This document shows positions 1 to 64,000 of a stretch of DNA of 64,000 nt, one piece after another. The position numbers were made by a program, and so were the translations under genes. How positions within the stretch are numbered: position 1 is the first letter of the stretch; each line of letters begins with the position of its first letter. This stretch comes from Candidatus Aenigmatarchaeota archaeon (GTDB lineage: Archaea; Aenigmatarchaeota; Aenigmatarchaeia; CG10238-14; SCSR01), in the NCBI GenBank assembly GCA_016187385.1, contig JACPJU010000001.1, positions 8,348 through 72,347 of the forward strand. Direction: 5' to 3'. The notes under the pieces are model-generated. The model searched no databases. It was not told where the DNA came from and saw only the letters and a program-made list of their open reading frames with translations.

Positions 1-100
1 AGATACCAAAGAAGGAATAAAATGGAAATTTGTTGAATAAACCAATTTAAACCCTTCCCCTCAATATATTTTCGAGGAGTGAATCTTCTCAAGGCATACC

Positions 101-1393
101 ATGGCCGTTGATTTCAAGCGCATCTGGAGTTACTATTCCCGCGAATCTGTTCAAAAGGCTCTTGTGGAAGCAGGCAAGGACAGGGAAGTGGTTTCTGTTT
201 TTCAGGACGGAAGCTTCGGTAAGCGGCCAGACATCATACAATACCCGACAGACGTAGTTCAGGCTGTTTCTGACGGTACGGTCGCTTTCCACGGCTCTGT
301 GGAGAGATGGAACAATCCGATGAACTTGAGCGTCGGCATGTACAAGCCTGACATGGACAACCTAAGAAAAGGCTGGGACATTATTTTTGATCCTGATGTC
401 AAGGACTTTGAAATCGCTAAACTGGTCGCGAAACAGATAATACAAATACTAGAAAAGCACAATGTCAAAAATTACTCTGTTAAATTCACGGGTGGCAAAG
501 GGTTTCACATAGGCGTTTGTTTCGAATCCCTGCCGGAAAGGATAAATCTTCAGCCGGTAAATACATTATACCCTTCGCTGTTCCAGAATGTGGTAGAGTA
601 TGTCAAGTGGTATTCTAGAGATGAGTTAAAGGAAAAATTGTTGGCTCTGGATGATCCCGAGAACTTGGCCAAAAGAGTCGGCAAATCGCTTAACGAGATA
701 ATAACAGAGAATGAACTTGACCCGTTCAAGATAATCTCGATGGATGTGTTCGGCTCGCGGCATCTTTTTAGGCTTCCTTATTCTCTACACGAGTCGACTT
801 TGCTTGTCAGCATGCCTGTAAAAGTTGAGAAGATAGAAAAATTCAAAAAGGAAGATGCGTCGACTGAAAAGGTCAAGATTGATGAAAAGTTTCTTGTGCC
901 TTTGGTAAAGAATGACGGCGAAAGTTTGATAGTCGAGGCGTCGGACTGGGCAAGCAAGTATAAGATTGAAGTCAAGACTGAATTCCAGCAAAGGAAATTT
1001 GTAAAAATCAGTGAAGTTCCTGAAACGTTTTTCCCGCCATGCATCAGGCAGTTATTGCAAGTTGGACTGGCTGACGGCAAGAAAAGAGCTTTGTTCATTC
1101 TTATCACATTCATGAGAAACATGGGATGGTCTGACGAAAAGATACAGGACAAGGTAGTCGAATGGAACGAAAAGAATATACCACCGTTGAGGTCTAACTA
1201 TCTACGTTCGCAATTGAGATGGCATTTCAGGCAGGACAGAAATCTGCTGCCGCCGAACTGCGTTAATGATGTGTTCTACAAGCAACTCGGACTCTATGAC
1301 ATGTGCTGCAAGGAGATAGATCATGCGAACATCAAGAACCCTGTTAATGTGCCATTAAGGAGATTGAAAGAAAGGAAACAAGTGGTTAAATAA
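101..1393 (+). CDS. Fused DNA primase (PriS catalytic domain + PriL C-terminal Fe-S domain), DPANN type
   Basis: PriS motifs WDIIFDPD, KFTGGKGFHI and RHLFRLPYSLH, followed by PriL-CTD motifs FFPPCI, DGKKRALFIL and LPPNC in one 430-aa ORF. Confidence 0.9.
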   Translation: MAVDFKRIWSYYSRESVQKALVEAGKDREVVSVFQDGSFGKRPDIIQYPTDVVQAVSDGTVAFHGSVERWNNPMNLSVGMYKPDMDNLRKGWDIIFDPDVKDFEIAKLVAKQIIQILEKHNVKNYSVKFTGGKGFHIGVCFESLPERINLQPVNTLYPSLFQNVVEYVKWYSRDELKEKLLALDDPENLAKRVGKSLNEIITENELDPFKIISMDVFGSRHLFRLPYSLHESTLLVSMPVKVEKIEKFKKEDASTEKVKIDEKFLVPLVKNDGESLIVEASDWASKYKIEVKTEFQQRKFVKISEVPETFFPPCIRQLLQVGLADGKKRALFILITFMRNMGWSDEKIQDKVVEWNEKNIPPLRSNYLRSQLRWHFRQDRNLLPPNCVNDVFYKQLGLYDMCCKEIDHANIKNPVNVPLRRLKERKQVVK

Positions 1394-1425
1394 CGTTTGG
1401 GTTTTGGGCTTAGGATTTTTGTTCG

Positions 1426-1523
1426 TGTCCCATATGGGATATTGTAGTACGTACTACATGTGTGGATTGCGGTATAAGACGCCTCATATCTCTGCGATCT
1501 TGTCTTATGTCACACGTGTGACA
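1426..1523. repeat. Cluster A of 16-bp palindromes
   Basis: TGTCCCATATGGGATA (1426-1441, 1 mismatch), TGTAGTACGTACTACA (1443-1458, perfect), TGTCACACGTGTGACA (1508-1523, perfect). Confidence 0.9.
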
Positions 1524-1618
1524 TTATCAAATCGACAAGAATATCCTATATGCATCAATTACTTTAATGCAAACCCGACCTGTAAATCTTTATAAATTTA
1601 TTTTATTGATTGTAATCC

Positions 1619-2155
1619 ATGGAAGGGGAGATACTTGACTTTATTGCACAAAATAGATTGATAGTTGCTAGTCTGGGCTTGCTAGCTTTGGGGGGTGCAT
1701 TATATTTACGAAAAATGAATCGTTCTCAAAGAATCACCGTATCCAATAATCTGTCACAAGCTTCGACTGTAGAAAAAGTTGATGAAGTAAGAGTTGATGA
1801 TGAGGAAGAATTGCAAGTAAGAGACATTTCCCAGTTATTAGCACAAAAACTGGATGACAATAGTTATGAGCTGGTTGCTAAAGTCGACAAGGTTTACAAC
1901 AGTCCAAGAGGTTATATAGGCCTATTGTCAGATCATGAGGCAAAAATACCTTTCATTTATGAAAAACATGAAGGTGATGACGATAGTTATTATGCTATCG
2001 CCGGACTTTTATTGCACGAATCATTGGATAGCCGGTCTGATTTAGAATTAAACGGCACTGTCAAATCTCCTTATACTGATGATACATCGCGAACTTTCCG
2101 TATAGAATATATGAAAGGGAAAATCGCTGGCATGGATTACGAAGTCTCACTCTAA
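1619..2155 (+). CDS. Hypothetical protein with N-terminal membrane anchor
   Basis: 178-aa ORF, hydrophobic LIVASLGLLALGGALYL, TATA-like TTTATAAA about 25 nt upstream. Confidence 0.7.
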   Translation: MEGEILDFIAQNRLIVASLGLLALGGALYLRKMNRSQRITVSNNLSQASTVEKVDEVRVDDEEELQVRDISQLLAQKLDDNSYELVAKVDKVYNSPRGYIGLLSDHEAKIPFIYEKHEGDDDSYYAIAGLLLHESLDSRSDLELNGTVKSPYTDDTSRTFRIEYMKGKIAGMDYEVSL

Positions 2156-2219
2156 TTGATGCTTACCGAGGCTGATAAAATCTATTTAACTTTTCTAATT
2201 TTCTATATAAAATGAAAAC

Positions 2220-2741
2220 ATGCCAGAAGAAACAATCACTTTCGAGCTTATCCGAAAGGTGCATCTGGAAGAACAGAAATCGCCTACATTGACCAGAATA
2301 CCGACGAATTTCTTCCATGCGACCTCGAATTACATCAACCAGAAGAAACAGTTGGACATCGACGACAGGAAGGCATCCCTTGAATTAAGAAGCGTCGAAA
2401 GACTGATAGAAGACATATTCAACAGGAGGGAAAGGAAGATTCTGAACGCCGCCATAATTTCTGCTAGAACAGGATTGCCTCCGGAAAATCTTTCGGAAGA
2501 GGAAAGACCGTTCTACAATTCAATTGTAGCCATGGTAAAGAACAGGAGACATGAACTTCTGTCTGTTATGATGCCTGACAAGAGAAAAGAATCCATGGCA
2601 ATCTTCAAGGAGGACACTCCGGAATTTGTCGGAAGCGACGAGCAGACTTATGGACCTTTCAAGATAGGGGATACGTCCAAGCTTCCTGAGGACGACATGA
2701 GAATCCTTCTCGAAAGGGGCGTGGTAGAAGAGCTTAAATAA
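2220..2741 (+). CDS. GINS complex subunit (GINS15-type)
   Basis: IEDIFNRRERKIL, NLSEEERPFY and B-domain PEFVGSDEQTYGPFKIGD. Confidence 0.85.
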   Translation: MPEETITFELIRKVHLEEQKSPTLTRIPTNFFHATSNYINQKKQLDIDDRKASLELRSVERLIEDIFNRRERKILNAAIISARTGLPPENLSEEERPFYNSIVAMVKNRRHELLSVMMPDKRKESMAIFKEDTPEFVGSDEQTYGPFKIGDTSKLPEDDMRILLERGVVEELK

Positions 2742-2772
2742 CTTTTAAAATAAATCTTTACAATTGATTTAA

Positions 2773-3054
2773 ATGAAATTCCCCCAGACTCTTAGGACAT
2801 ACTGCATATACTGCAAAAAACATACAATGCATACAGTAGAAATATCCAAGAAAAGGACCAGAGGGTCAATGACACAAGGTCAAAGGAGATATCAACGTAA
2901 ATTAAAGGGGTATGGAAGCTTTCCACGCCCGAAACCAGATCATGAAAAGGTCACGAAAAAAGTTGACTTGAGATACAAATGCAGCGAATGCGGCAAGAAG
3001 CATATGAGAGGTCAAGGATGGAGAGCGAAGAAATTCGAGTTGGTGAAAGGGTGA
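2773..3054 (+). CDS. rpl44e: 50S ribosomal protein L44e
   Basis: [10 protein letters not shown]...[17 protein letters not shown]. Confidence 0.95.
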
Positions 3055-3065
3055 AAGAATTGATC

Positions 3066-3236
3066 ATGCCAAGAAGCAAGTTTGTCAAGGTTACATGCAG
3101 GAAATGCAGAAACGAGCAGGTAATATTCAACAAGGTTTCTACTGTTGTGAAATGCTTGAAATGTCAGAATGAGCTGGCGACTCCTACTGGCGGGGACGCT
3201 GAAATTAAGGGAAAAGTTACGAAATCTTTGATGTAA
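3066..3236 (+). CDS. rps27e: 30S ribosomal protein S27e (alternative GTG start at 3051)
   Basis: MPRSKFVKVTCRKCRNEQVIF...KCLKC...PTGG; conserved L44e-S27e order. Confidence 0.93.
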   Translation: MPRSKFVKVTCRKCRNEQVIFNKVSTVVKCLKCQNELATPTGGDAEIKGKVTKSLM

Positions 3237-3288
3237 AATTTATATACTAGCTGCAAAAAAAAGTTTTTGCTGTTTATCCAAAATATAT

Positions 3289-3322
3289 TATCATCTATGC
3301 GACAAATGTAGTACGTACTCAA
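3289..3322. repeat. Cluster B of degenerate 16-bp palindromes
   Basis: TATCATCTATGCGACA (3289-3304) and TGTAGTACGTACTCAA (3307-3322), matching units in clusters C and A. Confidence 0.7.
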
Positions 3323-3401
3323 AGTCGCGAATTAAGTATGAACAAATAGGAAGGTAAGCGTACGAAGAAGGACTTAAATACCTTACTATCAAGTAATAAA
3401 T

Positions 3402-3833
3402 ATGAAATTTCCAAAAACTTCTGGTTTCAAAAGAAGACAAGAATTAGTCAGACAAATTATCGAAGCTTATAAACAAAAAGCAATAAAATTGGCTTATCAG
3501 CTTGGTGATTTAAGAGACATCAGGAGTGATTATAGAGAATCAGTAGCAAATTATAGACCAACTGAAATTTTAAGTAATCCGCCATTGCAAGACGTGTTTG
3601 GGCATTATGATCAAAAAACTCAACAGCGTATAGGCACCGGACTTATACAAGCTATCTTATTCGCCCCAGACGAGGCTATGGCAGAAGCTGAATGGTACGA
3701 AAAACTTGTTGATTCTCCTCGATTATATTTTGTAACTGGATCTGATTTACAAGAAGTTCTTGAAAGATTACCCCTTACAAAAAAACCAAAATCTTTTACA
3801 TATTTGAGAAACCAGCGTCCGCCGACCGTATAA
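3402..3833 (+). CDS. Hypothetical protein
   Basis: 143-aa AT-rich ORF with upstream TTAAATA box. Confidence 0.6.
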   Translation: MKFPKTSGFKRRQELVRQIIEAYKQKAIKLAYQLGDLRDIRSDYRESVANYRPTEILSNPPLQDVFGHYDQKTQQRIGTGLIQAILFAPDEAMAEAEWYEKLVDSPRLYFVTGSDLQEVLERLPLTKKPKSFTYLRNQRPPTV

Positions 3834-3910
3834 ATTAACATCTAAATCGAAACAAATTCTACCATGTCTAAAACCTTATCTTTTTAAAACGCGAAATATT
3901 AGTAGATATA

Positions 3911-4465
3911 ATGTTCTGGAGCAAGAAGAAGTGCAGGAACTGCGATAATGAAGTCAAATCCGACTGGATGTACTGCTCTAACTGCGGGATAGACTTGACA
4001 GAAAAGAAGCATATCCATAGCGAGATTGACAAGGATTTCCGAAGGATCGACAAATTGTTCGACGGCAGGGAGCCAAAGTTCATTTTAAAGCCATCGCTAA
4101 AGTCCAAAGGCATCAGCATAACAATAACTTCTGATAATATGACTCCGCCAAAGATTGAGGTTATGTCATCTGGCGAGTTTAAAAGAAAGTCACAGATTGA
4201 GGAGCCAAAGCCTGTAAGAATACCAAAGGTTACAGAAGAGCCTCACACGAAGATTGAGAGAAAGCATGACAAGCAGATCATTACTGTTGATATGCCTGAT
4301 GTGAAGAGCCTTGATGATATAGAACTCAAACAGCTTCACCAGAGCATTGAGATAAAGGCATTCGCAGGGGACAAGGCATACTTTAAGCTGATTCCTATAC
4401 CAATGAACGCAACCGTCAACAATGAATTCAAGGACGGCGTGCTAAAGATTGAAGTTGTGAAATGA
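3911..4465 (+). CDS. Zinc-ribbon + Hsp20/alpha-crystallin-like domain protein
   Basis: CRNC...CSNCG at the N-terminus; C-terminal ITVDMPDV...EFKDGVLKIEV. Confidence 0.75.
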   Translation: MFWSKKKCRNCDNEVKSDWMYCSNCGIDLTEKKHIHSEIDKDFRRIDKLFDGREPKFILKPSLKSKGISITITSDNMTPPKIEVMSSGEFKRKSQIEEPKPVRIPKVTEEPHTKIERKHDKQIITVDMPDVKSLDDIELKQLHQSIEIKAFAGDKAYFKLIPIPMNATVNNEFKDGVLKIEVVK

Positions 4466-4509
4466 TTATCTCATCTGACTGATATGTCTTTTTGGTTATC
4501 GAAAAGGTT

Positions 4510-4647
4510 TGTCGCATATGCGACATGTACAACCTCCCATGTAAAACGTTTTACATATTTGGAAAATTGTCTGACGCCATGCATTGTCCCATATGGGACA
4601 TTATTCTTCGCGATACAATCACAACATTAATTGTCACACGTGTGACA
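4510..4647. repeat. Cluster C of 16-bp palindromes
   Basis: Perfect: TGTCGCATATGCGACA (4510-4525), TGTAAAACGTTTTACA (4540-4555), TGTCCCATATGGGACA (4585-4600), TGTCACACGTGTGACA (4632-4647); degenerate: TGTCTGACGCCATGCA (4568-4583). Confidence 0.92.
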
Positions 4648-4661
4648 CACAAAGAACGCCA

Positions 4662-5357
4662 TCAAAAAATCAACTTTATAAAAACCGCGAAAATTAAAAT
4701 TGTCCCCAAATCTGCTATTGATGTCATAACCGGCAAAACAAGGTTGTTGGGATCCTCCTTCCGTGAATAGACATAGTATACAGCAAAAGCCGCGATTACA
4801 ATGATCAGGCTGACCATCGACAACGTTGTGAACAATGAAATCTGCAGCACTTTTAAAACGGAAGCCAAAGTCAATGAGAATCCATTCAGATAAGCTATCA
4901 AGGAAGAAATCGCGCTTATGTAAAATGCGGAAAAAATAGCCACAAGTGCTATTGTTCTTATCAGTTTTCTGATGTCTTCATCCATCCACCAATCGCGCTT
5001 CGTGCCTTTCGTGAAAACCAGTGTAGACAGTCTAGAAACCATAATCATGCTGTAATCCCCAATCATGTCATTCAATGCGGGCAACAGAATAATCAACGGT
5101 AGAAAAGCTATGAACGATGATTGAATTTTCTGCAGGCTTATCCCGCTTATGGTGCTGAAAAGAAACGCCAGTATCAATGCCAAGAGACTCTCTCTAAGTA
5201 TGACAGACACTATGTTTGACTTGGGTCCGTATTCTTTCATGTAGAAAATGGTTCTGTGCGAAATTTTGTGTTTGCGGTGAATCTTATGAATGAGAGGGTT
5301 ATGCTCATGTCTTTTCAATCTTGCCAATTGTTTTCTGAGTTTTGATGATAATTTCAT
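4662..5357 (-). CDS. MgtE-family divalent cation transporter, membrane domain
   Basis: LLPALNDMIGD and EDPNNLVLPVMTSIADL. Confidence 0.8.
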   Translation of the reverse strand: MKLSSKLRKQLARLKRHEHNPLIHKIHRKHKISHRTIFYMKEYGPKSNIVSVILRESLLALILAFLFSTISGISLQKIQSSFIAFLPLIILLPALNDMIGDYSMIMVSRLSTLVFTKGTKRDWWMDEDIRKLIRTIALVAIFSAFYISAISSLIAYLNGFSLTLASVLKVLQISLFTTLSMVSLIIVIAAFAVYYVYSRKEDPNNLVLPVMTSIADLGTILIFAVFIKLIF

Positions 5358-5896
5358 ATAACCGCCACAGCCGCCAAAAGTGAAAGAATCGTCACAATAT
5401 CACCGGATGTTGTAACATAAGGACCCATTATGTTGTTGGGATCAAAACCTCGCTTGAACAACCAAAATGTCAGAAAAACTGTCATAGGAATTTCTATGAT
5501 GTTTGACAGGACAGCAGCGAATATGGAAATCAATATTATCTTTGGGTAGTCAACGCCAGAAAAAACATAGTTCGCCAAATAGGCAACCGACCCTAGAAGA
5601 AGACTGGTTATTAACGTCAGCAGAATAGCTACTTTGATGTTTTCTACTGTAATCCTGTTTATTGGTTTTCTGGATTTTATCACGCCCAAATGCAACCCTG
5701 CGCTTAACCTCGCCGCCAGACTCCCGCTCACATTGCCCCTCATATCCAAAAGACCCGGAAGCAATATGAAAAATCCTGGTATCAGATAAATCTTGTCAAG
5801 AGCTACCGCAAGAAAATATCCGGCTATCAAGCCGCCTGTGATCGAAATTAATTGGGTGGAGAAAATTTCTTTGAAGTCCTTTGCGAAAATCTGCAT
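5354..5896 (-). CDS. MgtE-family divalent cation transporter, membrane domain
   Basis: LPGLLDMRGNVSGSLAARL and FDPNNIMGPYVTTSGD. Confidence 0.88.
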   Translation of the reverse strand: MQIFAKDFKEIFSTQLISITGGLIAGYFLAVALDKIYLIPGFFILLPGLLDMRGNVSGSLAARLSAGLHLGVIKSRKPINRITVENIKVAILLTLITSLLLGSVAYLANYVFSGVDYPKIILISIFAAVLSNIIEIPMTVFLTFWLFKRGFDPNNIMGPYVTTSGDIVTILSLLAAVAVI

Positions 5897-5911
5897 AATA
5901 TTTATTGCGTT

Positions 5912-6937
5912 TTATCTGTTAAAATCAATTCCGTCTACAGACACCATTGTACCTTCCATACCAAACTTAACGCCTAGAATCTTTTCTGTCACAGCAATAT
6001 TTGTTCTGCAGTGTTCTGTAATTTCTTCGACTTTAATTTCTGATTTTCCTTTTGCCAATGCGATAAATGGAATTATTTGATCAGCCATCCATTTGTCCAA
6101 AGCCGCATTGGATTCCATGGATTTAATCAATTCGAATGAAGCTTCTTCACCAACTTTCTGGGCGGGCTTGCCTATTTCTCCAATATTATCAGAACCTATG
6201 ACAGAATTTCCACAATCAGCCCACAGTGTTATTGAAGTTCCAGGCGAGGCTGTATCGACAACTCTCTTTTCTATCTGTGCATCTGGAAAGCTGTTTTCAA
6301 CTAATGCCTTCTTTGCGCCATTCGCCTGTCGTTTGGCTATGTCTTCCGGCAGCGACCCGACAACCGAGATTCCTTTTATGTGATTGATTTTTCCTCTTTC
6401 TGTCAGCTTGACCGGATTCAATTTTTTCACAGGTTTGAAAATTATTTTTACTTCTCCTTGACCTTTCGAATAAAATCCTTCCCTTATAACTTCCATGCGA
6501 GGCAATGGTAAACCCAATCTGTTCAATATCGGGAATGTTACATGTTCGAGATAATGAATGTTCGGAGCACCCAATCCAGCAGTGCCACCTGTGATGTCTA
6601 AAGTTATTTCATTGTCTGCAAAAATCAGCAATGGTGATAGCGTCTGAAGCAACAGCCCGATAGAACCGGCTGTTCCTATATCTATCTTTCTGCTTCTGAT
6701 GTTGTGTGATTTTGGTATGAATTCTATTTCTGTAGAATGCAACTCCAGTCCTCTGACTTGAGCATTTGTAAACTCTCCCGCTATCTTCACTCCTGTAAGA
6801 TGCTGCGCCTGCAATCCTGGTTTGGGTCTGTTCTTTCTTATGTTGATTATTTTTATTGGTTTGAGTGTTAATGCAGACAATGCGATAGAAGTTCTCAATA
6901 CTTGACCGTAACCTATGGAGCCGTCGATTGTTATCAT
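5912..6937 (-). CDS. rtcA: RNA 3'-terminal phosphate cyclase
   Basis: IDGS..GQVLRTSIALS, RPKPGLQAQHL, GTAGSIGLLLQ, ADQII, TEHCRTN. Confidence 0.95.
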   Translation of the reverse strand: MITIDGSIGYGQVLRTSIALSALTLKPIKIINIRKNRPKPGLQAQHLTGVKIAGEFTNAQVRGLELHSTEIEFIPKSHNIRSRKIDIGTAGSIGLLLQTLSPLLIFADNEITLDITGGTAGLGAPNIHYLEHVTFPILNRLGLPLPRMEVIREGFYSKGQGEVKIIFKPVKKLNPVKLTERGKINHIKGISVVGSLPEDIAKRQANGAKKALVENSFPDAQIEKRVVDTASPGTSITLWADCGNSVIGSDNIGEIGKPAQKVGEEASFELIKSMESNAALDKWMADQIIPFIALAKGKSEIKVEEITEHCRTNIAVTEKILGVKFGMEGTMVSVDGIDFNR

Positions 6938-7007
6938 AATAGCCTTTTATTAATTCTACAGAAGATTTCTTTAACCTTTAAATATAAGATCGGTATCTTA
7001 TAAAATT

Positions 7008-7445
7008 ATGGAGCCTGTTCTTGTCTTTCTCATAGTTTATGTTGGAATGATTGCCAATGCCTTTTGGGAGTCTTATGTCGAAGGTAGGGATGCCTGGGAC
7101 AAAGGAAAATTAGGGTGGAAGATAAGAATCGGCAGGTATGTTTTTACAGCTTATCACTTTTATCTTTTCTGGGTTATGTGGCCGATTCTTCTTAGCCTTC
7201 CCCTTGTGCTCTACGGATGGGATACGAGATTATTTGGTGTTCTGATTAGCGCGTATTTCTCTGGACTAGTATTGGAAGATTTCATGTGGTTTGTAGTAAA
7301 TCCTGCTGTCAAGCTGTCAGAGCTCAATTCAAAATTTGCCGATTACTATCCGTGGTTGAAAATATGGAAATTCGAGGTTCCTTTGCTTTACATCAGTGGA
7401 ATATCAATAGCCATACTGTCTTGGTATCTCATATGGAGAGTATAA
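7008..7445 (+). CDS. Hypothetical membrane protein
   Basis: 145 aa, about 4 hydrophobic segments, EDFMWFVVNP motif. Confidence 0.75.
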   Translation: MEPVLVFLIVYVGMIANAFWESYVEGRDAWDKGKLGWKIRIGRYVFTAYHFYLFWVMWPILLSLPLVLYGWDTRLFGVLISAYFSGLVLEDFMWFVVNPAVKLSELNSKFADYYPWLKIWKFEVPLLYISGISIAILSWYLIWRV

Positions 7446-7502
7446 TAGAAGAATTTTAGAGGGCGCCAAAATAAAGAAAGTGTTCCACCGAGCGACGCGA
7501 AT

Positions 7503-7742
7503 TTAAGCAGTTTGAGCTTCAAACCGCTCTCTGAGAGAAGCATCGATTTTTTCTCTTCTAGTCTCATCTAAAAGTTCTATTGTAAGAGTTATACTCGAAT
7601 ATCCACGTAAGCGTTGCCAAAAATTCTTATTTTCAAAATTATAAGCTTCAATTGTACCGGCGTCTTGAAGACCCAACAGATAGTTGCCTACAAATATACC
7701 GTTTCTCCACATCGAAGTAGGTATCTTATATTTAAGTTCCAT
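7503..7742 (-). CDS. Hypothetical protein
   Basis: 79-aa ORF with TTTATAAA upstream on the minus strand. Confidence 0.5.
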   Translation of the reverse strand: MELKYKIPTSMWRNGIFVGNYLLGLQDAGTIEAYNFENKNFWQRLRGYSSITLTIELLDETRREKIDASLRERFEAQTA

Positions 7743-7840
7743 AATTTACTTTTCACCTTTAATCTATTTATAAATCGCATAATAGAGCGAAGTGGAACAC
7801 AAAATAATATCTGTGCCCTTCGAAAATTGAAACTAAAACT

Positions 7841-8479
7841 TCAGCCTATAACCCGTGATAACAAGGCAATGTTCAAGATTCCCAGGAAGCTGAACAGGAA
7901 TGAGAAGAACAGAACTTTCTTCGCATCATAGCGAGCAATAGCCCACAACACGGACACGAAAACTTCTGTGGGCAACGGCAGTGAAACAAGTATGCCGGAA
8001 ATGGCGGGTATCGCCGCTTGCAGGAACTTTGATCTGTATACTCTCTGGTTGAGCCTGTGCTCAAATCTTTCAACATCGAATCCCATCTCGCGGGAAAAGA
8101 TGAACTTTACCTCTTCCAAGACATCCTCTTTGATGAATCTATATATGAGAAAATTGCTTATCATGGCGCCTAATCCCGCTATCAATGCTATTAGAACCGG
8201 ATTGAAGCTCTTGGAAATAACGAATATTGCGACTGCTGATGCAGCTGTCAACGCGCCGTAAGAGAATAAAAATCCAAGTAGGAGAGCACTCAAATATCCA
8301 AATTGAGCTAGGAATTCTGTTACCGCATATATCAGACCTGAATGCGCGAGGAAATATGCAAATACCAGTCCCAAAACAAGAATAATGATATTTTGATGCA
8401 TGAAATGGAACTTTATCAGGCTGCCCATGAAAGTATTGACTTTTCTAACCCGCTGGCTATCCTTGTAGGAATATTTCAT
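7841..8479 (-). CDS. Membrane protein, possibly DedA/VTT-like
   Basis: Multiple TM segments, LIAGLGAMISNFLIYRF, SLPLPTE. Confidence 0.65.
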   Translation of the reverse strand: MKYSYKDSQRVRKVNTFMGSLIKFHFMHQNIIILVLGLVFAYFLAHSGLIYAVTEFLAQFGYLSALLLGFLFSYGALTAASAVAIFVISKSFNPVLIALIAGLGAMISNFLIYRFIKEDVLEEVKFIFSREMGFDVERFEHRLNQRVYRSKFLQAAIPAISGILVSLPLPTEVFVSVLWAIARYDAKKVLFFSFLFSFLGILNIALLSRVIG

Positions 8480-8529
8480 ACCTTATCTATTGGATTAGTA
8501 AAGAGATTAATTTTTAAATAAGATTGCCA

Positions 8530-8808
8530 CTAGCTTTTTTTCTTCCAGACAGCATTGGTTCCTTTGATTTCAAGTCCCATCTGTTCGATTTCCTTTTCTG
8601 TGTAGACTCTTTTGGTGACTTTGAAGTCTTCCGGCGGCTTCAGCACAGCTTCTGTGGGACAGACAGGTACACAGCTCCAGTCGTCCTCGCATTTTTCAAC
8701 AATCAATTCTGCGATATTGTCCTCGTCCATCTCCAAAGCCTTGAAGGGGCATACAGCCACACAGGCACCGCAACCAATGCATTTTTCCTGGACTATTATC
8801 GGCGGCAT
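8530..8808 (-). CDS. 4Fe-4S dicluster ferredoxin
   Basis: CIGCGACVAVCP and CEDDWSCVPVCP. Confidence 0.92.
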   Translation of the reverse strand: MPPIIVQEKCIGCGACVAVCPFKALEMDEDNIAELIVEKCEDDWSCVPVCPTEAVLKPPEDFKVTKRVYTEKEIEQMGLEIKGTNAVWKKKS

Positions 8809-8851
8809 GTTTTATTAATAACTGTGTTATGTTTAAATAATTTCAATTGAT

Positions 8852-9058
8852 ATGAAAGATAGTATGAAGAAAAGATTTGTAATATGCGAAATCAATGAAG
8901 AATATCTGGAGAAGGTCAAGAAGCAGATGAAAAATCAAAAGATGCCTCTGCCTAAGGACGATATGAATATAACAATAGCACACAAACCCCTTGTTAGTAT
9001 ACAATCTGATGACTTGTGTGATTGTAAATTATGTAGAAAAATAAGAGAAAACTTGTAG
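8852..9058 (+). CDS. Hypothetical protein with C-terminal CxCxxC
   Basis: 68 aa; TTTAAATA upstream. Confidence 0.55.
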   Translation: MKDSMKKRFVICEINEEYLEKVKKQMKNQKMPLPKDDMNITIAHKPLVSIQSDDLCDCKLCRKIRENL

Positions 9059-9060
9059 TT

Positions 9061-9339
9061 TCACCAAAACTTTATTGGTTCCCTATATCCATAATTCCTT
9101 AATATTTCTGCGACATCATCTTGTTTGTCATAAGGAACTGAAAGTACTGACACGTCTGTTAATCTTGTTCTATCGTTCGTCAAATGTCCGACATAAAAAC
9201 AGGCTATTGTGCCTCCTCTAACTAAACCTTCTTTACTTCTTAGTCCCTTTTTTTCAAGTACAAATACCCTCCCATAAGGTGTTTCTATCGGATTCACATC
9301 TCCTGAGACTCCCGGTATAGTGAAAATGCCTCTTGCCAT
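9061..9339 (-). CDS. Hypothetical protein
   Basis: 92-aa ORF directly after 9348-9632. Confidence 0.55.
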   Translation of the reverse strand: MARGIFTIPGVSGDVNPIETPYGRVFVLEKKGLRSKEGLVRGGTIACFYVGHLTNDRTRLTDVSVLSVPYDKQDDVAEILRNYGYREPIKFW

Positions 9340-9347
9340 ATAATCAC

Positions 9348-9632
9348 TTAACTTGTTTCAATCTCTCTTAAAATTTCCTTGGAATACTCGTTCAATTTCT
9401 TTGACAGGTTAATCTTGGCTCTTATCAGTTTCTGCTTTGTTTCTGGATCATTGCCTTTAGTCTGTTCTATAGTGTGCAAAAATACAAAAGCTGACTTTAA
9501 TTCAAGCCAAAAGAAAGCCCTTTCCAACGCTTTTCTAGCCTGAGAAATGTCGTTAGTGAACAAAGCCCTGTCCTTCCACATCTGGTAGTTTTTGCCGCAT
9601 GTGTCTATCTGAGTTACTATTGTCATAACCAC
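9348..9632 (-). CDS. Hypothetical helical protein
   Basis: 94-aa ORF with core-like codon usage. Confidence 0.65.
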   Translation of the reverse strand: MVMTIVTQIDTCGKNYQMWKDRALFTNDISQARKALERAFFWLELKSAFVFLHTIEQTKGNDPETKQKLIRAKINLSKKLNEYSKEILREIETS

Positions 9633-9728
9633 TATATGGTAGTAACTTATATTTAAGCTTTGTGGTGTTTAACTATTTATAAGTGATGAAACAATAAAGA
9701 TTTAAATAATTAACTGTCCATCTATAAA

Positions 9729-10004
9729 GTGAATAAAATGCCTGAGTTTATAACAAAAGAAGAAGTTGATTCGTGGTATAAATCTGCTATGGATGGAATA
9801 GGAAGGGTTGCAGCACTTCATTATAAACAATCGCCTGACAAACCTACTGGAAGTTCTGATTATATTGTAGCTGCACATTCACTTGGGAAAACTTATACAC
9901 GTGCTTATGAACTATTAGGAATTGCAGAACAACCAACGCTAATAACTTGGGAAGAAGCATTCAGCAAACATCGATCCAATGTAGATTTAAGTAGTTTGAG
10001 ATAA
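9729..10004 (+). CDS. Hypothetical protein
   Basis: 91-aa ORF, TTTAAATA upstream. Confidence 0.5.
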   Translation: MNKMPEFITKEEVDSWYKSAMDGIGRVAALHYKQSPDKPTGSSDYIVAAHSLGKTYTRAYELLGIAEQPTLITWEEAFSKHRSNVDLSSLR

Positions 10005-10015
10005 ATGATGATAGT

Positions 10016-10354
10016 ATGTATATCCACAGCTATAGAAATGGTCAACAAACCCTAGTCGGTCGGGATAATTTACTACTTGGACAGCGATTTACTTCACAAG
10101 ATAAGTGGGAAATTTTTGCTAATCCTCGATATAAAATGAGTTATGGAAGAATGAGAATGTCTGGAAACATATACGAACCAGTCCCAGAAACAGTAACCGG
10201 GGATCCTTCTGTAGGACTAAGTCCTATAATGGATATCGATAAATTTGATCCAGGGACCCCATGGTGGGAAATATACAGAAACGACCTTGTAATTAAAAGA
10301 ATCGAAGAAGCACCCCCAGAAGTAATTGAACAACAGAAGAAAACAATCCAATAG
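10016..10354 (+). CDS. Hypothetical protein
   Basis: 112-aa ORF. Confidence 0.5.
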   Translation: MYIHSYRNGQQTLVGRDNLLLGQRFTSQDKWEIFANPRYKMSYGRMRMSGNIYEPVPETVTGDPSVGLSPIMDIDKFDPGTPWWEIYRNDLVIKRIEEAPPEVIEQQKKTIQ

Positions 10355-10430
10355 TTTCTTTTAAAGTGCAGCTTGTGTACTATCTCATTCGTCGACGACT
10401 GTATATTTAAAGCATTTAGGAAATGGTAAT

Positions 10431-10646
10431 ATGGAAAAGTTAATTTATTCAGCCTATGAACTTGCAGATATAAAGAAGAGGCTTTTGGGAAAAGAACCTA
10501 TACCACTATGGGATGTTGTCTTCGGATTCGGTGTGGAACAGAGAGAAAATCGGACAATCAGGGAAATTCTGGACAAGTGTGGACAAAACATTGCCATAGG
10601 TCCGTTAAATGGCAAATCCGGCATTGTAATTTATTCCCTGTTATAG
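10431..10646 (+). CDS. Hypothetical protein
   Basis: 71-aa ORF, TATATTTAAA upstream. Confidence 0.45.
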   Translation: MEKLIYSAYELADIKKRLLGKEPIPLWDVVFGFGVEQRENRTIREILDKCGQNIAIGPLNGKSGIVIYSLL

Positions 10647-11903
10647 ATTGAATATCCTGTTGTTAGCCAATGGTGCTGTAGCGTCGAATCCTTGTTCATT
10701 CAACTCTCGAGCGAAATCTTCCGTGTGCTCGCCGTGGACACAGAATATCTTCTCAGGATTCACATGTTTTATGAACTCGAACAGATCGTCCCTGCTGGCA
10801 TGACTGGAGAAATTGAGTTTTTTGACATCCATGTGAACCTCAAGGTCTATGTCTTTGTTGATGTACCTGCCAGTTTCGAGTAATGTTTTCCCGGGCGTGC
10901 CTTCAACCTGAAATCCGCTCATAGTCAGGCTGCAGTTTTTCTTGTCGAACAATTTCTGGATATACCACACAATAGGTCCGCCTTGGAGCATGCCTCCTGT
11001 TGACAGAATAACGCCAGGCTGCTTGATTATTTTCTTTCTCATTTTATGGTCTGCGACATACTGGGCTTTTTCAAGCGCCTTGTCCAGGCTTTTAGGATCT
11101 TTCAGCAGGTTCTTGTGCTGGTTTATAATCGTGATTGCCTTTTTTGCCATGCCGTCCACATACAGAGGATAGTCTATCCCGTTACTATCCAATACAAGTA
11201 ATAGTTCATCAATTCTTCCGACGGCAAAACCTGAAATAAGCGCAACACCGTCCCTGGACAGGGTATCGCGAACTGTTCTGACCAATTCCTTTTCCTGCAA
11301 TTTTCTGTCAGGATGCTCACGGTCTGAATACGTGCTTTCCGTCACCATCACATCAACTTCAGGCAGTTTCAAATCAGCACCTTTAACCAATTTTGTGTCA
11401 GTGGTTTTGTAGTCTCCTGTGTAAAGAATCTTTTTACCGCCTGCGTCAAGATAAGTCAGAGCACTGCCCGGTATATGGCCTGCATCGAATAACGTGGCTT
11501 TGGTGTTGTGGACTTTGAATGGTGATCTGAAATTAACTGGAACGAAACTGTCCAATGTTGCTTCCACGTCATTTCTTGAAAATGGCAGTTCCACGCCCTC
11601 CTCGCGGCTGATCTTTATCGAATCCAGCCACAGCAATCTTGACAATGGTTTTGTCACACCTTGTGAGAATATAGGACAATTATTTTTTTTGGTGCTGAAA
11701 ATTGGAATAGCGCCGACATGATCCAAATGGGCATGCGAGATTATTATGGCGTCCACCTTTCCCTGCACTGGTATGGGAAACAATGGCGGGATTTCCTGGA
11801 CTTTTGTCCCATAATCCATCAAAATCTTTTCGCCACCTGTGTCAACCAAGACAGAAGAACAACCTATCGACGCCATTGCGCCATGGAAAGAAACTTGAAC
11901 CAT
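10641..11903 (-). CDS. Beta-CASP metallo-beta-lactamase ribonuclease (aCPSF2-like)
   Basis: SHAHLDH, AGHIPGS, YTGD, ESTY, FSSHA, VHGE; no N-terminal KH domains. Confidence 0.92.
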   Translation of the reverse strand: MVQVSFHGAMASIGCSSVLVDTGGEKILMDYGTKVQEIPPLFPIPVQGKVDAIIISHAHLDHVGAIPIFSTKKNNCPIFSQGVTKPLSRLLWLDSIKISREEGVELPFSRNDVEATLDSFVPVNFRSPFKVHNTKATLFDAGHIPGSALTYLDAGGKKILYTGDYKTTDTKLVKGADLKLPEVDVMVTESTYSDREHPDRKLQEKELVRTVRDTLSRDGVALISGFAVGRIDELLLVLDSNGIDYPLYVDGMAKKAITIINQHKNLLKDPKSLDKALEKAQYVADHKMRKKIIKQPGVILSTGGMLQGGPIVWYIQKLFDKKNCSLTMSGFQVEGTPGKTLLETGRYINKDIDLEVHMDVKKLNFSSHASRDDLFEFIKHVNPEKIFCVHGEHTEDFARELNEQGFDATAPLANNRIFNL

Positions 11904-11988
11904 TTATGAATATTTGTATCGAAGGTTAATAAACATGACTAAAATATTTATATATCGGAAATATACATTGAATATATAAGGTGTATAT

Positions 11989-12225
11989 ATGCCCAAAGCC
12001 ATGATAAACATATCAGATAGAGCAAATAGGGTGCTGAATATTATAAAAGCGAGGTATGGTTTGAAAGACAAGTCTCAAGCTATAAACAGAATGACTGAAG
12101 AATTTGGGCAGATACTTCTGGAACCACAGTTAAGACCCGATTATGTTAAAAGGTTAAGGAAAATCGAAAGTGAAGGTACAATTTCTGAAGAGGAGTTTGA
12201 GAAGAAATTTAAAGTGAAGCTATAA
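11989..12225 (+). CDS. Antitoxin (DUF2683-like)
   Basis: NRVLNIIKARYGLKDKSQAI...EPQLRPDYVKRL; overlaps the toxin start. Confidence 0.8.
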   Translation: MPKAMINISDRANRVLNIIKARYGLKDKSQAINRMTEEFGQILLEPQLRPDYVKRLRKIESEGTISEEEFEKKFKVKL

Positions 12226-12491
12226 TGTTTTCTGCTGAATTCTCCAAAGAGCTGACAAGAAAACTAGAGAAACTTCAGAAAAGAAACAAAGTCTTGTTCG
12301 ATGTTATAATAGATAAGATAAGGGGGATTAAAGAAAATCCAGAACACTACAAACCATTACGACACGACATGAAAGGTCTCAGACGGGTTCATATCATGAA
12401 ATCTTTTGTGCTTATATTCAGAATAGATTATGCTAGTAATAAAATAATTTTTGAAGATTTTGATCATCATGATGAGATATATAGAAGATAA
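12225..12491 (+). CDS. RelE/YafQ-family toxin
   Basis: YKPLRHDMKGLRRVHIMKSFVLIFRI...FDHHDEIY. Confidence 0.88.
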   Translation: MFSAEFSKELTRKLEKLQKRNKVLFDVIIDKIRGIKENPEHYKPLRHDMKGLRRVHIMKSFVLIFRIDYASNKIIFEDFDHHDEIYRR

Positions 12492-12598
12492 GCTGATGCG
12501 ATAGATAGCTTTTCCTGTCCGCATGATTTATAAACATATTATGTCATAATAAACTGAAGTGAGATGATGAGAAGCCAATACACGGTGAAAAGTGGCCA

Positions 12599-12889
12599 AT
12601 GGGTGATGGATCGCCAATTCGTAGCGATCTTTCTAGCCTGAAGAAAGTCATACTCAAATCCCTTACTAGAAATCAGATTTTGCTTCTGAATGAAATAGAG
12701 AGTAATTCTACAAAAACTATTACAGCTCTAGTCAGCACAATATCAAAGAAATCCAAGATACCTATATCCACTCTGAAATTAAATGCACGTCTCTTGAAGG
12801 ACTTGGAACTCATTAACTACTCAGTTTCTGAACCTGTTGAATTAAGCGATTCTGGTAGGCTTGTTTTAACTTTGTTGGAGAGTGGATGA
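12599..12889 (+). CDS. Winged helix-turn-helix protein
   Basis: IPISTLKLNARLLKDLELI...VELSDSGRLV; GGTGA ribosome-binding site upstream. Confidence 0.75.
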   Translation: MGDGSPIRSDLSSLKKVILKSLTRNQILLLNEIESNSTKTITALVSTISKKSKIPISTLKLNARLLKDLELINYSVSEPVELSDSGRLVLTLLESG

Positions 12890-13958
12890 CATGAGTATAC
12901 AAAATTTATCCGAATTATCTGTAGAAGAAACTGCGGATAGTCTCAGACGATTGAAAACGCTTAATGCGGAAAGATACGATTTAAAACTAGAACCGTTATC
13001 TCATCCACTTTTAGACGGGACATTTTTGAAAGAAAGAGACGCAGTTATTCCATACGGACTTGACGGATTCAATAAACAAAATGCCGTTGTATTCACAGGG
13101 CAATGTCTGCTTAAACATGATGAAGATCCGGAATGTCCTGTTACGTTAGAAGACATGTTGGAGATATTAAAACTTAGGGACTTTCTCCAAAAGACACAGC
13201 TTCCTGCGGTATGCATGATTCCAGATAGTATATACCTTGATAAGAAATTCTTAGATCCGTGGTTTGGTGGTCATACTGATTTGAAAGAAATCCGCGAAAG
13301 AGTGGAAAAATTCGCTGATCTCTACACAAATGTCAGAAGAAAATTAACACCATCTGTTAAGCATATAAGGACAAGTGAAATTGAAGAAAAATTAAATGGC
13401 GCTAGAAATAGACTAAGTTTACCTCTATTGATACCAAAAATAAGGCAGGTTTATGGCGGTAGGTTTCTAAAAAACAAAGAGCACACACATCCTCTAAGCC
13501 AAACCATACTTGAATATGGTATGGTATCATTAATTTTACGGGATAGAGCTGGTTACACTAACAGAGAACATATTATAGTCTTCTCAGAACCAGATGAAAT
13601 ATGCAGTGTCAAGGCTACTGAATTAATTCTTGCAGAAAGAGGAGATAGGCTAAGGGCAAATAATGTTAAATCAGTAGGCCTAATAGGTCAGATACCTTTA
13701 CCTCCTTTGTATTACCCACCAGATCTGGAAAAGAACCGTATGTATGGAGCACCTAGGAAATCTAGAATTCATGTGAATGAACCAGATGAAAATATTAGAG
13801 GGAAACTTTTAGAAAATCCCTCTTTCGCATTACTTGCAGTCTACATGTCGCCCGCTACTGATCAGGATGAACTTGATTACTTGAGAGTTTATGGGACGAA
13901 GGGAGATGTTGCAGACATTTTAATAGGCCAAATTAGGGACTTTAGGAGATATTTGTAG
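12882..13958 (+). CDS. Divergent class Ic (TrpRS/TyrRS-like) aminoacyl-tRNA synthetase paralogue
   Basis: Ordered matches to TrpRS elements (VVFTG, CMIPD, IIVFSEPDE, LPPL...RMYGAPRKSRIHVNEPDENIRGKL) but no HIGH or KMSKS motif. Confidence 0.55.
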   Translation: MDDMSIQNLSELSVEETADSLRRLKTLNAERYDLKLEPLSHPLLDGTFLKERDAVIPYGLDGFNKQNAVVFTGQCLLKHDEDPECPVTLEDMLEILKLRDFLQKTQLPAVCMIPDSIYLDKKFLDPWFGGHTDLKEIRERVEKFADLYTNVRRKLTPSVKHIRTSEIEEKLNGARNRLSLPLLIPKIRQVYGGRFLKNKEHTHPLSQTILEYGMVSLILRDRAGYTNREHIIVFSEPDEICSVKATELILAERGDRLRANNVKSVGLIGQIPLPPLYYPPDLEKNRMYGAPRKSRIHVNEPDENIRGKLLENPSFALLAVYMSPATDQDELDYLRVYGTKGDVADILIGQIRDFRRYL

Positions 13959-13966
13959 GTGACTCT

Positions 13967-14719
13967 ATGCAGCGAGATAAAATCATTGAAAACTTGGAAC
14001 AGCTAGCACCACCGATACTTACCGATATGGACAATATAGGATTGATTGTCGATGGTAAAAATGAGATTGAAGTTATTGGTGTTACATTAGATTTCTCTAT
14101 GAACGCGATAAAGAAGGCGATAGAAAAAAAATGCGATTTGTTAATAGTGCATCACGGGCCAGAATTTAAAGAAGATAAAGAAAATGAATACATTAAGAAA
14201 AAACTTCAACTCGCCAAAGAAAATGATCTTTCAGTATTTAGAATGCATTTGAATCTGGATTTTGTTAAAAATGGACTTATGGATAGCTTTTGCAAGCTTA
14301 TTGGTCTGAAAGGGAGACCGGAAATTGTAGTTTACAAGAATACTAAGATAAAAGGCGGTGTATACTTGGCTAAAGATAACCTTACGCTAGATGATTTGAT
14401 TGAAGGGATTAAACATCTAAACCCAAAGTCGATAAGAATAGCGGGTGTCAAAAAAGGTGTTTATAGAAAAATTGCAGTAACTACTGGTGCTGGGTTTATA
14501 CCAGAATTTCTTGACCAGTTAAAACCCGATGTTTTCATTTCTGGAGAATTAACACAAGAAGCAATAAGAACAGCTGAAGATTTAGGAATTACTTTAATCG
14601 AAGTCACACATTACTTGGAGAGCAAAGCATTGGAAATATTTTCTAATAAGCTGAAGGGGATTTTGCCATTAAAGATTGAGTTCATAGATTTAGGTGATAG
14701 TTTGGAAGTGGTGAAATGA
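13967..14719 (+). CDS. Nif3/YbgI-like dinuclear metal protein
   Basis: DNIGLIVDG, TLD, LLIVHHG, HLNLD, TTGAG, FISGE, THYLE. Confidence 0.92.
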   Translation: MQRDKIIENLEQLAPPILTDMDNIGLIVDGKNEIEVIGVTLDFSMNAIKKAIEKKCDLLIVHHGPEFKEDKENEYIKKKLQLAKENDLSVFRMHLNLDFVKNGLMDSFCKLIGLKGRPEIVVYKNTKIKGGVYLAKDNLTLDDLIEGIKHLNPKSIRIAGVKKGVYRKIAVTTGAGFIPEFLDQLKPDVFISGELTQEAIRTAEDLGITLIEVTHYLESKALEIFSNKLKGILPLKIEFIDLGDSLEVVK

Positions 14720-15144
14720 AAATTAAGATAGTTAATGGCGTTGATAATTTAGGTAAACGGCTTATTGCTATTGAAAAAGTAGCAAAAAATGAAGTTATAT
14801 GTAAACTAAAAGGAAAACTTCTAGATAAACCAACTTGGCAAACTTTACAAGTAGGTCCAAATAAACATTTAAAAAATCGCATTATTGATTATCTTAATCA
14901 CTCATGTAATCCAAACTCTTTCGTCGACACAGAAAAATTAGTCTTGGTAGCTAATAGAACTATTAAACAGCTTGATGACATAACTATAAATTATCTTTTG
15001 ACTGAATGCGAATTAGCCAGTCCATTCAAATGTATGTGCGGTAGTAGAAAATGTTTCAAGGAAATAAAAGGTTACAAATTTTTGAATTCCAATAAGAGAC
15101 TGAACATACCTTATTTATTAAAATTAAAAAGTAAACTACAATAG
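14716..15144 (+). CDS. SET-domain methyltransferase with post-SET
   Basis: YLNHSCNPN, DITINY, FKCMCGSRKC. Confidence 0.92.
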   Translation: MKIKIVNGVDNLGKRLIAIEKVAKNEVICKLKGKLLDKPTWQTLQVGPNKHLKNRIIDYLNHSCNPNSFVDTEKLVLVANRTIKQLDDITINYLLTECELASPFKCMCGSRKCFKEIKGYKFLNSNKRLNIPYLLKLKSKLQ

Positions 15145-15152
15145 AGGTTAAG

Positions 15153-16244
15153 ATGGACCTAGAAACACGATTAGAGCTTGTAAAGGGTGTCGGAGAGGAA
15201 ATAATAACCGAAGATGAACTAATAGAACTTTTAGGAACTAAATTACATCCGATTGCTTATGATGGTTTCGAGCCTAGTGGGCTAGCACATCTTCCGTTTG
15301 GTGTTTTCCGTCCTTTGTTACTGAAAGACTTGTCCAAAGCAGGCGTTCGTTTCAAGCTATGGCTAGCGGATTCTTTCGCATGGATAAACAACAAGATGGG
15401 CGGGGACACAAACAAAATAAGAAAAGTGGGCGAATACTTTATCGAGGTTTGGAAGGCTGCAGGCGTTAAAGAAGGGAGAGACGTCCAGTTTCTTTGGGCT
15501 TCCGATGCATTCTCCGACAAGGAATACTGGAAGAAAGTTATCCTGATTGCAAAGAACACTACAGTGAGCAGAGCCAACAGGGCATTGACAATAATGGGAA
15601 GGAAAGAAGGCGAAATGCAGGAAGTAGCGCAGTATTTCTACCCCATGATGCAGGCTGCCGATATCTTTTATCTGGATGCAGACATATGCCAGCTGGGACT
15701 GGACCAGAGGAGAGCCAACATGCTTGCACGCGACATTGCCGAAAAAAAGAAATGGAAAAAACCAGTTGTCGTCTCTCATCATATGCTCATGGGACTGGAA
15801 GGTATAAAACAACCGGAAGGATATGAAGAAAACAAACAGATGGACATAGAGATTTCCTCAAAGATGAGCAAGTCCAAGCCGCATACCGCAATATTCGTAC
15901 ACGATTCGAAGGAGGAAATAAAGAGGAAGATAAATTCCGCATTCTGTCCCGAAAAAACTGTAGAAGGAAATCCTATATTAGATTATTCAAAACATCTGGT
16001 GTTCAGAAGATTCAAGTCGATGAAGATAGAGCGTGATAAGAAATTCGGCGGTGACTTAGAATTTGATGATTATCAGGAATTGGAGAAAATGTTCAAAGAT
16101 GGAAAACTGCATCCGATGGATTTGAAGAATTCTGTCGCGGATTATCTGGACCAGATGATAGCACCAATTAGAGAACATTTTGAGAAGAACAGGAAAGCTA
16201 AAGAGCTTTATGATTTTGTAAGAAAGCAGGAAATTACACGATAA
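15153..16244 (+). CDS. tyrS: Tyrosine--tRNA ligase
   Basis: AYDGFEPSG, YPMMQAADI, GLDQRR, KMSKS, LHPMDLK. Confidence 0.96.
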   Translation: MDLETRLELVKGVGEEIITEDELIELLGTKLHPIAYDGFEPSGLAHLPFGVFRPLLLKDLSKAGVRFKLWLADSFAWINNKMGGDTNKIRKVGEYFIEVWKAAGVKEGRDVQFLWASDAFSDKEYWKKVILIAKNTTVSRANRALTIMGRKEGEMQEVAQYFYPMMQAADIFYLDADICQLGLDQRRANMLARDIAEKKKWKKPVVVSHHMLMGLEGIKQPEGYEENKQMDIEISSKMSKSKPHTAIFVHDSKEEIKRKINSAFCPEKTVEGNPILDYSKHLVFRRFKSMKIERDKKFGGDLEFDDYQELEKMFKDGKLHPMDLKNSVADYLDQMIAPIREHFEKNRKAKELYDFVRKQEITR

Positions 16245-16274
16245 GTTTTTATATTTAATATTCGAAATAGTGAT

Positions 16275-16604
16275 ATGGCTGTAGAGTCAGTATACATTTC
16301 GCTAGAAGGCTTGGCAGAGGCTATGAGAGGCAAAATGTCTATTCATGATTATTTTGTAGATGTAGTCGATGCCAGAAGAAATGGCTTGGGGTCTATCCAA
16401 GTCTATAAAGGAAATGAACCTCCTGTAATGGAAGTAAGATATAGATTCTCTTTAAGGGAAGAGCCGCTTTCTCATATAAGACATCCACACGTTTCGTCTT
16501 CTTCTGAATTTGATATTTGGTTTCCAGATAAGTTGGAAGAAGATAAGAAGCAATTGTTGAGAAGCGCATACAACGACGCATTAAAATCATATGAAAGCCG
16601 GTAA
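16275..16604 (+). CDS. Hypothetical protein
   Basis: 109-aa ORF. Confidence 0.55.
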   Translation: MAVESVYISLEGLAEAMRGKMSIHDYFVDVVDARRNGLGSIQVYKGNEPPVMEVRYRFSLREEPLSHIRHPHVSSSSEFDIWFPDKLEEDKKQLLRSAYNDALKSYESR

Positions 16605-16895
16605 TTATTTCGTAAATTTGTGAAAATATTTCTTGTCTACGCATCCATCAACAACTTTAATACCGTCTTTTCTAAGCATCTTGGTTTTTGTTTCCAAACC
16701 ACCTTCCCCGCTGTATCCGCACAATTTACCTGATGACGATACGACTTTGTAGCATGGGTAAACAATAGGGTAAGGATTACTTGACATGATTCTACCTATA
16801 GCCCTAGGTGATGTCTTACATAGTCTGGCTAGAGTTCCATAGGTCGCAACCTTGCCTTTTGGTATTTTCTTCAACAGCAGAAGCGCTTTGTGCAT
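16605..16895 (-). CDS. MGMT-family methylated-DNA--protein-cysteine methyltransferase (C-terminal domain only)
   Basis: IPKGKVATYG, PRAIG, NP...PCYKVV, GYSG. Confidence 0.88.
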   Translation of the reverse strand: MHKALLLLKKIPKGKVATYGTLARLCKTSPRAIGRIMSSNPYPIVYPCYKVVSSSGKLCGYSGEGGLETKTKMLRKDGIKVVDGCVDKKYFHKFTK

Positions 16896-16930
16896 ATACT
16901 ATTTTAAGTCTAATTTAGTAAATGTAGTTT

Positions 16931-18217
16931 ATGCTGGACATCAAATCAGTCAGGGAGAACCCGCTTTCAATCAAGGAGAATCTTGAAAAAAGAAAAGACC
17001 CGGCAAAAATAAAGCTTCTCGACGAACTGCTGAAGGTTGACATAGAATGGAGAAAGCTTCAGACCGAAACAAACAAACTAAGACAAAAAAGAAATCAATT
17101 GAGCGTAGAAATCGCCAAACAAAAGAAACTTGGAAAACCAGCGAAAAAGGAACTTGCCGAAGCGAAGAAGGTTGATGCTTCAATAGGGAAATCCGAGAAA
17201 AAACTGTCACAACTCGAAGCCAATGAAAAATCTCTATTGATGAACATCCCGAACATGCTTCACTGGAGCGTGCCTATTGGCAAGGATGACTCGGATAATG
17301 TCGAAGTCAGAAAATGGGGTGAACAACCGAAATTTGATTTCGAACCAAAAGACCACTTGACAATTCTTCAGAATCTTGACTTGATAGATGTTGAAAGAGG
17401 GGCCAAGATAGCGGGCGAGAGATTCTATTACATGAAAGGTGACTTGGTTCTCTTGGATATGGCACTGCAAAAATTCGCATTGGACGTCCTGAGGAAGAAA
17501 GGTTTTACAATTATTTCACCCCCGCTGATGATTAGAAGGAAACCGTACGAAGGTGTGACGGATTTAACAGATTTTGAAATGGTTACATACAAGATCGAAA
17601 ATGAGGATGCGTATCTGATAGCCACGAGCGAACATCCGATAGCTGCAATGTTTCTGGACGAAGTATTGGATGTCAAAAAACTTCCACTGATGTTTGCCGG
17701 AGTCTCTCCATGTTTCAGAAAAGAAGTCGGTACACATGGAAAGTATACAAAGGGTTTATTTAGAATGCATCACTTCAACAAAGTCGAACAATTTGTTTTC
17801 TCTCTACCTGAACAATCATGGAAGTTGCACGAAGAAATCCAAAGGAATTGCGAGCTTTTGTATCAATCGTTGGGGTTGCATTATCGTATTGTCAATGTCT
17901 GCACTGGTGATATTGGTAGCATAGCCGCGAAGAAATATGACACAGAAGTTTGGATGTCTGACGGGCAGTTTAGAGAAGTTGGTAGCAATTCTAATTGTAC
18001 AGATTATCAGGCCAGAAGACTGGGAATAAGATTCAGAGAAGGCGAAGGTAAGCCCGTGAAAGGATTTGTACACACTCTGAATAATACTGCATTAGCAACA
18101 AGCAGGGTAATGATTGCCATAATAGAACAATTCCAACAAAAGGATGGCAGCGTTGTTATTCCCAGGGTGTTGAGACCATACATGTTCGGAATCGAAAAGT
18201 TGGAAAAGAAACGATAG
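16931..18217 (+). CDS. serS: Serine--tRNA ligase
   Basis: MLDIK, YLIATSEHP, CFRKE, FRMHHFNKVEQF, SNCTDYQARR, HTLNNT. Confidence 0.97.
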   Translation: MLDIKSVRENPLSIKENLEKRKDPAKIKLLDELLKVDIEWRKLQTETNKLRQKRNQLSVEIAKQKKLGKPAKKELAEAKKVDASIGKSEKKLSQLEANEKSLLMNIPNMLHWSVPIGKDDSDNVEVRKWGEQPKFDFEPKDHLTILQNLDLIDVERGAKIAGERFYYMKGDLVLLDMALQKFALDVLRKKGFTIISPPLMIRRKPYEGVTDLTDFEMVTYKIENEDAYLIATSEHPIAAMFLDEVLDVKKLPLMFAGVSPCFRKEVGTHGKYTKGLFRMHHFNKVEQFVFSLPEQSWKLHEEIQRNCELLYQSLGLHYRIVNVCTGDIGSIAAKKYDTEVWMSDGQFREVGSNSNCTDYQARRLGIRFREGEGKPVKGFVHTLNNTALATSRVMIAIIEQFQQKDGSVVIPRVLRPYMFGIEKLEKKR

Positions 18218-18218
18218 T

Positions 18219-19355
18219 ATGAGAAGAACTTTCTACATTCTTCTTGTTGCAGTTTTTGCAAGTCAACTCACTATTGGTGTTGTTAATGTTATCTTGCCGC
18301 TCTATTTCCGAAGCTTGAAAATGGACATGACAAACTTGAATTTAATTTTCACCGTTTTTGAATTCACACTGCTCTTCGCGATGGCATTCATTGGCAAAAT
18401 ATCCGATGTTATTGGAAGGAAATATATTGTTGCATTCTCGCTTTTGCTACACACCATAGTATCTTATCTTAATGTCGTGTCAACGAAAATTCTTGAATTT
18501 GCCGTGTTGCGCGCAATAAGGTCTTTTGCGACAGTTACAGACAATGTAGTTGCACCAGCTTACGTCGCAGACATCTTCAGAAACGGGCGAGGAATGAAAA
18601 TCGGCTTCTTGAATGCGTTCAGGCATTCCGGAGTTGCTATAGGAGGTCTGATAGGTGGTGTCATTTTTGGGTTGCTCGGATTCAAATATGCATTCTATCT
18701 GACATCGGGAATTACATTTATGGTTTTCTTATTTTCTGTCACATTAATGAAGGAGCCCGTCAAAGAAATTCCGAAAGTCAATTTCAACAGGAATTTGTCG
18801 AAGGACCTCATAAGACTTGCATTAGTAAGCGTGATAATATGGGCAGGCGTTAGGGCAATAACACCGACACTATTTCCTGTTTATATTTCAGAGGTATTCC
18901 ATCAATCACCAGCTATAGTCGGTCTTATTATCGGTGTTGGAACTCTGGGATTCTCTTTGTTCAATATTGTTGGCGGTAAGATGATACATTCTTTAGGTAT
19001 CAAAAAAACGACCTTGATCTCCATATCAATATACGCGGTAGCTTCTCTGATGTTATATTTCTCAAATAATTTGATACTATCATCCATCCTATTCTTCATT
19101 GTGATGTCTGCATTCGGATTGAGCAATACTGGATTTTCAACATGGTCTGTTCTTCTTTCGCGCGACCATAAAAGGGCCCAGGACATTGGCATATACAGGA
19201 TGATTGCCGGCATAGGCGCGATTCCGGGACTTTTAATAAGCGGCTTGCTAGCTGACTTTTTTGGGTTTAAGTCTGTCTTTCTATTCGCGGCGATTGTTTT
19301 CATAGCTTCGTTGGTTTCGACCAAGATATTTTTGCAAGATGTTAAAACAGTCTAG
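18219..19355 (+). CDS. MFS transporter
   Basis: GKISDVIGRK motif A, about 12 TM segments. Confidence 0.9.
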   Translation: MRRTFYILLVAVFASQLTIGVVNVILPLYFRSLKMDMTNLNLIFTVFEFTLLFAMAFIGKISDVIGRKYIVAFSLLLHTIVSYLNVVSTKILEFAVLRAIRSFATVTDNVVAPAYVADIFRNGRGMKIGFLNAFRHSGVAIGGLIGGVIFGLLGFKYAFYLTSGITFMVFLFSVTLMKEPVKEIPKVNFNRNLSKDLIRLALVSVIIWAGVRAITPTLFPVYISEVFHQSPAIVGLIIGVGTLGFSLFNIVGGKMIHSLGIKKTTLISISIYAVASLMLYFSNNLILSSILFFIVMSAFGLSNTGFSTWSVLLSRDHKRAQDIGIYRMIAGIGAIPGLLISGLLADFFGFKSVFLFAAIVFIASLVSTKIFLQDVKTV

Positions 19356-20205
19356 TCAGAAGGAAAATCAGATCTCCATAAAATAATGTGGTTAAAATCG
19401 CTAACGGGAATGCCGCTGCAAATGGCACACCAAGTTTTATGTCAACGTATTTTTTGCCGGATTTTTTCAATGATTTGATTTGCTCGGCTGTGACGCCAAC
19501 CAGTTTTTTCTCTCCCAACAACATGTCGCCAACCTTCAAGCCCGAGACAGGAACTTTCTTTCTGAATCCATACGATTCTATAGATTTGGCGAATCTCCAA
19601 ATGATGTACATAGCAAAACAGGCAAGCAAAGGATAAACAGAAATATACAGAGCTCGCTCAAAATCAAACGAACCATATAGAAGTTTTGTAATGTTGACGC
19701 TGCCAACATAAAATAAGACGAACAATCCTACAGAACCCATTACAAGAATGTTCATGCTGGCTTTCAAATCTTTTACAAATCCGAAAATTACTTTTCTGTT
19801 TCTCAGAGCATAGACAAGACCGTATAACAGCATGTAAACAGCACCCACGATGAACAGATTGACCAGATAACTTATGGGAAACGGAAGTATTGTTTTTGAA
19901 AATACGCTCGGCACAAACGGCAAAATGAAACCAACCGACGACAAAATCAACGAATCGGCGCCTCCCCATTGTCCTGTGTAATACATGAAACCGCCGAATG
20001 CGAGAAAACCAAGACCATAAATCAAGCTCCACAATACAGGCCAGTAGCTTCCTTCGGCGATGGACAAGTAGCCGTTGAACAGCAATCCGAAAGCTATCAT
20101 AACATAGAGAAGTTGGTCAGGAACTTCTGTTGTCTTCAAGTCCCATATTGCAGCTATTGTTGTTCCAGTAAAAGCAACTGCTAGAGGAATATATTCGACG
20201 ACCAT
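19342..20205 (-). CDS. A24-family prepilin/preflagellin peptidase
   Basis: WDLKTTEVPD, WGGAD, GVPFAAAF. Confidence 0.88.
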   Translation of the reverse strand: MVVEYIPLAVAFTGTTIAAIWDLKTTEVPDQLLYVMIAFGLLFNGYLSIAEGSYWPVLWSLIYGLGFLAFGGFMYYTGQWGGADSLILSSVGFILPFVPSVFSKTILPFPISYLVNLFIVGAVYMLLYGLVYALRNRKVIFGFVKDLKASMNILVMGSVGLFVLFYVGSVNITKLLYGSFDFERALYISVYPLLACFAMYIIWRFAKSIESYGFRKKVPVSGLKVGDMLLGEKKLVGVTAEQIKSLKKSGKKYVDIKLGVPFAAAFPLAILTTLFYGDLIFLLTRLF

Positions 20206-20307
20206 CAAGATAACTTGAATTTTTTTCAATATATTGATGATGGTTAGTTCTACAAATCTTTTTTAGTTTAACTGACTCTATAAGATTAACAGTTAAGGAT
20301 GTTGCAT

Positions 20308-20874
20308 ATGAGTACTCTGACAATGTTAAAGGAACATCTAGAATCCCTTTCCGGGATCGAAACTGTTAATTTTCGTCAAGAAAACCATTATCCAAAGACT
20401 GATGGTATATGGACAGAATTTGTCAGGATCGATGTTGTTCCGTCTGGGCTTTTTAAAAATGGTGTATACAGGGAAAATGAATTAACAGAACTGGCCAAAA
20501 AATTGGTTCCTCCTAATTTACAACCAAACGATGAGATTGGGTGCAGAGCAGAACTTGGGACACTAATATACCCAAAATTATTTTTCGATGAAGAAATTCC
20601 GGGAGAAGAACTCGATGGAAAATATGACAGTTCAGGACAATATCTTAGAAGAATTGTTGTAACAGGTTATCCACATATGAAAATCGCCGAAGAAGCTTCA
20701 CGAAGTATATGGTATAAATATGCATCTAGGATTCCTGAAGATGTTCTGGCAACTTATGATCATAAACGAAGAATTTACATACCAAGCTTAAACTTGCAAA
20801 CACAACCAGAAACAAAGTATGTTGCACGATTTGAAATTTTAAAGAGGATTAGAGGACTCTTGCCAGCACATTAA
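20308..20874 (+). CDS. Hypothetical protein
   Basis: About 188-aa ORF. Confidence 0.6.
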   Translation: MSTLTMLKEHLESLSGIETVNFRQENHYPKTDGIWTEFVRIDVVPSGLFKNGVYRENELTELAKKLVPPNLQPNDEIGCRAELGTLIYPKLFFDEEIPGEELDGKYDSSGQYLRRIVVTGYPHMKIAEEASRSIWYKYASRIPEDVLATYDHKRRIYIPSLNLQTQPETKYVARFEILKRIRGLLPAH

Positions 20875-21014
20875 CCGTATCTCTTGAATCCAAGACTGGA
20901 AGCTATCTCGCGTATGCATCTGCGGCAATAGTACAAATCATACTTCCTGATAACGCCGCGATGAGTTTTACATCTTCGGCATTCACGAGTAGCTTTCCCG
21001 AACTTCTTGGTCGT
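20871..21014 (-). CDS. rps14: 30S ribosomal protein uS14 (S14/S29) with anomalous start
   Basis: Manual translation TTKKFGKATRECRRCKTHRGVIRKYDLYYCRRCIREIASSLGFKRYG*; no in-frame ATG/GTG/TTG before an upstream TAA. Confidence 0.92.
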   Translation of the reverse strand, partial: TTKKFGKATRECRRCKTHRGVIRKYDLYYCRRCIREIASSLGFKRYG

Positions 21015-21173
21015 TTAACCACCTGTATTGCCAAGAACAGTGAGAACTTCCATGTTGCCTGTGAATTCCAATTCCATTATCTTTTCGAAAACACGGGTAT
21101 AAGTTTGCGGGAAATCCTTGTTCCATTCGGCCTGTCTCAAAATAGAGCCGCTGACTTCAATTACCATATCCAT
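21015..21173 (-). CDS. 52-aa hypothetical protein between rpl5 and rps14
   Basis: MDMVIEVSGSILRQAEWNKDFPQTYTRVFEKIMELEFTGNMEVLTVLGNTGG*; fills the gap tightly. Confidence 0.55.
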   Translation of the reverse strand: MDMVIEVSGSILRQAEWNKDFPQTYTRVFEKIMELEFTGNMEVLTVLGNTGG

Positions 21174-21177
21174 CAAT

Positions 21178-21684
21178 TCACTCAACATTAACACCTCTCC
21201 GCTTAAGCCAATTTATCGCGTCTTCTTTATAAATCTTATGCGACTTGCCTATTATACTCTTTTTGATCCTGCGCTTCTTGATGTGGAAGCCGGGTCTTTC
21301 CAAAGTCACTGCAACATCCAGACCAAACATCCCTATCTGCGGAGAATAACGAACATTTGGAAGATCTATGTATTCGCGGACTCCAAGATTGATGTTGCCA
21401 GAGCTGTCGACATTGGAATTCTTAACATTGTTGTCAAAAGCTTTCAATGTTCTTTCGAAAAATTCTTCCGCAGGTTTCTTTCTCAATGTAACCTTGACTC
21501 CGAGAGGCTTCCCCTTGGGGATTCCGAATGTTGATCTCTTTTTTGATTTCGTAATTACAGGTTTCCTGTTTGTAAGCATCTCCAGAAGCTTCTGCGCTTT
21601 CTCTATCTTCTGCTTGTCGTCACCGCATCCTATGTTCAAAGTGATTTTTTCAATTCTGATCTGACGCATTGGATTTTCCTGCAT
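21178..21684 (-). CDS. rpl5: 50S ribosomal protein uL5
   Basis: NPMRQIRIEKITLNIG, STFGI, KVTLR, GMFGLDV. Confidence 0.96.
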   Translation of the reverse strand: MQENPMRQIRIEKITLNIGCGDDKQKIEKAQKLLEMLTNRKPVITKSKKRSTFGIPKGKPLGVKVTLRKKPAEEFFERTLKAFDNNVKNSNVDSSGNINLGVREYIDLPNVRYSPQIGMFGLDVAVTLERPGFHIKKRRIKKSIIGKSHKIYKEDAINWLKRRGVNVE

Positions 21685-21692
21685 ACAATACC

Positions 21693-22388
21693 TCAAGCGA
21701 TTTTCATAACAGGCTTGTCCTTGCCCACAACAATGAAGCTGCCCCTTTCGATTATCTTTTCTTCTTTGCCGATCTCGCACAACACTTTAGGCGTTTGTTT
21801 CATGCCGCCTTTAATCAAGTCTTTCACTTTAGCAAGCTTTCCCACATTCTCGCCCTTGACGACCAATCCCGTATTTCCTTTCGTCAGAGGCAAGTGATCG
21901 ATAATTTTGAGTGACGGTAACTCCAAGAGTAGCGAATCCCCTGTCTTATAATTGCCATCGGCTACTAAAATATTTTTACCGTTGTCGAGATTGAGCTGGA
22001 CTTTGCCTTTTTCCAGGACTGTTTTGTTTTTGATCTTGCAGATTTTCATTGATTCTTTTTCATTTATTTCAATTATTTCCAAACCTTTCGGTGTTGGTAT
22101 GACGCGATAACTTTTTTTCAAGCTCGGGATTGAAACCAAGTCGAACAATCCGACTGGATAACCGTAATCTTTTCTTCTCTTGCCGTCGACAAACAGTTCG
22201 CCTTTTCTTATGATTTTTTTGGCTTCTGATGTCGTGTCAGCTATTTTCAGAATGCTTGTAAGGATTATGGACAAAGGTATTGAAGAGAATTTTGGATGGG
22301 GTCCTGGCCTAGGTGTGACTACCCATTTGCTTTCTTTTCTTTTTACCCCCCAAAATTTGGGCGCTAGCAATCTTTTCAAGTGTGGCAT
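21693..22388 (-). CDS. rps4e: 30S ribosomal protein S4e
   Basis: HLKRLLAPKFW, PRPGPH, VDGKRRKDYGYPVGLFD. Confidence 0.96.
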   Translation of the reverse strand: MPHLKRLLAPKFWGVKRKESKWVVTPRPGPHPKFSSIPLSIILTSILKIADTTSEAKKIIRKGELFVDGKRRKDYGYPVGLFDLVSIPSLKKSYRVIPTPKGLEIIEINEKESMKICKIKNKTVLEKGKVQLNLDNGKNILVADGNYKTGDSLLLELPSLKIIDHLPLTKGNTGLVVKGENVGKLAKVKDLIKGGMKQTPKVLCEIGKEEKIIERGSFIVVGKDKPVMKIA

Positions 22389-22499
22389 GCTTTTCAACAA
22401 TTTATTTCAGATATTTATATTGTTTTTATAACATTGAGTGAAAGGCTAGATTTATAAACATTTAAGGGACCTGGAAAACAATTAATTATTTAGAGACTG

Positions 22500-23435
22500 A
22501 TGGGAATACGGGAGCATTTTCATTTCAAAGACACGGCAAAAATTTATATATTGACATGGCAGTTTATTCTGTTGAGATTCGCCTTGATGCTTGTCTTCAT
22601 TGGCATAGCAGTTTTCTATTTTTCTTCTATCCTAGGCGTGGTCTTGAGCCAGATTGGAGTAGATTCGATATTCAAGGTTATATTGTCAGTAGGCAGCATT
22701 TCCACTGCGACATATCTCTATTATCATATTTACAAGCTGTTTTCAAGATACATATTTTACATTGTTAAAAGTGCTCACATCGCGTTAATAACCGATTATA
22801 TCCAGAATGGCAGAACACCCAAATTAAATCAGCTGTTCCAAGGATTCAGGCTGATGAAGGACAGGTTTTTATCGATATCATTGCTTTTTGTTGTTGACAG
22901 GGTTTTAGAAGCTGTGTTGAAGGAAGTACATCAAAGAATAATGAAATTCGGCGCTGACCTCAAGCTGCCGAAAGCATTGACTTACATCATCAGCGGCACC
23001 ATTCACACTGCAACGAACTATGTCGACGAAGCTATACTTGCATATATGTTCACGCGAAAAAACGAGAGTGCGTGGAAGTCTGCTAAGGATGGTTTGATTC
23101 TTTATGTCAAGAATTGGATGTGGATTTTAGCGACTGCTGCTATACTGTCAGCTATTGTATATGGAACGATGGCATTCTTTGGAGTTTATGTATACTTTGA
23201 AGGCATACCATTCAACTCGGCAGGCGTAATCTTGCAATCCATCTATGGCGTAATGACAGTCGGTATAGTTATTCTTGCATATTCTGGAATAGTCCAGCCT
23301 TTTATGGAAATATCTATCATAGTCACTTATCTGAAAGAAATCAAAGGCCAAACACCAGACAGCAAAACATTCCAATGGGTAAAAAACAATTCAAAGAATT
23401 TCTCACGATTGTTAATGCCAAAATTGCCTGTGTAA
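22500..23435 (+). CDS. Hypothetical membrane protein
   Basis: 311 aa, several TM segments, YVDEAILAY, SAKDGLILY. Confidence 0.75.
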   Translation: MGIREHFHFKDTAKIYILTWQFILLRFALMLVFIGIAVFYFSSILGVVLSQIGVDSIFKVILSVGSISTATYLYYHIYKLFSRYIFYIVKSAHIALITDYIQNGRTPKLNQLFQGFRLMKDRFLSISLLFVVDRVLEAVLKEVHQRIMKFGADLKLPKALTYIISGTIHTATNYVDEAILAYMFTRKNESAWKSAKDGLILYVKNWMWILATAAILSAIVYGTMAFFGVYVYFEGIPFNSAGVILQSIYGVMTVGIVILAYSGIVQPFMEISIIVTYLKEIKGQTPDSKTFQWVKNNSKNFSRLLMPKLPV

Positions 23436-23461
23436 GAAAACATTAAATTATCAAAGGTTAC

Positions 23462-23800
23462 TCACACAGATATTAATTCGAGTTCTGGATCTTGGGCAAC
23501 ACGACCATATATTTTATATTGCCCGTGTCTTAGTTTTATAAATAAATCAACAAATCCTATTTCCGCATCTTCTCTAGAATTCCAATAAATTTGATTTATG
23601 CCATGAGGGAGGGGTTGCCACAAGTCATGTTCAGGGAGAGTGTAGAATGGTACATATGGTTTTATTGGGTCAGAGCCAGGCGGACTTGGATCCCATTCCC
23701 CTAAATGAAGCAATAAATATGTTATAGCTGTATTACCTTGAAGCGTGCCATAAAACTTAGTTGGATCTAAATCGACTCTTTCTGTTCTCAGCGTTCTCAT
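23462..23800 (-). CDS. Hypothetical protein
   Basis: 112-aa ORF. Confidence 0.5.
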   Translation of the reverse strand: MRTLRTERVDLDPTKFYGTLQGNTAITYLLLHLGEWDPSPPGSDPIKPYVPFYTLPEHDLWQPLPHGINQIYWNSREDAEIGFVDLFIKLRHGQYKIYGRVAQDPELELISV

Positions 23801-23854
23801 AGTTTATTATTTGAGTGATAATTTTATAAGCTTTTTTGCATCATTCAAAGTTGT

Positions 23855-26800
23855 TTATCCTGTTAGTGGCTTGAACACTTTAACAAAACCAGCTGTTATT
23901 GGATTAGTTGCATTTGTGGCATTCTGGACTACTTCAGATGGTATCGTTATCGCTTGCTCTTGCTGCAGATACTTGGAAAGTATAGAATTTATGAAATCTA
24001 TTATGAAAAGTAGCATTTGCTTGAGTCCGCCCACTTCTTCTTTTGTTTCCTTCACTTCCTTCTTAAGCTCGTCCAACTTTTGAATCATAAGCTCTAGGGC
24101 AGCGGGCGAAATGCCTGAACCTTGGCACGGAACTTTTGTTGCACACTTGTCGACACACGCCTTCAAATCAATCTCTGTCGCAGTGCCTTTGCTGATAGCT
24201 TCCTCGGCTTTCTCAAGAGTTGATGTACATGTGTTGATGCAATCATCATCTGTTACAAAATTAAAGCATTCCCCGACTGGCGTAGCCGCAACAGGCGTAC
24301 ATACTTTTTGAATGCAGTTCTCGCCGCATGAAACTTCCTTGCACGCTGACTCGAAAGGCGTGGACGGTACATAACCTTGGTATTCATATCCTTCCTTGTA
24401 TTGCAGGACAACACCTTGGACTACTTCGGCCTTTTCATAAGAAGTGCTGCTGGCTTCCAAATGAATTATGTATTTTCCTTCCGTACATTCGTATTTGCTT
24501 ATGAATTGATTGCCTGTGTATCTTTTCAAGCGATAGTCGTAGTATAAGGTGAATTGCTTGACGCACCCTTTGAGTTCTTCTGTCGGGCTTAGGGTGCCGT
24601 CGATTGCAGCGAATTCCACAGATTTACCATTTTCATCCTTCACTTCAGCGTACATAACAAGATTGGCAGCGTCTACTTGGCTGTCCATACGGAATCCTGT
24701 TTCAATAAAGAGCTTGGCCAGTGCTAAATCAAATTCTTTCAATATCTCCGCATCGGCATAACCTGGAGCATTCACTGTCAATTTCAAAGCATACTCGCCT
24801 GTTGAACATTCTGATGGTATGTACGGGCTGTCCAAGAAATATCTTTGAATGAATTCACCTTTGTATAAGACAGGTTTCACCGGCGACAGATAGATTCTGC
24901 ATACAGAAGGCTTGTAGAATCCTTCCTTGGTAGCTGGTTCTGCAAATAACGGAAACACTTCTCCGGAAACCCAGGCGTCTTTCGCAACAGTTCCATTTGG
25001 ATACGTGACTAGAATCTTCATGTACATCCTATCGTTTGGCTTGTAGCTGGTTTTGTCCAGCGAAACTTCGACATTCAGTTTCTGCTTGGTGATTTCTATA
25101 GCTTTTGTAAGCACGATCTCTTCGGGATGTTTAGAGATTTTAATTTCCATGGTGTAATTGCCGACAGCGAACCAATCCTCGACTGTCCAAGATTCTATTT
25201 CATAAAAGCCGTCTTTGAATGTTGTTGACAGGTATCGAGTGGCAAATCCCTGCGGGTCTTTTACTTGTATGCCGACTGAAGCATCTTTAACTGTTTCACC
25301 GTCTTTATCGTAAACTTTTATTCTTCCTTTCAAGACATCCTTCGGGCTTAGGACATTCTTTTCGAGCACAACATCGGCATTCAAACCCCTCTTGCCTACA
25401 GTAATGGTTGTGCTGGCGTTTGCTTTCTGCTCTTTCCATGTCGTGCTGACTGTGAACTGATATTTCTTTCCCACGCTGTCATAGTCGAGATAATATTTGT
25501 AAATGTACACATCACCGAGTATGGAGGGATATATGACCTGTAAAAGCTTGCCGGTGTCTCCGTCGCGAAGCTCGCCTGTAAGATACAAATCTTTGATGGC
25601 ATTTCCCAAGGCATCTTTCGCTGTTACAGTCAATGCTACAGAATCTCCCGAGAAGTAATCTTTTTTATCTGCAGTTATCGTGAAGGTTTGTATCGTCGGT
25701 TTGATTACTTTCAATGAAGCGTCTGCGCTTGTGGTTTTGAAATCAGAGTGAGAAACTTCTATGGATAAAGTATAATCGCCTGTTGAGATGCTCTCGCTGA
25801 GATAGTATGAAGCCTTGTAGCAATCGCATAGGGAAGAATAGAAGAAATAGAGATTGTATGTTTTTGGTCCAGTAAGGTTGCCTTTTATGTAAGCGTCTGT
25901 GACAAGCTTGCCTGAAGCGTCTGTTACAGTAATTTTAGGATCTAGGAATTCGTTAGGATAATATGTCGTCTTTGGTAAGTTGATTTTTATTTGTATAGAT
26001 TGCTTGCCGCTTGTGACAGCTACGCTCGTGCCTTTACCGACATTGCCAGCGTCGTCCTTGCATTCAAAATAAATATTGTGAGTGCCTTCCGGCAAGCCAC
26101 TAGCAAATGTGTAAGACGCTGCTCCGCTAGAAACTGTTGCTGTGTAGTTGGCGTCATTCTTTACAAGCTTGCATTCTTTGACGCCTATGTTGTCCGAGAC
26201 TGTTGCTGAAAAGGTTGATTGTTTGTTTGGTGTTACTGAAGTTGGGCTGGCGCTTCCGACAGCAGGAGATGTTGTGTCTGATGGTTGCGTTATTTGCGTT
26301 GCCAAAGTTGTAAAAGTGTTATCACCTGACACGCCTTGATTGTTTGAAACGTCCTTCGACTTTACTCGATAATGGTAAGTTGTTGATGAGGATAAGCCGG
26401 TCAAAGTAAATTTATGCGATGTCTTCAGGGTAGAATTGCTACCAACACTTCCGTAGTTCGTGTCTTTTCCATATTCCAATTCTGACGTAGCGCTTTCGTC
26501 TGTTGTCCACGATATGGCTGCAGATTCGTTTGTTATGCTTGATGCGGAGATGGATGAAATAGATGGTGCTGTCGTGTCTGATGACGGCGATGCTGTAGTT
26601 GCGAATGACGAACTTGCTGTTGCTTGAACACCGGAAGCGTCTCTTGACTTGGCCCGGTAATAATATGTTGTCGATGAAGATAAGCCGGTCAAAGTAACTG
26701 TATGGGATGTTGTCATGCTTTCGTTAGTGACATTGGTGCCGTATGTTGTGTCTTTGCCGTATTCGATTTCTGTAGTCGAACTGTTATCGGTTGTCCAAGT

Positions 26801-26914
26801 TATAGTCACTAATTCGTGTGTTGCAGTTACAGAAGACGGTGGTATGATGCTTAAAGCCAAGACCGTGGGGATAACTGAAAGAAATAGGAATATAAATACC
26901 AGTATCTTTTTCAC
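23855..26914 (-). CDS. Large secreted/surface protein: 2 FN3-like repeats, Ig-like and MG-like domains, Cys-rich and coiled-coil C-terminus
   Basis: Signal peptide MKKILVFIFLFLSVIPTVLA; repeats WTTD..TS.IEYG...LTGLSSSTTY(Y/H)YR; four xDK.xY.P.D-type starts. Confidence 0.85.
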   Translation of the reverse strand: MKKILVFIFLFLSVIPTVLALSIIPPSSVTATHELVTITWTTDNSSTTEIEYGKDTTYGTNVTNESMTTSHTVTLTGLSSSTTYYYRAKSRDASGVQATASSSFATTASPSSDTTAPSISSISASSITNESAAISWTTDESATSELEYGKDTNYGSVGSNSTLKTSHKFTLTGLSSSTTYHYRVKSKDVSNNQGVSGDNTFTTLATQITQPSDTTSPAVGSASPTSVTPNKQSTFSATVSDNIGVKECKLVKNDANYTATVSSGAASYTFASGLPEGTHNIYFECKDDAGNVGKGTSVAVTSGKQSIQIKINLPKTTYYPNEFLDPKITVTDASGKLVTDAYIKGNLTGPKTYNLYFFYSSLCDCYKASYYLSESISTGDYTLSIEVSHSDFKTTSADASLKVIKPTIQTFTITADKKDYFSGDSVALTVTAKDALGNAIKDLYLTGELRDGDTGKLLQVIYPSILGDVYIYKYYLDYDSVGKKYQFTVSTTWKEQKANASTTITVGKRGLNADVVLEKNVLSPKDVLKGRIKVYDKDGETVKDASVGIQVKDPQGFATRYLSTTFKDGFYEIESWTVEDWFAVGNYTMEIKISKHPEEIVLTKAIEITKQKLNVEVSLDKTSYKPNDRMYMKILVTYPNGTVAKDAWVSGEVFPLFAEPATKEGFYKPSVCRIYLSPVKPVLYKGEFIQRYFLDSPYIPSECSTGEYALKLTVNAPGYADAEILKEFDLALAKLFIETGFRMDSQVDAANLVMYAEVKDENGKSVEFAAIDGTLSPTEELKGCVKQFTLYYDYRLKRYTGNQFISKYECTEGKYIIHLEASSTSYEKAEVVQGVVLQYKEGYEYQGYVPSTPFESACKEVSCGENCIQKVCTPVAATPVGECFNFVTDDDCINTCTSTLEKAEEAISKGTATEIDLKACVDKCATKVPCQGSGISPAALELMIQKLDELKKEVKETKEEVGGLKQMLLFIIDFINSILSKYLQQEQAITIPSEVVQNATNATNPITAGFVKVFKPLTG

Positions 26915-26964
26915 TATCCCACTAGAAACTAATTTGGATTTTCTTATAAATAAGGTTAGAAAGA

Positions 26965-27372
26965 TTATTTGGACTGAACTGTGGATGGTTGCTCTGTGAC
27001 TATTTTGACTCCTTTCCTTTCTATTATCTTTTGTCTTTTCTTGTCATCAAGATTCAAGCTTATTATCTTGAGCTTGCTCGGACTCAACGAAATCTGGGCT
27101 TCAGTACCAACGGTTCTCTTTCTTGTCACGCCTTCGAGATAAACGCGATATTTCTTGAAATTGACTCGTGCTATCTTTCCTGTCTTACCTTTCAGTTTTC
27201 CGCTCATCACCTGGACCTCATCGCCTTTCCTTACTGGCATTGCCCTTCGCTTGTATTTTTCGCGCAATTCTTTTGACAAATGGGATGATAATATCTTTCT
27301 TTTGAGATGCAACGGTGCTGTGTGCAAGAACTTTCTCTGCTTCCCTGGTTTTTTTGATTTTGGTCGTTTCAT
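26965..27372 (-). CDS. rpl24: 50S ribosomal protein uL24
   Basis: KPGKQRK..HTAPLH, VRKGDEV. Confidence 0.96.
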   Translation of the reverse strand: MKRPKSKKPGKQRKFLHTAPLHLKRKILSSHLSKELREKYKRRAMPVRKGDEVQVMSGKLKGKTGKIARVNFKKYRVYLEGVTRKRTVGTEAQISLSPSKLKIISLNLDDKKRQKIIERKGVKIVTEQPSTVQSK

Positions 27373-27771
27373 TTACACCACTATAGTCGCAATTTTTCCG
27401 ATGGTAGAAAATCTCTCCACGACTTCCTTTGCTATAGGACCCTTGACTTCGGTTCCTTTAGGAGCTCCTTTTTCGTCTGTCAGCACGGCTGCATTGTCCT
27501 CGAAGCTGATTCTCATGCCGTCTGGTCGCCTGAATTCCTGTCTCTGCCTTACGATGACACCATTGAACATTTGCTTCCTGACTTTGGGGTCGCCTTCCTT
27601 CACAGAGACTTTTATCAAGCTGCCAATGCCTGCTTTGGGCATTCTCTTTCTCCTGCCTTTGTAACCTGAAACAGAAATTATCTGCAAGAGCTTGGCGCCG
27701 CTGTTGTCAGCACATGTTAGGTAACTACCAACATTCAGTCCTTTTGTGACAGAAGCCTTGATGCCTTTCAT
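27373..27771 (-). CDS. rpl14: 50S ribosomal protein uL14
   Basis: CADNSGAK, FEDNAAV, KGPIAKE. Confidence 0.97.
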   Translation of the reverse strand: MKGIKASVTKGLNVGSYLTCADNSGAKLLQIISVSGYKGRRKRMPKAGIGSLIKVSVKEGDPKVRKQMFNGVIVRQRQEFRRPDGMRISFEDNAAVLTDEKGAPKGTEVKGPIAKEVVERFSTIGKIATIVV

Positions 27772-28097
27772 CCGCCCACCTTTTCAATGACAATGAAGTG
27801 CTTTGTTTTGCTTATCGGGCGGCATTCAGCCAGTGTCACGATATCTCCTTCTTTTGCGTCGATGCAAGTTGGATTATATGCTGTGATTTTCGAATGTCGC
27901 CTCTCGTATCTTTCGTATTTCGGCACAAAATTAAGATACGATCGTGAGATAATGGCTGTTTTCGTGGCTTTGGCGGAAACCACCTTGCCTTTGATGATGT
28001 TGCCTCTGACAGGAAGTATTCCGTGCCAGCAACATTTTGGATCTGAACATTCTTTTGATGGCGGTTTTGCGTCCACGCCAATGTTTCTCGCTTTCAT
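27768..28097 (-). CDS. rps17: 30S ribosomal protein uS17
   Basis: CSDPKCCWHG..VRG, PKYERYERR, ECRPISKTK. Confidence 0.96.
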   Translation of the reverse strand: MKARNIGVDAKPPSKECSDPKCCWHGILPVRGNIIKGKVVSAKATKTAIISRSYLNFVPKYERYERRHSKITAYNPTCIDAKEGDIVTLAECRPISKTKHFIVIEKVGG

Positions 28098-28147
28098 TCT
28101 ATCAGCTTTATTAATTAACACAAGATATGTTTTTATTCTTTTTTAAA

Positions 28148-28432
28148 CTACCATTTCGGGAGTTTTTTCTTTATCCTGTCTTCCGGCCTGGAGACGAGCA
28201 GTTTGCCGTCGATCTGTATCTTGGTTTTGTTGGGCAAGATGAACAGAAATACAGAGTTTTCTTTTATCGCAGTTCTTTCTTTTCCGTCTTTTGTTTCTAT
28301 TTTCAGGGTGTTGTAGGTTTCGTCTATGACAGTTCCCACTAATCCCTTTTGCGTGGAATCTGTGGATTTGTTTATTTTCACCTTCAATCCAATCAGTTCA
28401 TGCCTTACGAGATTGTGTGGTGTTATTGGCAT
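28148..28432 (-). CDS. rnp1: Ribonuclease P protein component 1 (Rpp29)
   Basis: NLVRHELIGLKV, GTVIDETYN, RPEDRIK. Confidence 0.94.
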   Translation of the reverse strand: MPITPHNLVRHELIGLKVKINKSTDSTQKGLVGTVIDETYNTLKIETKDGKERTAIKENSVFLFILPNKTKIQIDGKLLVSRPEDRIKKKLPKW

Positions 28433-28476
28433 ATTGTTATTATCGAGAAAGTAGGATAAAAATGATAACGTAAAGT

Positions 28477-29022
28477 TTATTTGAGAGAGTTTGGGGCTTT
28501 TGTTTGATTTTGTATTGATTCAAGATCTAATAAATCAGGGAGTTTGCTATTAATCCTGCATCTGATTACTCCATCTTCTGTGGGGATTAGAATCCCGCTA
28601 TCTATTGCTTTTTTCCAGGTCTTTTCGCTGACTTTGCTCATAAACATGGATTGGAAAGCCTCTTCATACCCATTATTCAATCCCCAGTATAAAGTTCTTA
28701 GACACAATTCATATCCAGGCGTTCTTGGTTGACCTGATTGGCTGGTTAATCTGTAAAATCTTAAATTCGCAGAAAGGTTATTTGCCCAAAAATCTTGAAA
28801 TGTCATTATGTTGCCATCAAACTTTTGAGCCTCGATTTGTGCAATAAGCGAATTATCCTCAAAAATAAAATATCTAGGCGCGTCTAAAGCATGTTCTCTA
28901 AATGTCGCTAAGACGTCATATGGGGATATCTTTCCCTTATGTTCATATCTAGGCTGATCCAAGACGCTTTGACATTGTCTAATTGTTAATTCTGCTCCTT
29001 CATATATCCGAAAATGTCCCAT
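28477..29022 (-). CDS. Hypothetical protein
   Basis: 181-aa ORF. Confidence 0.55.
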   Translation of the reverse strand: MGHFRIYEGAELTIRQCQSVLDQPRYEHKGKISPYDVLATFREHALDAPRYFIFEDNSLIAQIEAQKFDGNIMTFQDFWANNLSANLRFYRLTSQSGQPRTPGYELCLRTLYWGLNNGYEEAFQSMFMSKVSEKTWKKAIDSGILIPTEDGVIRCRINSKLPDLLDLESIQNQTKAPNSLK

Positions 29023-29184
29023 TTTACCACTAAATTTTTATTTTATAATTTCCGTTTTCGCGCCACTCTTGCTCGAACTCCGAAACGATTTCGCCAGTTC
29101 GATATCTCAATGTCACCGGCATATCATTTACTTAAATCAAAAACTTTAAAAAAGATTAATTAACATAATCCTACAAGTGAAACT

Positions 29185-29643
29185 ATGCTAAGTGTGGTAA
29201 GAATCAGGGGAACGGCCGATTTGTCTAATGAAGTCCGCGATACGCTGAAATCACTTGGATTGAACGCCCCCAACCACTGTGCTCTAGTCCCGGAAATGCC
29301 CGCATACAAAGGAATGCTCGATAAGGTGAAGGATGTTGTCACTTATGGCGAAATTGAAAAGAAGATGCTGGTGGAAATGCTGAAGAAAAGATTGAGGATG
29401 ACTGACGACAAAAAAGTGAATGAGAGCACGCTGAAAACAGTTACAAAGTTCAATTCTTATGACGAGTTTGCGGACATGTTGATTCAAGGGAAAGCGATGC
29501 TGAGCGACTTTAAGAAACTGCAGCCGATATTCAGACTAACGCCTCCATCAAAAGGCTTCAGGTCTATAAGAGAACATTATCCTAAAGGGGACTTGGGCTA
29601 CAGGGGAACCGCAATCAACAGCTTACTGAAAAGGATGATTTGA
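29185..29643 (+). CDS. rpl30: 50S ribosomal protein uL30
   Basis: VVRIRG, DTLKSLGL, FRLTPPSKG, GDLGYRG. Confidence 0.96.
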   Translation: MLSVVRIRGTADLSNEVRDTLKSLGLNAPNHCALVPEMPAYKGMLDKVKDVVTYGEIEKKMLVEMLKKRLRMTDDKKVNESTLKTVTKFNSYDEFADMLIQGKAMLSDFKKLQPIFRLTPPSKGFRSIREHYPKGDLGYRGTAINSLLKRMI

Positions 29644-30081
29644 ATGGTTGTGAATAAAAGAAAGAAGCACACAAGATTCAGAGGGAACAGGCATTACCAC
29701 GGCTCCCACAAGAAGCACAAGGGTGCTGGAGGAAGAGGAGGCAGGGGAGATGCTGGCCTGCACAAGCACAACTGGACATGGACAGTGAAATACGACCCTC
29801 ATCATTATGGAAAAAGGGGATTCAAGCGCCACCCCTCTGTTGTCAGACATTTGAAAACCATAAACTTAAAAGACATCGACTCGATGGTGGACAAGCTGGT
29901 GGAGAAGAAACTTGCGGGAGAGGAAAACGGAAAAATAAAAATCAATCTCGAAAAGATAGGATACGACAAGCTTCTGGGCGCTGGAAGAATAACAAAGCCT
30001 ATTATTGTCGAATGCAAATATTTCTCTAAGAATGTCGAAAAGAAATTGGAACAAGCCGGCGGTAAGCTGGTCAAATTGTAG
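29644..30081 (+). CDS. rpl15: 50S ribosomal protein uL15
   Basis: GAGGRGGRG, YGKRGF, KLLGAG, KLEQAGG. Confidence 0.96.
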   Translation: MVVNKRKKHTRFRGNRHYHGSHKKHKGAGGRGGRGDAGLHKHNWTWTVKYDPHHYGKRGFKRHPSVVRHLKTINLKDIDSMVDKLVEKKLAGEENGKIKINLEKIGYDKLLGAGRITKPIIVECKYFSKNVEKKLEQAGGKLVKL

Positions 30082-30091
30082 GTTTTGAATC

Positions 30092-31516
30092 ATGGATGAA
30101 GAACAACCAGAAAAGAAAGATTTGGCGACAAGGCTTGTAAGATTCTTCCCTGCTATCGCCAAGCCTGAATACAAGCAGGACCTGAACGCCAGGCTCAAAT
30201 GGACCGGAATAGCCCTATTATTGTTTTTGCTGCTTTCTCACATCATCATGTACGGCATAGACAGGTCGGCTTCTTTCGAGCAGTTCAAGTTCTTTGAAAT
30301 CGTGCTCGGCTCGAAGTTCGGAAGCTTGATGACGCTTGGCATAGGTCCAATAGTCACGGCAGGTATCATCATGCAGTTGTTGACAGGATCGAAAATTATT
30401 AATTGGGACACGACAAAGCCAGAAGGCAGGAAAAAGTTTCAGACATGGAACAAGCTTCTTGCGGTCATACTCGCATTCGCAGAAGCGGCGGCATTCGCAA
30501 TGTCTGGTGCACTGCCTATCACTGGTGGGCTACCGATAATGCTATTCGTGATTGTCCAGTTGGCAGCAGGCGGTATAATTGTGATACTTCTTGACGAACT
30601 GGTGAGCAAGTGGGGATTCGGTTCCGGTATAAGCCTTTTCATAGCAGCGGGTGTTGCAACGCAGGTCGTGATAGGATTGATAAGTCCCCTTTCAATTGGA
30701 GGTGTGACAGCTGGCGCTATACCAGGGTTCATATTGAGCTTGATAGGAGGTGATATTGAATTGGCAGCAAGATACATGCTTCCTGTTCTGACCACTACCG
30801 CGATATTTTTGATTGTGGTTTATGCCCAGCACATAAAAATCCAGATACCACTGACATTCTCAACGATGAGGGGATTCGGAAGGACATGGGACCTTAAACT
30901 GCTTTACACGAGCAATATTCCAGTCATCCTGACAGCAGCTTTGATAGCGAACATACAACTGCTTGCAAGATTCGGCACGGCTCCGACGCCAGACGGACTT
31001 ATTTGCGGACCGCTTGCATGCTTCGACCAAGCGGGGAATGTGGTGAGTGGTATTGTATATTTCTTATCGGTGCCAGGCGGCGGCATCTTCAACAACAGCC
31101 TTTTGTTCCAGATAGTTTCCGGCACTGTGATTCCGGGTGAAATCCTGCGGGCGTTGACGTACACGCTATTCCTTGCGATAGGGTCTATGACATTTTCCAT
31201 TTTCTGGGTCAATACTGCTGGAATGAATGCGGAAAGCGTTTCAAGGCAACTGGACAGCGCAGGCATGCAGATTCCCGGCTACAGAAAGGACACAAGAGTC
31301 ATGCAGGCTGTTCTGAACAGGTATATACCCCAGCTGGCTGTTCTCGGCGGTTTAGCCATAGGCTTGCTGGCTGCAGTGGCAGACCTGACAGGTGCGATAG
31401 GAACAGGAACCGGAATACTTTTAACTGTTATGATCGTTTATAATTATTACGAACAACTTCAGCGCGAGAAGCTTGACGAAGCACATCCGTTGATAAGGAA
31501 GATTGTAGGCGAGTGA
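30092..31516 (+). CDS. secY: Preprotein translocase SecY
   Basis: LGIGPIVTAGII, GFGSGISLFI, YTSNIPVIL, IPGYR, GTGILL. Confidence 0.97.
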   Translation: MDEEQPEKKDLATRLVRFFPAIAKPEYKQDLNARLKWTGIALLLFLLLSHIIMYGIDRSASFEQFKFFEIVLGSKFGSLMTLGIGPIVTAGIIMQLLTGSKIINWDTTKPEGRKKFQTWNKLLAVILAFAEAAAFAMSGALPITGGLPIMLFVIVQLAAGGIIVILLDELVSKWGFGSGISLFIAAGVATQVVIGLISPLSIGGVTAGAIPGFILSLIGGDIELAARYMLPVLTTTAIFLIVVYAQHIKIQIPLTFSTMRGFGRTWDLKLLYTSNIPVILTAALIANIQLLARFGTAPTPDGLICGPLACFDQAGNVVSGIVYFLSVPGGGIFNNSLLFQIVSGTVIPGEILRALTYTLFLAIGSMTFSIFWVNTAGMNAESVSRQLDSAGMQIPGYRKDTRVMQAVLNRYIPQLAVLGGLAIGLLAAVADLTGAIGTGTGILLTVMIVYNYYEQLQREKLDEAHPLIRKIVGE

Positions 31517-31517
31517 A

Positions 31518-32009
31518 ATGGTATTTGAATTCACGGGCAAACTTATAGACCCCATATTTGCACCTTTGCTAGTTTTCGATCCTTATCTATCCATATTCCT
31601 CTTTTCGGTCTTTATTTCGGCAGTCATTTTCGGAATAAACAAGCTGATGATAAACAAAAAGGTTGCGAAAGAGATAAAGGAGAAGCTTACGAACATACGC
31701 GAGAATCTGACCAAGGCACAGAAGGAGGGGAAGAAGGACGAGATAAACAAATTCCTGAACGAGTACATGAAGACCAACAACGAGTACATGCAGCAGATGT
31801 TCAAGGTAATGATAGTGTCCTTAGTTGTTGTTATTGTTTTCTTTCCGTGGGGTTCATACAGGTTTGGTGATGCTGTTGTGGTGACGCATCCTGTTGTGCA
31901 AGCTTTGAACTCGTTGCCTCTGATCAGCCTTCTGCCGAACTGGGTTGTGTGGTATGCGCTTGTTTCGGTTGCAGTAAGCTGGACATTGAGGAAATTCTTG
32001 GGTGAGTGA
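31518..32009 (+). CDS. EMC3/TMCO1-family (DUF106) membrane insertase
   Basis: TM-coiled coil-TM architecture, WVVWY, conserved position after secY. Confidence 0.88.
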   Translation: MVFEFTGKLIDPIFAPLLVFDPYLSIFLFSVFISAVIFGINKLMINKKVAKEIKEKLTNIRENLTKAQKEGKKDEINKFLNEYMKTNNEYMQQMFKVMIVSLVVVIVFFPWGSYRFGDAVVVTHPVVQALNSLPLISLLPNWVVWYALVSVAVSWTLRKFLGE

Positions 32010-32258
32010 ATGAAAAAAGTCAAGAGAAGGGTTACTTCAGGAAAAGTCAGGATTCATGTAAAGCGCGAGAAGACTGCTTTGCACAGATGCGCGAATTGCA
32101 AAGGCATTCTCCATGGCATGAAAAGATTGATGCAGAGCCGTGTGAGAAAGCTGGCTAAAAGTGACAGGAGACCTGACAGGCCATATGGCGGTTATCTCTG
32201 TTCCAACTGCACAAGGGAATTATTCAGGGAAAGGGCTAGAGTTTCAAATGATATTTAA
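32010..32258 (+). CDS. rpl34e: 50S ribosomal protein L34e
   Basis: CANCKGILHG, RPDRPYGGYLCSNC. Confidence 0.95.
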   Translation: MKKVKRRVTSGKVRIHVKREKTALHRCANCKGILHGMKRLMQSRVRKLAKSDRRPDRPYGGYLCSNCTRELFRERARVSNDI

Positions 32259-32284
32259 ATGTCAGTTTATTTTAGAAGTTGATT

Positions 32285-33544
32285 TTATTCTCTAATAACT
32301 ACTGCTTCTTTACCGTTACTGATTATTCGCACTCTATCTCTTACAGATTCGGTCGTTTGATACATTTTTTGATACCATAAGTTACTTTTTAATATTGACA
32401 CATCCGCTTTCTTTATTAATCTCATTAAACCGTGTACTAGGAAATTGTCGGCTCGCCCAATAACCAATGCTCTCATATTCGGAACGCTTAAATCTACGTC
32501 GTACTCCTCTTGGTGTGCGGAAGATGTCATGAAACAATATCTTTCTCTACCCAGCATTTCAGATGAGGATGAGTAATGAATTTTCATTACATTAGCTGAA
32601 CCATATAATATAATATCTGCATTCCCGCCGAGAATTGAAGACATTCCTAAATTAGTCAGGTTCATTTTTAAATCATCATCAACTCCTTCAAAAGTTATTT
32701 CAGGTTCTTCGAACCCTCCTAATTTCGATGCAACCTGTAACACCTCCCATTTGCCCAGTCCTCTTATCACCGGTAGCACAATTCCTTGGGGAGGAGTTAT
32801 ACCAAAAACTATGTCAGCATGTAAAACATTTGCACCAACCGATGGCAATTGAAAATCTGCCGTTTCAATTCTTTTGAATGGCCTGACTTGGTATAATTCA
32901 AACGGGTCATAACCAAATTCGACAAATAGACTTTGTCCGTCTGCAATTTCTTTTAAACTTTCTAATTGTCTATATCTATCTACTAAAAACTTCGCATCTT
33001 CATCTGAGATTCCACGGCTAATTATTTCGTGGTTTTCACTTTCGCCTTGGACTTTTTCATCAAATAAATATCTTTTATGTTGACGGGAATATTCACCCCT
33101 GCCTTCGAAATAAGATATGAAAATCAAATCAGGATTATTGGGATGCCTCATCATAGCCCCGCAATAACCTGAAGGCGACTGTTCTTGTATAACAACATTA
33201 ATTTGTTCATCGATATGGAACCCGTTCTGTCTGGCGTATTCAACTGCTCTTTCACTAGTTGCACTTTTTTCAACTTGCCTAATTGCATCCTCTAAAGAAC
33301 ATTTATCATAAACATCAGGAACGGAATCGAAAATACCCTCGAAATCACTGTATTCATATGGTGAAGAGGAACGAACAATAACAGGCTTTTTCATGCGATG
33401 AAAACGGTGTAAAACACCGCTCAAGCCAGCTCCATATTCTTTTATCACATAATTTGGGATAGGGATGTCTGGAAGTTTATCTCTCACATAATTAAGTATT
33501 GCACCCTTTCCTCCGTATTGGGTTATTTCAGATGCAGTCAACAT
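32285..33544 (-). CDS. PEP/pyruvate-binding (PPDK/PEP synthase N-terminal ATP-grasp-like) domain protein
   Basis: GGKGAIL, VIVRSSSPYE, FEGIFDS, VVIQEQ, LYQVRP. Confidence 0.72.
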   Translation of the reverse strand: MLTASEITQYGGKGAILNYVRDKLPDIPIPNYVIKEYGAGLSGVLHRFHRMKKPVIVRSSSPYEYSDFEGIFDSVPDVYDKCSLEDAIRQVEKSATSERAVEYARQNGFHIDEQINVVIQEQSPSGYCGAMMRHPNNPDLIFISYFEGRGEYSRQHKRYLFDEKVQGESENHEIISRGISDEDAKFLVDRYRQLESLKEIADGQSLFVEFGYDPFELYQVRPFKRIETADFQLPSVGANVLHADIVFGITPPQGIVLPVIRGLGKWEVLQVASKLGGFEEPEITFEGVDDDLKMNLTNLGMSSILGGNADIILYGSANVMKIHYSSSSEMLGRERYCFMTSSAHQEEYDVDLSVPNMRALVIGRADNFLVHGLMRLIKKADVSILKSNLWYQKMYQTTESVRDRVRIISNGKEAVVIRE

Positions 33545-33578
33545 AGAAAAACCTATCAAATATTACAAATTTAAGCAT

Positions 33579-33917
33579 TCAAAAACTCTTAAAATCGTCT
33601 AAAAATTCACTCCTATTATAATATTCTTCTCTTGCGTGCGCAAGCTCCAGTTCTGCGTATCCATCTCGAATAGCCAGCCAAGCGGAATAGAATCGTTCAA
33701 CCGCAATTCCTGCTAAACACGCTGTAAAGATCATCTTAGGATTGTCACTAAATGGTGTTAATATAGCAGATACTGCAGTTATGCCGCCTATCCTGTATAA
33801 ACTTCCCATCACGATATCATAAGGCGAACGAACTCTTCCTCGAATCTCAGTTATGTGATTTTTCAATTCATTTATGGATAACTCTGAGAAATCATATCCT
33901 TTTCTATAAAACATCAA
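33579..33917 (-). CDS. Hypothetical membrane protein
   Basis: 112 aa, two hydrophobic stretches. Confidence 0.5.
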   Translation of the reverse strand: MMFYRKGYDFSELSINELKNHITEIRGRVRSPYDIVMGSLYRIGGITAVSAILTPFSDNPKMIFTACLAGIAVERFYSAWLAIRDGYAELELAHAREEYYNRSEFLDDFKSF

Positions 33918-33977
33918 TGAGACACCAGGATTCTTTATGATTTATAAATCTAATAAAGATATAAAATATTGAATATT

Positions 33978-34325
33978 ATGGCAATGGAAGTAGGAATGGT
34001 GTGCATGAAGGTTTCCGGCAGGGAAGGCGGAAATATTTGCACGATTGTAAAGAAAGTTGATAAGAGTTTTGTCGAGATTACTGGTCCTAGGCTAGTTACT
34101 GGTGTGAAGCGCAGGAGATGCAATATAGCACATTTGGAGCCTGTCGGTATGTTCATGGAGATTGGTGAAGGTGCCAATGATGAGGATATAATAGAGGCTT
34201 ATAAGAAGGCTGGTGTGATTACAAAGTTCAACTTGAAACTACCTTCCGCTGCCGAATTAAAATCTGTTAAAGAGAAGGTTGAAATCAAGAAGGAAAAGAC
34301 TGAAGCTAAAACCAAAGAGAAGTAA
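33978..34325 (+). CDS. rpl14e: 50S ribosomal protein L14e
   Basis: EVGMVCMKVSGRE, TGVKRRRCNIAHLEP. Confidence 0.95.
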   Translation: MAMEVGMVCMKVSGREGGNICTIVKKVDKSFVEITGPRLVTGVKRRRCNIAHLEPVGMFMEIGEGANDEDIIEAYKKAGVITKFNLKLPSAAELKSVKEKVEIKKEKTEAKTKEK

Positions 34326-34352
34326 TATAAACTCTCAAACAATTTAAATTTC

Positions 34353-35309
34353 ATGTGGTTGACCAAATCAGACGAAGAGACAAATCCTGAATACGGAAAA
34401 TATCCTAAAGACAGGAATATAAACGAACTGATAGATTCTTCTGTACTAATTGTTGACAAGCATGCAGGTCCCACATCGCATCAAGTGACTGCATGGATAA
34501 GAGACATTTTTAATGCCAAGAATTGCGGGCATTCTGGAACTTTAGATCCTGGTGTGACAGGTGTTCTTCCCGTAGCTTTGGGAAATGCAACAAAGGTCAT
34601 GCCTGTATTGACGGGATTAGATAAAGAATACGTTGGGACAATGCATCTGCACAAGGAAGTTCCTGAAGACATGCTGAGAAATGTGATAGTTGAGAGATTC
34701 ATAGGGAAAATAAGGCAGCGTCCGCCAGTGAAATCTGCTGTAGCCAGAATTGAAAGGGAGCGCGAGATTCATTTTTTCGATATATTAGAAATTGACGGAA
34801 AGGACGTTTTGTTCAAAGTCGGCTGCGAAGCAGGGACATACATAAGAAAACTGTGCCATGACATCGGCAGGGCATTGAATGTTGGCGCGCATATGTCAGA
34901 ATTGAGAAGAACTAAAGTCGGGAATTTTACGGAAAATGATGCTCATTCGTTGGTTGAAGTTAGAGATGCGTATGAAATCTGGAAAGAGAATAATGATGAG
35001 GCTAATCTAAGAAATATATTGATCCCTGTGGAATATGCTACACTGCATACGAAGAGAATTTTTGTGAAAGACTCTGCCGTAGCTTCGCTTTGCAACGGAT
35101 CTCCGCTATATCCGAGGGGGATAACTAGAATACAGGAAGGTATTATAAGGGGTGAGACAATCGCTGTCATGACATTGAAAGAAGAATTGATTGCATTGGG
35201 TATAGCTAAGATGACGAGCGACGAAATGTTCAAGAGAAAGACTGGAGTTGCGTGCAGGATTGACAGGGTGCTAATGCCAATGGAATTATATCCGAAGTGG
35301 GATAGATAA
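34353..35309 (+). CDS. cbf5: H/ACA pseudouridine synthase Cbf5
   Basis: GPTSHQV, GHSGTLDP, QRPPVKSAV, GTYIRKLCHD, PUA domain. Confidence 0.96.
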   Translation: MWLTKSDEETNPEYGKYPKDRNINELIDSSVLIVDKHAGPTSHQVTAWIRDIFNAKNCGHSGTLDPGVTGVLPVALGNATKVMPVLTGLDKEYVGTMHLHKEVPEDMLRNVIVERFIGKIRQRPPVKSAVARIEREREIHFFDILEIDGKDVLFKVGCEAGTYIRKLCHDIGRALNVGAHMSELRRTKVGNFTENDAHSLVEVRDAYEIWKENNDEANLRNILIPVEYATLHTKRIFVKDSAVASLCNGSPLYPRGITRIQEGIIRGETIAVMTLKEELIALGIAKMTSDEMFKRKTGVACRIDRVLMPMELYPKWDR

Positions 35310-35310
35310 A

Positions 35311-36159
35311 TTATTTTCCTGTACCTAATCGCATTTTTCTCATAGTGTATCCAATCGGATCAGCCGCCGTAAAAAAATTAAGAAAGTTTTGAGCTAGAAA
35401 TAGTGGTTTACGTAAAGCCATAGAGACTTTTTCACGATAGAAATCAATTGCTGAAGCGTTATTAGTGTAATTCGTACCATCGTATGTGGGAACGTCTTTT
35501 AGAAAAAACGCGAACATTTTATCGAATTTGGATTTATTTGCTTCGTATGTTGATCTTATTTTACTTGGGTCTTCAAACCTGACATCTGCTTCATAACTTA
35601 CACCAACATATTTTAAAGCGAAATCTTCAAAAGTGAAATTTCTAGGAAGGAGAGAAATCACTCTAAAAAGATTTTCTTCTCGTAGATCACTAATTACATC
35701 GATTGAATCGTCTTGAGAAAGACCACTTCCTGGGATTTGAAATACCGCCAAAGGCTTTGTCAATCTGAAACCAATGTATTTACTGAAAGAATATGTTTCA
35801 CTCGTGAATTGGGCTTTAGATATAACACCGATCTTTATTTTTCCGCCGTCCAAATGGTAAAAGTTAGGACTCAGTCTATTCAAAAAAGTTTGTACTTCAA
35901 CAGATCTTGCAGGTTTGACATAGGGTGTTTGAACAACCCATTCATTTTCATTGTAGAATTGCCTAGGGTCATCAACAACAACTATAAAGTCTTTCATACT
36001 ATCGGGTTTTTGTGTGCCATAAACCCAAGAACCATATCCTATAATTAACGAAACATGGTCTCCTAATCTATTATGGAGGTCTTTTGCGGTTTTAGCCAGT
36101 TCAGAAGAACCTTCTAATGTCATGAATTCATTGTCAAAAAGTAATTCCTCATAATTCAA
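35311..36159 (-). CDS. Tam41/Mmp37-like phosphatidate cytidylyltransferase
   Basis: GYGS..SMKDFIVVVDDP, KIGVIS, YIGFRLTKP, LLPRNFT, VSYEADVRFEDPSKI parallel the Tam41 signature order. Confidence 0.75.
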   Translation of the reverse strand: MNYEELLFDNEFMTLEGSSELAKTAKDLHNRLGDHVSLIIGYGSWVYGTQKPDSMKDFIVVVDDPRQFYNENEWVVQTPYVKPARSVEVQTFLNRLSPNFYHLDGGKIKIGVISKAQFTSETYSFSKYIGFRLTKPLAVFQIPGSGLSQDDSIDVISDLREENLFRVISLLPRNFTFEDFALKYVGVSYEADVRFEDPSKIRSTYEANKSKFDKMFAFFLKDVPTYDGTNYTNNASAIDFYREKVSMALRKPLFLAQNFLNFFTAADPIGYTMRKMRLGTGK

Positions 36160-36230
36160 TATTCCACCAAAACTTCTCTTGAACTTTAGACATTAAAAGG
36201 TTTATAAACCAAAAAATGTAGTGAGGTTTT

Positions 36231-36518
36231 ATGAAAATTTCTGATATAAGACTGGGAGTAAGCGGGATTATTATAGAAGCCAAAATAGTTGAGGTGGGTG
36301 AGCCCAGAACGGTCAATACAAAATACGGACCGAGAAATGTGGCTGATGCTATTTTGGAGGACGGCACTGGACAAATAAAACTTTCATTGTGGGAGGACCA
36401 AATCGATTCTGTTTCTGTCGGAGACAAGGTTGCTGTCAGAGGGGCTTATGTCACGCAGTTCAGAGACACGCTCCAGTTGAACATACCGAAAACTGGGAAA
36501 TTGGAAGTTGTCAAGTGA
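36231..36518 (+). CDS. Single-OB-fold ssDNA-binding protein (SSB/RPA)
   Basis: MKISDI, LEDGTGQIKLSLW, GAYVTQFR. Confidence 0.9.
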   Translation: MKISDIRLGVSGIIIEAKIVEVGEPRTVNTKYGPRNVADAILEDGTGQIKLSLWEDQIDSVSVGDKVAVRGAYVTQFRDTLQLNIPKTGKLEVVK

Positions 36519-36595
36519 TTTCTTTAAATAATAAAAACATCTTTTAACGATAATATACACATAGGCTCAAGAGCTGACAACAAGATGATGTGAAT

Positions 36596-36717
36596 GCTGG
36601 AGTTGGACAACCTGGTCGTCCACTGGTCTTGAGTCTGACAGCTGGTTATTGTGACAAGTTATCAGAATGATAACCAGCACCCGCAAGGGTATGTGGGTTC
36701 AAATCCCACCTCCAGCG
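36596..36717 (+). tRNA. tRNA-Ser(UGA) with 38-nt intron at 37/38 (36634-36671)
   Basis: Acceptor GCTGGAG/CTCCAGC+G, D stem GGAC/GTCC, anticodon stem CTGGT/ACCAG with loop CTTGAG|A, long variable arm ACCC-GCAA-GGGT, GGTTCAAATCC. Confidence 0.9.
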
Positions 36718-36809
36718 TTTTTACCTTTAAATACTTGAAGGTAGATGAAAGGTTAATATAAAATCGAAATCAAATCTAACTAAACGAATGCTGAGGAGGA
36801 AAAACTAAA

Positions 36810-36893
36810 ATGGCATTTAAAAGCTATAACGATGAAGACGATGATGATTGGGGAGAAGACGGCGAATCGTCTGAAGACGAAGAAGAATTCTGA
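36810..36893 (+). CDS. 27-aa highly acidic micropeptide
   Basis: MAFKSYNDEDDDDWGEDGESSEDEEEF*, GAGGAGG upstream, followed by A/T tracts. Confidence 0.55.
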   Translation: MAFKSYNDEDDDDWGEDGESSEDEEEF

Positions 36894-36987
36894 AAAAATA
36901 ATTCTGCAATGATTTTTCTTTTCTTTTTTATTTTTGTCAATCAGCCCAGCACATATAAACATAAGCTTTCAAATACTAAATAAAAAT

Positions 36988-37692
36988 ATGGAAGAAGGAC
37001 AGAAAGAACTTGTTCTCAAGTCGGCGAGAATTTCTTATTTAGGCAATTATATAATCGCGCTTTTGACTATAGTTTTTCTCGTCCTGCTTTATTTCCAATT
37101 CGGTATGACATTTTCACTGACCCCAAAGACTCAATCGGAATTGATATCCACGCTTATTCTTTTGGGAATTGCAGGCATAGCCTCTTTCATGATAGAACAG
37201 CCTGAATGGGACAGGTTGAGGCATTATTTCATAATAACGATGAACGAAGTCATCAAACACGAAGGGATTATAAACAAGCACAAGGTTATACTTCCTTATG
37301 CGACTGTGGCTGACATCAGCGTCAAGAAAAACTTTCTTGGAAGAATTCTTGATTATGGCGACTTGACCGTGAGCTCGTTCAAGACTGGCAGTGACATGAT
37401 GATGAAGGGTGTGAGGAGTCCTGAAAAATATTATACCATGATTCAGAACAGGGTCAATCTCATAAGGGAAGGCCAACTCCAGATGTTTGGCAAGAAAGGT
37501 CAGAGAGACGAAGAAGAGCCTGCAGAAAGCAGAGAAGAATTGGAAGACAGAAAGAAAGAATTGGAAGACATGATAGAGGAAACTAAACAGTCTTTCTACA
37601 ACAGGGAAATTGACGAGAAGCAGTTTGAAAGCACGATACAGAAGTTCCAGCAAGAGATTATCGAGATTGACGTGAAGCTTAAGAAAAAGTAG
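36988..37692 (+). CDS. Bacterial-PH-domain (bPH_2-like) membrane protein
   Basis: 2 TM segments, then GIINKH...ISVKKNFLGRILDYGDLTV. Confidence 0.82.
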   Translation: MEEGQKELVLKSARISYLGNYIIALLTIVFLVLLYFQFGMTFSLTPKTQSELISTLILLGIAGIASFMIEQPEWDRLRHYFIITMNEVIKHEGIINKHKVILPYATVADISVKKNFLGRILDYGDLTVSSFKTGSDMMMKGVRSPEKYYTMIQNRVNLIREGQLQMFGKKGQRDEEEPAESREELEDRKKELEDMIEETKQSFYNREIDEKQFESTIQKFQQEIIEIDVKLKKK

Positions 37693-37715
37693 AAAATAAA
37701 CCATAATTATGGAAA

Positions 37716-38615
37716 ATGCTTTGGGTGGTAACTGTTCCTATTAATGCGAGCGCGGAATACTTCGAAGCTGAGAAAAGATATTTGGAAGCCAAAAATAGAG
37801 AAGAGAAGATTGCAGCGTTAGAAGAAATGATTAGAAAATCGCCGAAACACAAAGGAGCACACAACCTGCTTGCTGATTTGAAAAAGAGATTGTCAAAATT
37901 AAAAACCGAGAATAAATCAAAGGCTTCTAGCAAACCTAGATTTTCCATTAGGAAAGAAGGCGCTGCTCAGATATGCATAATAGGTTTGACCAATTCCGGT
38001 AAGAGCACATTGTTGAATGCGTTGACAAATGCTCATGTAGAAGTTGGAGATTATGAATATACTACAAAAGAACCGAGAGTTGGCATGATGCTCTACGATG
38101 ACATGCAGTTTCAGTTGATAGAAATACCTTCTTCATTTGATTCGGAATCTGTAGGTCTCATACATTCATGCGATTTAATCCTGGTTTTATTGGATTCGAC
38201 ACGAAATATTGATAAACAAAAGAAAGAATTGATGAAATTTTTGGAATACAATAGGCTCGATTCAAAGAGATTGATTTTTGTCAAAAACAAAAGCAAAGTA
38301 TGTGGACTGGATCAGAGTATAGTTTGCATAGATGCCCAATCAAAAATAGGCATGAAAGAATTGAAAGAGAAGATTTGGAATACTCTCAACCTGATAAAGA
38401 TATATGCAAAATCCCCAAATAAGCCGAAGGCAATTCCAGCACTAGCATTGAAAAGAAATTCTACTGTATCGGACTTGGCAAAGGAAATTCATAAAGATTT
38501 CTTGGAGACATTCAAATTTGCGCGGATATTTAATTCAACGAAATTCTCTGGTAAGAAGGTTGGTTTAGATTATAAATTGCATGATAATGATATAGTAGAG
38601 ATACATACGGAATGA
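37716..38615 (+). CDS. DRG/Obg-family GTPase with TGS domain
   Basis: PKHKG, GLTNSGKSTL, YEYTTKEP, EIHKDF, DNDIVEIH. Confidence 0.9.
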   Translation: MLWVVTVPINASAEYFEAEKRYLEAKNREEKIAALEEMIRKSPKHKGAHNLLADLKKRLSKLKTENKSKASSKPRFSIRKEGAAQICIIGLTNSGKSTLLNALTNAHVEVGDYEYTTKEPRVGMMLYDDMQFQLIEIPSSFDSESVGLIHSCDLILVLLDSTRNIDKQKKELMKFLEYNRLDSKRLIFVKNKSKVCGLDQSIVCIDAQSKIGMKELKEKIWNTLNLIKIYAKSPNKPKAIPALALKRNSTVSDLAKEIHKDFLETFKFARIFNSTKFSGKKVGLDYKLHDNDIVEIHTE

Positions 38616-38619
38616 TTCT

Positions 38620-39900
38620 ATGGTGAAGGTTTATGGAGAATTTTATGGATGTTCAGCAAACAAAGCCGATTATGAGATAATGATTGGACTATTGAAGGAT
38701 GCTGGGATGGAAATTGTCGACTCTCCTAAGAATTCTGATATCAACTTGATAACGACTTGCGCTGTTAAAACGCCAACAGTTAATAGAATGATTTTCAGGT
38801 CAAATGAATTGACGAAGTTTAACAAACCGTTAATTGTTGCAGGATGCCTGTCGAAAATTGAAAAGGAAAGGCAATTAATAGAAAAGATAAATCCCAAAGC
38901 CAGTTTTGTTGGTCCCGATTCTATAACAAAAATCGTGGATGTCGCACATGCGACATTAAATGGAGAGAAAGTTCTCTCTTTAGAGAGGGTGTACGAAGAA
39001 AAAGTTGGTTTACCACACCTAAAAACAAATCCAATAGTTGATATTGTTGAGATAAATAGCGGCTGTCTTTCTTCTTGCACCTTTTGCGCAACAAAATTGG
39101 CTCGCGGTAATCTATACAGCTACAGACCTCATTCCATAAGGGAACAAATAAAACAATCGATAAAAGAAGGTGTAAAAGAAATCTGGTTGACATCACAAGA
39201 TTCATCGGCTTATGGAAGAGACATAGGAACTAACCTACCGGAATTGCTCGATTCGATAATTAGAATAGACGGAAATTTCTTTGTCCGAGTGGGAATGATG
39301 AATCCATTGCATTTCAAGAAAGTCGAGATAAAAGATTTAATCAATGCTTACAAGAATGAAAAGGTTTTCAAATTCCTGCACTTGTGCGTGCAGTCGGGAA
39401 GCAATAAAGTTTTGAAGATAATGAAGCGCGGTTATACAGTTGAAGAGTTTGTTTATTACGTTGAACGGTTCAGGGAAGAAATACCGGAATTGACATTAAT
39501 GACTGACATCATAACAGGCCATCCTGGTGAGGATGAAGAAGACCATGAACAAACTGTCGAATTGATAAAAGAAATCAAGCCAGATCTGACTGTTTTATCA
39601 AAATTCGGTGCTAGACCGGGGACACAGGCTGCAAAGATGGGACAGACACCCCAGAAAGTGGTTAACGAAAGGAGCAAAGAATTGTCAAAGATTATTAGAC
39701 ACGTGTCTTATGAAAGAAACAAAAGATGGTTAAGGTGGGAAGGTAAAGTTTTGATTGATGAGAAAGTCGAGGGTGCTGTTGTCGGGAGAAATTATGCATA
39801 CAAGCCTATAGTCATAAAAGAAAATCTTGGATTGGGTTCTACAGTCAATGTGAAAATATCTAAAGTTACTCGATATGCGTTGACAGGAAAATTGGTTTAA
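38620..39900 (+). CDS. tRNA t6A37 methylthiotransferase (e-MtaB/CDKAL1-like radical SAM)
   Basis: YGCSAN, TCAVK, GCLSSCTFCATK, VQSGS, C-terminal TRAM domain. Confidence 0.92.
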   Translation: MVKVYGEFYGCSANKADYEIMIGLLKDAGMEIVDSPKNSDINLITTCAVKTPTVNRMIFRSNELTKFNKPLIVAGCLSKIEKERQLIEKINPKASFVGPDSITKIVDVAHATLNGEKVLSLERVYEEKVGLPHLKTNPIVDIVEINSGCLSSCTFCATKLARGNLYSYRPHSIREQIKQSIKEGVKEIWLTSQDSSAYGRDIGTNLPELLDSIIRIDGNFFVRVGMMNPLHFKKVEIKDLINAYKNEKVFKFLHLCVQSGSNKVLKIMKRGYTVEEFVYYVERFREEIPELTLMTDIITGHPGEDEEDHEQTVELIKEIKPDLTVLSKFGARPGTQAAKMGQTPQKVVNERSKELSKIIRHVSYERNKRWLRWEGKVLIDEKVEGAVVGRNYAYKPIVIKENLGLGSTVNVKISKVTRYALTGKLV

Positions 39901-40928
39901 TCTATGATGACTGTTTCCAGTTTTGCAAGATTGCAGAAATCCGTTGAATAGGTATATGCGCCGGCATTCAAAAAAGTAATTGTATCGCCTATTTTTGGAT
40001 TGTTCAAGTAAACTCTATATCTGAATATATCCATGGAATCTGGCGTGTAGCCTTTAATCAAATATGGTGTGCCTTGCTCAAGTTCTCCTTCAATTAAAAG
40101 CTTAATGTTGGCAACAATTGTGTCCATTGAAGAATTGTATACAGAACAATTGACTACGATTGTATTGTCATGAATACCGATTATTTTCGCTTCAAGTTTT
40201 ATACAAGGTCCAGCGACGAATCTTCCAGGTTCTATAATCATTTTCACATTATAGCCATTCAACCATTCTTTCAATTCCTTAATCTTGCTGAAGACATGAG
40301 GAAGGACGTCGACATTATAATTTTTGTACTGTATAGGAATTCCGCCCCCGATATTCAAGATGTCTATTTGTTTCAGGGTGTCCTTATGTAGAACTTCGCT
40401 CAATTCTTCCTTCAGAGACCATTCGCTTATGTTCTGTGTTTTTCTATTGAAATGAACTCCCAAGTTGTCTATTTTTCTGTTCTGTCTTAATTGCGGTATC
40501 AGATTGTTTATCTGCTGTGAAAACATGCCGAAAACATAATATTTTTCAGTCCTGATTGTATGCTCTTTCATTCTCATTCTTAGAAGAATGTTTATTTTGT
40601 CGTCTCTGCTTTTCATGAATTCAATCAATGAGTTCAAATCCACTTCGTTATAAACTATAAACGACCTGACTCCTTTTTCAAATAATTGATTAAGCTCTTC
40701 GTTGCTCCAGCTTTGACCTACAAACCACACCTTGTTTTTGTCTTTCACATTATCGAGATATTCCATGAAATGTACGGTAAACCAAGAATCTGTATTCTCT
40801 TCCAGTAATTTTCCCACGACAGGGTTTGTTTTCAAACTGTATGAGATATTACCGGAAATATTCTTGACCGCATTGTACTGTTCCAAAAGTTTCGACTTGC
40901 TCAAAACGAATCTTGCTTTATTTGTCAT
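39897..40928 (-). CDS. PLP-dependent Orn/DAP/Arg decarboxylase family protein
   Basis: SYSLKTNP, NIGGGIP, IEPGRF, DSMD, NAGAY. Confidence 0.88.
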   Translation of the reverse strand: MTNKARFVLSKSKLLEQYNAVKNISGNISYSLKTNPVVGKLLEENTDSWFTVHFMEYLDNVKDKNKVWFVGQSWSNEELNQLFEKGVRSFIVYNEVDLNSLIEFMKSRDDKINILLRMRMKEHTIRTEKYYVFGMFSQQINNLIPQLRQNRKIDNLGVHFNRKTQNISEWSLKEELSEVLHKDTLKQIDILNIGGGIPIQYKNYNVDVLPHVFSKIKELKEWLNGYNVKMIIEPGRFVAGPCIKLEAKIIGIHDNTIVVNCSVYNSSMDTIVANIKLLIEGELEQGTPYLIKGYTPDSMDIFRYRVYLNNPKIGDTITFLNAGAYTYSTDFCNLAKLETVIID

Positions 40929-41862
40929 TGATGATTCCTTTCCGGGAAAGTTCTTCCAACGCCCTTACCATCGCTAAAGGAAATGTTATTGTAACATCGC
41001 CTATGACAGTAGCGACATCGGAATTGTCTTTTATCTTGCCCCAGCTTTTCGCTTCCCTTGTTGTCGCACCGCTCATGCTTCCAGAGAATTCACGTGATGT
41101 TGTCATATAGACTGCGTAGTCCAGTCCGCCATTAATGAGGCAGGAAAGTATGGCATGATGCTTTGATACTCCGCCACCAAGTGCTATTATCCCCTTTCTG
41201 TCGTCTATGCTTGTCGAGGAAAGTATGTTTGAGAAATCTTTTACGACATCGACTATGAAATCGGGGTTCTTTTGCTGGAACATGAACAGATGAAAACCGA
41301 GAGCACCGTCCGTGATAGCTGGGCAGAATATCGGGACATTGTTTCTTGCGGCCTGATAAAGAATAGAATCATTGTCTTCCAACATCAAACCAATTTCTTT
41401 CAACATATCGGAAACAGCCCATCTCTTTTGTTTTTCGTATAATTTCTGTAGCATTCCTCTGATTACGTTCTCGAATTTTTCATAGCTTTTGTTTGTTATG
41501 AGCAGGTTGCCTATTCTGTTCGTACCCTTTTCGTGCAATTCGATATCATCAGCATTAAACTCGCCTATGATAAACTGTTCGCCGTAAGCTCTCATAATGT
41601 CTTCTTCTATACTGCCTACTGTTGTCACGATTACGTCCGCCATTTTAAGTTTTATCAACTGTGAAAAGAAACCCCTCAAGCCTGAGGTGACCATGTTGGA
41701 AGTGAATGTAAAGAATATTTTGGCTCCAGATTCTTTCATTTTTATGATTGTCTGGGATGCCTTTTCCAGTTCTATGCTCTGGAATCCAACGCTACTCATG
41801 CCTTTGACTAGGTCATCGACAGACATTCCTTTTGTCCATTTTAAATCTTTAACATAAACCAT
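40918..41862 (-). CDS. Deoxyhypusine synthase family protein
   Basis: TSNMVTSGLR, NRIGN, PAITDG, GGGVSKHH, SGA..REAKSWGK. Confidence 0.94.
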   Translation of the reverse strand: MVYVKDLKWTKGMSVDDLVKGMSSVGFQSIELEKASQTIIKMKESGAKIFFTFTSNMVTSGLRGFFSQLIKLKMADVIVTTVGSIEEDIMRAYGEQFIIGEFNADDIELHEKGTNRIGNLLITNKSYEKFENVIRGMLQKLYEKQKRWAVSDMLKEIGLMLEDNDSILYQAARNNVPIFCPAITDGALGFHLFMFQQKNPDFIVDVVKDFSNILSSTSIDDRKGIIALGGGVSKHHAILSCLINGGLDYAVYMTTSREFSGSMSGATTREAKSWGKIKDNSDVATVIGDVTITFPLAMVRALEELSRKGIINDK

Positions 41863-41970
41863 AGAAATCAACGGGGGATTCAGTAGCAAAAAGCCGATCT
41901 TAAATGTAAATGAGCTTCTCAGATATGGATGAGATTATATCCCCTTATAATTCAATTAATGACAAATCAT

Positions 41971-42798
41971 TTAAATCTTATGCAAAATCTCGAATACTGA
42001 CCTTGCGATTAAAAATTCGGATATCTCATTGTCTTGAGAATTAAGGCAACATACGTCAATCCCGACTATCTTTCCGTTTACTGATTGCATCATTTTTTGA
42101 AAGTTGTTGAAAAATATGCCGTCTGGTTCAGGCATGTCGACGGCAGGACATATACTAGGATCGAAAACATCGACATCAAAAGAAATGTAAACTCTTGAAT
42201 TTTTGGTGAATTCTTTTATCTGTTCTAGAACTTCCTGATTTTCGATTATCTTCCTGCTGGTGAAATATTTTATTCCGGATTTCTTCAAATCATTGAGCTC
42301 AAATTCGTCGCAAGACCTGACTCCAAGCAACATTATGTTTTCTGGTTTGATGAACTCAGAAACCCTTCTTAGCCATGTTGCGTCATTTATATTAGGGTTG
42401 TAAAAACCTTCATTCATCTCCCTTATTTTTTCATCGTCATAAGAATTCTTGAAATCTCCGTGTGCGTCAAAAACAACCAATTTCACGTTTTCAAAAGCTT
42501 TCAAGGAATAGAGTGAAAGTAAATGATTACCGCCCAATATTAAAGGGGGTTTGTTCATTTGTAGTATTTTCTTTGTTTCCTCTGTAATTCTGTCCAAGGA
42601 TGTTAATTCCATATCGCCTGAATCGTGAAGTTTCACATTTTCAAGCAGGTTCACTCCAGAATCCAAGTCCATGGGCTCTACAAATTGGCTGACATAACGC
42701 AGTGATTGTAGAGATTTGTTGGGATTTTTTCCCAGAGGCACGCCGAACGCTACTACATTGGATTCGTCCAGATTGAAGTCGAAACTTGCGAATTTCAT
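41971..42798 (-). CDS. Agmatinase/arginase family ureohydrolase
   Basis: GGNH, FDAHGD, SFDVDVFDP. Confidence 0.9.
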   Translation of the reverse strand: MKFASFDFNLDESNVVAFGVPLGKNPNKSLQSLRYVSQFVEPMDLDSGVNLLENVKLHDSGDMELTSLDRITEETKKILQMNKPPLILGGNHLLSLYSLKAFENVKLVVFDAHGDFKNSYDDEKIREMNEGFYNPNINDATWLRRVSEFIKPENIMLLGVRSCDEFELNDLKKSGIKYFTSRKIIENQEVLEQIKEFTKNSRVYISFDVDVFDPSICPAVDMPEPDGIFFNNFQKMMQSVNGKIVGIDVCCLNSQDNEISEFLIARSVFEILHKI

Positions 42799-42844
42799 AA
42801 TTCTAATGAGAAGGAAAGGATTAAGAGTTTGACTATTCAGACCC

Positions 42845-43285
42845 TCAGTAAGAACAGGCTTCTAGATCGTCGCTCAATCTAGGAATAAACGCCATGAATT
42901 TTCTTATATCCCTAGTCGTTCTCCTGTACTCCTCCTCCCTACCAAGGGCTATATCTGTATCGCCACATGCGATAAGTGTTTTTTCTGGTTGGTAAACGCC
43001 ATCATGAAAGATCCAGCAGTATTTGTCGGGATTTCCCGGCCATTCCGAAATACCGCCATACCCGAAAACCTCCGCAATTTTTGTCCCATTGTCGCCCCAT
43101 AAAGCGACTATCAGATAATCAGCATTTCCTACCAAGTACCTGTTTTCATACAAAGTATCTCGCGCGTGTCTTTCTGCAGCATGTGTAGTCAAGTAAGTGT
43201 CTTCAAAGCCGGCTTTGTGCATATATAATTTTGTAGGCTTGATTGCACCATTTAATATAAATCTAGCAACAAATCCCATATCCAA
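42845..43285 (-). CDS. Hypothetical protein
   Basis: 146-aa ORF. Confidence 0.55.
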   Translation of the reverse strand: MDMGFVARFILNGAIKPTKLYMHKAGFEDTYLTTHAAERHARDTLYENRYLVGNADYLIVALWGDNGTKIAEVFGYGGISEWPGNPDKYCWIFHDGVYQPEKTLIACGDTDIALGREEEYRRTTRDIRKFMAFIPRLSDDLEACSY

Positions 43286-43388
43286 TCAGTCAAATAGTAA
43301 TCTTGTGAATATTTAAATCTTCAAGAGTCTATGAACCTCTGTACTAACCACTGAAGTAATTTATAAATGTTAATGGTATAAGTATAAT

Positions 43389-43595
43389 ATGGGAGCTTAT
43401 GAAATTGCATATTTAGACCCAGATTCTAGAAAATTGCTTTCAATGGGAGAACGCAATCGAAGATTTAGAGAAATTGCAAGAGAATATCTGGAAGGAAGAA
43501 TCAGTTACGAAACCATGAGCGATAAACGCGACTGCCTTTACAAGCCACAAATGGTACCAATTACTAAAGACAATAATCGGACTGTTGTTGTATAA
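43389..43595 (+). CDS. Hypothetical protein
   Basis: 68-aa ORF, TTTATAAA upstream. Confidence 0.5.
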   Translation: MGAYEIAYLDPDSRKLLSMGERNRRFREIAREYLEGRISYETMSDKRDCLYKPQMVPITKDNNRTVVV

Positions 43596-43605
43596 TCTTT
43601 CAGAA

Positions 43606-43664
43606 TTGCTTCTTCACCATGCTTCTGACAACCTTCATGACATCCTGTGCGTCTATCCTTCCGC
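43606..43664 (-). repeat. Displaced duplicate of the gatE 3' end (direct repeat of 44455-44513)
   Basis: 54/59 nt identical; reads GRIDAQDVMKVVRSMVKKQ versus gatE GRIDAQDVMKVVKGMVKK*. Confidence 0.92.
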
Positions 43665-43683
43665 ATGTAAGAATTATTCACGA

Positions 43684-43974
43684 TTATCCTGTTGCAACTA
43701 ATTGAAATTTCTCTTTTAGTTTTTCGTTACTTGCTAGCTTTCTTTCGAACATCTCCTCTATATCCTTGCCGGTAGGAGCATATAGTATATTGCCATCACT
43801 ATCTATGACCATTTCGCCTATAGGGAAGACAGCAACTTTCGACATATGAAATACAGGAACTATCCATATACCAACTTTACTATCAAAAATAGGCTCGCCT
43901 GGACCTATCAAGTTTCCTATATTTTCGATTAAATACCTATCTGCCTGTTCATAAGCTTCTTCTTTTGTTATCAT
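43684..43974 (-). CDS. Hypothetical protein (PepSY-like start)
   Basis: MITKEEAYEQA...WIVPV...VIDSDGNIL; overlaps the C39 gene stop. Confidence 0.65.
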   Translation of the reverse strand: MITKEEAYEQADRYLIENIGNLIGPGEPIFDSKVGIWIVPVFHMSKVAVFPIGEMVIDSDGNILYAPTGKDIEEMFERKLASNEKLKEKFQLVATG

Positions 43975-44450
43975 TTAATTTCACTCCCCAAAATGAAAAT
44001 TAATCTAAATTTGCTATTCCATGCTCTGGTAAATGTTTCCAAGTCAACCTCTTTATTTTCTCCTCCAAACTCTTGATCAGGATCGTTTATAACTATGTTT
44101 TTATTTGTAATATCCTTTACTATGATGTAATGACCATGTTCGGATTCTGGCAAATTATACAAAACACTTGGTTTAACTAAGACTATAGGATAAAATCCTT
44201 TATTGATATATCTTTGCAATTCTTCAATTGTGGAGCCGAAATGGAAACTATATTCAACATTGTAATTTTCACAAATAGTTTTCATCATGTTAGGTGATAC
44301 ACCTTTTCGAGGACTAAAATTTATTATTTCAGCCAACCGATATTCATTTATTTTTATATCCATATATTCTAGAATCATTCTTAGACACGCTAAAGAGCAT
44401 GTAAAGGGAGTTTGCTGTTTATAATAAGGAAACTTTTCCACAAAAATCAA
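43971..44450 (-). CDS. C39-family cysteine peptidase
   Basis: QQTPFTCSLACLRMIL, GHYIIV, INDP. Confidence 0.88.
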   Translation of the reverse strand: MIFVEKFPYYKQQTPFTCSLACLRMILEYMDIKINEYRLAEIINFSPRKGVSPNMMKTICENYNVEYSFHFGSTIEELQRYINKGFYPIVLVKPSVLYNLPESEHGHYIIVKDITNKNIVINDPDQEFGGENKEVDLETFTRAWNSKFRLIFILGSEIK

Positions 44451-44454
44451 TAAT

Positions 44455-45912
44455 TTACTTCTTCACCATACCTTTGACAACCTTCATGACATCCTGGGCG
44501 TCTATCCTTCCGCGAACCTTGCTCATGACAATGCCGTAAACCTTCTCGAAAGGCATGTTAGCGGATTTGTCCAGAACCTCTTTTGTGATGTCCTTAACCT
44601 CACCGGCAGTCGCAGGTTTCAGATTTAATTCCTTCAACGCCTCTTCAACGCCATCCTGCGGATAAGTCGCAAGATACTTCACTATCTGTGGTATAGCTTC
44701 CTTAACAAATTTCTTCTTGTCCAGAGCATCGAAAAGTTCCATAAATCTGTTCTCGGGTATCCTTTCAATCTCGACCTTCTCTCTTCTCTGCAGGTCTTTC
44801 AATATTGAAACAAAAGTATTAGCGACAATCGTGGGATCGACCTTCGTCTTGTCGACAATTTCCTCGAACAGATCCAGATATTCTGAATTCAGAATTTCCG
44901 TAGCCAAGCCTTCAGGCAGTTTCATCTTTACCTTGAACCTTTCCACTTTCCTTGTCCACGGCTCTGGCAGGTCTCTTCTTATCTTGTCCGTATATTCATT
45001 GGAGATTGATATCGGGAGCAAATCAGTTTCAGGATACATCCTTTCGGCGCCAGGCAATGGTCTCAGGAATTTTGTTGTCCCGTCCGGATTGAATGCGCGC
45101 GTTTCTTCCTTCACCTTTTCAGACAACTGCCTTCTGACTTCCAGTTCGATAACCTTCGACAATATTCCAAGTTCTTGTATGCCTTTGATTTCAATCCTCG
45201 GACCGTTCTTGATGCTTACGTTCATGTCCTGCCTTATGGAGCCTATGCCGTGCTTTGTCTTTCCTGTCGACCTTGTCATCACGCCGATGAGATAAGCTAT
45301 CTCCTGTATCTGTGCTGGCGTGTAACCTTCCAGTACACCAGTTCCAATTTCAACGAGAGGTATTCCCAATCGATTGAGACGATAAGTGACATTTCCGTTT
45401 TCATCGCCGACAATTGCAGCAGCATCCTCTTCCACGCTGACCTGCGCTATCGGAATCTTCTTTCCTTTGTAGACAACATGACCGTTCAATCCGATGATTG
45501 CAGTCCTCTGGAATCCTGACGTGTTGCTGCCATCGATAACAACTTTTCTCATTATCTGGATTTCATTCGGAATTTCGCAATTCAACAGCAAAGAGATTTG
45601 CAACGCAAGATCAAATGCTTCTGGATTTATTTTGTGTGGTGGCTCTTCGTCTAATTCGACAAGGCATGACTCATTATTGAAAACTTGGTAAATGAACGCC
45701 CTATCCCTCAGGTATTCGAATTCTGCTGCCGCGTCAATCCCGCCCATTTCGCTTGCGACTGGATGAAGCTTGCGGCTCACAGTGTTTGTGGGTGTTTTCT
45801 CTTTCATTGATGTCGAACAATTACAGAACAATTTGTGTTGTGTATCTAGCTGCACATGAAGTTCCAATCCGATCTTCAGTCTCAAGTTTTTGTAATTAAG
45901 AGCCTTTTCCAT
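44455..45912 (-). CDS. gatE: Glu-tRNA(Gln) amidotransferase subunit E (short form)
   Basis: GLELHVQL, DEEPPH, IDGSNTSGFQRT, GSIRQDMNVSI, RMYPETD. Confidence 0.95.
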   Translation of the reverse strand: MEKALNYKNLRLKIGLELHVQLDTQHKLFCNCSTSMKEKTPTNTVSRKLHPVASEMGGIDAAAEFEYLRDRAFIYQVFNNESCLVELDEEPPHKINPEAFDLALQISLLLNCEIPNEIQIMRKVVIDGSNTSGFQRTAIIGLNGHVVYKGKKIPIAQVSVEEDAAAIVGDENGNVTYRLNRLGIPLVEIGTGVLEGYTPAQIQEIAYLIGVMTRSTGKTKHGIGSIRQDMNVSIKNGPRIEIKGIQELGILSKVIELEVRRQLSEKVKEETRAFNPDGTTKFLRPLPGAERMYPETDLLPISISNEYTDKIRRDLPEPWTRKVERFKVKMKLPEGLATEILNSEYLDLFEEIVDKTKVDPTIVANTFVSILKDLQRREKVEIERIPENRFMELFDALDKKKFVKEAIPQIVKYLATYPQDGVEEALKELNLKPATAGEVKDITKEVLDKSANMPFEKVYGIVMSKVRGRIDAQDVMKVVKGMVKK

Positions 45913-47273
45913 TATCCCACCGAAGTTCTTTCGCTTATTTCGCCTGCATAGCTCGTTGTCATCATTTCTTTGATCTTGTTCATGTCTTTCGTGTGGCCAA
46001 GAACCCACATCAATTTCACAAGCGCAGTCTCAGGTGTCCAGTCTGCATAATTGCCAATAACTCCTGTAGCATTCAGCATCCTTCCAGCTTCGTAGATGTT
46101 CAAATCGAGCCTTCCATGGATTGTTTGAGGAGCTATGACAACAGGAATCCCGGAATCTATCAGATTTTTGATGTTCGGTATGATGCTTTGTGCGAATTTG
46201 TCGCCTGTCGGATTTGCGGGCACGTTTCCTATTCCGGTAACAGCAAGAACAACACCGTCAAAACTGCTCAAGGAATTAATGAACTCCGGCTTGATGCCAG
46301 GATATATATAAACCAATGTCACATTCGAATTCATTTGGTCGTCCAACTTTACTTTTTTCTTGTCCTCTCTTTTCTTGTAGTCGGTCCTCATATATTCAAT
46401 CTTTTTATCAGGATATGTTATCTTTGCCAGAGGCCGGACATTTATGCTCCTGAAGGCGTCCCTTCGTGAGGTGTGCAGTTTCCTTACCTTTGTTCCATGG
46501 TGGACATAACAAAAATCATCTGTCGTGTTGCCGTGCATGACCACAACCACTTCAGCTATGTCTGACTCTGCCGCAACCGTGGCTCCGCAGACAAGATTCA
46601 CAAGATTATCACTGCTTCCCCTGTCGCTGCTTCTCTGGGCACCGACCAGAACAACTGGGACTGACAGGTCTCGGAGCATGAAGCTCAGTGCAGCTGCCGT
46701 GAAGTGCATCGTATCTGTACCATGCATGATAACAACGCCCTTGGATCCAGACTCGATTTCTTTCACGACTTCTTTCGCTATTATCTTCCAGTGCTCAGGA
46801 GTCATGTCTTCTGATAAAAGGTCAAACAGCTTCCTGCTTTTGATGTTCGCGACATCTTTCAACTCAGGAAAGGACAAAAGAAGGTCTGCGGGAGAAAATG
46901 CGGGAAAAACAGCTCCTGTTTTGTATTCCACCCTGGATGCAATAGTACCGCCAGCACCTAAAATGGAGATAGTCGGCTTTGAAGGGTCTTTCCTGACAGT
47001 TATTGTCGACGGCTTGAACTTGATCGGCTTGCCTCTCTCCAAGAGCTTGATTTTTACATCCTTGTCGTATTTTACCCCTATGTTGTAGCCGTTTGGGAGC
47101 TTTATCGTCAAGGAGGAAGGATCGCCCAGCCCTATCCTAGGCATAAGTATACCCGCATACTGGATTTTACCATTAATTACAGAAATTTTATCTCCAATCT
47201 TTATCTTTTTGCTTTTCAGCAACGATTCGATTTCTTGAGAATACAAGGTTTTCCCAATATAATTATGTTTCAA
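45912..47273 (-). CDS. gatD: Glu-tRNA(Gln) amidotransferase subunit D
   Basis: KLPNGYNIG, GGTIASRVEYKTG, HGTDT, QRSSDRGSSD, HTSRRDAF. Confidence 0.96.
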   Translation of the reverse strand: MKHNYIGKTLYSQEIESLLKSKKIKIGDKISVINGKIQYAGILMPRIGLGDPSSLTIKLPNGYNIGVKYDKDVKIKLLERGKPIKFKPSTITVRKDPSKPTISILGAGGTIASRVEYKTGAVFPAFSPADLLLSFPELKDVANIKSRKLFDLLSEDMTPEHWKIIAKEVVKEIESGSKGVVIMHGTDTMHFTAAALSFMLRDLSVPVVLVGAQRSSDRGSSDNLVNLVCGATVAAESDIAEVVVVMHGNTTDDFCYVHHGTKVRKLHTSRRDAFRSINVRPLAKITYPDKKIEYMRTDYKKREDKKKVKLDDQMNSNVTLVYIYPGIKPEFINSLSSFDGVVLAVTGIGNVPANPTGDKFAQSIIPNIKNLIDSGIPVVIAPQTIHGRLDLNIYEAGRMLNATGVIGNYADWTPETALVKLMWVLGHTKDMNKIKEMMTTSYAGEISERTSVG

Positions 47274-47333
47274 AGATATAAAATAGTAGGATTTTAAGAC
47301 ATATTTTGAAGTAAATAGACTCTAAATTGCTTT

Positions 47334-47573
47334 TCACCTTCTGATTTTTTCTATAATTGCGTTTATCTCATCTCCAGTAGGTTCTGGTCCGTACCTGCGT
47401 GATGAAATAACAAACACATTGTGTCTATCGCGTCTGCGACCTCTCAAATTGCTTATGAGTGATTCCGCAGGACCTGTAAAATAGATATTTTTTCCACTGT
47501 CTTCTATACGACCCGAGTATCCTTTTTCATTTCTGCTTATATAAGCAACAAGAATATGCTCGTTTCTTTGCAT
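47334..47573 (-). CDS. Hypothetical protein
   Basis: 79-aa ORF. Confidence 0.5.
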   Translation of the reverse strand: MQRNEHILVAYISRNEKGYSGRIEDSGKNIYFTGPAESLISNLRGRRRDRHNVFVISSRRYGPEPTGDEINAIIEKIRR

Positions 47574-47580
47574 ATTATCA

Positions 47581-47694
47581 TTATCGTGCTTTCGAGCGTC
47601 TCCACCATTTGTGAAGGTTTTGCTTTTCCAGAATCATTCTGAATTTTTTCATGCCCTGCCTTACTCCGCGGAATCTTTTCTTGATGGTTACCAT
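47581..47694 (-). CDS. 37-aa highly basic small protein
   Basis: MVTIKKRFRGVRQGMKKFRMILEKQNLHKWWRRSKAR*; TTATATAAA about 20 nt upstream. Confidence 0.6.
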   Translation of the reverse strand: MVTIKKRFRGVRQGMKKFRMILEKQNLHKWWRRSKAR

Positions 47695-47754
47695 GATAAT
47701 AATTTGATTTTATATAATTTCTTGTTATTGGTGCTCATATGAACATAATGCGGT

Positions 47755-48339
47755 TTAATCGATTTTCAACTCACTTAAAAATATTTTCAGGGATTCCAGC
47801 TCAATACCTTTCAGTATGTCAAGCAGTGAATCGATAATCGGTTTGAAGTTTTTATTTCCAAGAGAATATTCTTCCAAGCTGTAAACCAATGCTTCGAGTT
47901 TGTCGGCGGCATTGACGATTTTTCCCTCGATGGTGCTGTCTTTTGCGTCTTTCCAGATATTTAGATATGAATCGGAAAATTCCGGCATATCCTTCAAAAG
48001 CTCTTTGCAGAATTCCAAGCTCATCGCCTTCATTTTTTCCGAAAATCCCGGCTCGCTGTATTTGAAACTATAGATCACATCCCCTGTTAGAGCTTCCTCT
48101 ATGTCATGCATAATTGCCCGGCGCAGAACCTTTTCTACATCAACTTTGTTTCCCGATTTAATTTCCATATCCGCAAGAATCATTGCGTAGAAAGCCGCAT
48201 GAAAGCTGTGCTCGGCGACATTTTCGTCCTTCAATCGCCTCAATGTGCTGAAGCGGACTACCTTGTCGAGATTTCTCAAGTTGGACAGAAATTTTTTGAT
48301 GTTTGGTGATTCAGTTGTCATAAAATCAATTGCCTTCAA
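47755..48339 (-). CDS. HD-domain hydrolase (YfbR-like 5'-deoxynucleotidase)
   Basis: ENVAEHSF, MHDIEEALTGD, AADKLE. Confidence 0.9.
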   Translation of the reverse strand: MKAIDFMTTESPNIKKFLSNLRNLDKVVRFSTLRRLKDENVAEHSFHAAFYAMILADMEIKSGNKVDVEKVLRRAIMHDIEEALTGDVIYSFKYSEPGFSEKMKAMSLEFCKELLKDMPEFSDSYLNIWKDAKDSTIEGKIVNAADKLEALVYSLEEYSLGNKNFKPIIDSLLDILKGIELESLKIFLSELKID

Positions 48340-48345
48340 ACAAAT

Positions 48346-48618
48346 TTAAAAGGAGTTTTCACTTTCTACAAAAATCATTCTCAGCCTACTCATCAGTACC
48401 CATGTTTTAGTGACATTTTCAAAATCATCATACTCGATACAACTTCCGTCAGGTAAGTGATATGTAATTTGTTGTCTGGTTGACTCTCCCTGAAAACCCA
48501 AGAATTCTTCTTCATCTTCGAGTGGATTGACATTCAAATAAACAGCATTTGTCGGAATGTTAAGTGTGATTCGTGGGCCCCTTCGTTCAATCTTAGGTAG
48601 GTTTACCTTTTGCCCCAT
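48346..48618 (-). CDS. Hypothetical protein
   Basis: 90 aa from MGQKV with GGAGGTG ribosome-binding site. Confidence 0.5.
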   Translation of the reverse strand: MGQKVNLPKIERRGPRITLNIPTNAVYLNVNPLEDEEEFLGFQGESTRQQITYHLPDGSCIEYDDFENVTKTWVLMSRLRMIFVESENSF

Positions 48619-48649
48619 GTACACCTCCGGTATTGAAAAATCGAATGTG

Positions 48650-50365
48650 TCATGATACATAATTATTGACCATGACGTGAACAAATCCCATAAACAATGG
48701 GTTGGGTTCCAATGGGCGAGATGTAAATTCAGCGTGGGCTTGTGTGGCAATAAAAAATTTATGATTTGGTAATTCTATAAACTCAACCAAATTTCTTTCT
48801 TCATAAACACCCGATAATGACATGCCATTTTCTTCAAGCGTCTTATGAAATTCAGGGTTCAATTCCCATCTGTGACGATGTCTTTCAATAACAACATCCT
48901 TGTTGTATAAATTTCTGACTAGAGAACCTTCTTTTAATTTTGCAGGATAGCCGCCAAGCCTCATTGTTCCCCCCATCTCGGAATTTTTTAGCTTATCCTT
49001 CTGTTCTGGTATAATGTCGATGACAGGGCAATCTGTACTGGGATTGACTTCTGTTGTGTGCGCTGTTTTCAGTCCGCAAACATTTCTCGCAAATTCCACT
49101 ACAGCCAACTGCATGCCGTAACACAAACCAAGATAAGGAACGTTTCTCTCTCTTGCATATTTTATAGCGGCTATCTTGCCTTCAATGCCTCTCTTGCCAA
49201 ATCCGCCAGGAACTATCACGCCATCAACGTTCAACAGCGATTCCTCCACAGTTATTTTTCCATCTTCTATGTCAGTAGCTTCTATCCATTTTATTCTGAC
49301 ATTGACACCGAAATACGGTGCCGAATGTTCGAGCGCTTTTACAATGCTCAGATACGAGTCATGGACGTTTGTATATTTGCCTACTATGCCGACGACAATA
49401 TCCCTGTTTCTACCTTTTATTTTGTCGACAAAACCTTTCCAGTTTTCAAAATTCAGAACAGTATTGCCATTTCCTTTTGGAGAAATATTCAAAATTGATA
49501 ATATCTCATTGTCCAATCCCAAATCACGAAGAATGAGCGGTATACCATAAACATTGGAAAAATTGTACAGATTGTATACACGATCCAAATCTACATTACC
49601 AAAGATGCTGATCTTTTCCTTAATCGAATATGGTATTGGTGTCTGGGACCTGCATATCATGACATCAGGTTGTATGCCTAGTGCCATTAACTGCCTGAGT
49701 CCTATCTGTGCCGCCTTGCTTTTGTATTCGTGGAGTGAATCCGGTTCGATTATATAAGTGACATTTATGAACATTACATTTTCTTTCCCTTCTTCATATC
49801 GCAATTCACGCATGGCTTCTACGAAATATGAATTTTCAAGATCTCCTACAGTCCCGCCCACTTCTACCAGAATTATATCAGCGTTTGTTTTTACAGCCAG
49901 TTCTCTTAAGAAATTTTTAATCTCGCCTGTTACGTGCGGGATGAACTGGACATCGCGACCAAGGTATTTTCCTGTCCTTTCTTTGTCGAAAATCATCTTG
50001 AATATCTTCCCAGCAGTAAGATAGTTGTCTTTTGTCAGGTTCGCATGCAATGCCCTTTCGTAAGAACCTAAATCTAGATCGCATTCTGTCCCGTCTTCTA
50101 AAACAAAGACTTCACCGTGGCGGTAGGGATTCAATGTGCCAGCATCGTAATTCAGATAACCGTCAAATTTCACAGGAGATACTTTAAGCCCGTGACAGCT
50201 CAATAATGTCGCTAATGCACCTGAGAATGTTCCCTTGCCGACGCCAGACATGACGCTGCCTGTCACGACAATGAATTTAGCCTTTCCAGGTCGGTACCCG
50301 TCAGGAACAGATGAATAAGTCTCGTGTTCGATTGTACTTTCAGCTAATGTGTTTTCGAGCGACAC
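48650..50365 (-). CDS. pyrG: CTP synthase
   Basis: TGSVMSGVGKG, HGEVFV..DG.ECDLDLG, GLCYGMQ, RHRHRWE, QAHAEF. Confidence 0.97.
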   Translation of the reverse strand: MSLENTLAESTIEHETYSSVPDGYRPGKAKFIVVTGSVMSGVGKGTFSGALATLLSCHGLKVSPVKFDGYLNYDAGTLNPYRHGEVFVLEDGTECDLDLGSYERALHANLTKDNYLTAGKIFKMIFDKERTGKYLGRDVQFIPHVTGEIKNFLRELAVKTNADIILVEVGGTVGDLENSYFVEAMRELRYEEGKENVMFINVTYIIEPDSLHEYKSKAAQIGLRQLMALGIQPDVMICRSQTPIPYSIKEKISIFGNVDLDRVYNLYNFSNVYGIPLILRDLGLDNEILSILNISPKGNGNTVLNFENWKGFVDKIKGRNRDIVVGIVGKYTNVHDSYLSIVKALEHSAPYFGVNVRIKWIEATDIEDGKITVEESLLNVDGVIVPGGFGKRGIEGKIAAIKYARERNVPYLGLCYGMQLAVVEFARNVCGLKTAHTTEVNPSTDCPVIDIIPEQKDKLKNSEMGGTMRLGGYPAKLKEGSLVRNLYNKDVVIERHRHRWELNPEFHKTLEENGMSLSGVYEERNLVEFIELPNHKFFIATQAHAEFTSRPLEPNPLFMGFVHVMVNNYVS

Positions 50366-50432
50366 AACAAAGTAGACTTCTGAAATTTATAAGCTTTTAT
50401 CCTGTCTACTACAATTTAGATTTTGTTGGAAG

Positions 50433-51125
50433 ATGCTAGAAGATATTGTTCTTTGGCGACCTTTGTATTATGTAAGCATTGCCATGTACATTTCAGCTTT
50501 AATTTTGCTTCCTTTCAGCTTCACGTGGTCTATAATAACGATTTTCGCTCTTATTTCACTTTGGAGCAGAATACCAGGATCTATTTTATACATTTTTCGT
50601 CAATTGGCATTGAACGATTTTTTCACTTTTATTGTTGCTGTTAATATAGGAGGGTTTGTTGGTGGTTTATTTGGAGTGTTTTCTTTTTTATTTTCACGGA
50701 TATTCTTACATGACGAAGAATTTTTAACTGATATATACGAATCAATAGCGATTTTTTCGGGTGCCCTACTTGTACCATTGATAGTTGATTACGTGGGTAG
50801 TGTTAATATTACATCATTTCTCATTTACGAAGGAATTCTTTATTTTATTTACTATTCGATTGTTTTGCTATTTCATAGGGACTGGATAAGTGAAGAGTTG
50901 GTTGAACTTCCTTTCGGTATTTTCTTCGACTTCTTTATGAATGGGTTTTTTATTGTAGCATTCGGGAGCATACTATCTGATTTGATGTCGAAAGGAATAA
51001 CTTCCGGTTGGCCATTATTTATTTTTACTAGTATTATCTTGTTTTTTATTGTTTTAGCTAAAATTGAAAAGTTATTAGCAAAAATTCCTTTCTTCAAAAG
51101 TTTTAAAAGAAAATCGGAAGAATAG
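50433..51125 (+). CDS. Hypothetical polytopic membrane protein
   Basis: 230 aa, very hydrophobic and T-rich. Confidence 0.7.
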   Translation: MLEDIVLWRPLYYVSIAMYISALILLPFSFTWSIITIFALISLWSRIPGSILYIFRQLALNDFFTFIVAVNIGGFVGGLFGVFSFLFSRIFLHDEEFLTDIYESIAIFSGALLVPLIVDYVGSVNITSFLIYEGILYFIYYSIVLLFHRDWISEELVELPFGIFFDFFMNGFFIVAFGSILSDLMSKGITSGWPLFIFTSIILFFIVLAKIEKLLAKIPFFKSFKRKSEE

Positions 51126-51140
51126 AAATAGTTTTGTGTT

Positions 51141-52283
51141 TTATCGTCCGAAAACTATCGAAACAACATCCTTATTTTTCAGCTTATGGTCTGATGATAA
51201 TCTCAACTTTGTCCTCGCATCTATTCCTGTTATGAATTTTTCTCCGAGTTCTGTGTGAACCTTGAACGCGAACTCTTTCGTAGTGGTTCCTTCTGGAACA
51301 AGAAATACATCTGGGAGAATATTCTTGTCCTTATCAACCAGTTTGTTGGCGTCAGTTACAGGATAAACTGCAATGTAATTCAAAATTTCAAACACAGATG
51401 TATTCAAGCATTTCTGAACACCTGTAGAACCATATCTGTCAATAACTTCCCTTTTAATAAACTCAAATGCCTTCTGCTGTGGGGTATCCAAATTTCCAAT
51501 CACTTCAAAACCATTACCTGTATGGTAATCCACCAGTTTCCTTTCTTCCGCTTTCTTCAACGCAATCTCAGATTCAGCACTTACTGGAATCACTGTATAA
51601 TCATTCTTCAATCTCTCGAAGTTTTTTCGTGCTGGAGGCAAGTCGATCTTGTTGGCTGCGATTATTATTGGTTTGGACAATTCCCTTAAGATTTTAGAAA
51701 AACTTTTCACGTCATCAATAGAGGATTTTTCAAGAGCATCTGACAGGTTTTGTTTTGTAACCTCCAATCCGCTCAATTTCTCATGCAGAAGATTAATAAG
51801 GTCAGCTTTGGAAGAAGGTAGCTTGAGTTTTTCTATGTTTCTTTTTATAACATCTTCGAACCAAGAGTTGATTTCATCTTCTAGAAATTCTATTTCTTTT
51901 TGCGGGTCAAATCCTTCTGTAGGCTTTCCTTCTTCGTCTGTCAGTCCAGAAGCATCGACAATCTGAACTAAAATCGAGGCTTGTCTTATTTCATCAAGAA
52001 ATTTATTTCCGATACCTCGACCTTCGTGCGACCCGGGGATTAATCCGCCTACATCGACCAGTTTAACAGGGACGAATCTTTTGCCGTCTTTACAGTGTCC
52101 GTGCTTAGGCTTACATTGAATATTAAACTCTCTACAAACACAATCGATTGTCACATGAGCCATGCCGGCATTTGGCTCTATTGTCGTGAATGGTATCGGA
52201 GATGTTTTGACGTCTATCATCGTAGCTGCTTTGAAGAAGGAACTTTTTCCCGATGAAGGCTTGCCCACCAATCCTATTATCAT
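51141..52283 (-). CDS. ychF: YchF-family (Obg-like) ATPase/GTPase
   Basis: GKPSSGKSS, PFTTIEPN, DVGGL, ANKID, TGS domain. Confidence 0.92.
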   Translation of the reverse strand: MIIGLVGKPSSGKSSFFKAATMIDVKTSPIPFTTIEPNAGMAHVTIDCVCREFNIQCKPKHGHCKDGKRFVPVKLVDVGGLIPGSHEGRGIGNKFLDEIRQASILVQIVDASGLTDEEGKPTEGFDPQKEIEFLEDEINSWFEDVIKRNIEKLKLPSSKADLINLLHEKLSGLEVTKQNLSDALEKSSIDDVKSFSKILRELSKPIIIAANKIDLPPARKNFERLKNDYTVIPVSAESEIALKKAEERKLVDYHTGNGFEVIGNLDTPQQKAFEFIKREVIDRYGSTGVQKCLNTSVFEILNYIAVYPVTDANKLVDKDKNILPDVFLVPEGTTTKEFAFKVHTELGEKFITGIDARTKLRLSSDHKLKNKDVVSIVFGR

Positions 52284-52335
52284 ATGAATAAACTGTTTGA
52301 GAAAAGAATTAAAAGCGTTAGTCACAATTAGATTT

Positions 52336-53064
52336 ATGCCTGCCATAGAAATCAGAAAAATTTCCAAGAAATTCAAAGTTTACGGAAATGAATTTTACGC
52401 TCTAAAAGACGTATCTATTGACATAAAAGAAGGTGAGATATTTTCTCTTATAGGTCCAAATGGCAGCGGCAAGACAACTTTGATTAACATAATTTTAGGA
52501 TTATTGATTCCCGACACAGGGTATGTGAAAATTCTAGGTAAACGTGTTGAAGATGAGAGTTCTCTGGAAAAAATGAACTTTGTGTCACCCGAAGAAAGAT
52601 TTCACTGGGTTCTGTCAGCTAACGATACATTAAATATTATGGGCAAAATTTACGGTTTGGACAGAGCTACAAGAAAGAAAAGAATCACTGGATTAGTTGA
52701 ATTATTCGGTTTGGGTAATGTTCTAAATAGGCGTTTTGATGGTCTATCAACAGGAGAAAAGATGAGACTTGCTTTGGCGAAGGCACTACTAAACGAACCC
52801 CAGATTCTTCTGTTAGATGAACCCACACTTGGATTAGATCCAGACATATCGATTAAAATCAGGGAGGAAATTAAAAGAATAAACAAATCTTATGGAACAA
52901 CTATTTTACTCACATCACATTATATGAAAGAAGTAGAGCAATTAGCAGACAGGGTTGCATTTATCAAAAATGGCAAAATAGTGCAAGTAGGTAAGACAAA
53001 CATGATTAGAAAAAAAGGTCAAAGCTTGGAGGAGTATTTTGTAGAAAAGGTTGAAGAGGGATGA
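52336..53064 (+). CDS. ABC transporter ATP-binding protein
   Basis: GPNGSGKTT, LSTGE, LLLDEPT, SH. Confidence 0.95.
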   Translation: MPAIEIRKISKKFKVYGNEFYALKDVSIDIKEGEIFSLIGPNGSGKTTLINIILGLLIPDTGYVKILGKRVEDESSLEKMNFVSPEERFHWVLSANDTLNIMGKIYGLDRATRKKRITGLVELFGLGNVLNRRFDGLSTGEKMRLALAKALLNEPQILLLDEPTLGLDPDISIKIREEIKRINKSYGTTILLTSHYMKEVEQLADRVAFIKNGKIVQVGKTNMIRKKGQSLEEYFVEKVEEG

Positions 53065-53843
53065 AACTAAATAGAATTCTTGCACTGATGTATATGGATT
53101 TTTTAATTTTCTTTAGAGTGAAATGGAAATTAGCAGAAATATTTTTCTTCCCGATAATTACGGTGCTTATCTGGGGTTTGTTCTCTGTATTCATGCAGAG
53201 GTTTGCTGTTGAAGCTGGTCTTATCGTAGTTATAATGAATCTGTTTTGGAGTTTTGCACATGTATCACAGACATCAACTAACATTGCTATGCTTGAGGAT
53301 GTATGGTCAGGAAGTTTTAAACAGCTTTTTGTGTCTGGTATCACTAAGTCAGAATATATAATAGCAAGATTGATATTCTCGTCCTTTGTCGCCATTCTGA
53401 TACTCTCGATAATATCTATAATGGCATACTATATATTCAACATAACATTACTAGCAGAGAATTTCTTTACGTTTTTAGAATTGATTTCGATAACATTGAT
53501 AGCGTCTATGGCTCTGTCGGTTATTATCGCGTCGCTTATTATTAGTTGGGGTAAAGAATATGGTTTTCTTGCATGGACTATATTACAAATTTTTATTTTG
53601 TTGTCGGCGCCTTTCTATACTGTAGATGTGCTCCCACAGACGATACAATATATTTCATATGTTATGCCATATACAAATGTTTTTGAAACAACTAGGAACT
53701 TGATAACAACGGGCTTTGTGGATTCTACCGTGATTTTGAAAGGGTTCATTATAGCTGTTTTATATCTTTTTCTTTCATTTCCGCTGTATAATTTTGCATT
53801 CAACAGAGCAAGAAAAAACGGAGTTCTTGTGAGATTGAATTAG
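53061..53843 (+). CDS. ABC-2 type permease
   Basis: 6 TM segments, LSAPFYTVDVLP, coupled to the ATPase. Confidence 0.9.
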   Translation: MKLNRILALMYMDFLIFFRVKWKLAEIFFFPIITVLIWGLFSVFMQRFAVEAGLIVVIMNLFWSFAHVSQTSTNIAMLEDVWSGSFKQLFVSGITKSEYIIARLIFSSFVAILILSIISIMAYYIFNITLLAENFFTFLELISITLIASMALSVIIASLIISWGKEYGFLAWTILQIFILLSAPFYTVDVLPQTIQYISYVMPYTNVFETTRNLITTGFVDSTVILKGFIIAVLYLFLSFPLYNFAFNRARKNGVLVRLN

Positions 53844-54205
53844 CTCTTTGCTATTATGTAAATCTCTTTTACCATCTTCTCTATATTTTGTATCCTTTGG
53901 TTCAGGATATCGTGACCTATCTTCAGGTTATCCATCTGTGTAATCAACAAATCTATCTTGGCCTTCAGACTTTCAGCAGAAACTGTTTCATTAGTAAGAT
54001 TCATTTTAGGTTTTTCCATCTCATATGAATAAGATTGTACAGGCGGACTTTCTGTCGGCGCATCGAATCTGGGATTTTCAGTGAATCTTGATTGGGGGCT
54101 GTCCGCATAAGGCGACCTCCTTTCAGAAAACGGCGGTAGATTGTCAGTAACTTCCTGTGCTTCCTTTTTTCCTGGAATTAGATTTTTGATAAATCCGAAT
54201 ACCAC
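53840..54205 (-). CDS. Hypothetical protein: amphipathic N-terminus, Pro-rich linker, C-terminal coiled coil
   Basis: MVFGFIKNLI...LKAKIDLLITQMDNLK...LNQRIQNIEKMVKEI. Confidence 0.75.
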   Translation of the reverse strand: MVFGFIKNLIPGKKEAQEVTDNLPPFSERRSPYADSPQSRFTENPRFDAPTESPPVQSYSYEMEKPKMNLTNETVSAESLKAKIDLLITQMDNLKIGHDILNQRIQNIEKMVKEIYIIAKS

Positions 54206-54209
54206 AATA

Positions 54210-54725
54210 TCACCTCATTACAGTTTCTGGCGCTATGCCGAGAGTCTTTTGGATAGCTCCAGCCAAATCAGTTGTTTTGATCCTGCATTCCTCTATCAGA
54301 TTCCTCCTCACATCGTTGTACAATGTCCTGAAGTAAAGCCATCTCATAGCTTTGGATATAGAACTCATTTCAAGTATTGTATTTTCAGGCGATTCTGTTC
54401 TCAGGATGGATCTCAGTAAAACAGTCATCTCCCCGTCTTTGTTCGGGTCTGATGGCTGCTTGCCCTGCATTATGACTTCCGCATAAACAACTGACCAGTA
54501 ATCATAACTTTTCTTTACTATAAACCGCGAGAAGAATTCCCTCGGCTCGCTTGTGATGTCCCATCTGAATTCCCTTTCCCAGACATCCTTTCCTCTGACA
54601 TCGAATATGTTTCGCAGAAAGGTTCCAACAGAGCCGTAAACTTTGAAAGGATTCGGACCTTTGAAGTCTATCCTCAATTGTCTGTCAGGCGCAAGGCAAT
54701 CGTCTTCCAAAACCCACATAGGCAT
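54210..54725 (-). CDS. Hypothetical protein, paralogue of 54731-55258
   Basis: Shared GPNP, EREFRWD, RTE.P and FR/YH..Y...R...EECR motifs. Confidence 0.8.
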   Translation of the reverse strand: MPMWVLEDDCLAPDRQLRIDFKGPNPFKVYGSVGTFLRNIFDVRGKDVWEREFRWDITSEPREFFSRFIVKKSYDYWSVVYAEVIMQGKQPSDPNKDGEMTVLLRSILRTESPENTILEMSSISKAMRWLYFRTLYNDVRRNLIEECRIKTTDLAGAIQKTLGIAPETVMR

Positions 54726-54730
54726 TTACA

Positions 54731-55258
54731 TCACATCTTCGGTAGCAGGTTGAAGAACGATTTTATTTCATCGCTGAAATGCAACAAAAGCTCCCTGCAT
54801 TCTTCAACGTACCTTTTTCTTATCGACTGGTATATGACCTTGTGGTAGAATGTCCTGAACATTTCATAAAGCAGGCTTCTCTGCCACACCGTGTCTTGGG
54901 GATATTCTGTTCTTATCTTGCCCTCGAATCTTATCCTTACATTCCCTTCTTTGCCAAATTCCTTGCTTGGGTGTATTGTTCCGTCGATTTCTATCGTTAT
55001 GTCCTGGAATGTGTGCGTGTCCAAGTCTTTTATGGTCTCGAACCTGACATGGAAGCTCTCGCCGCCGGGAATCTTGTCCCACCTGAATTCCCTTTCCTGG
55101 ATTTCCCTTTCCGTGATGCCGAACAGGGAAGAAAACAATTTCCTGATGTATTCGTAGACATACTGCGGATTCGGACCGCTGTATTCAAGCACGGCCGTAG
55201 GTCTTGGAACCAGACAATAATCATGAATCAAAATTCTTGTTCTTGCGAATACTGGCAA
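54731..55258 (-). CDS. Hypothetical protein, paralogue of 54210-54725
   Basis: YSGPNP, QEREFRWD, IRTEYP, VEECR. Confidence 0.8.
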   Translation of the reverse strand: MPVFARTRILIHDYCLVPRPTAVLEYSGPNPQYVYEYIRKLFSSLFGITEREIQEREFRWDKIPGGESFHVRFETIKDLDTHTFQDITIEIDGTIHPSKEFGKEGNVRIRFEGKIRTEYPQDTVWQRSLLYEMFRTFYHKVIYQSIRKRYVEECRELLLHFSDEIKSFFNLLPKM

Positions 55259-55301
55259 ATAACCACTAAATTAAATATGTCTCTTTAGACTAAATATAGA
55301 T

Positions 55302-55475
55302 ATGGTGTTCACGCGGTTGTTGGGATGGGGATTGATTATTACTGGTTTGTTTTTTGCGGTAGCAATGCCCGCAGTTGGAAAACAGGGTTACATGCCTGAC
55401 ACATTCGCCAACAGCATAGTTCTGATCGGAGCTGTCCTAACTGGAATCGGGATTTACTTGGTAGTTAAAACTTAA
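55302..55475 (+). CDS. 57-aa two-TM membrane protein (not in ORF track)
   Basis: MVFTRLLGWGLIITGLFFAVAMPAVGKQGYMPDTFANSIVLIGAVLTGIGIYLVVKT*. Confidence 0.7.
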   Translation: MVFTRLLGWGLIITGLFFAVAMPAVGKQGYMPDTFANSIVLIGAVLTGIGIYLVVKT

Positions 55476-55503
55476 TGAAAGATAAAACACATAATAATAA
55501 TGT

Positions 55504-57273
55504 ATGTCCAAAGTTGTAACTGACCCTATTTTTAATAAAGAGCCTGGTATGGGGTTGAATGCGAATCCATTCGAAGGAGAAATGCATATAGACTTGACGG
55601 CCCCCATGGGTGCGTTGTCGGGATTGTACTACGGACTTATGTTCCAGCTCGGTAAAGTCGGTTTCGCTACTTACAAAATCGAGGAAACGATCGACGTCAC
55701 TCCCGTATTCAAACAATATTACGATCTTACAATTCAACAAAAGCAGGCACTGGAAGCACAAGTGAAAGCCGGTCTTGGACAGATAGCCACGTCCATTCAC
55801 GATTACGAATTGATTTGGCACGACCTGAGAAAATACAAGGAATTCATGGATTATTACACAAAGATTGAACAGGGAAACAAGCTCGCGAAATCAAAAGATA
55901 AAAAAGAGAAGGAAGAAGGAGAGAAACTGAAAAAGGAAGGTCTGCAACTTCTAAGATCCGTTTTTATCGACCAGGTGGACGCGCATACAGGCGAAGGCAT
56001 AGCTTTGCGAACAATAACCCAGAGATGGCCGACCATAATCGTAGATTTCATGAGACTTGATGATAGTGATACTGACCAAAGAAAACTGGCTGAAAGGTAC
56101 CATATAACAGAAGCAGAAGGCGCTGTTCTTTCGACTAAAAACAAACTTTTTATTGAATGGAGGGATAATTTATTCAAACCGACATTGAGCGATAGATACA
56201 AACAAATACTACGACTAGTCGAAGCCCGTAAAACTTCCATAGAACAGTATACGGAAATGCTCAAGCCTGTAATCGGCAGATACAAATTAATTAATGACGC
56301 ATTGGAAAAACCGGAAGGTAGAACATTTGGACTGACAACTTTCTTTCAGCCGGGGGCACAAGCTTACTCGCTGGATTATAGTAGAATATGGTCTTTCATG
56401 CCGTTTGCGCCGGCCGAAAAATACAAGGTAACTAGGGATTACTTGGACGAGATCCCATTAAGTCGGACAGGCTTCACCAAAAGTGAAATCGACGAAATTA
56501 AAAACGGGTTTGAAAGAGCGGGAGACAAGTTGCCTAAATCGGTTTCTGCATTACCAGTCGAGCCGTCTATAGACAAAATTGTTAGGGACAGTGTAAAAAA
56601 AGTTGAAAAGGAATACAATGTAAAACTGACATTTAAAGATGTTTTTGATGCCAGGAACAATCTAGTCAAACTTTTTACATCCAGATCCATGCAGGTAGTG
56701 GGCGGAAAAAATGTCGGGCATGGTGGTACATGGCTTTTCAGCCCATATTTCATTTTTATAGACATGCCGTTTCTTCGATTTGTATACCATTCACCAGGCG
56801 GCGGGGAGTTTGAAGACTTGATGGTTGACAACATGACAGTCAAGAACAGAACTCAGAATGTAATTATTGTTACTTTGCTGGAGGTAATAGCACGGGAAAA
56901 ACAATTGGAAAATTACATCAGCCGGCTTTTGGGCGAGATGGGCGTAGTTAAGACCAAAGAAGGTTCTGTTTTGAAGACTATTGAAGATATGGCGAAAGAT
57001 CAGTATCCGGAATTTTTCGGCGGTGAAAGACCAACGGAAAAACCGAAAGGCAAAGAAATGACAGAACCGCTTAAGAAAGCACAGCATGCACTAGGTGATA
57101 TTTTGAGCAGCTTTGGACTGCGTTTCGACTGGCTTAGGGCAAGGGGACCTTATGAGTTCGCGATGGACGACAGGATAGCAGAAATGTTCCAGGTAGAGAC
57201 AATGGTGCAGGGTTATCTTTATGTCTTGAGATATCTGCAGCGCGGTGTCAATGTGCCCGGAATAAGGTTGTAG
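55504..57273 (+). CDS. Hypothetical 589-aa protein with helical/coiled-coil segments
   Basis: Long ORF with core-like codon usage, 1 nt from the next gene. Confidence 0.85.
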   Translation: MSKVVTDPIFNKEPGMGLNANPFEGEMHIDLTAPMGALSGLYYGLMFQLGKVGFATYKIEETIDVTPVFKQYYDLTIQQKQALEAQVKAGLGQIATSIHDYELIWHDLRKYKEFMDYYTKIEQGNKLAKSKDKKEKEEGEKLKKEGLQLLRSVFIDQVDAHTGEGIALRTITQRWPTIIVDFMRLDDSDTDQRKLAERYHITEAEGAVLSTKNKLFIEWRDNLFKPTLSDRYKQILRLVEARKTSIEQYTEMLKPVIGRYKLINDALEKPEGRTFGLTTFFQPGAQAYSLDYSRIWSFMPFAPAEKYKVTRDYLDEIPLSRTGFTKSEIDEIKNGFERAGDKLPKSVSALPVEPSIDKIVRDSVKKVEKEYNVKLTFKDVFDARNNLVKLFTSRSMQVVGGKNVGHGGTWLFSPYFIFIDMPFLRFVYHSPGGGEFEDLMVDNMTVKNRTQNVIIVTLLEVIAREKQLENYISRLLGEMGVVKTKEGSVLKTIEDMAKDQYPEFFGGERPTEKPKGKEMTEPLKKAQHALGDILSSFGLRFDWLRARGPYEFAMDDRIAEMFQVETMVQGYLYVLRYLQRGVNVPGIRL

Positions 57274-57274
57274 C

Positions 57275-59098
57275 ATGCCTTATGAAATTGCGATGTCAAG
57301 CGGTCTTGGAAGTATAGGCAGAGACCCCAATCTGATGGGTATTGGAAAAAAGATACCTTCAATTCTTACATATGGTTTGAATGTCGTGCAGGTCGACTTG
57401 GAGACTTTTACAACCGCCGAACTGTTCGAGCCGGAAGTAGAAAATCTGGTGAAGAGATTTGTTGACGATCTGAAAATCAAATGGGTGATGCACGGCGAGA
57501 TCGGACAGTCTGTCGCTTTCGAAACTGCCCTTCAGCAAGTGTGGAGACAGGCGCACAGGAAACTGCACCAGTACATGGATTCCCTTTATGACAAGTTCGT
57601 CAAGCCGAAGGACATGAAGAAATATCTGCCTGGCTACATTGACTTTCATATTTCAAACATGATGTCCATTGGATATTTTGCGGAGAGATTTCGAGTGGCG
57701 GGAGTTCCTATGCTTGACTTTAACGGAAATAATTCTTGGACAGAACTCTTGGATAAGAATCAAAAATTGAAAGATTGGTTCAAGAAAGAAATACTGCTTT
57801 TGGTTTATGGTAGAGAAGTTCCTATAGCTGTCACGAGTACTGAAGATGTGAAAGAAAGAATTCGTTTTAACATGATGAGAGAAATTTTTCAGAGATACGC
57901 TGATGAACACAGAGAAGAAATTAATAGGATTGCTCAAGAGTTATCGGCTCGGGGTATTCAACCAACAGAAAACGCTTTAATGCAAGAATTTTTCAACCGC
58001 CATCATGAACTGAGACCAAGCGAAGAACAAGTACTCGACAGCATATACAGAGAATGGGAAGAAGCAACTGCAATAAGGTATGTAAGAGGTGCGATCACAG
58101 ACGAAGAACTTGCATATGTTGTAATCGCAAAATATCTTGAGTTTAGTAAGAACGATCCAAAAGAGCCACTTTGGAAATTGTTTTTCGGTGATAAGGCTAT
58201 GGGAGATTTAGAAGCACAATGGAAAACAAAAAAGCTTGTAAATAAAAACGGTGAGATCTATCTTGATCCAGAAATAGTAGCGATAGTCGCGATTAGATAC
58301 ATATTCGGGCATTTTGGGGCTATCCCATTACCGGAGTACATGTCTGAAATGCAGAAAAAATTTCCCGAAAGATCAAAAGACCCGTTCTATGGAAAAACTG
58401 CAATTGACAAGTTAAAAATAATCGGCGTACAACTAGCGTTTGAAAATCCGGAAATAGGAGAAGGCCAGATAGAAGGTTTGCAGAGAATCATCCGTGCAGA
58501 ACACATGTATTACTTTGCCAAGGCAGCCGAGCAGGTCTTCAAAACAGACCGCATGAAACTTTTGATAGATTTCAATCACTGGCTGCACAATACAGTAGAC
58601 CCAGGTAAAGAATTCGACATCATGAAAAGGATCGGACCAGACTTTGGAAAATATGTAAAGGCGGCTCACGTATACGAACCGTTGCCGATACACCAGCACG
58701 GTCCATTTGACTTGCCATCGGACCAGCAGTTGAAAGTGTACAAATGGTTATACCAATTGAGACAACTCGGATTCAAGGAAGGTTATCTTGTTTTTGAGCG
58801 CGGTGGTGGACAGACACCTCTGGAGGTTTCTAGAAGCACCGTACTAGCATTTCGTGAAATTGCAAAAAATCTGGACAAAGATGTTGACCCGAAAAAGCTG
58901 CCGTTGGAATTCTTTGGTGTGTCGCCAGAAGGCATACTATCACCAGAGAGACAGATAGTTATTATCCGTGATCATGCGAGGGATCCGTTGAAGGGATTGA
59001 TTATCGCGCCTGAAGAAGAACATACCGCATTGGGTAAGGAAGCTCTAGCAAAGCCAGGAATGACGCCCGAGAAATGGAAGAAGGAAGAACTACGATAA
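57275..59098 (+). CDS. Xylose isomerase/AP endonuclease 2-like TIM-barrel protein with large insertion
   Basis: VMHGE, IDFHIS, LAFENPE, LIDFNH, AHVYE, QHGP, LVFERG. Confidence 0.72.
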   Translation: MPYEIAMSSGLGSIGRDPNLMGIGKKIPSILTYGLNVVQVDLETFTTAELFEPEVENLVKRFVDDLKIKWVMHGEIGQSVAFETALQQVWRQAHRKLHQYMDSLYDKFVKPKDMKKYLPGYIDFHISNMMSIGYFAERFRVAGVPMLDFNGNNSWTELLDKNQKLKDWFKKEILLLVYGREVPIAVTSTEDVKERIRFNMMREIFQRYADEHREEINRIAQELSARGIQPTENALMQEFFNRHHELRPSEEQVLDSIYREWEEATAIRYVRGAITDEELAYVVIAKYLEFSKNDPKEPLWKLFFGDKAMGDLEAQWKTKKLVNKNGEIYLDPEIVAIVAIRYIFGHFGAIPLPEYMSEMQKKFPERSKDPFYGKTAIDKLKIIGVQLAFENPEIGEGQIEGLQRIIRAEHMYYFAKAAEQVFKTDRMKLLIDFNHWLHNTVDPGKEFDIMKRIGPDFGKYVKAAHVYEPLPIHQHGPFDLPSDQQLKVYKWLYQLRQLGFKEGYLVFERGGGQTPLEVSRSTVLAFREIAKNLDKDVDPKKLPLEFFGVSPEGILSPERQIVIIRDHARDPLKGLIIAPEEEHTALGKEALAKPGMTPEKWKKEELR

Positions 59099-59136
59099 GG
59101 CTTGCTTTAAAGAGTTTTCTTCCTTATTTTTAACTT

Positions 59137-59736
59137 ATGATAAGGGCTGTCATATTCGACTATGGTGGGGTATTGGGTTCCTCAGGTAATTTTTACGAAG
59201 ATGTAGGAAAATTTCTTTCAAGAAGTCCGTCTGAGATACAAGAGGCGACAAAAAGACTTGTGCCGTTATTCCAACGTGCGGAGATTGGCGAGTTGGAATT
59301 TTGGCGATATTTATCTGGAGCATTGAACGTGCAGTTACCTTCAGGGTACAGAAGTAAGCTTGAAGAGTGGTATGCTAGAGAATCTTTTGTCAATAAGGAA
59401 ATGCTTGAACTAGCGGATAGATTAAGGGTGAATGGTTACAAAAGAGCTGTGTTATCAAACACACTATACCCCCATCTGACAAATTGGAAAAGCAAGATTC
59501 AGAAACATATCCCGATAATCATAGCCTCGTGCGAGGTAAAAATGAGGAAGCCAGAAGGCAGGATTTTTAGATTGGCTATGAAACGGCTTGAACTAAAGAC
59601 GCAAGAAGGAATTTACATAGACGACGATGAAGAATTTCTGCGGGCTGGAGAAAGAATGGGGCTGATTCCAGTACATTATATAAATCAACAACAAGTGGAA
59701 TCTGAACTTGAAAACTTTGGAGTAAATATCAGATAG
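59137..59736 (+). CDS. HAD-superfamily phosphatase
   Basis: VIFDYGGVL, LSN, KP, YIDD. Confidence 0.9.
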   Translation: MIRAVIFDYGGVLGSSGNFYEDVGKFLSRSPSEIQEATKRLVPLFQRAEIGELEFWRYLSGALNVQLPSGYRSKLEEWYARESFVNKEMLELADRLRVNGYKRAVLSNTLYPHLTNWKSKIQKHIPIIIASCEVKMRKPEGRIFRLAMKRLELKTQEGIYIDDDEEFLRAGERMGLIPVHYINQQQVESELENFGVNIR

Positions 59737-59793
59737 ATTTCATCACTTCTAAGTAACAGTAACCTTTATATATAATCAAATCAAGAGATATTT

Positions 59794-60645
59794 ATGCCTT
59801 TCGAAAATCTGGAAGAAGAGCTTGAAGACGTGGAACTTGTCAAGAAGGAACTGAAACCAGTTCAACACACAGACCAGAAGGAAGTTATAGAGAAGGCCAT
59901 CCAGTTTACCAATTCTGCAAGACAACAGTATGGCGAGTTGATAAAGTCTGTACTTATCTTTGGTTCTGCGGCCAAGGGCACGATGGTCAAAGGTTCTGAT
60001 ATCGACTTGTGGGTTATCGTCGACGACACAGCCACAAAAGCTACAGATGACTTGAACAGGATAATCGACCACCTGTACATGGTCGCAACCGAGATCAAGA
60101 ACATCCACATACAGGTTCACACATTGACGGAATTCTGGCAGTCTATAAGAATGGGTTCGCCTGAGTTTTCCAACTTTCTCAGATACGGCCTGACCATTTA
60201 TGACACAGGATTCATCAAGCCTATACAGAGAATGCTTCAGATGGGATTGATTCCTCCAAGCGATGAAACCATAAGCCTGAAGGCTAGAGCCGCGAGCACG
60301 AGATACAAAAAAATAAAGCTGGACATAAAGGCAATGGTCTTTGAATTGAGGTATACGGCCTTGGATATTGTCCAGGCTGTTATCATGTACTATTACAAGG
60401 AAACACCCGACTACAAGAAGGCTCCTGAATTTCTTGAAAAGCTTGTGAAGGAGAAGAAGCTGGAGAAGGTATACATAGATAAGTTTGTGGGACTGGATAA
60501 ATTATGGAAGGATATTGATCACGGCGAGATAAAGGAAGTCGGAACGGAGCAATTGGAAAAGGCTTTGGGACTGGCTAAAGATGTGATTGAAAGGATGAAG
60601 AAATTGCTTCCGAAGGATTTTGTCGGTGAGGAAGCAGTGATGTGA
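59794..60645 (+). CDS. Minimal nucleotidyltransferase (MNT) fused to HEPN-like domain
   Basis: FGSAAKG....GSDIDLWVIVDD; helical C-terminus. Confidence 0.85.
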   Translation: MPFENLEEELEDVELVKKELKPVQHTDQKEVIEKAIQFTNSARQQYGELIKSVLIFGSAAKGTMVKGSDIDLWVIVDDTATKATDDLNRIIDHLYMVATEIKNIHIQVHTLTEFWQSIRMGSPEFSNFLRYGLTIYDTGFIKPIQRMLQMGLIPPSDETISLKARAASTRYKKIKLDIKAMVFELRYTALDIVQAVIMYYYKETPDYKKAPEFLEKLVKEKKLEKVYIDKFVGLDKLWKDIDHGEIKEVGTEQLEKALGLAKDVIERMKKLLPKDFVGEEAVM

Positions 60646-60649
60646 TAAT

Positions 60650-61108
60650 ATGAGAGATTACGAGAGTTATTTTGATAAAGAAAAATCTAATAATAGAAGA
60701 GATATTGAAGAACTTTATAGAATTATTCATATTCCTGAAAATAATAAAGAGAGTTTTAAAAAAATAAAAATTCCAGAATCTATTAAAACAAATGAACCGA
60801 AGAATACGAGAGCTGAAGAATATTTCAGAAACGCACAAAAGTCTTTAGATGAAGACGGTTTAGATGTAAATTCTTATCAGAGGTTTGGATGCTGGGTGAG
60901 AGCTTACGGATTTGGCAGGGGTTTGAGACTTTTCGACGATTCAATAAGAAAGTCTCCAATTGTTCAAAACGATATGTTTGAAGATCCGTCAACTTTAAAA
61001 GATTACGCAGTTGTAATTCGCCCAAGTGGGACGACAGTTAAGTCGAGAAATCAATTTACACAGTTTCTAGCATCTGGATATGCCAAGCCTGTAATTTATA
61101 AAAATTAA
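60650..61108 (+). CDS. Hypothetical protein
   Basis: 152-aa AT-rich ORF. Confidence 0.55.
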   Translation: MRDYESYFDKEKSNNRRDIEELYRIIHIPENNKESFKKIKIPESIKTNEPKNTRAEEYFRNAQKSLDEDGLDVNSYQRFGCWVRAYGFGRGLRLFDDSIRKSPIVQNDMFEDPSTLKDYAVVIRPSGTTVKSRNQFTQFLASGYAKPVIYKN

Positions 61109-61116
61109 GTGATTAA

Positions 61117-62361
61117 ATGCCGAGAAAAAAGAAGGAAGACAAAGAGATTGAGAAGATTGAAAGTCTTGCACCAGTAACAGAACCGAAACTCGAAACAAAA
61201 GAACAGAGAATCGAAGTCGTGAAGAATTACGCCAAAAAAGTTCTTGACAAATACGGAAAATACGTAAAAGCCATTGTAATGATGGGCTCTGTTGTCAGGG
61301 AAGAGTTCAAGCCGAAAAGCGATGTGGATGTTTTCGTTGTTGTAGATGATGCGACATTCCAATTAACAAATGAAATGCTTGACAAGATCGATGCAGACTT
61401 GCTAAAGTTGACAGAAGAAGTTCCTGAAGCCTGGATAACATTAAAGGATCCCAAAGGAAGGGAAGATAAAATATGCTTGTTATCAGTGCAGCCTATCTAC
61501 ACGCTGACAGAGTTCTGGGATTATGCTCGTGTTGCTCATCCTATAATTTATAATTTCATCAAGGAAGGTGTGCCTGTATACGACACAGGATTCTTCGCGC
61601 CAATCAAGAGATTGCTCGAGATGGGAAGGATACCAGCAACAAGAGAAGCCATAGAAAGTTACATGGAAGGTGCGCCAAAGAAACTGAACAGAGCCAAGAC
61701 AGTCAAGCTGTTAATGCTCGCAGAAGATTGCTATTATGCCATGCTCAATTCAGCGCAGGCTGTTCTCATGTTCATGGGATTGGCGCCGCCTGTACCTAGC
61801 AAGTCTTACGACGAGTTTGTGACATATCTTGTAAAGCCCGGCATTATCGAACAGGAATATGCCGATTGGTTGAAAGAAATTATAGAAATCAGGAAGAAGA
61901 TAGAGCACAAGGAATTGATGGATGTTAGTGGTGCTTTCGTGGACGAATGGATTGAAAAGGCAGAGAAATTTGTCGACAAGATGTTTGGGTTGCTCAATGC
62001 CTTGGAAATAAGGAAAAAAGAAAAGATTCTTGATACTACACACAAGGTCATGTACAAGGCTGTTGTCACGGCATTGAAGAGTCTGAAAAAAATGCCTGAA
62101 GATGCGAAAGACGAGGACGTTGTCAAGAATGTGGGAGACATATCCGAAGCTTTCAGAAAAGAATTTATTGATAAAAGACTGGTTGAACCTTATTATTCTG
62201 ATATTTGGAACAGGATAGAGAAAATGAAGAAATTGTCAGATGACAGAAAAGTAATGGAGATTCCTGACAGGGAAGTTTATGAAATGAGGGAATATGTCAG
62301 GAAGCTTATTAGGGATCTGGCTAGAGTATTGAAAGATAAAGAAATAAGCAAGGAAGAATAA
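61117..62361 (+). CDS. MNT nucleotidyltransferase + HEPN domain protein
   Basis: MGSVVR....KSDVDVFVVVDD; CYYAMLNSAQAVL; RKKIEH (Rx4H). Confidence 0.87.
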   Translation: MPRKKKEDKEIEKIESLAPVTEPKLETKEQRIEVVKNYAKKVLDKYGKYVKAIVMMGSVVREEFKPKSDVDVFVVVDDATFQLTNEMLDKIDADLLKLTEEVPEAWITLKDPKGREDKICLLSVQPIYTLTEFWDYARVAHPIIYNFIKEGVPVYDTGFFAPIKRLLEMGRIPATREAIESYMEGAPKKLNRAKTVKLLMLAEDCYYAMLNSAQAVLMFMGLAPPVPSKSYDEFVTYLVKPGIIEQEYADWLKEIIEIRKKIEHKELMDVSGAFVDEWIEKAEKFVDKMFGLLNALEIRKKEKILDTTHKVMYKAVVTALKSLKKMPEDAKDEDVVKNVGDISEAFRKEFIDKRLVEPYYSDIWNRIEKMKKLSDDRKVMEIPDREVYEMREYVRKLIRDLARVLKDKEISKEE

Positions 62362-62372
62362 AGTCATAAAGT

Positions 62373-63164
62373 ATGTCAATCAAATTCGGCTCGATAACAA
62401 ATCCTTGGGTCGATATTATAGAGGAATTGAAACTAATTTCTAAGTTAGAATTCGATTATGCGGAGGTCGGGATAGAACTCCCGGAAGGCTCTCCTGAAAT
62501 CCTGTTGAGAAGGAAGAAAAGGATTCTTAAACTATTGGACTCATTCAAATCGGAACCAATTGCGCATACTGCGTGGTGGGTTGATTTTGGAAGCGGTTAT
62601 GATATAGTAAGGAAAAGCTGGATAGAAGAAGCCAAAAATATGATTGATGTAGCGAAAATATTGAAAGCCAGCAAAATAAATTTCCATTTTTATTCCATAG
62701 GACTGGTGGAAGACTACAAGCCGTACCACAAAGAAATTCTTGAAAATATTGTGAAAAGTCTGAGAGAAGTTGTCAAATATGCCGATTCAAAGAAAATGAT
62801 GGTTATGTTAGAGAATTCCCCTACCAAAAGGTCAAATGTTGGGATAAAAGAATACAAATATGTTTTGGACAATGTTCCTAATTTAAGAGTCCATTTTGAT
62901 ATTGCGCATGCTTTTGTCGAGAATGGCATGAAAGGGATAAAGGACTATATGTTCACGTTCAAAAACAAGATAGAACACATCCATATCCATGATAATCACG
63001 GTGATGCAGACGAGCATCTCTCTCTAGGTCAAGGCAACATAAACTTTGAACAGGTTGCAAAATGGCTGAAGCAAACAGATTACAACAAAACAATAACTTT
63101 TGAAGTCTTCACGAGCAAGGAAGCCGCCAAAGCTTCTATGATGGGATTTAGAAAGTTAATTTAA
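62373..63164 (+). CDS. Sugar phosphate isomerase/epimerase / AP endonuclease 2-like TIM-barrel protein
   Basis: AHT, NFH, LEN, FDIAHA, HIHIHDN..DEH, TFEV. Confidence 0.9.
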   Translation: MSIKFGSITNPWVDIIEELKLISKLEFDYAEVGIELPEGSPEILLRRKKRILKLLDSFKSEPIAHTAWWVDFGSGYDIVRKSWIEEAKNMIDVAKILKASKINFHFYSIGLVEDYKPYHKEILENIVKSLREVVKYADSKKMMVMLENSPTKRSNVGIKEYKYVLDNVPNLRVHFDIAHAFVENGMKGIKDYMFTFKNKIEHIHIHDNHGDADEHLSLGQGNINFEQVAKWLKQTDYNKTITFEVFTSKEAAKASMMGFRKLI

Positions 63165-63188
63165 AGCTAAATGACTAACAGGTAATAA

Positions 63189-63560
63189 ATGACATCTATA
63201 CTTGCAATTCCGAAGGAACTCGAAGAGTTATTTGATGCTTCGATTTATGATATAGAGGAAAAATTCCATACTGCACAGAATTCTAGACATGAGTCAGTTC
63301 TTAGAAAGAGGCACAATGTCCTAAATAAGTTGTATACTGTGCTTATGAGAAATCAAGATTACTTCAGACACTCAGATTTTATTATCGATTCGGCTGGACG
63401 GTTGGGGATAGACCTGTCCTATTTCAGAAGATATGAGTCCTCTGATCAGAAATTATTACTTCTACAAACTGATGCCACAATAGCCGCAGTAGATTATAAA
63501 ATGTTTGTCGATCCAAGAATCGATAAAAACAGAAAAGAAGAAATATTCGCAGATATTTAA
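63189..63560 (+). CDS. Hypothetical protein
   Basis: 123-aa ORF. Confidence 0.5.
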   Translation: MTSILAIPKELEELFDASIYDIEEKFHTAQNSRHESVLRKRHNVLNKLYTVLMRNQDYFRHSDFIIDSAGRLGIDLSYFRRYESSDQKLLLLQTDATIAAVDYKMFVDPRIDKNRKEEIFADI

Positions 63561-63567
63561 AAAATAG

Positions 63568-63864
63568 TTATCTAAATAAATAAAAAAATCCCTTCTGCAA
63601 CAGGAATCCGATAAAAATTATATCAAGAACTATACTGGAAAACCAACCCATTACTGGAAAGAATAGGTAAATTCCAGCTACTGCATCCAGCGCACTTAGA
63701 GGATTCTGTTTCATGAAAGCGAAGGCAACGCCTTTAATCACAAAAAACCCAACCGCAACCAAAGCATACGATTTGGGGAAAGCACCTTCTGTCAGCAGAT
63801 AGACTATAATAACCAATATAGCCGAAAGGTGCAAGATGGCAGTTATCTTGTGTTCTATTCCCAT
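63568..63864 (-). CDS. Hypothetical membrane protein
   Basis: 98 aa, hydrophobic. Confidence 0.6.
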   Translation of the reverse strand: MGIEHKITAILHLSAILVIIVYLLTEGAFPKSYALVAVGFFVIKGVAFAFMKQNPLSALDAVAGIYLFFPVMGWFSSIVLDIIFIGFLLQKGFFYLFR

Positions 63865-63871
63865 ACAGATC

Positions 63872-64000
63872 TTATCTAGAAATCCATTCTTTTTCTTTTA
63901 TACCTTCTTTTTTATTTGTCCATCGAGCTAGAGCAAACAGCAAATCTGACAACCTGTTAATATAAGGAATTACATTCTCGTTTAAATTGTTTTCCTTTGA
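63872..64000 (-). CDS. PduO-type cob(I)alamin adenosyltransferase, 3' end (runs off window)
   Basis: Manual translation ...IPYINRLSDLLFALARWTNKKEG...*. Confidence 0.85.
   Translation of the reverse strand, partial: SKENNLNENVIPYINRLSDLLFALARWTNKKEGIKEKEWISR

Follow-up and report, generated by a model that had tools for sequence, protein, structure and literature searches.

The 16-bp palindromes of the analyzed stretch of DNA (the window, 64,000 nucleotides) are predicted operators of a family of stand-alone proteins of about 69 residues with a Cas2/ChrB-N fold, and the arrays in the window are gene-less copies of these operators, likely docking sites where genes meet; we consider this the probable explanation. 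In what follows, a single palindrome is called a word and designated by its triplet and centre, G000 is the genome from which the window comes (91% complete), other G numbers are other genomes, and L numbers are loci.

A preliminary description of the window reported six perfect units of the form TGT-NNN-AYRT-N'N'N'-ACA with five triplets (AGT, CAC, CGC, AAA, and CCC), and all of them were found at the places given. Of the three regions said to bear units, arrays A and C do contain perfect words, but array B has degenerate copies only. The centres ACGT and ATAT were seen, but AYRT is too narrow, and any palindromic ANNT is allowed (ACGT, ATAT, AGCT, AATT). The statement that there were no units elsewhere in the window overlooked a near-perfect one, which may be a chance occurrence (the last in the list below). 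Scanning the window with the same pattern and at most one mismatch gave 19 matches versus 7.6 ± 2.4 in shuffled sequences, and 19 or more were reached in 0 of 100 shuffles. The words and the ORFans adjoining them are as follows:

1426..1441, no strand: CCC/ATAT orphan word with one mismatch, array A
1443..1458, no strand: AGT/ACGT perfect orphan word, array A
1508..1523, no strand: CAC/ACGT perfect orphan word, array A
1619..2155, + strand: 178-aa ORFan between primase and GINS, adjoining array A
3289..3304, no strand: decayed word, the right half of CGC/ATAT, four mismatches, array B
3307..3322, no strand: AGT/ACGT decayed word, two mismatches, array B
3402..3833, + strand: 143-aa ORFan between S27e and Hsp20, adjoining array B
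4510..4525, no strand: CGC/ATAT perfect orphan word, array C, between convergent Hsp20 and MgtE-like genes
4540..4555, no strand: AAA/ACGT perfect orphan word, array C
4568..4583, no strand: CTG/ACGT decayed word, three mismatches, array C
4585..4600, no strand: CCC/ATAT perfect orphan word, array C
4632..4647, no strand: CAC/ACGT perfect orphan word, array C, 14 nt off the stop of the MgtE-like gene
38940..38955, no strand: CGC/ATAT word with one mismatch, within coding sequence

Assembly artefacts were not evident: in both X1 and X2, positions 900–5300 are covered in one piece with identical letters, a contig of X3 reaches 5206, X4 covers the region in two pieces, and no listed joint falls on any word. 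All four runs are from one study and possibly from the same source as the assembly, so this checks the assembly only. The sole near-length match of the 178-aa ORFan among 5.8 billion proteins was itself; in relatives, primase and GINS are mostly adjacent or have other genes inserted between them. The 143-aa ORFan had no usable Atlas match and no Pfam, PHROG, or PADLOC family. The S27e–Hsp20 interval of genus g34 is occupied either by a family gene that is frameshifted and accompanied by its word (L158) or by words alone (L146, L154).

Genome-wide, 32 of 342 TGT-N10-ACA sites had all five variable pairs complementary, against 0.41 perfect palindromes expected from base composition, and the arm complementarity seen in the window holds for the whole genome. 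It is confined to one spacer length: 40 of 342 sites with N10, and 0–6 of 218–367 with N6–N9 and N11–N14. A total of 37 perfect TG[T/A] words were counted in G000; they are scattered over 22 loci rather than tied to primase/GINS, around which they had been thought to cluster. Operators known from other genomes account for 28 of the 37, and this vocabulary is represented by 28 perfect copies versus 7 with one mismatch. Spacing between words peaks at 17 and 21 nt. Four of about 15 intergenic orphan loci are in convergent orientation (background 68/504), an excess that is not clear.

Each of the four copies of the Cas2-fold gene (about 69 aa) in G000 has a perfect word directly upstream. Among 142 gene loci, mostly of relatives, 117 had a perfect upstream word, 20 a word with 7/8 pairs, and 5 no good word, while the downstream control window contained a perfect word in 5 of 141; a further set of loci gave 18 of 26. 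A TATA-like hexamer precedes the word by no more than 14 nt in 95 of 118 gene-linked cases versus 3 of 66 sides of orphan words. The proteins are 63–96 aa long, with 0–17 copies per genome; more than half of one Aenigmatarchaeota order has the gene, its neighbours are not conserved (215 fall in 160 clusters), and the 135 protein–operator pairs comprise at least 32 different words. In 118 genomes, 31 of the 32 with at least five ACGT-centred words carry the gene, and the 53 gene-negative genomes had 17 words versus 29 controls; the p-values of this co-occurrence are overstated because the genomes are related. Extra words are nearly confined to genomes with a family gene, and in G095, G096, G094, G099, and G062 most copies (10–18 each) have the word of the paralog that the genome carries. 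One lineage has the family domain fused to Cbf5; a word search for longer fused forms returned none, which is weak evidence. At L210, a separate wHTH gene lies immediately 5' of a stand-alone family gene. No description of the gene family or the palindromes was found in the openly accessible articles searched.

The word covaries with the protein in 76 dereplicated pairs. With residues counted from the invariant Asp (0), residue 3 covaries with word position 8, residue 9 with 6, residue 10 with 3/4/5, residue 13 with 4/5, and residue 14 with 2. Residues 6, 9, 10, 13, and 14 are spaced as i, i+3, i+4, i+7, and i+8 in a predicted helix, 14–26 (pLDDT 95.5); the residues tracked by the word lie on the same face of helix 1. 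Across 81 nearest-neighbour pairs, the corresponding word position changed in 0/66 with residue 3 unchanged, in 2/59 with residue 9 unchanged, and in 16/22 with residue 9 changed. Of 24 words in the first held-out set, 17 were predicted exactly from the helix neighbour and 8 from the rest of the protein. Whole-word prediction failed in the second, mostly of new words (2/18 for both predictors); there the position rules were right for position 4 in 16/18 and for position 8 in 17/17, and wrong for position 6 in 2/2.

Seven of the eight half-site positions, the central pair included, are either invariant or change together with protein residues, so the best site of a homodimer would be a perfect palindrome. 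This answers the objection in the preliminary description that an ordinary operator needs no perfect symmetry. Among the options listed there, a code read by related DNA-binding proteins is strongly supported, with the Cas2-fold family now identified as the likely readers, and a hairpin read in single-stranded form is disfavoured, since what would be its loop is palindromic in every case.

Profile comparison indicates homology between the family protein and the N-terminal ChrB domain (PF20229): hhalign against full ChrB gave a probability of 95.6 and an E-value of 1.3e-8 over 65 columns, with the helix ungapped. The family profile retrieves ChrB_N proteins, while single members match Pfam weakly (17/120 at E ≤ 0.05). 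ChrB is mostly dimeric, and an inverted repeat is where it represses its own promoter; Arg18 and Arg23 are DNA-binding, and R18A/R23A abolish repression (PMC3817168). These arginines appear to fall on helix positions 9 and 14 (numbering from P0227, not the O. tritici protein); the equivalent of R23 is Arg in 75 of 76 proteins, and that of R18 is a variable specificity position. An imperfect 16-mer in the frame TG-N4-A-N2-T-N4-C was found upstream of bacterial chrB in three of five regions and was absent from two.

A cognate gene is known in relatives for four of the five words of the window. The AGT/ACGT word also stands immediately 5' of a family gene in G078 (L284), CAC/ACGT 5' of family genes in L017, L049, L064, and L203, CGC/ATAT in L189 and L273, and AAA/ACGT in L025/L114, L111, L116, and L166. 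No family gene was found beside CCC/ATAT at the 14 loci examined; a Thr3/Lys9/Arg10 protein is its predicted owner, which these 14 copies did not confirm. In G000 (91% complete), no cognate gene was found for the six perfect units: the five words are absent upstream of the four family genes found in it, so none of the proteins known from this genome would be their best binder.

Orphan words change through double substitutions that keep the palindrome. Between orthologous words of G077 and G079, 10 of 22 differing positions form symmetric pairs, giving three perfect-to-perfect switches, two of which connect words that are both operators elsewhere. The other 12 differences are unpaired, so some orphan words decay. 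The arrays occupy the same places in G000 and G001, where the flanks are about 70% identical. Gene loss can be followed from a word with a frameshifted gene (L158) to a locus that has kept this promoter and word but not the gene (L146), and between scpA and scpB-like genes an AAC-type gene of G002 corresponds to an orphan AAC word in G000.

In the proposed mechanism, each protein, as a dimer, would read one 16-bp word via helix 1; seated on the upstream word, usually just after a TATA-like box, the dimer would repress its own gene. Such sequence-specific binding and self-repression by the family proteins are very probable. One-gene cassettes would be gained and lost at gene junctions, seeding words there; the words would be retained, with paired symmetric changes converting them to other specificities, because a dimer tightly bound where a gene ends would act as a roadblock or boundary to read-through transcription. 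For this second part, in which cassettes come and go and the words are kept and respecified as boundaries, we put the chances slightly below even. In some lineages, the bound dimer may also bound where exchanged DNA begins or ends, and a mixed array would be occupied by whichever paralog the population has.

The dispersed operator copies might instead be crossover points: the bound protein, as a bridge, barrier, or nuclease, would make DNA exchange start or stop at its word, with genes gained and lost at these points, and mixed arrays would document exchange with lineages that have other paralogs. Comparison of G095 with G096 (297 kb aligned, 90% identity) lends this some weight: synteny breaks at 11/17 word junctions versus 36/212 others (p = 4.5e-5) and, from the other side, at 8/13 versus 38/203, and the excess holds in length bins. 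Six of nine chosen word pairs had one matching flank with identity ending 0–1 nt from the word edge; G000 C2:138544 and G001 L291 share one flank, and on the other side different genes end at the word edge. A word also flanks both sides of some family genes. However, 36 of the 47 G095/G096 breaks are at word-free junctions, the crossover test in G077 versus G079 gave no support (the alignment passes through the array at 6/9 comparable loci), far flanks did not match those of a clean excision between two words, and a conserved word beside an insertion would look the same. In G000, Cas1 and Y1 transposase (PF01797) had no match, and the one tyrosine recombinase has no word beside it; this enzyme would be the candidate for the dedicated recombinase that site-specific cassette systems (integron attC, pdif modules) use at their sites. 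We regard crossover points as unlikely. Similarly doubtful is programmable, PRDM9-like marking in nanosized archaea, in which readers with a hypervariable helix would set the points of gene exchange and the arrays would be landing pads or a record for the readers of neighbouring lineages.

That the orphan words are neutral leftovers from cassettes now deleted, with symmetry kept by template-switching self-correction, we consider rather improbable. The path from L158 to L146 and the AAC word agree with it, as does the raw divergence of the G077/G079 words (22/192 positions), which is not far below that of their flanks. On the other hand, nhmmer found no gene remnant near the G000 arrays, and TATA-like boxes are rare at orphan words. 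Perfect copies far outnumber those with one mismatch, arrays stay in place, the spacing has preferred values, and most perfect switches run between words that are operators elsewhere, all of which speaks against relics.

An addiction or defence module, in which each gene encodes a VapD-like nuclease kept inactive on its own operator and the arrays are decoys that absorb foreign paralogs or stores of the protein until chromosome degradation, is quite unlikely. The invariant Asp and near-invariant Ser (132/133) of the family match VapD D7 and S43 by motif, both of which are needed for VapD RNase activity (PMC3351183); the best fold matches are nucleases of the Cas2/VapD type, no neighbour gene is conserved, and many G000 words are operators elsewhere. 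Nevertheless, the Asp motif does not show catalysis, since Asp-Ile-Pro is shared by PaaX-like proteins and ChrB lacks the Asp. The family gene was absent from the viral contigs searched, in which a CAC/AAC-type word occurred in 32 stretches (three times in one contig), many probably by chance; extra words match the resident paralog rather than foreign ones in several genomes, and the Cbf5 fusion is hard to reconcile with a toxin.

Bacterial parS has a similar 16-bp TGT-N10-ACA shape, but the link to replication suggested earlier, with partition or origin elements tied to primase/GINS, is extremely improbable given the scattered loci, 0 ParB (PF02195) matches in G000 (91% complete; positive controls match 10/14), a word at only 3/29 GINS loci of relatives, and covariation with the Cas2-fold gene instead.

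If the palindromes are operators of this family, proteins with the Cas2 fold likely can act as sequence-specific readers of DNA that follow a natural residue-to-base code, which predicts how the structurally uncharacterised DNA-binding domain of ChrB reads DNA. A hypothetical, otherwise unannotated protein of an Aenigmatarchaeota order would be explained, and the family may offer very small, possibly orthogonal repressors. The orphan arrays would mean that optimal sites persist in a reduced genome that apparently does not encode their readers, and the arrays may steer gene gain and loss.

Regarding known systems, the predicted ferredoxin-like fold is closest to Cas2 (3exc: TM 0.75, E 1.2e-4, Z 7.9, rmsd 2.4, 66 aligned) and has the Asp after strand 1 in common with it. 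The listed family members score under the cut-offs of the Cas2, VapD, and PaaX families, and neither Cas2 nor VapD is known for sequence-specific reading of operators. A Cas2 adaptation module was rejected: G000 (91% complete) has no Cas1 match, and the neighbours are unrelated. Cas1 does not track word-rich genomes (7/32 versus 20/86 others). Unlike VapD/VapXD, the family has no adjacent antitoxin gene among its 215 neighbours (160 clusters), and in contrast to PaaX, where a winged helix is fused to the Cas2-like domain, it is stand-alone. In REP-RAYT systems, short intergenic palindromes form many classes with perfect copies, and their abundance is tied to a cognate gene that they may flank (PMC3686654). 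The words described here are likewise tied to a cognate gene, but the cognate is a Cas2-fold mini-protein rather than an HUH (Y1) tyrosine transposase, and the words number tens rather than hundreds, are symmetric through the centre, and stand in operator position. ChrB shares a homologous domain and, at some chrB promoters, a 16-mer in the same frame; the family differs from it in being stand-alone at 69 aa, without the chromate-sensing C-terminal domain or a conserved operon (chrA), and in having up to 17 paralogs per genome, at least 32 perfect sites, and genome-wide orphan arrays.

The six perfect 16-bp palindromes of the preliminary description (hereafter words, named by triplet and centre, e.g., CAC/ACGT) and their degenerate neighbours were borne out at 1426–1523, 3289–3322, and 4510–4647 of the window (arrays A, B, and C). 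With respect to assembly artefacts, contigs of four runs, all from one study that is possibly the window's source, matched the window sequence with no joint at any word. The genome holding the window (G000) comprised 876 kb in 3 contigs and was 91% complete. A genome-wide scan, which the preliminary description had proposed, revealed the excess of arm complementarity: 32 of 342 TGT-N10-ACA sites were fully palindromic versus 0.41 expected; spacers of other lengths gave no excess of palindromic sites in this genome. With TGA-ended forms included, G000 contained 37 perfect words at 22 loci, with a half-site consensus of TG(T/A)NNNAN and a small vocabulary: AAC/ACGT occurred seven times, and CAC/ACGT, CCC/ATAT, and CCC/AGCT four times each. 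The proposed tie to the primase/GINS locus did not hold, as only 3 of 29 GINS loci of relatives had a word, and the 22 loci were spread genome-wide. The palindromes are a real, genome-wide feature, independent of primase/GINS. At window positions 101–1393, one gene matched both small- and large-subunit primase (fused primase), and the product of 3911–4465 was Hsp20-like and bore a zinc ribbon at its N-terminus. Two perfect words of G000 lay within coding sequences: a large helicase-like gene (C2:592929, on contig 2) and a pilin-like gene (C2:497651). The former was identical in G001, at a surrounding identity of about 74%; within C2:495375–497834, four pilin-like genes stood in tandem, their N-termini almost the same.

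At 4 of the 22 loci, the word stood directly before a small gene; these were all four paralogs of a protein of about 69 aa, each with a different upstream word:

contig 2, 324772: paralog of the ~69-aa protein
contig 2, 539656: paralog of the ~69-aa protein
contig 2, 700627: paralog of the ~69-aa protein
contig 2, 758818: frameshifted copy

A search returned 143 relatives of this protein. Homologs carry the name Aenigmarchaeota in their sources, which makes this the probable lineage of G000. Of 118 genomes from the order, 65 yielded family members (1–17 matches per genome), as did 3 of 253 further genomes of the phylum outside it. Gene loci were pooled from genomes and metagenomes; 142 distinct ones had 60 bp or more of upstream sequence (the four G000 genes included, one frameshifted locus entered twice). 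Within the upstream 80 bp, a perfect 16-bp palindrome was found at 117 of the 142 loci, one with 7 of 8 pairs at 20, and neither at 5; the same scan downstream yielded 5 of 141, a side that can carry a perfect repeat of the word. An additional 26 loci had a perfect word in 18 cases. In 95 of 118 cases, the word was preceded by a TATA-like hexamer at a distance of no more than 14 nt; thus, the word sits between promoter box and start codon. An archaeal repressor bound there would block initiation, and the word probably acts on the family gene in this way. No conserved partner gene was found, the 215 neighbours falling into 160 clusters.

Five loci (L041, L059, L098, L146, and L158) carried a further inverted repeat, imperfect and a short distance ahead of the TATA-like box, possibly the site of another factor. 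In G000, a small winged-helix gene (C2:380151–380397, L005) followed a related perfect 16-mer starting with TTA; a similar wHTH gene stood directly upstream of a family gene in G027 (L210:1283–1561), an arrangement resembling a split PaaX. The Cas2-fold domain was also found as the N-terminal part of an in-frame fusion with Cbf5/TruB pseudouridine synthase (L207:1639–2781 in G056, L206:1–561 in G042, and protein P0195), with word pairs on either side of the domain, the downstream pair within the coding sequence.

Covariation was calculated as mutual information over 76 dereplicated protein–word pairs, with residues numbered from the invariant Asp. Word position 8 was linked with residue 3, being C with Arg or Lys, G with Phe, Glu, or Gln, and T with Thr or Met. 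Position 6 was linked with residue 9 (C with Lys, 22/22; T with Glu, 10/11; A with Ala, 7/9). Residue 10 was linked with both position 3 (A with Leu, 9/9) and position 4 (C with Lys or Arg, 30/32), and residue 13 with positions 4 and 5. Residue 14 was linked with position 2: Arg went with G in 75 pairs and Leu with T in one. In the AlphaFold model (pLDDT 95.5), residues 6, 9, 10, 13, and 14 lie on helix 14–26 with the spacing of one face. Against plain ancestry, the nearest helix gave the exact word for 17 of 24 held-out loci and the nearest rest-of-protein for 8; among neighbours below 60% identity, the values were 41/109 and 19/109, and word changes tracked residue changes in 81 nearest-neighbour pairs. 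In a second held-out set of mostly unseen words, whole-word prediction failed (2/18 by either predictor); the rules held at positions 4 and 8 and failed at position 6. At least 32 words were gene-linked (29 plus three more from the additional 26 loci). At one locus by pyruvate dehydrogenase genes in genus g1, alleles of different genomes carried four different words, so specificity appears to switch in place.

The fold search placed Cas2 on top (3exc, TM 0.75, E 1.2e-4; a middling Z of 7.9), with VapD and PaaX lower. Matches to Pfam-type models were weak (E ≤ 0.05): Cas2 in 28, PaaX_M in 24, and ChrB_N in 17 of 120 members. The family is nevertheless homologous to ChrB_N: a profile search of 1.84 billion representatives retrieved true ChrB_N proteins, and hhalign aligned the family with a full-length ChrB (probability 95.6, 65 columns, helix ungapped), Arg18 and Arg23 of which correspond to helix positions 9 and 14. 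According to PMC3817168, R18A and R23A in O. tritici ChrB cause constitutive expression, and this protein, mainly a dimer, recognises its own promoter at an imperfect inverted repeat. Of 5 plasmid chrB promoters, 3 contained a 16-mer that was imperfect but shared the TG, A7, and T10 frame of the words. DNA binding via this helix thus has a precedent with experimental support. Nuclease activity is possible: the invariant Asp and Ser are reminiscent of residues that VapD uses for catalysis (PMC3351183), but the Asp motif is also present in PaaX-like proteins. In all probability, the words are operators of self-repressing homodimers; among the options of the preliminary description, a code read by a family of related DNA-binding proteins fits the covariation and the gene-upstream words.

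Among the 118 genomes, which are relatives and not independent, 31 of 32 with at least five ACGT-centred words carried the family gene; gene-negative genomes had 17 words versus 29 control matches. Words without an adjacent family gene (orphan words) followed two patterns: a resident paralog's word repeated 10–18 times at ordinary gene junctions (G095, G096, G094, G099, and G062; one word was likewise repeated in G030), or mixed arrays (G000, G014, G001, G077, and G079). In G000, 28 of 37 perfect words were operators known from other genomes and only four were gene-linked. All six units of the window were orphans; cognate genes of its AGT, CAC, CGC/ATAT, and AAA words exist in relatives, and a search for that of CCC/ATAT found none. 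Three perfect CAC/ACGT words (L228, L237, and L254) lay on one 35.9-kb viral contig, and two others (L234, L238) had contexts that matched it; no family gene was found in the viral contigs.

We consider boundary docking sites the first-ranked role of the orphan arrays, with moderate or low confidence. As regards gene gain and loss at junctions, which the crossover reading invokes, synteny between G095 and G096 broke at 11 of 17 word-bearing junctions versus 36 of 212 others, and reciprocally at 8 of 13 versus 38 of 203, with enrichment also within length bins; the majority of breaks had no word. In 6 of 9 word pairs hand-picked for display, identity ended 0–1 nt from the word edge. On the contrary, alignment of G077 with G079 continued through 6 of 9 comparable arrays (14 G077 loci queried against 20 G079 stretches, five without a nearby match). 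ORFans, noted in the preliminary description beside two clusters, indeed adjoin arrays A and B, at junctions variable among relatives.

Crossover sites, decoys, or relics rank after docking sites, at low confidence. Regarding crossover, clean excision was not found in the far flanks of G095/G096 word pairs; G000 encoded one tyrosine recombinase and gave zero matches to Cas1, Y1 transposase, and ParB. Regarding relics, the path from cassette to lone word was seen outside G000 (L158, L146); beside G000 orphan words, no gene remnants were seen, and a TATA-like box occurred at 3 of 66 sides. Neighbouring words differed in 39 of 46 cases, and their spacing peaked at 17 and 21 nt. Array positions were retained between G000 and G001 while words turned over. 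In 12 orthologous word pairs of G077 and G079, 22 of 192 positions differed, 10 of them in symmetric pairs, and AAC changed to AAA at two separate loci; such symmetric changes are expected under selection for binding and under palindrome self-correction alike, which are inseparable here.

We failed to find a description of the family or the palindromes in the main texts of openly readable articles. By the features tested, the system belongs to none of ChrB, Cas2, VapXD, PaaX, parS-ParB, and REP-RAYT. It resembles ChrB in its probable mode of working—autorepression—and REP-RAYT (PMC3686654) in the layout of its words.

What the first reader, a model, noticed from the sequence alone, without database searches (positions are those of the whole stretch)
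12599..16244. Candidate novel operon: wHTH - aaRS paralogue - Nif3 - SET methyltransferase - TyrRS
Seen: five co-directional genes with overlaps or gaps of 8 nt or less, downstream of a TA pair, with the Nif3 and SET genes visibly AT-rich. Established: SET domains are SAM-dependent methyltransferases and are uncommon in archaea; Nif3/YbgI proteins are dinuclear metal proteins of unclear function; class Ic aaRS folds gave rise to tRNA-dependent cyclodipeptide synthases. Inference: a regulated, probably acquired pathway that makes or modifies an amino-acid-derived product, or modifies a translation component, possibly using Tyr-tRNA from the coupled TyrRS.
Basis: partly seen in the sequence, partly recalled or inferred. 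Interest (0 to 1): 0.8.

Follow-up and report, generated by a model that had tools for sequence, protein, structure and literature searches.

The report
Hungry-codon frameshift gates tyrS operon activator
The first gene of this small archaeon's five-gene cluster is overlapped by a tiny leader gene carrying one tyrosine, one tryptophan and one phenylalanine codon, each behind the same four-base signal, which likely makes a starved ribosome slip back one base and so produce a predicted activator of the cluster, a way of sensing amino-acid shortage that would also answer an open question in a laboratory archaeon.

Summary
The five genes are real and coupled, but the evidence is against a dedicated biosynthetic pathway. 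They look like an amino-acid-starvation operon. The wHTH resembles Tar (TK0271), and a Tar-type palindrome precedes the TATA box. An unannotated 24-codon leader (12567-12641) overlaps it, with C-CAA placed before Tyr, Trp and Phe codons. The wHTH lies in the -1 frame. Across 69 Tar-like loci, 60 carry such a site and 28 lack any ordinary start codon. The codon matches the downstream synthetase in 26 of 36 (Pro before proS, 10 of 10), and activators avoid the residue they sense. Published T. kodakarensis primers show two such sites at the TK0271 start. I infer a hungry-codon -1 frameshift gate (about 0.7); it has not been observed. Genes between activator and tyrS are exchangeable. The 358-aa protein has a TrpRS fold (Z 23), without HIGH, with an invariant Cys. 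Its six other loci pair it with a DUF3335 peptidase, not Nif3 or SET. My searches found no paper on the gate; this scan noted it earlier on other genomes.

The parts
12502..12521 (+). Tar-type palindrome (TAGATA-N8-TGTCCG), predicted activator site
   Evidence: 9 of 12 matches to the published TGGACA-N8-TGTCCA (PMC6737238); top genome-wide hit of a matrix built without this locus
12527..12534 (+). TATA-like box TTTATAAA, 5 nt after the palindrome
   Evidence: sequence; a similar box follows the palindrome in the 43 of 68 loci selected for the matrix
12564..12641 (+). Leader ORF (ATG at 12564 or 12567, after SD-like GTGAG at 12559-12563), 24-25 codons, 0 frame
   Evidence: conserved in G100, G105, G107, G108 and L009
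12573..12581 (+). Predicted shift site 1, AGC-CAA-TAC (Tyr)
12594..12602 (+). Predicted shift site 2, GGC-CAA-TGG (Trp); the annotated ATG at 12599 overlaps this Trp codon
12612..12620 (+). Predicted shift site 3, CGC-CAA-TTC (Phe)
12599..12889 (+). Tar (TK0271)-like wHTH activator, in the -1 frame of the leader; conserved body from 12638; predicted trans-frame product 107 aa
   Evidence: NF053753 71.7 bits, below its cut-off of 130; frame open for 25 codons above the body; body has 1 Tyr, 0 Trp, 0 Phe
12882..13958 (+). TrpRS/TyrRS-fold paralogue lacking HIGH; invariant G73-x-C75, D115, E239, M287
13967..14719 (+). Nif3/DUF34 dinuclear metal protein, exchangeable cargo
14716..15144 (+). Stand-alone SET-domain protein, AT-rich, exchangeable cargo
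15153..16244 (+). tyrS, the only close TyrRS match in the assembly; conserved end of the operon
11989..12491 (+). Type II toxin-antitoxin pair upstream of the promoter; not part of the cassette
   Evidence: absent before the same leader in G107, toxin tail present in G105 with different cargo

Best explanation
A 24-codon leader overlaps the Tar-like wHTH gene one base out of frame and carries C-CAA directly before a Tyr, a Trp and a Phe codon; when any of these charged tRNAs is short the paused ribosome likely slips back one base (P-site CAA to CCA) and makes the wHTH, which is predicted to bind the palindrome before its own TATA box and activate the operon ending in tyrS. With plenty of amino acids, ribosomes would stop at 12641 and make no activator. 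The genes between activator and tyrS are lineage-specific cargo. The 358-aa protein is shown to have a TrpRS fold with its anticodon domain but no HIGH motif. My best guess (about 0.3) is an ATP-independent enzyme that takes aminoacyl groups from charged tRNA onto Cys75, to edit or transfer mischarged aromatic or D-amino acids during shortage. The roles of Nif3 and SET are not resolved.
For: Shown: leader, three sites, -1 frame open across all three. 60 of 69 scored Tar-like loci have C|C[AG][AG]|X in the 0 frame; 74 of 83 X are Tyr, Phe, Trp or Pro. The base before C[AG][AG] is C in 74 of 76 cases when the next codon is Y/F/W/P, versus 9 of 52 otherwise. CCAA precedes 53 of 135 aromatic codons in leaders versus 0.23% of 18,405 in the genome's genes. 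28 of 69 loci have no ATG/GTG/TTG in the activator frame. The codon matches the downstream synthetase in 26 of 36 (shuffled mean 10.5, max 21 of 100,000): proS 10 of 10, pheS 3 of 3, serS 1 of 1; Pro sites in 0 of 26 non-proS loci. Activator bodies lack the sensed residue: Pro absent in 11 of 13 Pro sensors versus 2 of 44 others; Tyr 23 of 30 versus 5 of 27; Phe 9 of 19 versus 2 of 38. In 9 loci the -1 frame opens only 1 codon above the site. Tar is a proven activator binding this palindrome type; its start primers carry CGC-CAA-TGG and CGC-CAA-TA in the same frame relation. One-tRNA P-site -1 slippage at hungry codons is established (PMC8211752, passage).
Against: No frameshift product, ribosome profile or RNA was observed. 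This locus has an in-frame ATG at 12599, and the TK0271 protein expressed from the equivalent ATG is active. CAA-to-CCA re-pairing carries a middle mismatch. PMC5009743 (passage) says slow A-site codons matter more for +1 than for -1 shifts. 10 of 36 synthetase loci miss the strict rule: 8 tyrS loci (7 with GAC-TAC, 1 with CTC-TAC) fit only a looser rule made after seeing them, and 2 trpS loci use another design. Loci are kin and the 86-column tree is poorly resolved, so p-values overstate. The Trp-avoidance test is weak (10 of 10 versus 35 of 47). The third frame is also open in 30 of 57 loci, so openness alone says little. The motif also occurs in the third frame in 32 of 69 loci, against 58 in the 0 frame. 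The wHTH scores below the Tar cut-off. The catalytic role of Cys75 rests on recalled CDPS geometry.
Confidence: 0.7

Rival explanations
1. Same sensing, but by re-initiation: a ribosome stalled at the hungry codon is released and restarts at the AUA, AUG or AUU that overlaps it in the -1 frame, or at the start-like codon overlapping the leader stop.
For: CAA plus a U-starting codon always creates an overlapping AUN; the annotated ATGs here and in TK0271 are such codons. The leader stop overlaps the first conserved codon in most loci.
Against: Pro sensors give ACC, not a start codon. The overlap codon is often TTA or CTA. The C one base before CAA is kept in 74 of 76 cases, which re-pairing needs and re-initiation does not.
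Confidence: 0.15
2. The activator is made constitutively from ATG 12599 and regulated by a metabolite (erythrose 4-phosphate, as proposed for Tar); the leader is incidental.
For: In-frame ATG; E4P releases Tar from DNA at about 5 mM in vitro (PMC6737238).
Against: 28 of 69 relatives have no start codon, and the leader codon tracks the cargo synthetase. The authors note that DAHP synthase of P. furiosus is not feedback-inhibited and leave open how any one of three amino acids is sensed.
Confidence: 0.07
3. One reading: orphan, Nif3 and SET form an acquired pathway making a methylated amino-acid-derived product from Tyr-tRNA, CDPS-like.
For: Class Ic fold without HIGH and a G-x-C at the end of strand 1; AT-rich SET; orphan plus Nif3 probably together on two more contigs.
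Against: The partner is DUF3335 in 6 of 6 other orphan loci; the anticodon domain is kept; CDPS Z is at most 10.4. Other cargo in this slot supplies amino acids (prephenate dehydrogenase, Phe hydroxylase, racemase, proC, ornithine cyclodeaminase), and spending aromatic aa-tRNA under shortage would be counter-productive (inference).
Confidence: 0.08
4. For the orphan only: a catalytically dead tRNA-binding subunit that senses uncharged tRNA, or heterodimerises with TyrRS or TrpRS and lends its anticodon domain so that another aromatic tRNA is charged.
For: ATP motifs lost and anticodon domain kept; a distant member sits alone between activator and tyrS (L037, 25% identity); inactive TyrRS halves are known in trypanosomes (PMC9437257, passage).
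Against: Invariant Cys75, Asp115 and Glu239 suggest chemistry; only 8-14% identity to solved TrpRS and TyrRS among the top rows.
Confidence: 0.3

Closest known systems
Tar (TK0271) of Thermococcus kodakarensis (PMC6737238)
   Same: Small regulator heading its own operon, palindrome upstream of the TATA box, aromatic amino acid context; published primers show the same C-CAA-codon sites at its start.
   Different: Below the NCBIfam cut-off; heads a tyrS operon, not aro; relatives are tuned to Pro, Phe or Ser. The paper describes no leader or frameshift in the parts I read.
Sensor-type frameshifts: bacterial prfB and antizyme (PMC5009743, passages; prfB site recalled)
   Same: Short zero-frame ORF fused by a regulated shift to the functional new-frame product.
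   Different: Those are +1 and sense release factor or polyamines; this would be -1, sense aminoacyl-tRNA, use three sites as an OR gate, and yield a transcription activator.
Hungry-codon -1 frameshifting (Gallant) and archaeal fucA1 -1 PRF (PMC8211752, passages)
   Same: P-site one-tRNA slippage at an empty A site; -1 direction.
   Different: Hungry shifts are described as starvation effects, not a conserved regulatory device; the passages give fucA1 as the one archaeal -1 case and mention no amino-acid sensing.
Archaeal/eukaryal TrpRS and TyrRS; cyclodipeptide synthases (AlbC)
   Same: Rossmann core; the orphan also has the TrpRS N-terminal helix and C-terminal domain.
   Different: HIGH replaced by T-L-E-D and KMSKS by R-M-Y-G-A (placement read from the model's secondary structure); unlike AlbC it keeps the tRNA-binding domain and has Cys where Ser37 is recalled to lie.

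Membership tests
Tar / TK0271 family | Score over NF053753 cut-off (130 bits) | tested here: not met
   71.7 bits, E 4e-20; 0 of 371 genomes over the cut-off
Tar / TK0271 family | TGGACA-N8-TGTCCA-type site upstream of BRE/TATA of its own operon | tested here: met
   9 of 12 matches, top matrix hit in the genome
Tar / TK0271 family | Lies in an aro operon | tested here: not met
   operon ends in tyrS
Tar / TK0271 family | Binds the site and activates transcription | not testable with these tools
   needs EMSA and in vitro transcription
Regulatory programmed -1 frameshift | Upstream 0-frame ORF overlapping an open -1 frame with a conserved shift site | tested here: met
Regulatory programmed -1 frameshift | Canonical slippery heptamer plus 3' stimulator | tested here: not met
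   no heptamer in the leader; leader fold z -0.61; not required for one-tRNA hungry slippage
Regulatory programmed -1 frameshift | Trans-frame product, responsive to the signal | not testable with these tools
   needs a reporter, proteomics or ribosome profiling
Active class Ic aaRS (orphan) | TrpRS/TyrRS fold with anticodon domain | tested here: met
   Z 23.3, residues 15-358 aligned
Active class Ic aaRS (orphan) | HIGH and KMSKS motifs; PF00579 match | tested here: not met
   no PF00579 hit; T88-L-E-D91 and R-M287-Y conserved instead
Cyclodipeptide synthase (orphan) | Lacks the C-terminal tRNA-binding domain (PMC9437257) | tested here: not met
   domain present; CDPS rows mostly align only up to about residue 275
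Cyclodipeptide synthase (orphan) | Catalytic Ser (AlbC Ser37, PMC5370406) | tested here: inconclusive
   invariant G73-x-C75 after strand 1; equivalence inferred from recalled geometry, no residue-level superposition obtained
Conserved orphan-Nif3-SET-tyrS system | Co-occurrence in other genomes | tested here: not met
   0 of 6 other orphan loci, 0 of 14 SET loci, 0 of 14 Nif3 loci; only indirect orphan+Nif3 evidence in two close relatives

The most novel reading that the evidence does not exclude
Archaea have a modular amino-acid-starvation switch: a programmed -1 frameshift at C-CAA plus a hungry codon gates synthesis of a self-activating Tar-family regulator. It is retuned by swapping one codon (Tyr, Trp, Phe, Pro, Ser) and here stacked three times as an OR gate. 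The same device explains how T. kodakarensis Tar responds to lack of any one aromatic amino acid. The co-induced TrpRS-fold protein is a new Cys-dependent aminoacyl-tRNA editing or transfer enzyme.
Probability: 0.6. Interest if true: 0.9.

Novelty: new variant of a known kind. Interest (0 to 1): 0.8.

Why it matters
A 2021 review lists a single demonstrated -1 frameshift in Archaea (PMC8211752). [quoted passage not shown] The leader offers a concrete answer that can be tested with a few point mutations in a genetically tractable, harmless archaeon. It would make hungry-codon slippage a designed sensor rather than a starvation error, and show that reduced DPANN archaea gauge tRNA charging. It also means many Tar-like genes are mis-annotated or missed. 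The operon slot also points to two uncharacterised class Ic synthetase paralogue families.

Tried and rejected
Sequence searches of the orphan against Pfam, NCBIfam and PDB found nothing meaningful. Profile comparison with TyrRS gave probability 0.6% and with the second orphan family 1.5%; only the fold search was informative. RiPP precursor reading of the leaders (suggested by the DUF3335/C39-like neighbour): rejected because the leader's amino acids vary while nucleotide context and frame are kept, and the leader occurs with unrelated cargo. A conserved Pro-Ile protein motif as the cause of CCAAT: rejected because many loci have no start for it and the next codon tracks cargo. Transcriptional slippage: no homopolymer run. 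RNA structure in this leader: z -0.61. Sigma-70 and terminator scan: at chance level (17 versus 15.9; 3 versus 2.7), not suited to archaea. An internal tyrS promoter in the AT-rich SET 3' end is neither shown nor excluded. Pattern search for further such leaders in this genome: 5 matches, only this one in front of a matching frame. No RNA holder listed. tRNA scan found only 14 genes, so tRNA-Gln could not be inspected. The tree could not count independent codon switches. No structure of the second orphan family and no complex prediction were available, so its fold and any orphan-TyrRS binding remain open. Literature searches that found no description of the gate or the orphan; the library lacks most subscription papers and bioRxiv supplements were closed.
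Full report
Observation. The five ORFs, their order and their spacing are as described. Nif3, SET and TyrRS are confirmed by Pfam and NCBIfam. The first ORF matches the TK0271 (Tar) model at 71.7 bits, under its cut-off of 130, and the 358-aa ORF matches nothing. The genome has 876 kb; a related locus in the same class is titled Candidatus Aenigmatarchaeota. SET is very AT-rich, Nif3 mildly so.

The orphan. It has 13 hits in one library and 14 in another, overlapping and including itself in the first. A model from 24 sequences (pLDDT 90.8) matches Aeropyrum TrpRS at Z 23.3, rmsd 3.3 over 302 residues, TyrRS at Z 20.3 and the best CDPS at Z 10.4. It keeps the C-terminal domain, which AlbC lacks (PMC9437257, passage). 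Reading the secondary structure, T88-L-E-D91 stands where HIGH should be and R-M287-Y-G-A where KMSKS should be. G73, C75, D91, D115, Y191, E239, M287 and K308 are invariant in 13 diverse members. So it probably cannot adenylate. Cys75 lies after strand 1, where I recall the CDPS serine to lie (AlbC Ser37 accepts the aminoacyl group; PMC5370406, passage); that equivalence is inferred.

The cluster is not a conserved pathway. The orphan's alignment hit 4 of 371 genomes of the phylum including this one; collection scans gave six distinct other loci. All six have a DUF3335 peptidase gene next or next but one, and none has Nif3 or SET (Pfam on 4 of the 6). Five have a wHTH upstream. Two continue to tyrS, one faces trpS, one contig ends, and two show no synthetase. 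A seventh, distant member (25% identity) sits between a Tar-like gene and tyrS. SET matches 59 and Nif3 16 of 371 genomes; none of the 14 other SET loci or 14 other Nif3 loci fetched (about 1.5 kb flanks) holds another cluster gene. Close homologues of wHTH, orphan and Nif3 share longest-contig lengths of 5257 and 11850, indirect evidence of linkage in two near relatives.

The leader. An ORF at 12564/12567-12641 overlaps the wHTH start. It has AGC-CAA-TAC, GGC-CAA-TGG and CGC-CAA-TTC, and one further Phe codon without the signal. The wHTH is in its -1 frame, open across all three sites. The Tar model matches 94 of 371 genomes at 122 places. I took 70 of the best 72, leaving out one at a contig edge and this genome's second copy, which has an ordinary ATG and no such leader; one more was dropped for lack of upstream DNA. 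Of 69, 60 have C|C[AG][AG]|X in the 0 frame; the 83 sites give Tyr 32, Phe 19, Pro 13, Trp 10 and 9 others; 28 have no ATG, GTG or TTG in the activator frame and 45 no ATG. The same motif within 75 nt occurs in 58 loci in the 0 frame, 12 in the activator frame, 32 in the third frame and 10 inside the gene body. The base before C[AG][AG] is C in 74 of 76 cases when Y/F/W/P follows and 9 of 52 otherwise.

The codon predicts the cargo. I scanned 150 of 158 downstream ORFs, capped at 330 aa; the first 30 loci reach only 1.5 kb downstream. 36 loci show a synthetase. The site codon matches it in 26 (shuffled mean 10.5, maximum 21 in 100,000): proS 10 of 10, pheS 3 of 3, serS 1 of 1, tyrS 12 of 20, trpS 0 of 2. 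Pro loci also carry proC or ornithine cyclodeaminase; aromatic loci carry prephenate dehydratase-like and dehydrogenase genes, Phe hydroxylase, aminotransferases and racemases. The eight tyrS misses have GAC-TAC or CTC-TAC; a looser rule fits 34 of 36 but was made afterwards. Independently, activator bodies lack the residue they sense: Pro 11 of 13 versus 2 of 44, Tyr 23 of 30 versus 5 of 27, Phe 9 of 19 versus 2 of 38, Trp 10 of 10 versus 35 of 47. These loci are kin. The tree places Pro sensors in about six separate groups but is poorly resolved, so I give no weight to the p-values.

Promoter. A palindrome at 12502-12521 matches 9 of 12 positions of the published Tar site and lies 5 nt before TTTATAAA. 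Across 68 loci the mean best match was 8.3 versus 7.2 in shuffles, a modest excess. A matrix from selected loci, leaving this one out, ranks this site first in the genome and the site before the second Tar-like gene second.

Link to T. kodakarensis. I read parts 1-4 of 7 of PMC6737238 and its Table S3, plus one row each of Tables S1 and S2. [quoted passage not shown] Their primers show the annotated ATG inside CGC-CAA-TGG, an SD-like GGTG and an ATG three codons before that CAA, and CGC-CAA-TA a few codons later. That is the layout of this window. I could not see the base after TA or any third site.

Mechanism. Shown: sequence layout, conservation, codon-cargo match, residue avoidance, fold. 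Inferred: pausing at the hungry codon, one-tRNA P-site slippage from CAA to CCA (a known mode; PMC8211752, passage), synthesis of a 107-aa activator, auto-activation, and induction of the cargo and tyrS. Re-initiation at the overlapping AUN is the main rival; Pro sensors (ACC) and the conserved upstream C argue against it. Against my reading: nothing was observed at RNA or protein level, this locus has a usable in-frame ATG, the re-pairing has a mismatch, and a review says slow A-site codons matter more for +1 shifts (PMC5009743, passages). For the orphan I favour Cys-dependent editing or transfer on aminoacyl-tRNA (about 0.3), level with a dead tRNA-binding subunit; Nif3 and SET remain unexplained passengers.

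Novelty. Searches (listings and abstract starts; passages of PMC5009743, PMC8211752, PMC9437257, PMC10318531 and PMC5370406) found no description of the gate or the orphan. I had noted this reading before looking at the scan's notes. Two earlier notes describe the same Tar-family gate on other genomes; they are not independent proof. Sensor frameshifts are a known kind, so I class this as a new variant. What this locus adds is the three-codon OR gate, the residue-avoidance test and the orphan family.

Noticed in passing
L111-L123, L078, L080, L005, L006, L010 (upstream of Tar-like wHTH): A second design: the wHTH has its own ATG and is preceded by a separate leader ending in aromatic codons. 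12 of 13 further family-f39 loci have Trp in the last four codons (one truncated); most lead to trpS-like genes, some with TrpB2. In L005, L006 and L010 a stem pairs the leader's stop region with the wHTH start (z only about -1). Looks like translational attenuation.
   Followed up: partly
L127 and L130: A third design: a leader with GTT-TGG (Val-Trp) whose wHTH lies in the +1 frame; L130 leads to a trpS-like gene (read by eye).
   Followed up: no
L044:1387-2202 and 11 others (alignment A3): A second orphan family (about 270 aa), usually beside an amino-acid racemase or aminotransferase, in the same operon slot; profile match to TyrRS 73.7%, E 3e-5; unrelated by profile to the window's orphan.
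   Followed up: partly
L006:9911-11026: tyrS is interrupted at the HIGH motif by a short insert with an in-frame stop and an 8-bp hairpin; candidate small intron in a protein-coding gene.
   Followed up: no
L008:7326-7907: DUF3335 gene with an in-frame TGA at a conserved Gly; this locus keeps an aromatic-tailed leader but has no wHTH.
   Followed up: no
G000:C2:166563-166990 (outside the window); L056, L059, L073: Second Tar-like gene with an ordinary ATG start and a Tar-type box but no leader; a separate clade in this genus with no synthetase seen.
   Followed up: partly
L062, L076, L053, L061: An extra upstream mini-ORF with its own C-CAA/C-CGG-type site precedes the leader in some Phe-sensing loci, suggesting two-tier gating (read by eye).
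   Followed up: no
window 15153-16244: This TyrRS has H-L-P-F in place of the usual HIGH tetrapeptide, shared by several relatives.
   Followed up: no
window 10641-18217: The order beta-CASP (-), cassette, tyrS, methylguanine-methyltransferase-like (-), serS recurs in L006 and L010 from other lineages.
   Followed up: partly
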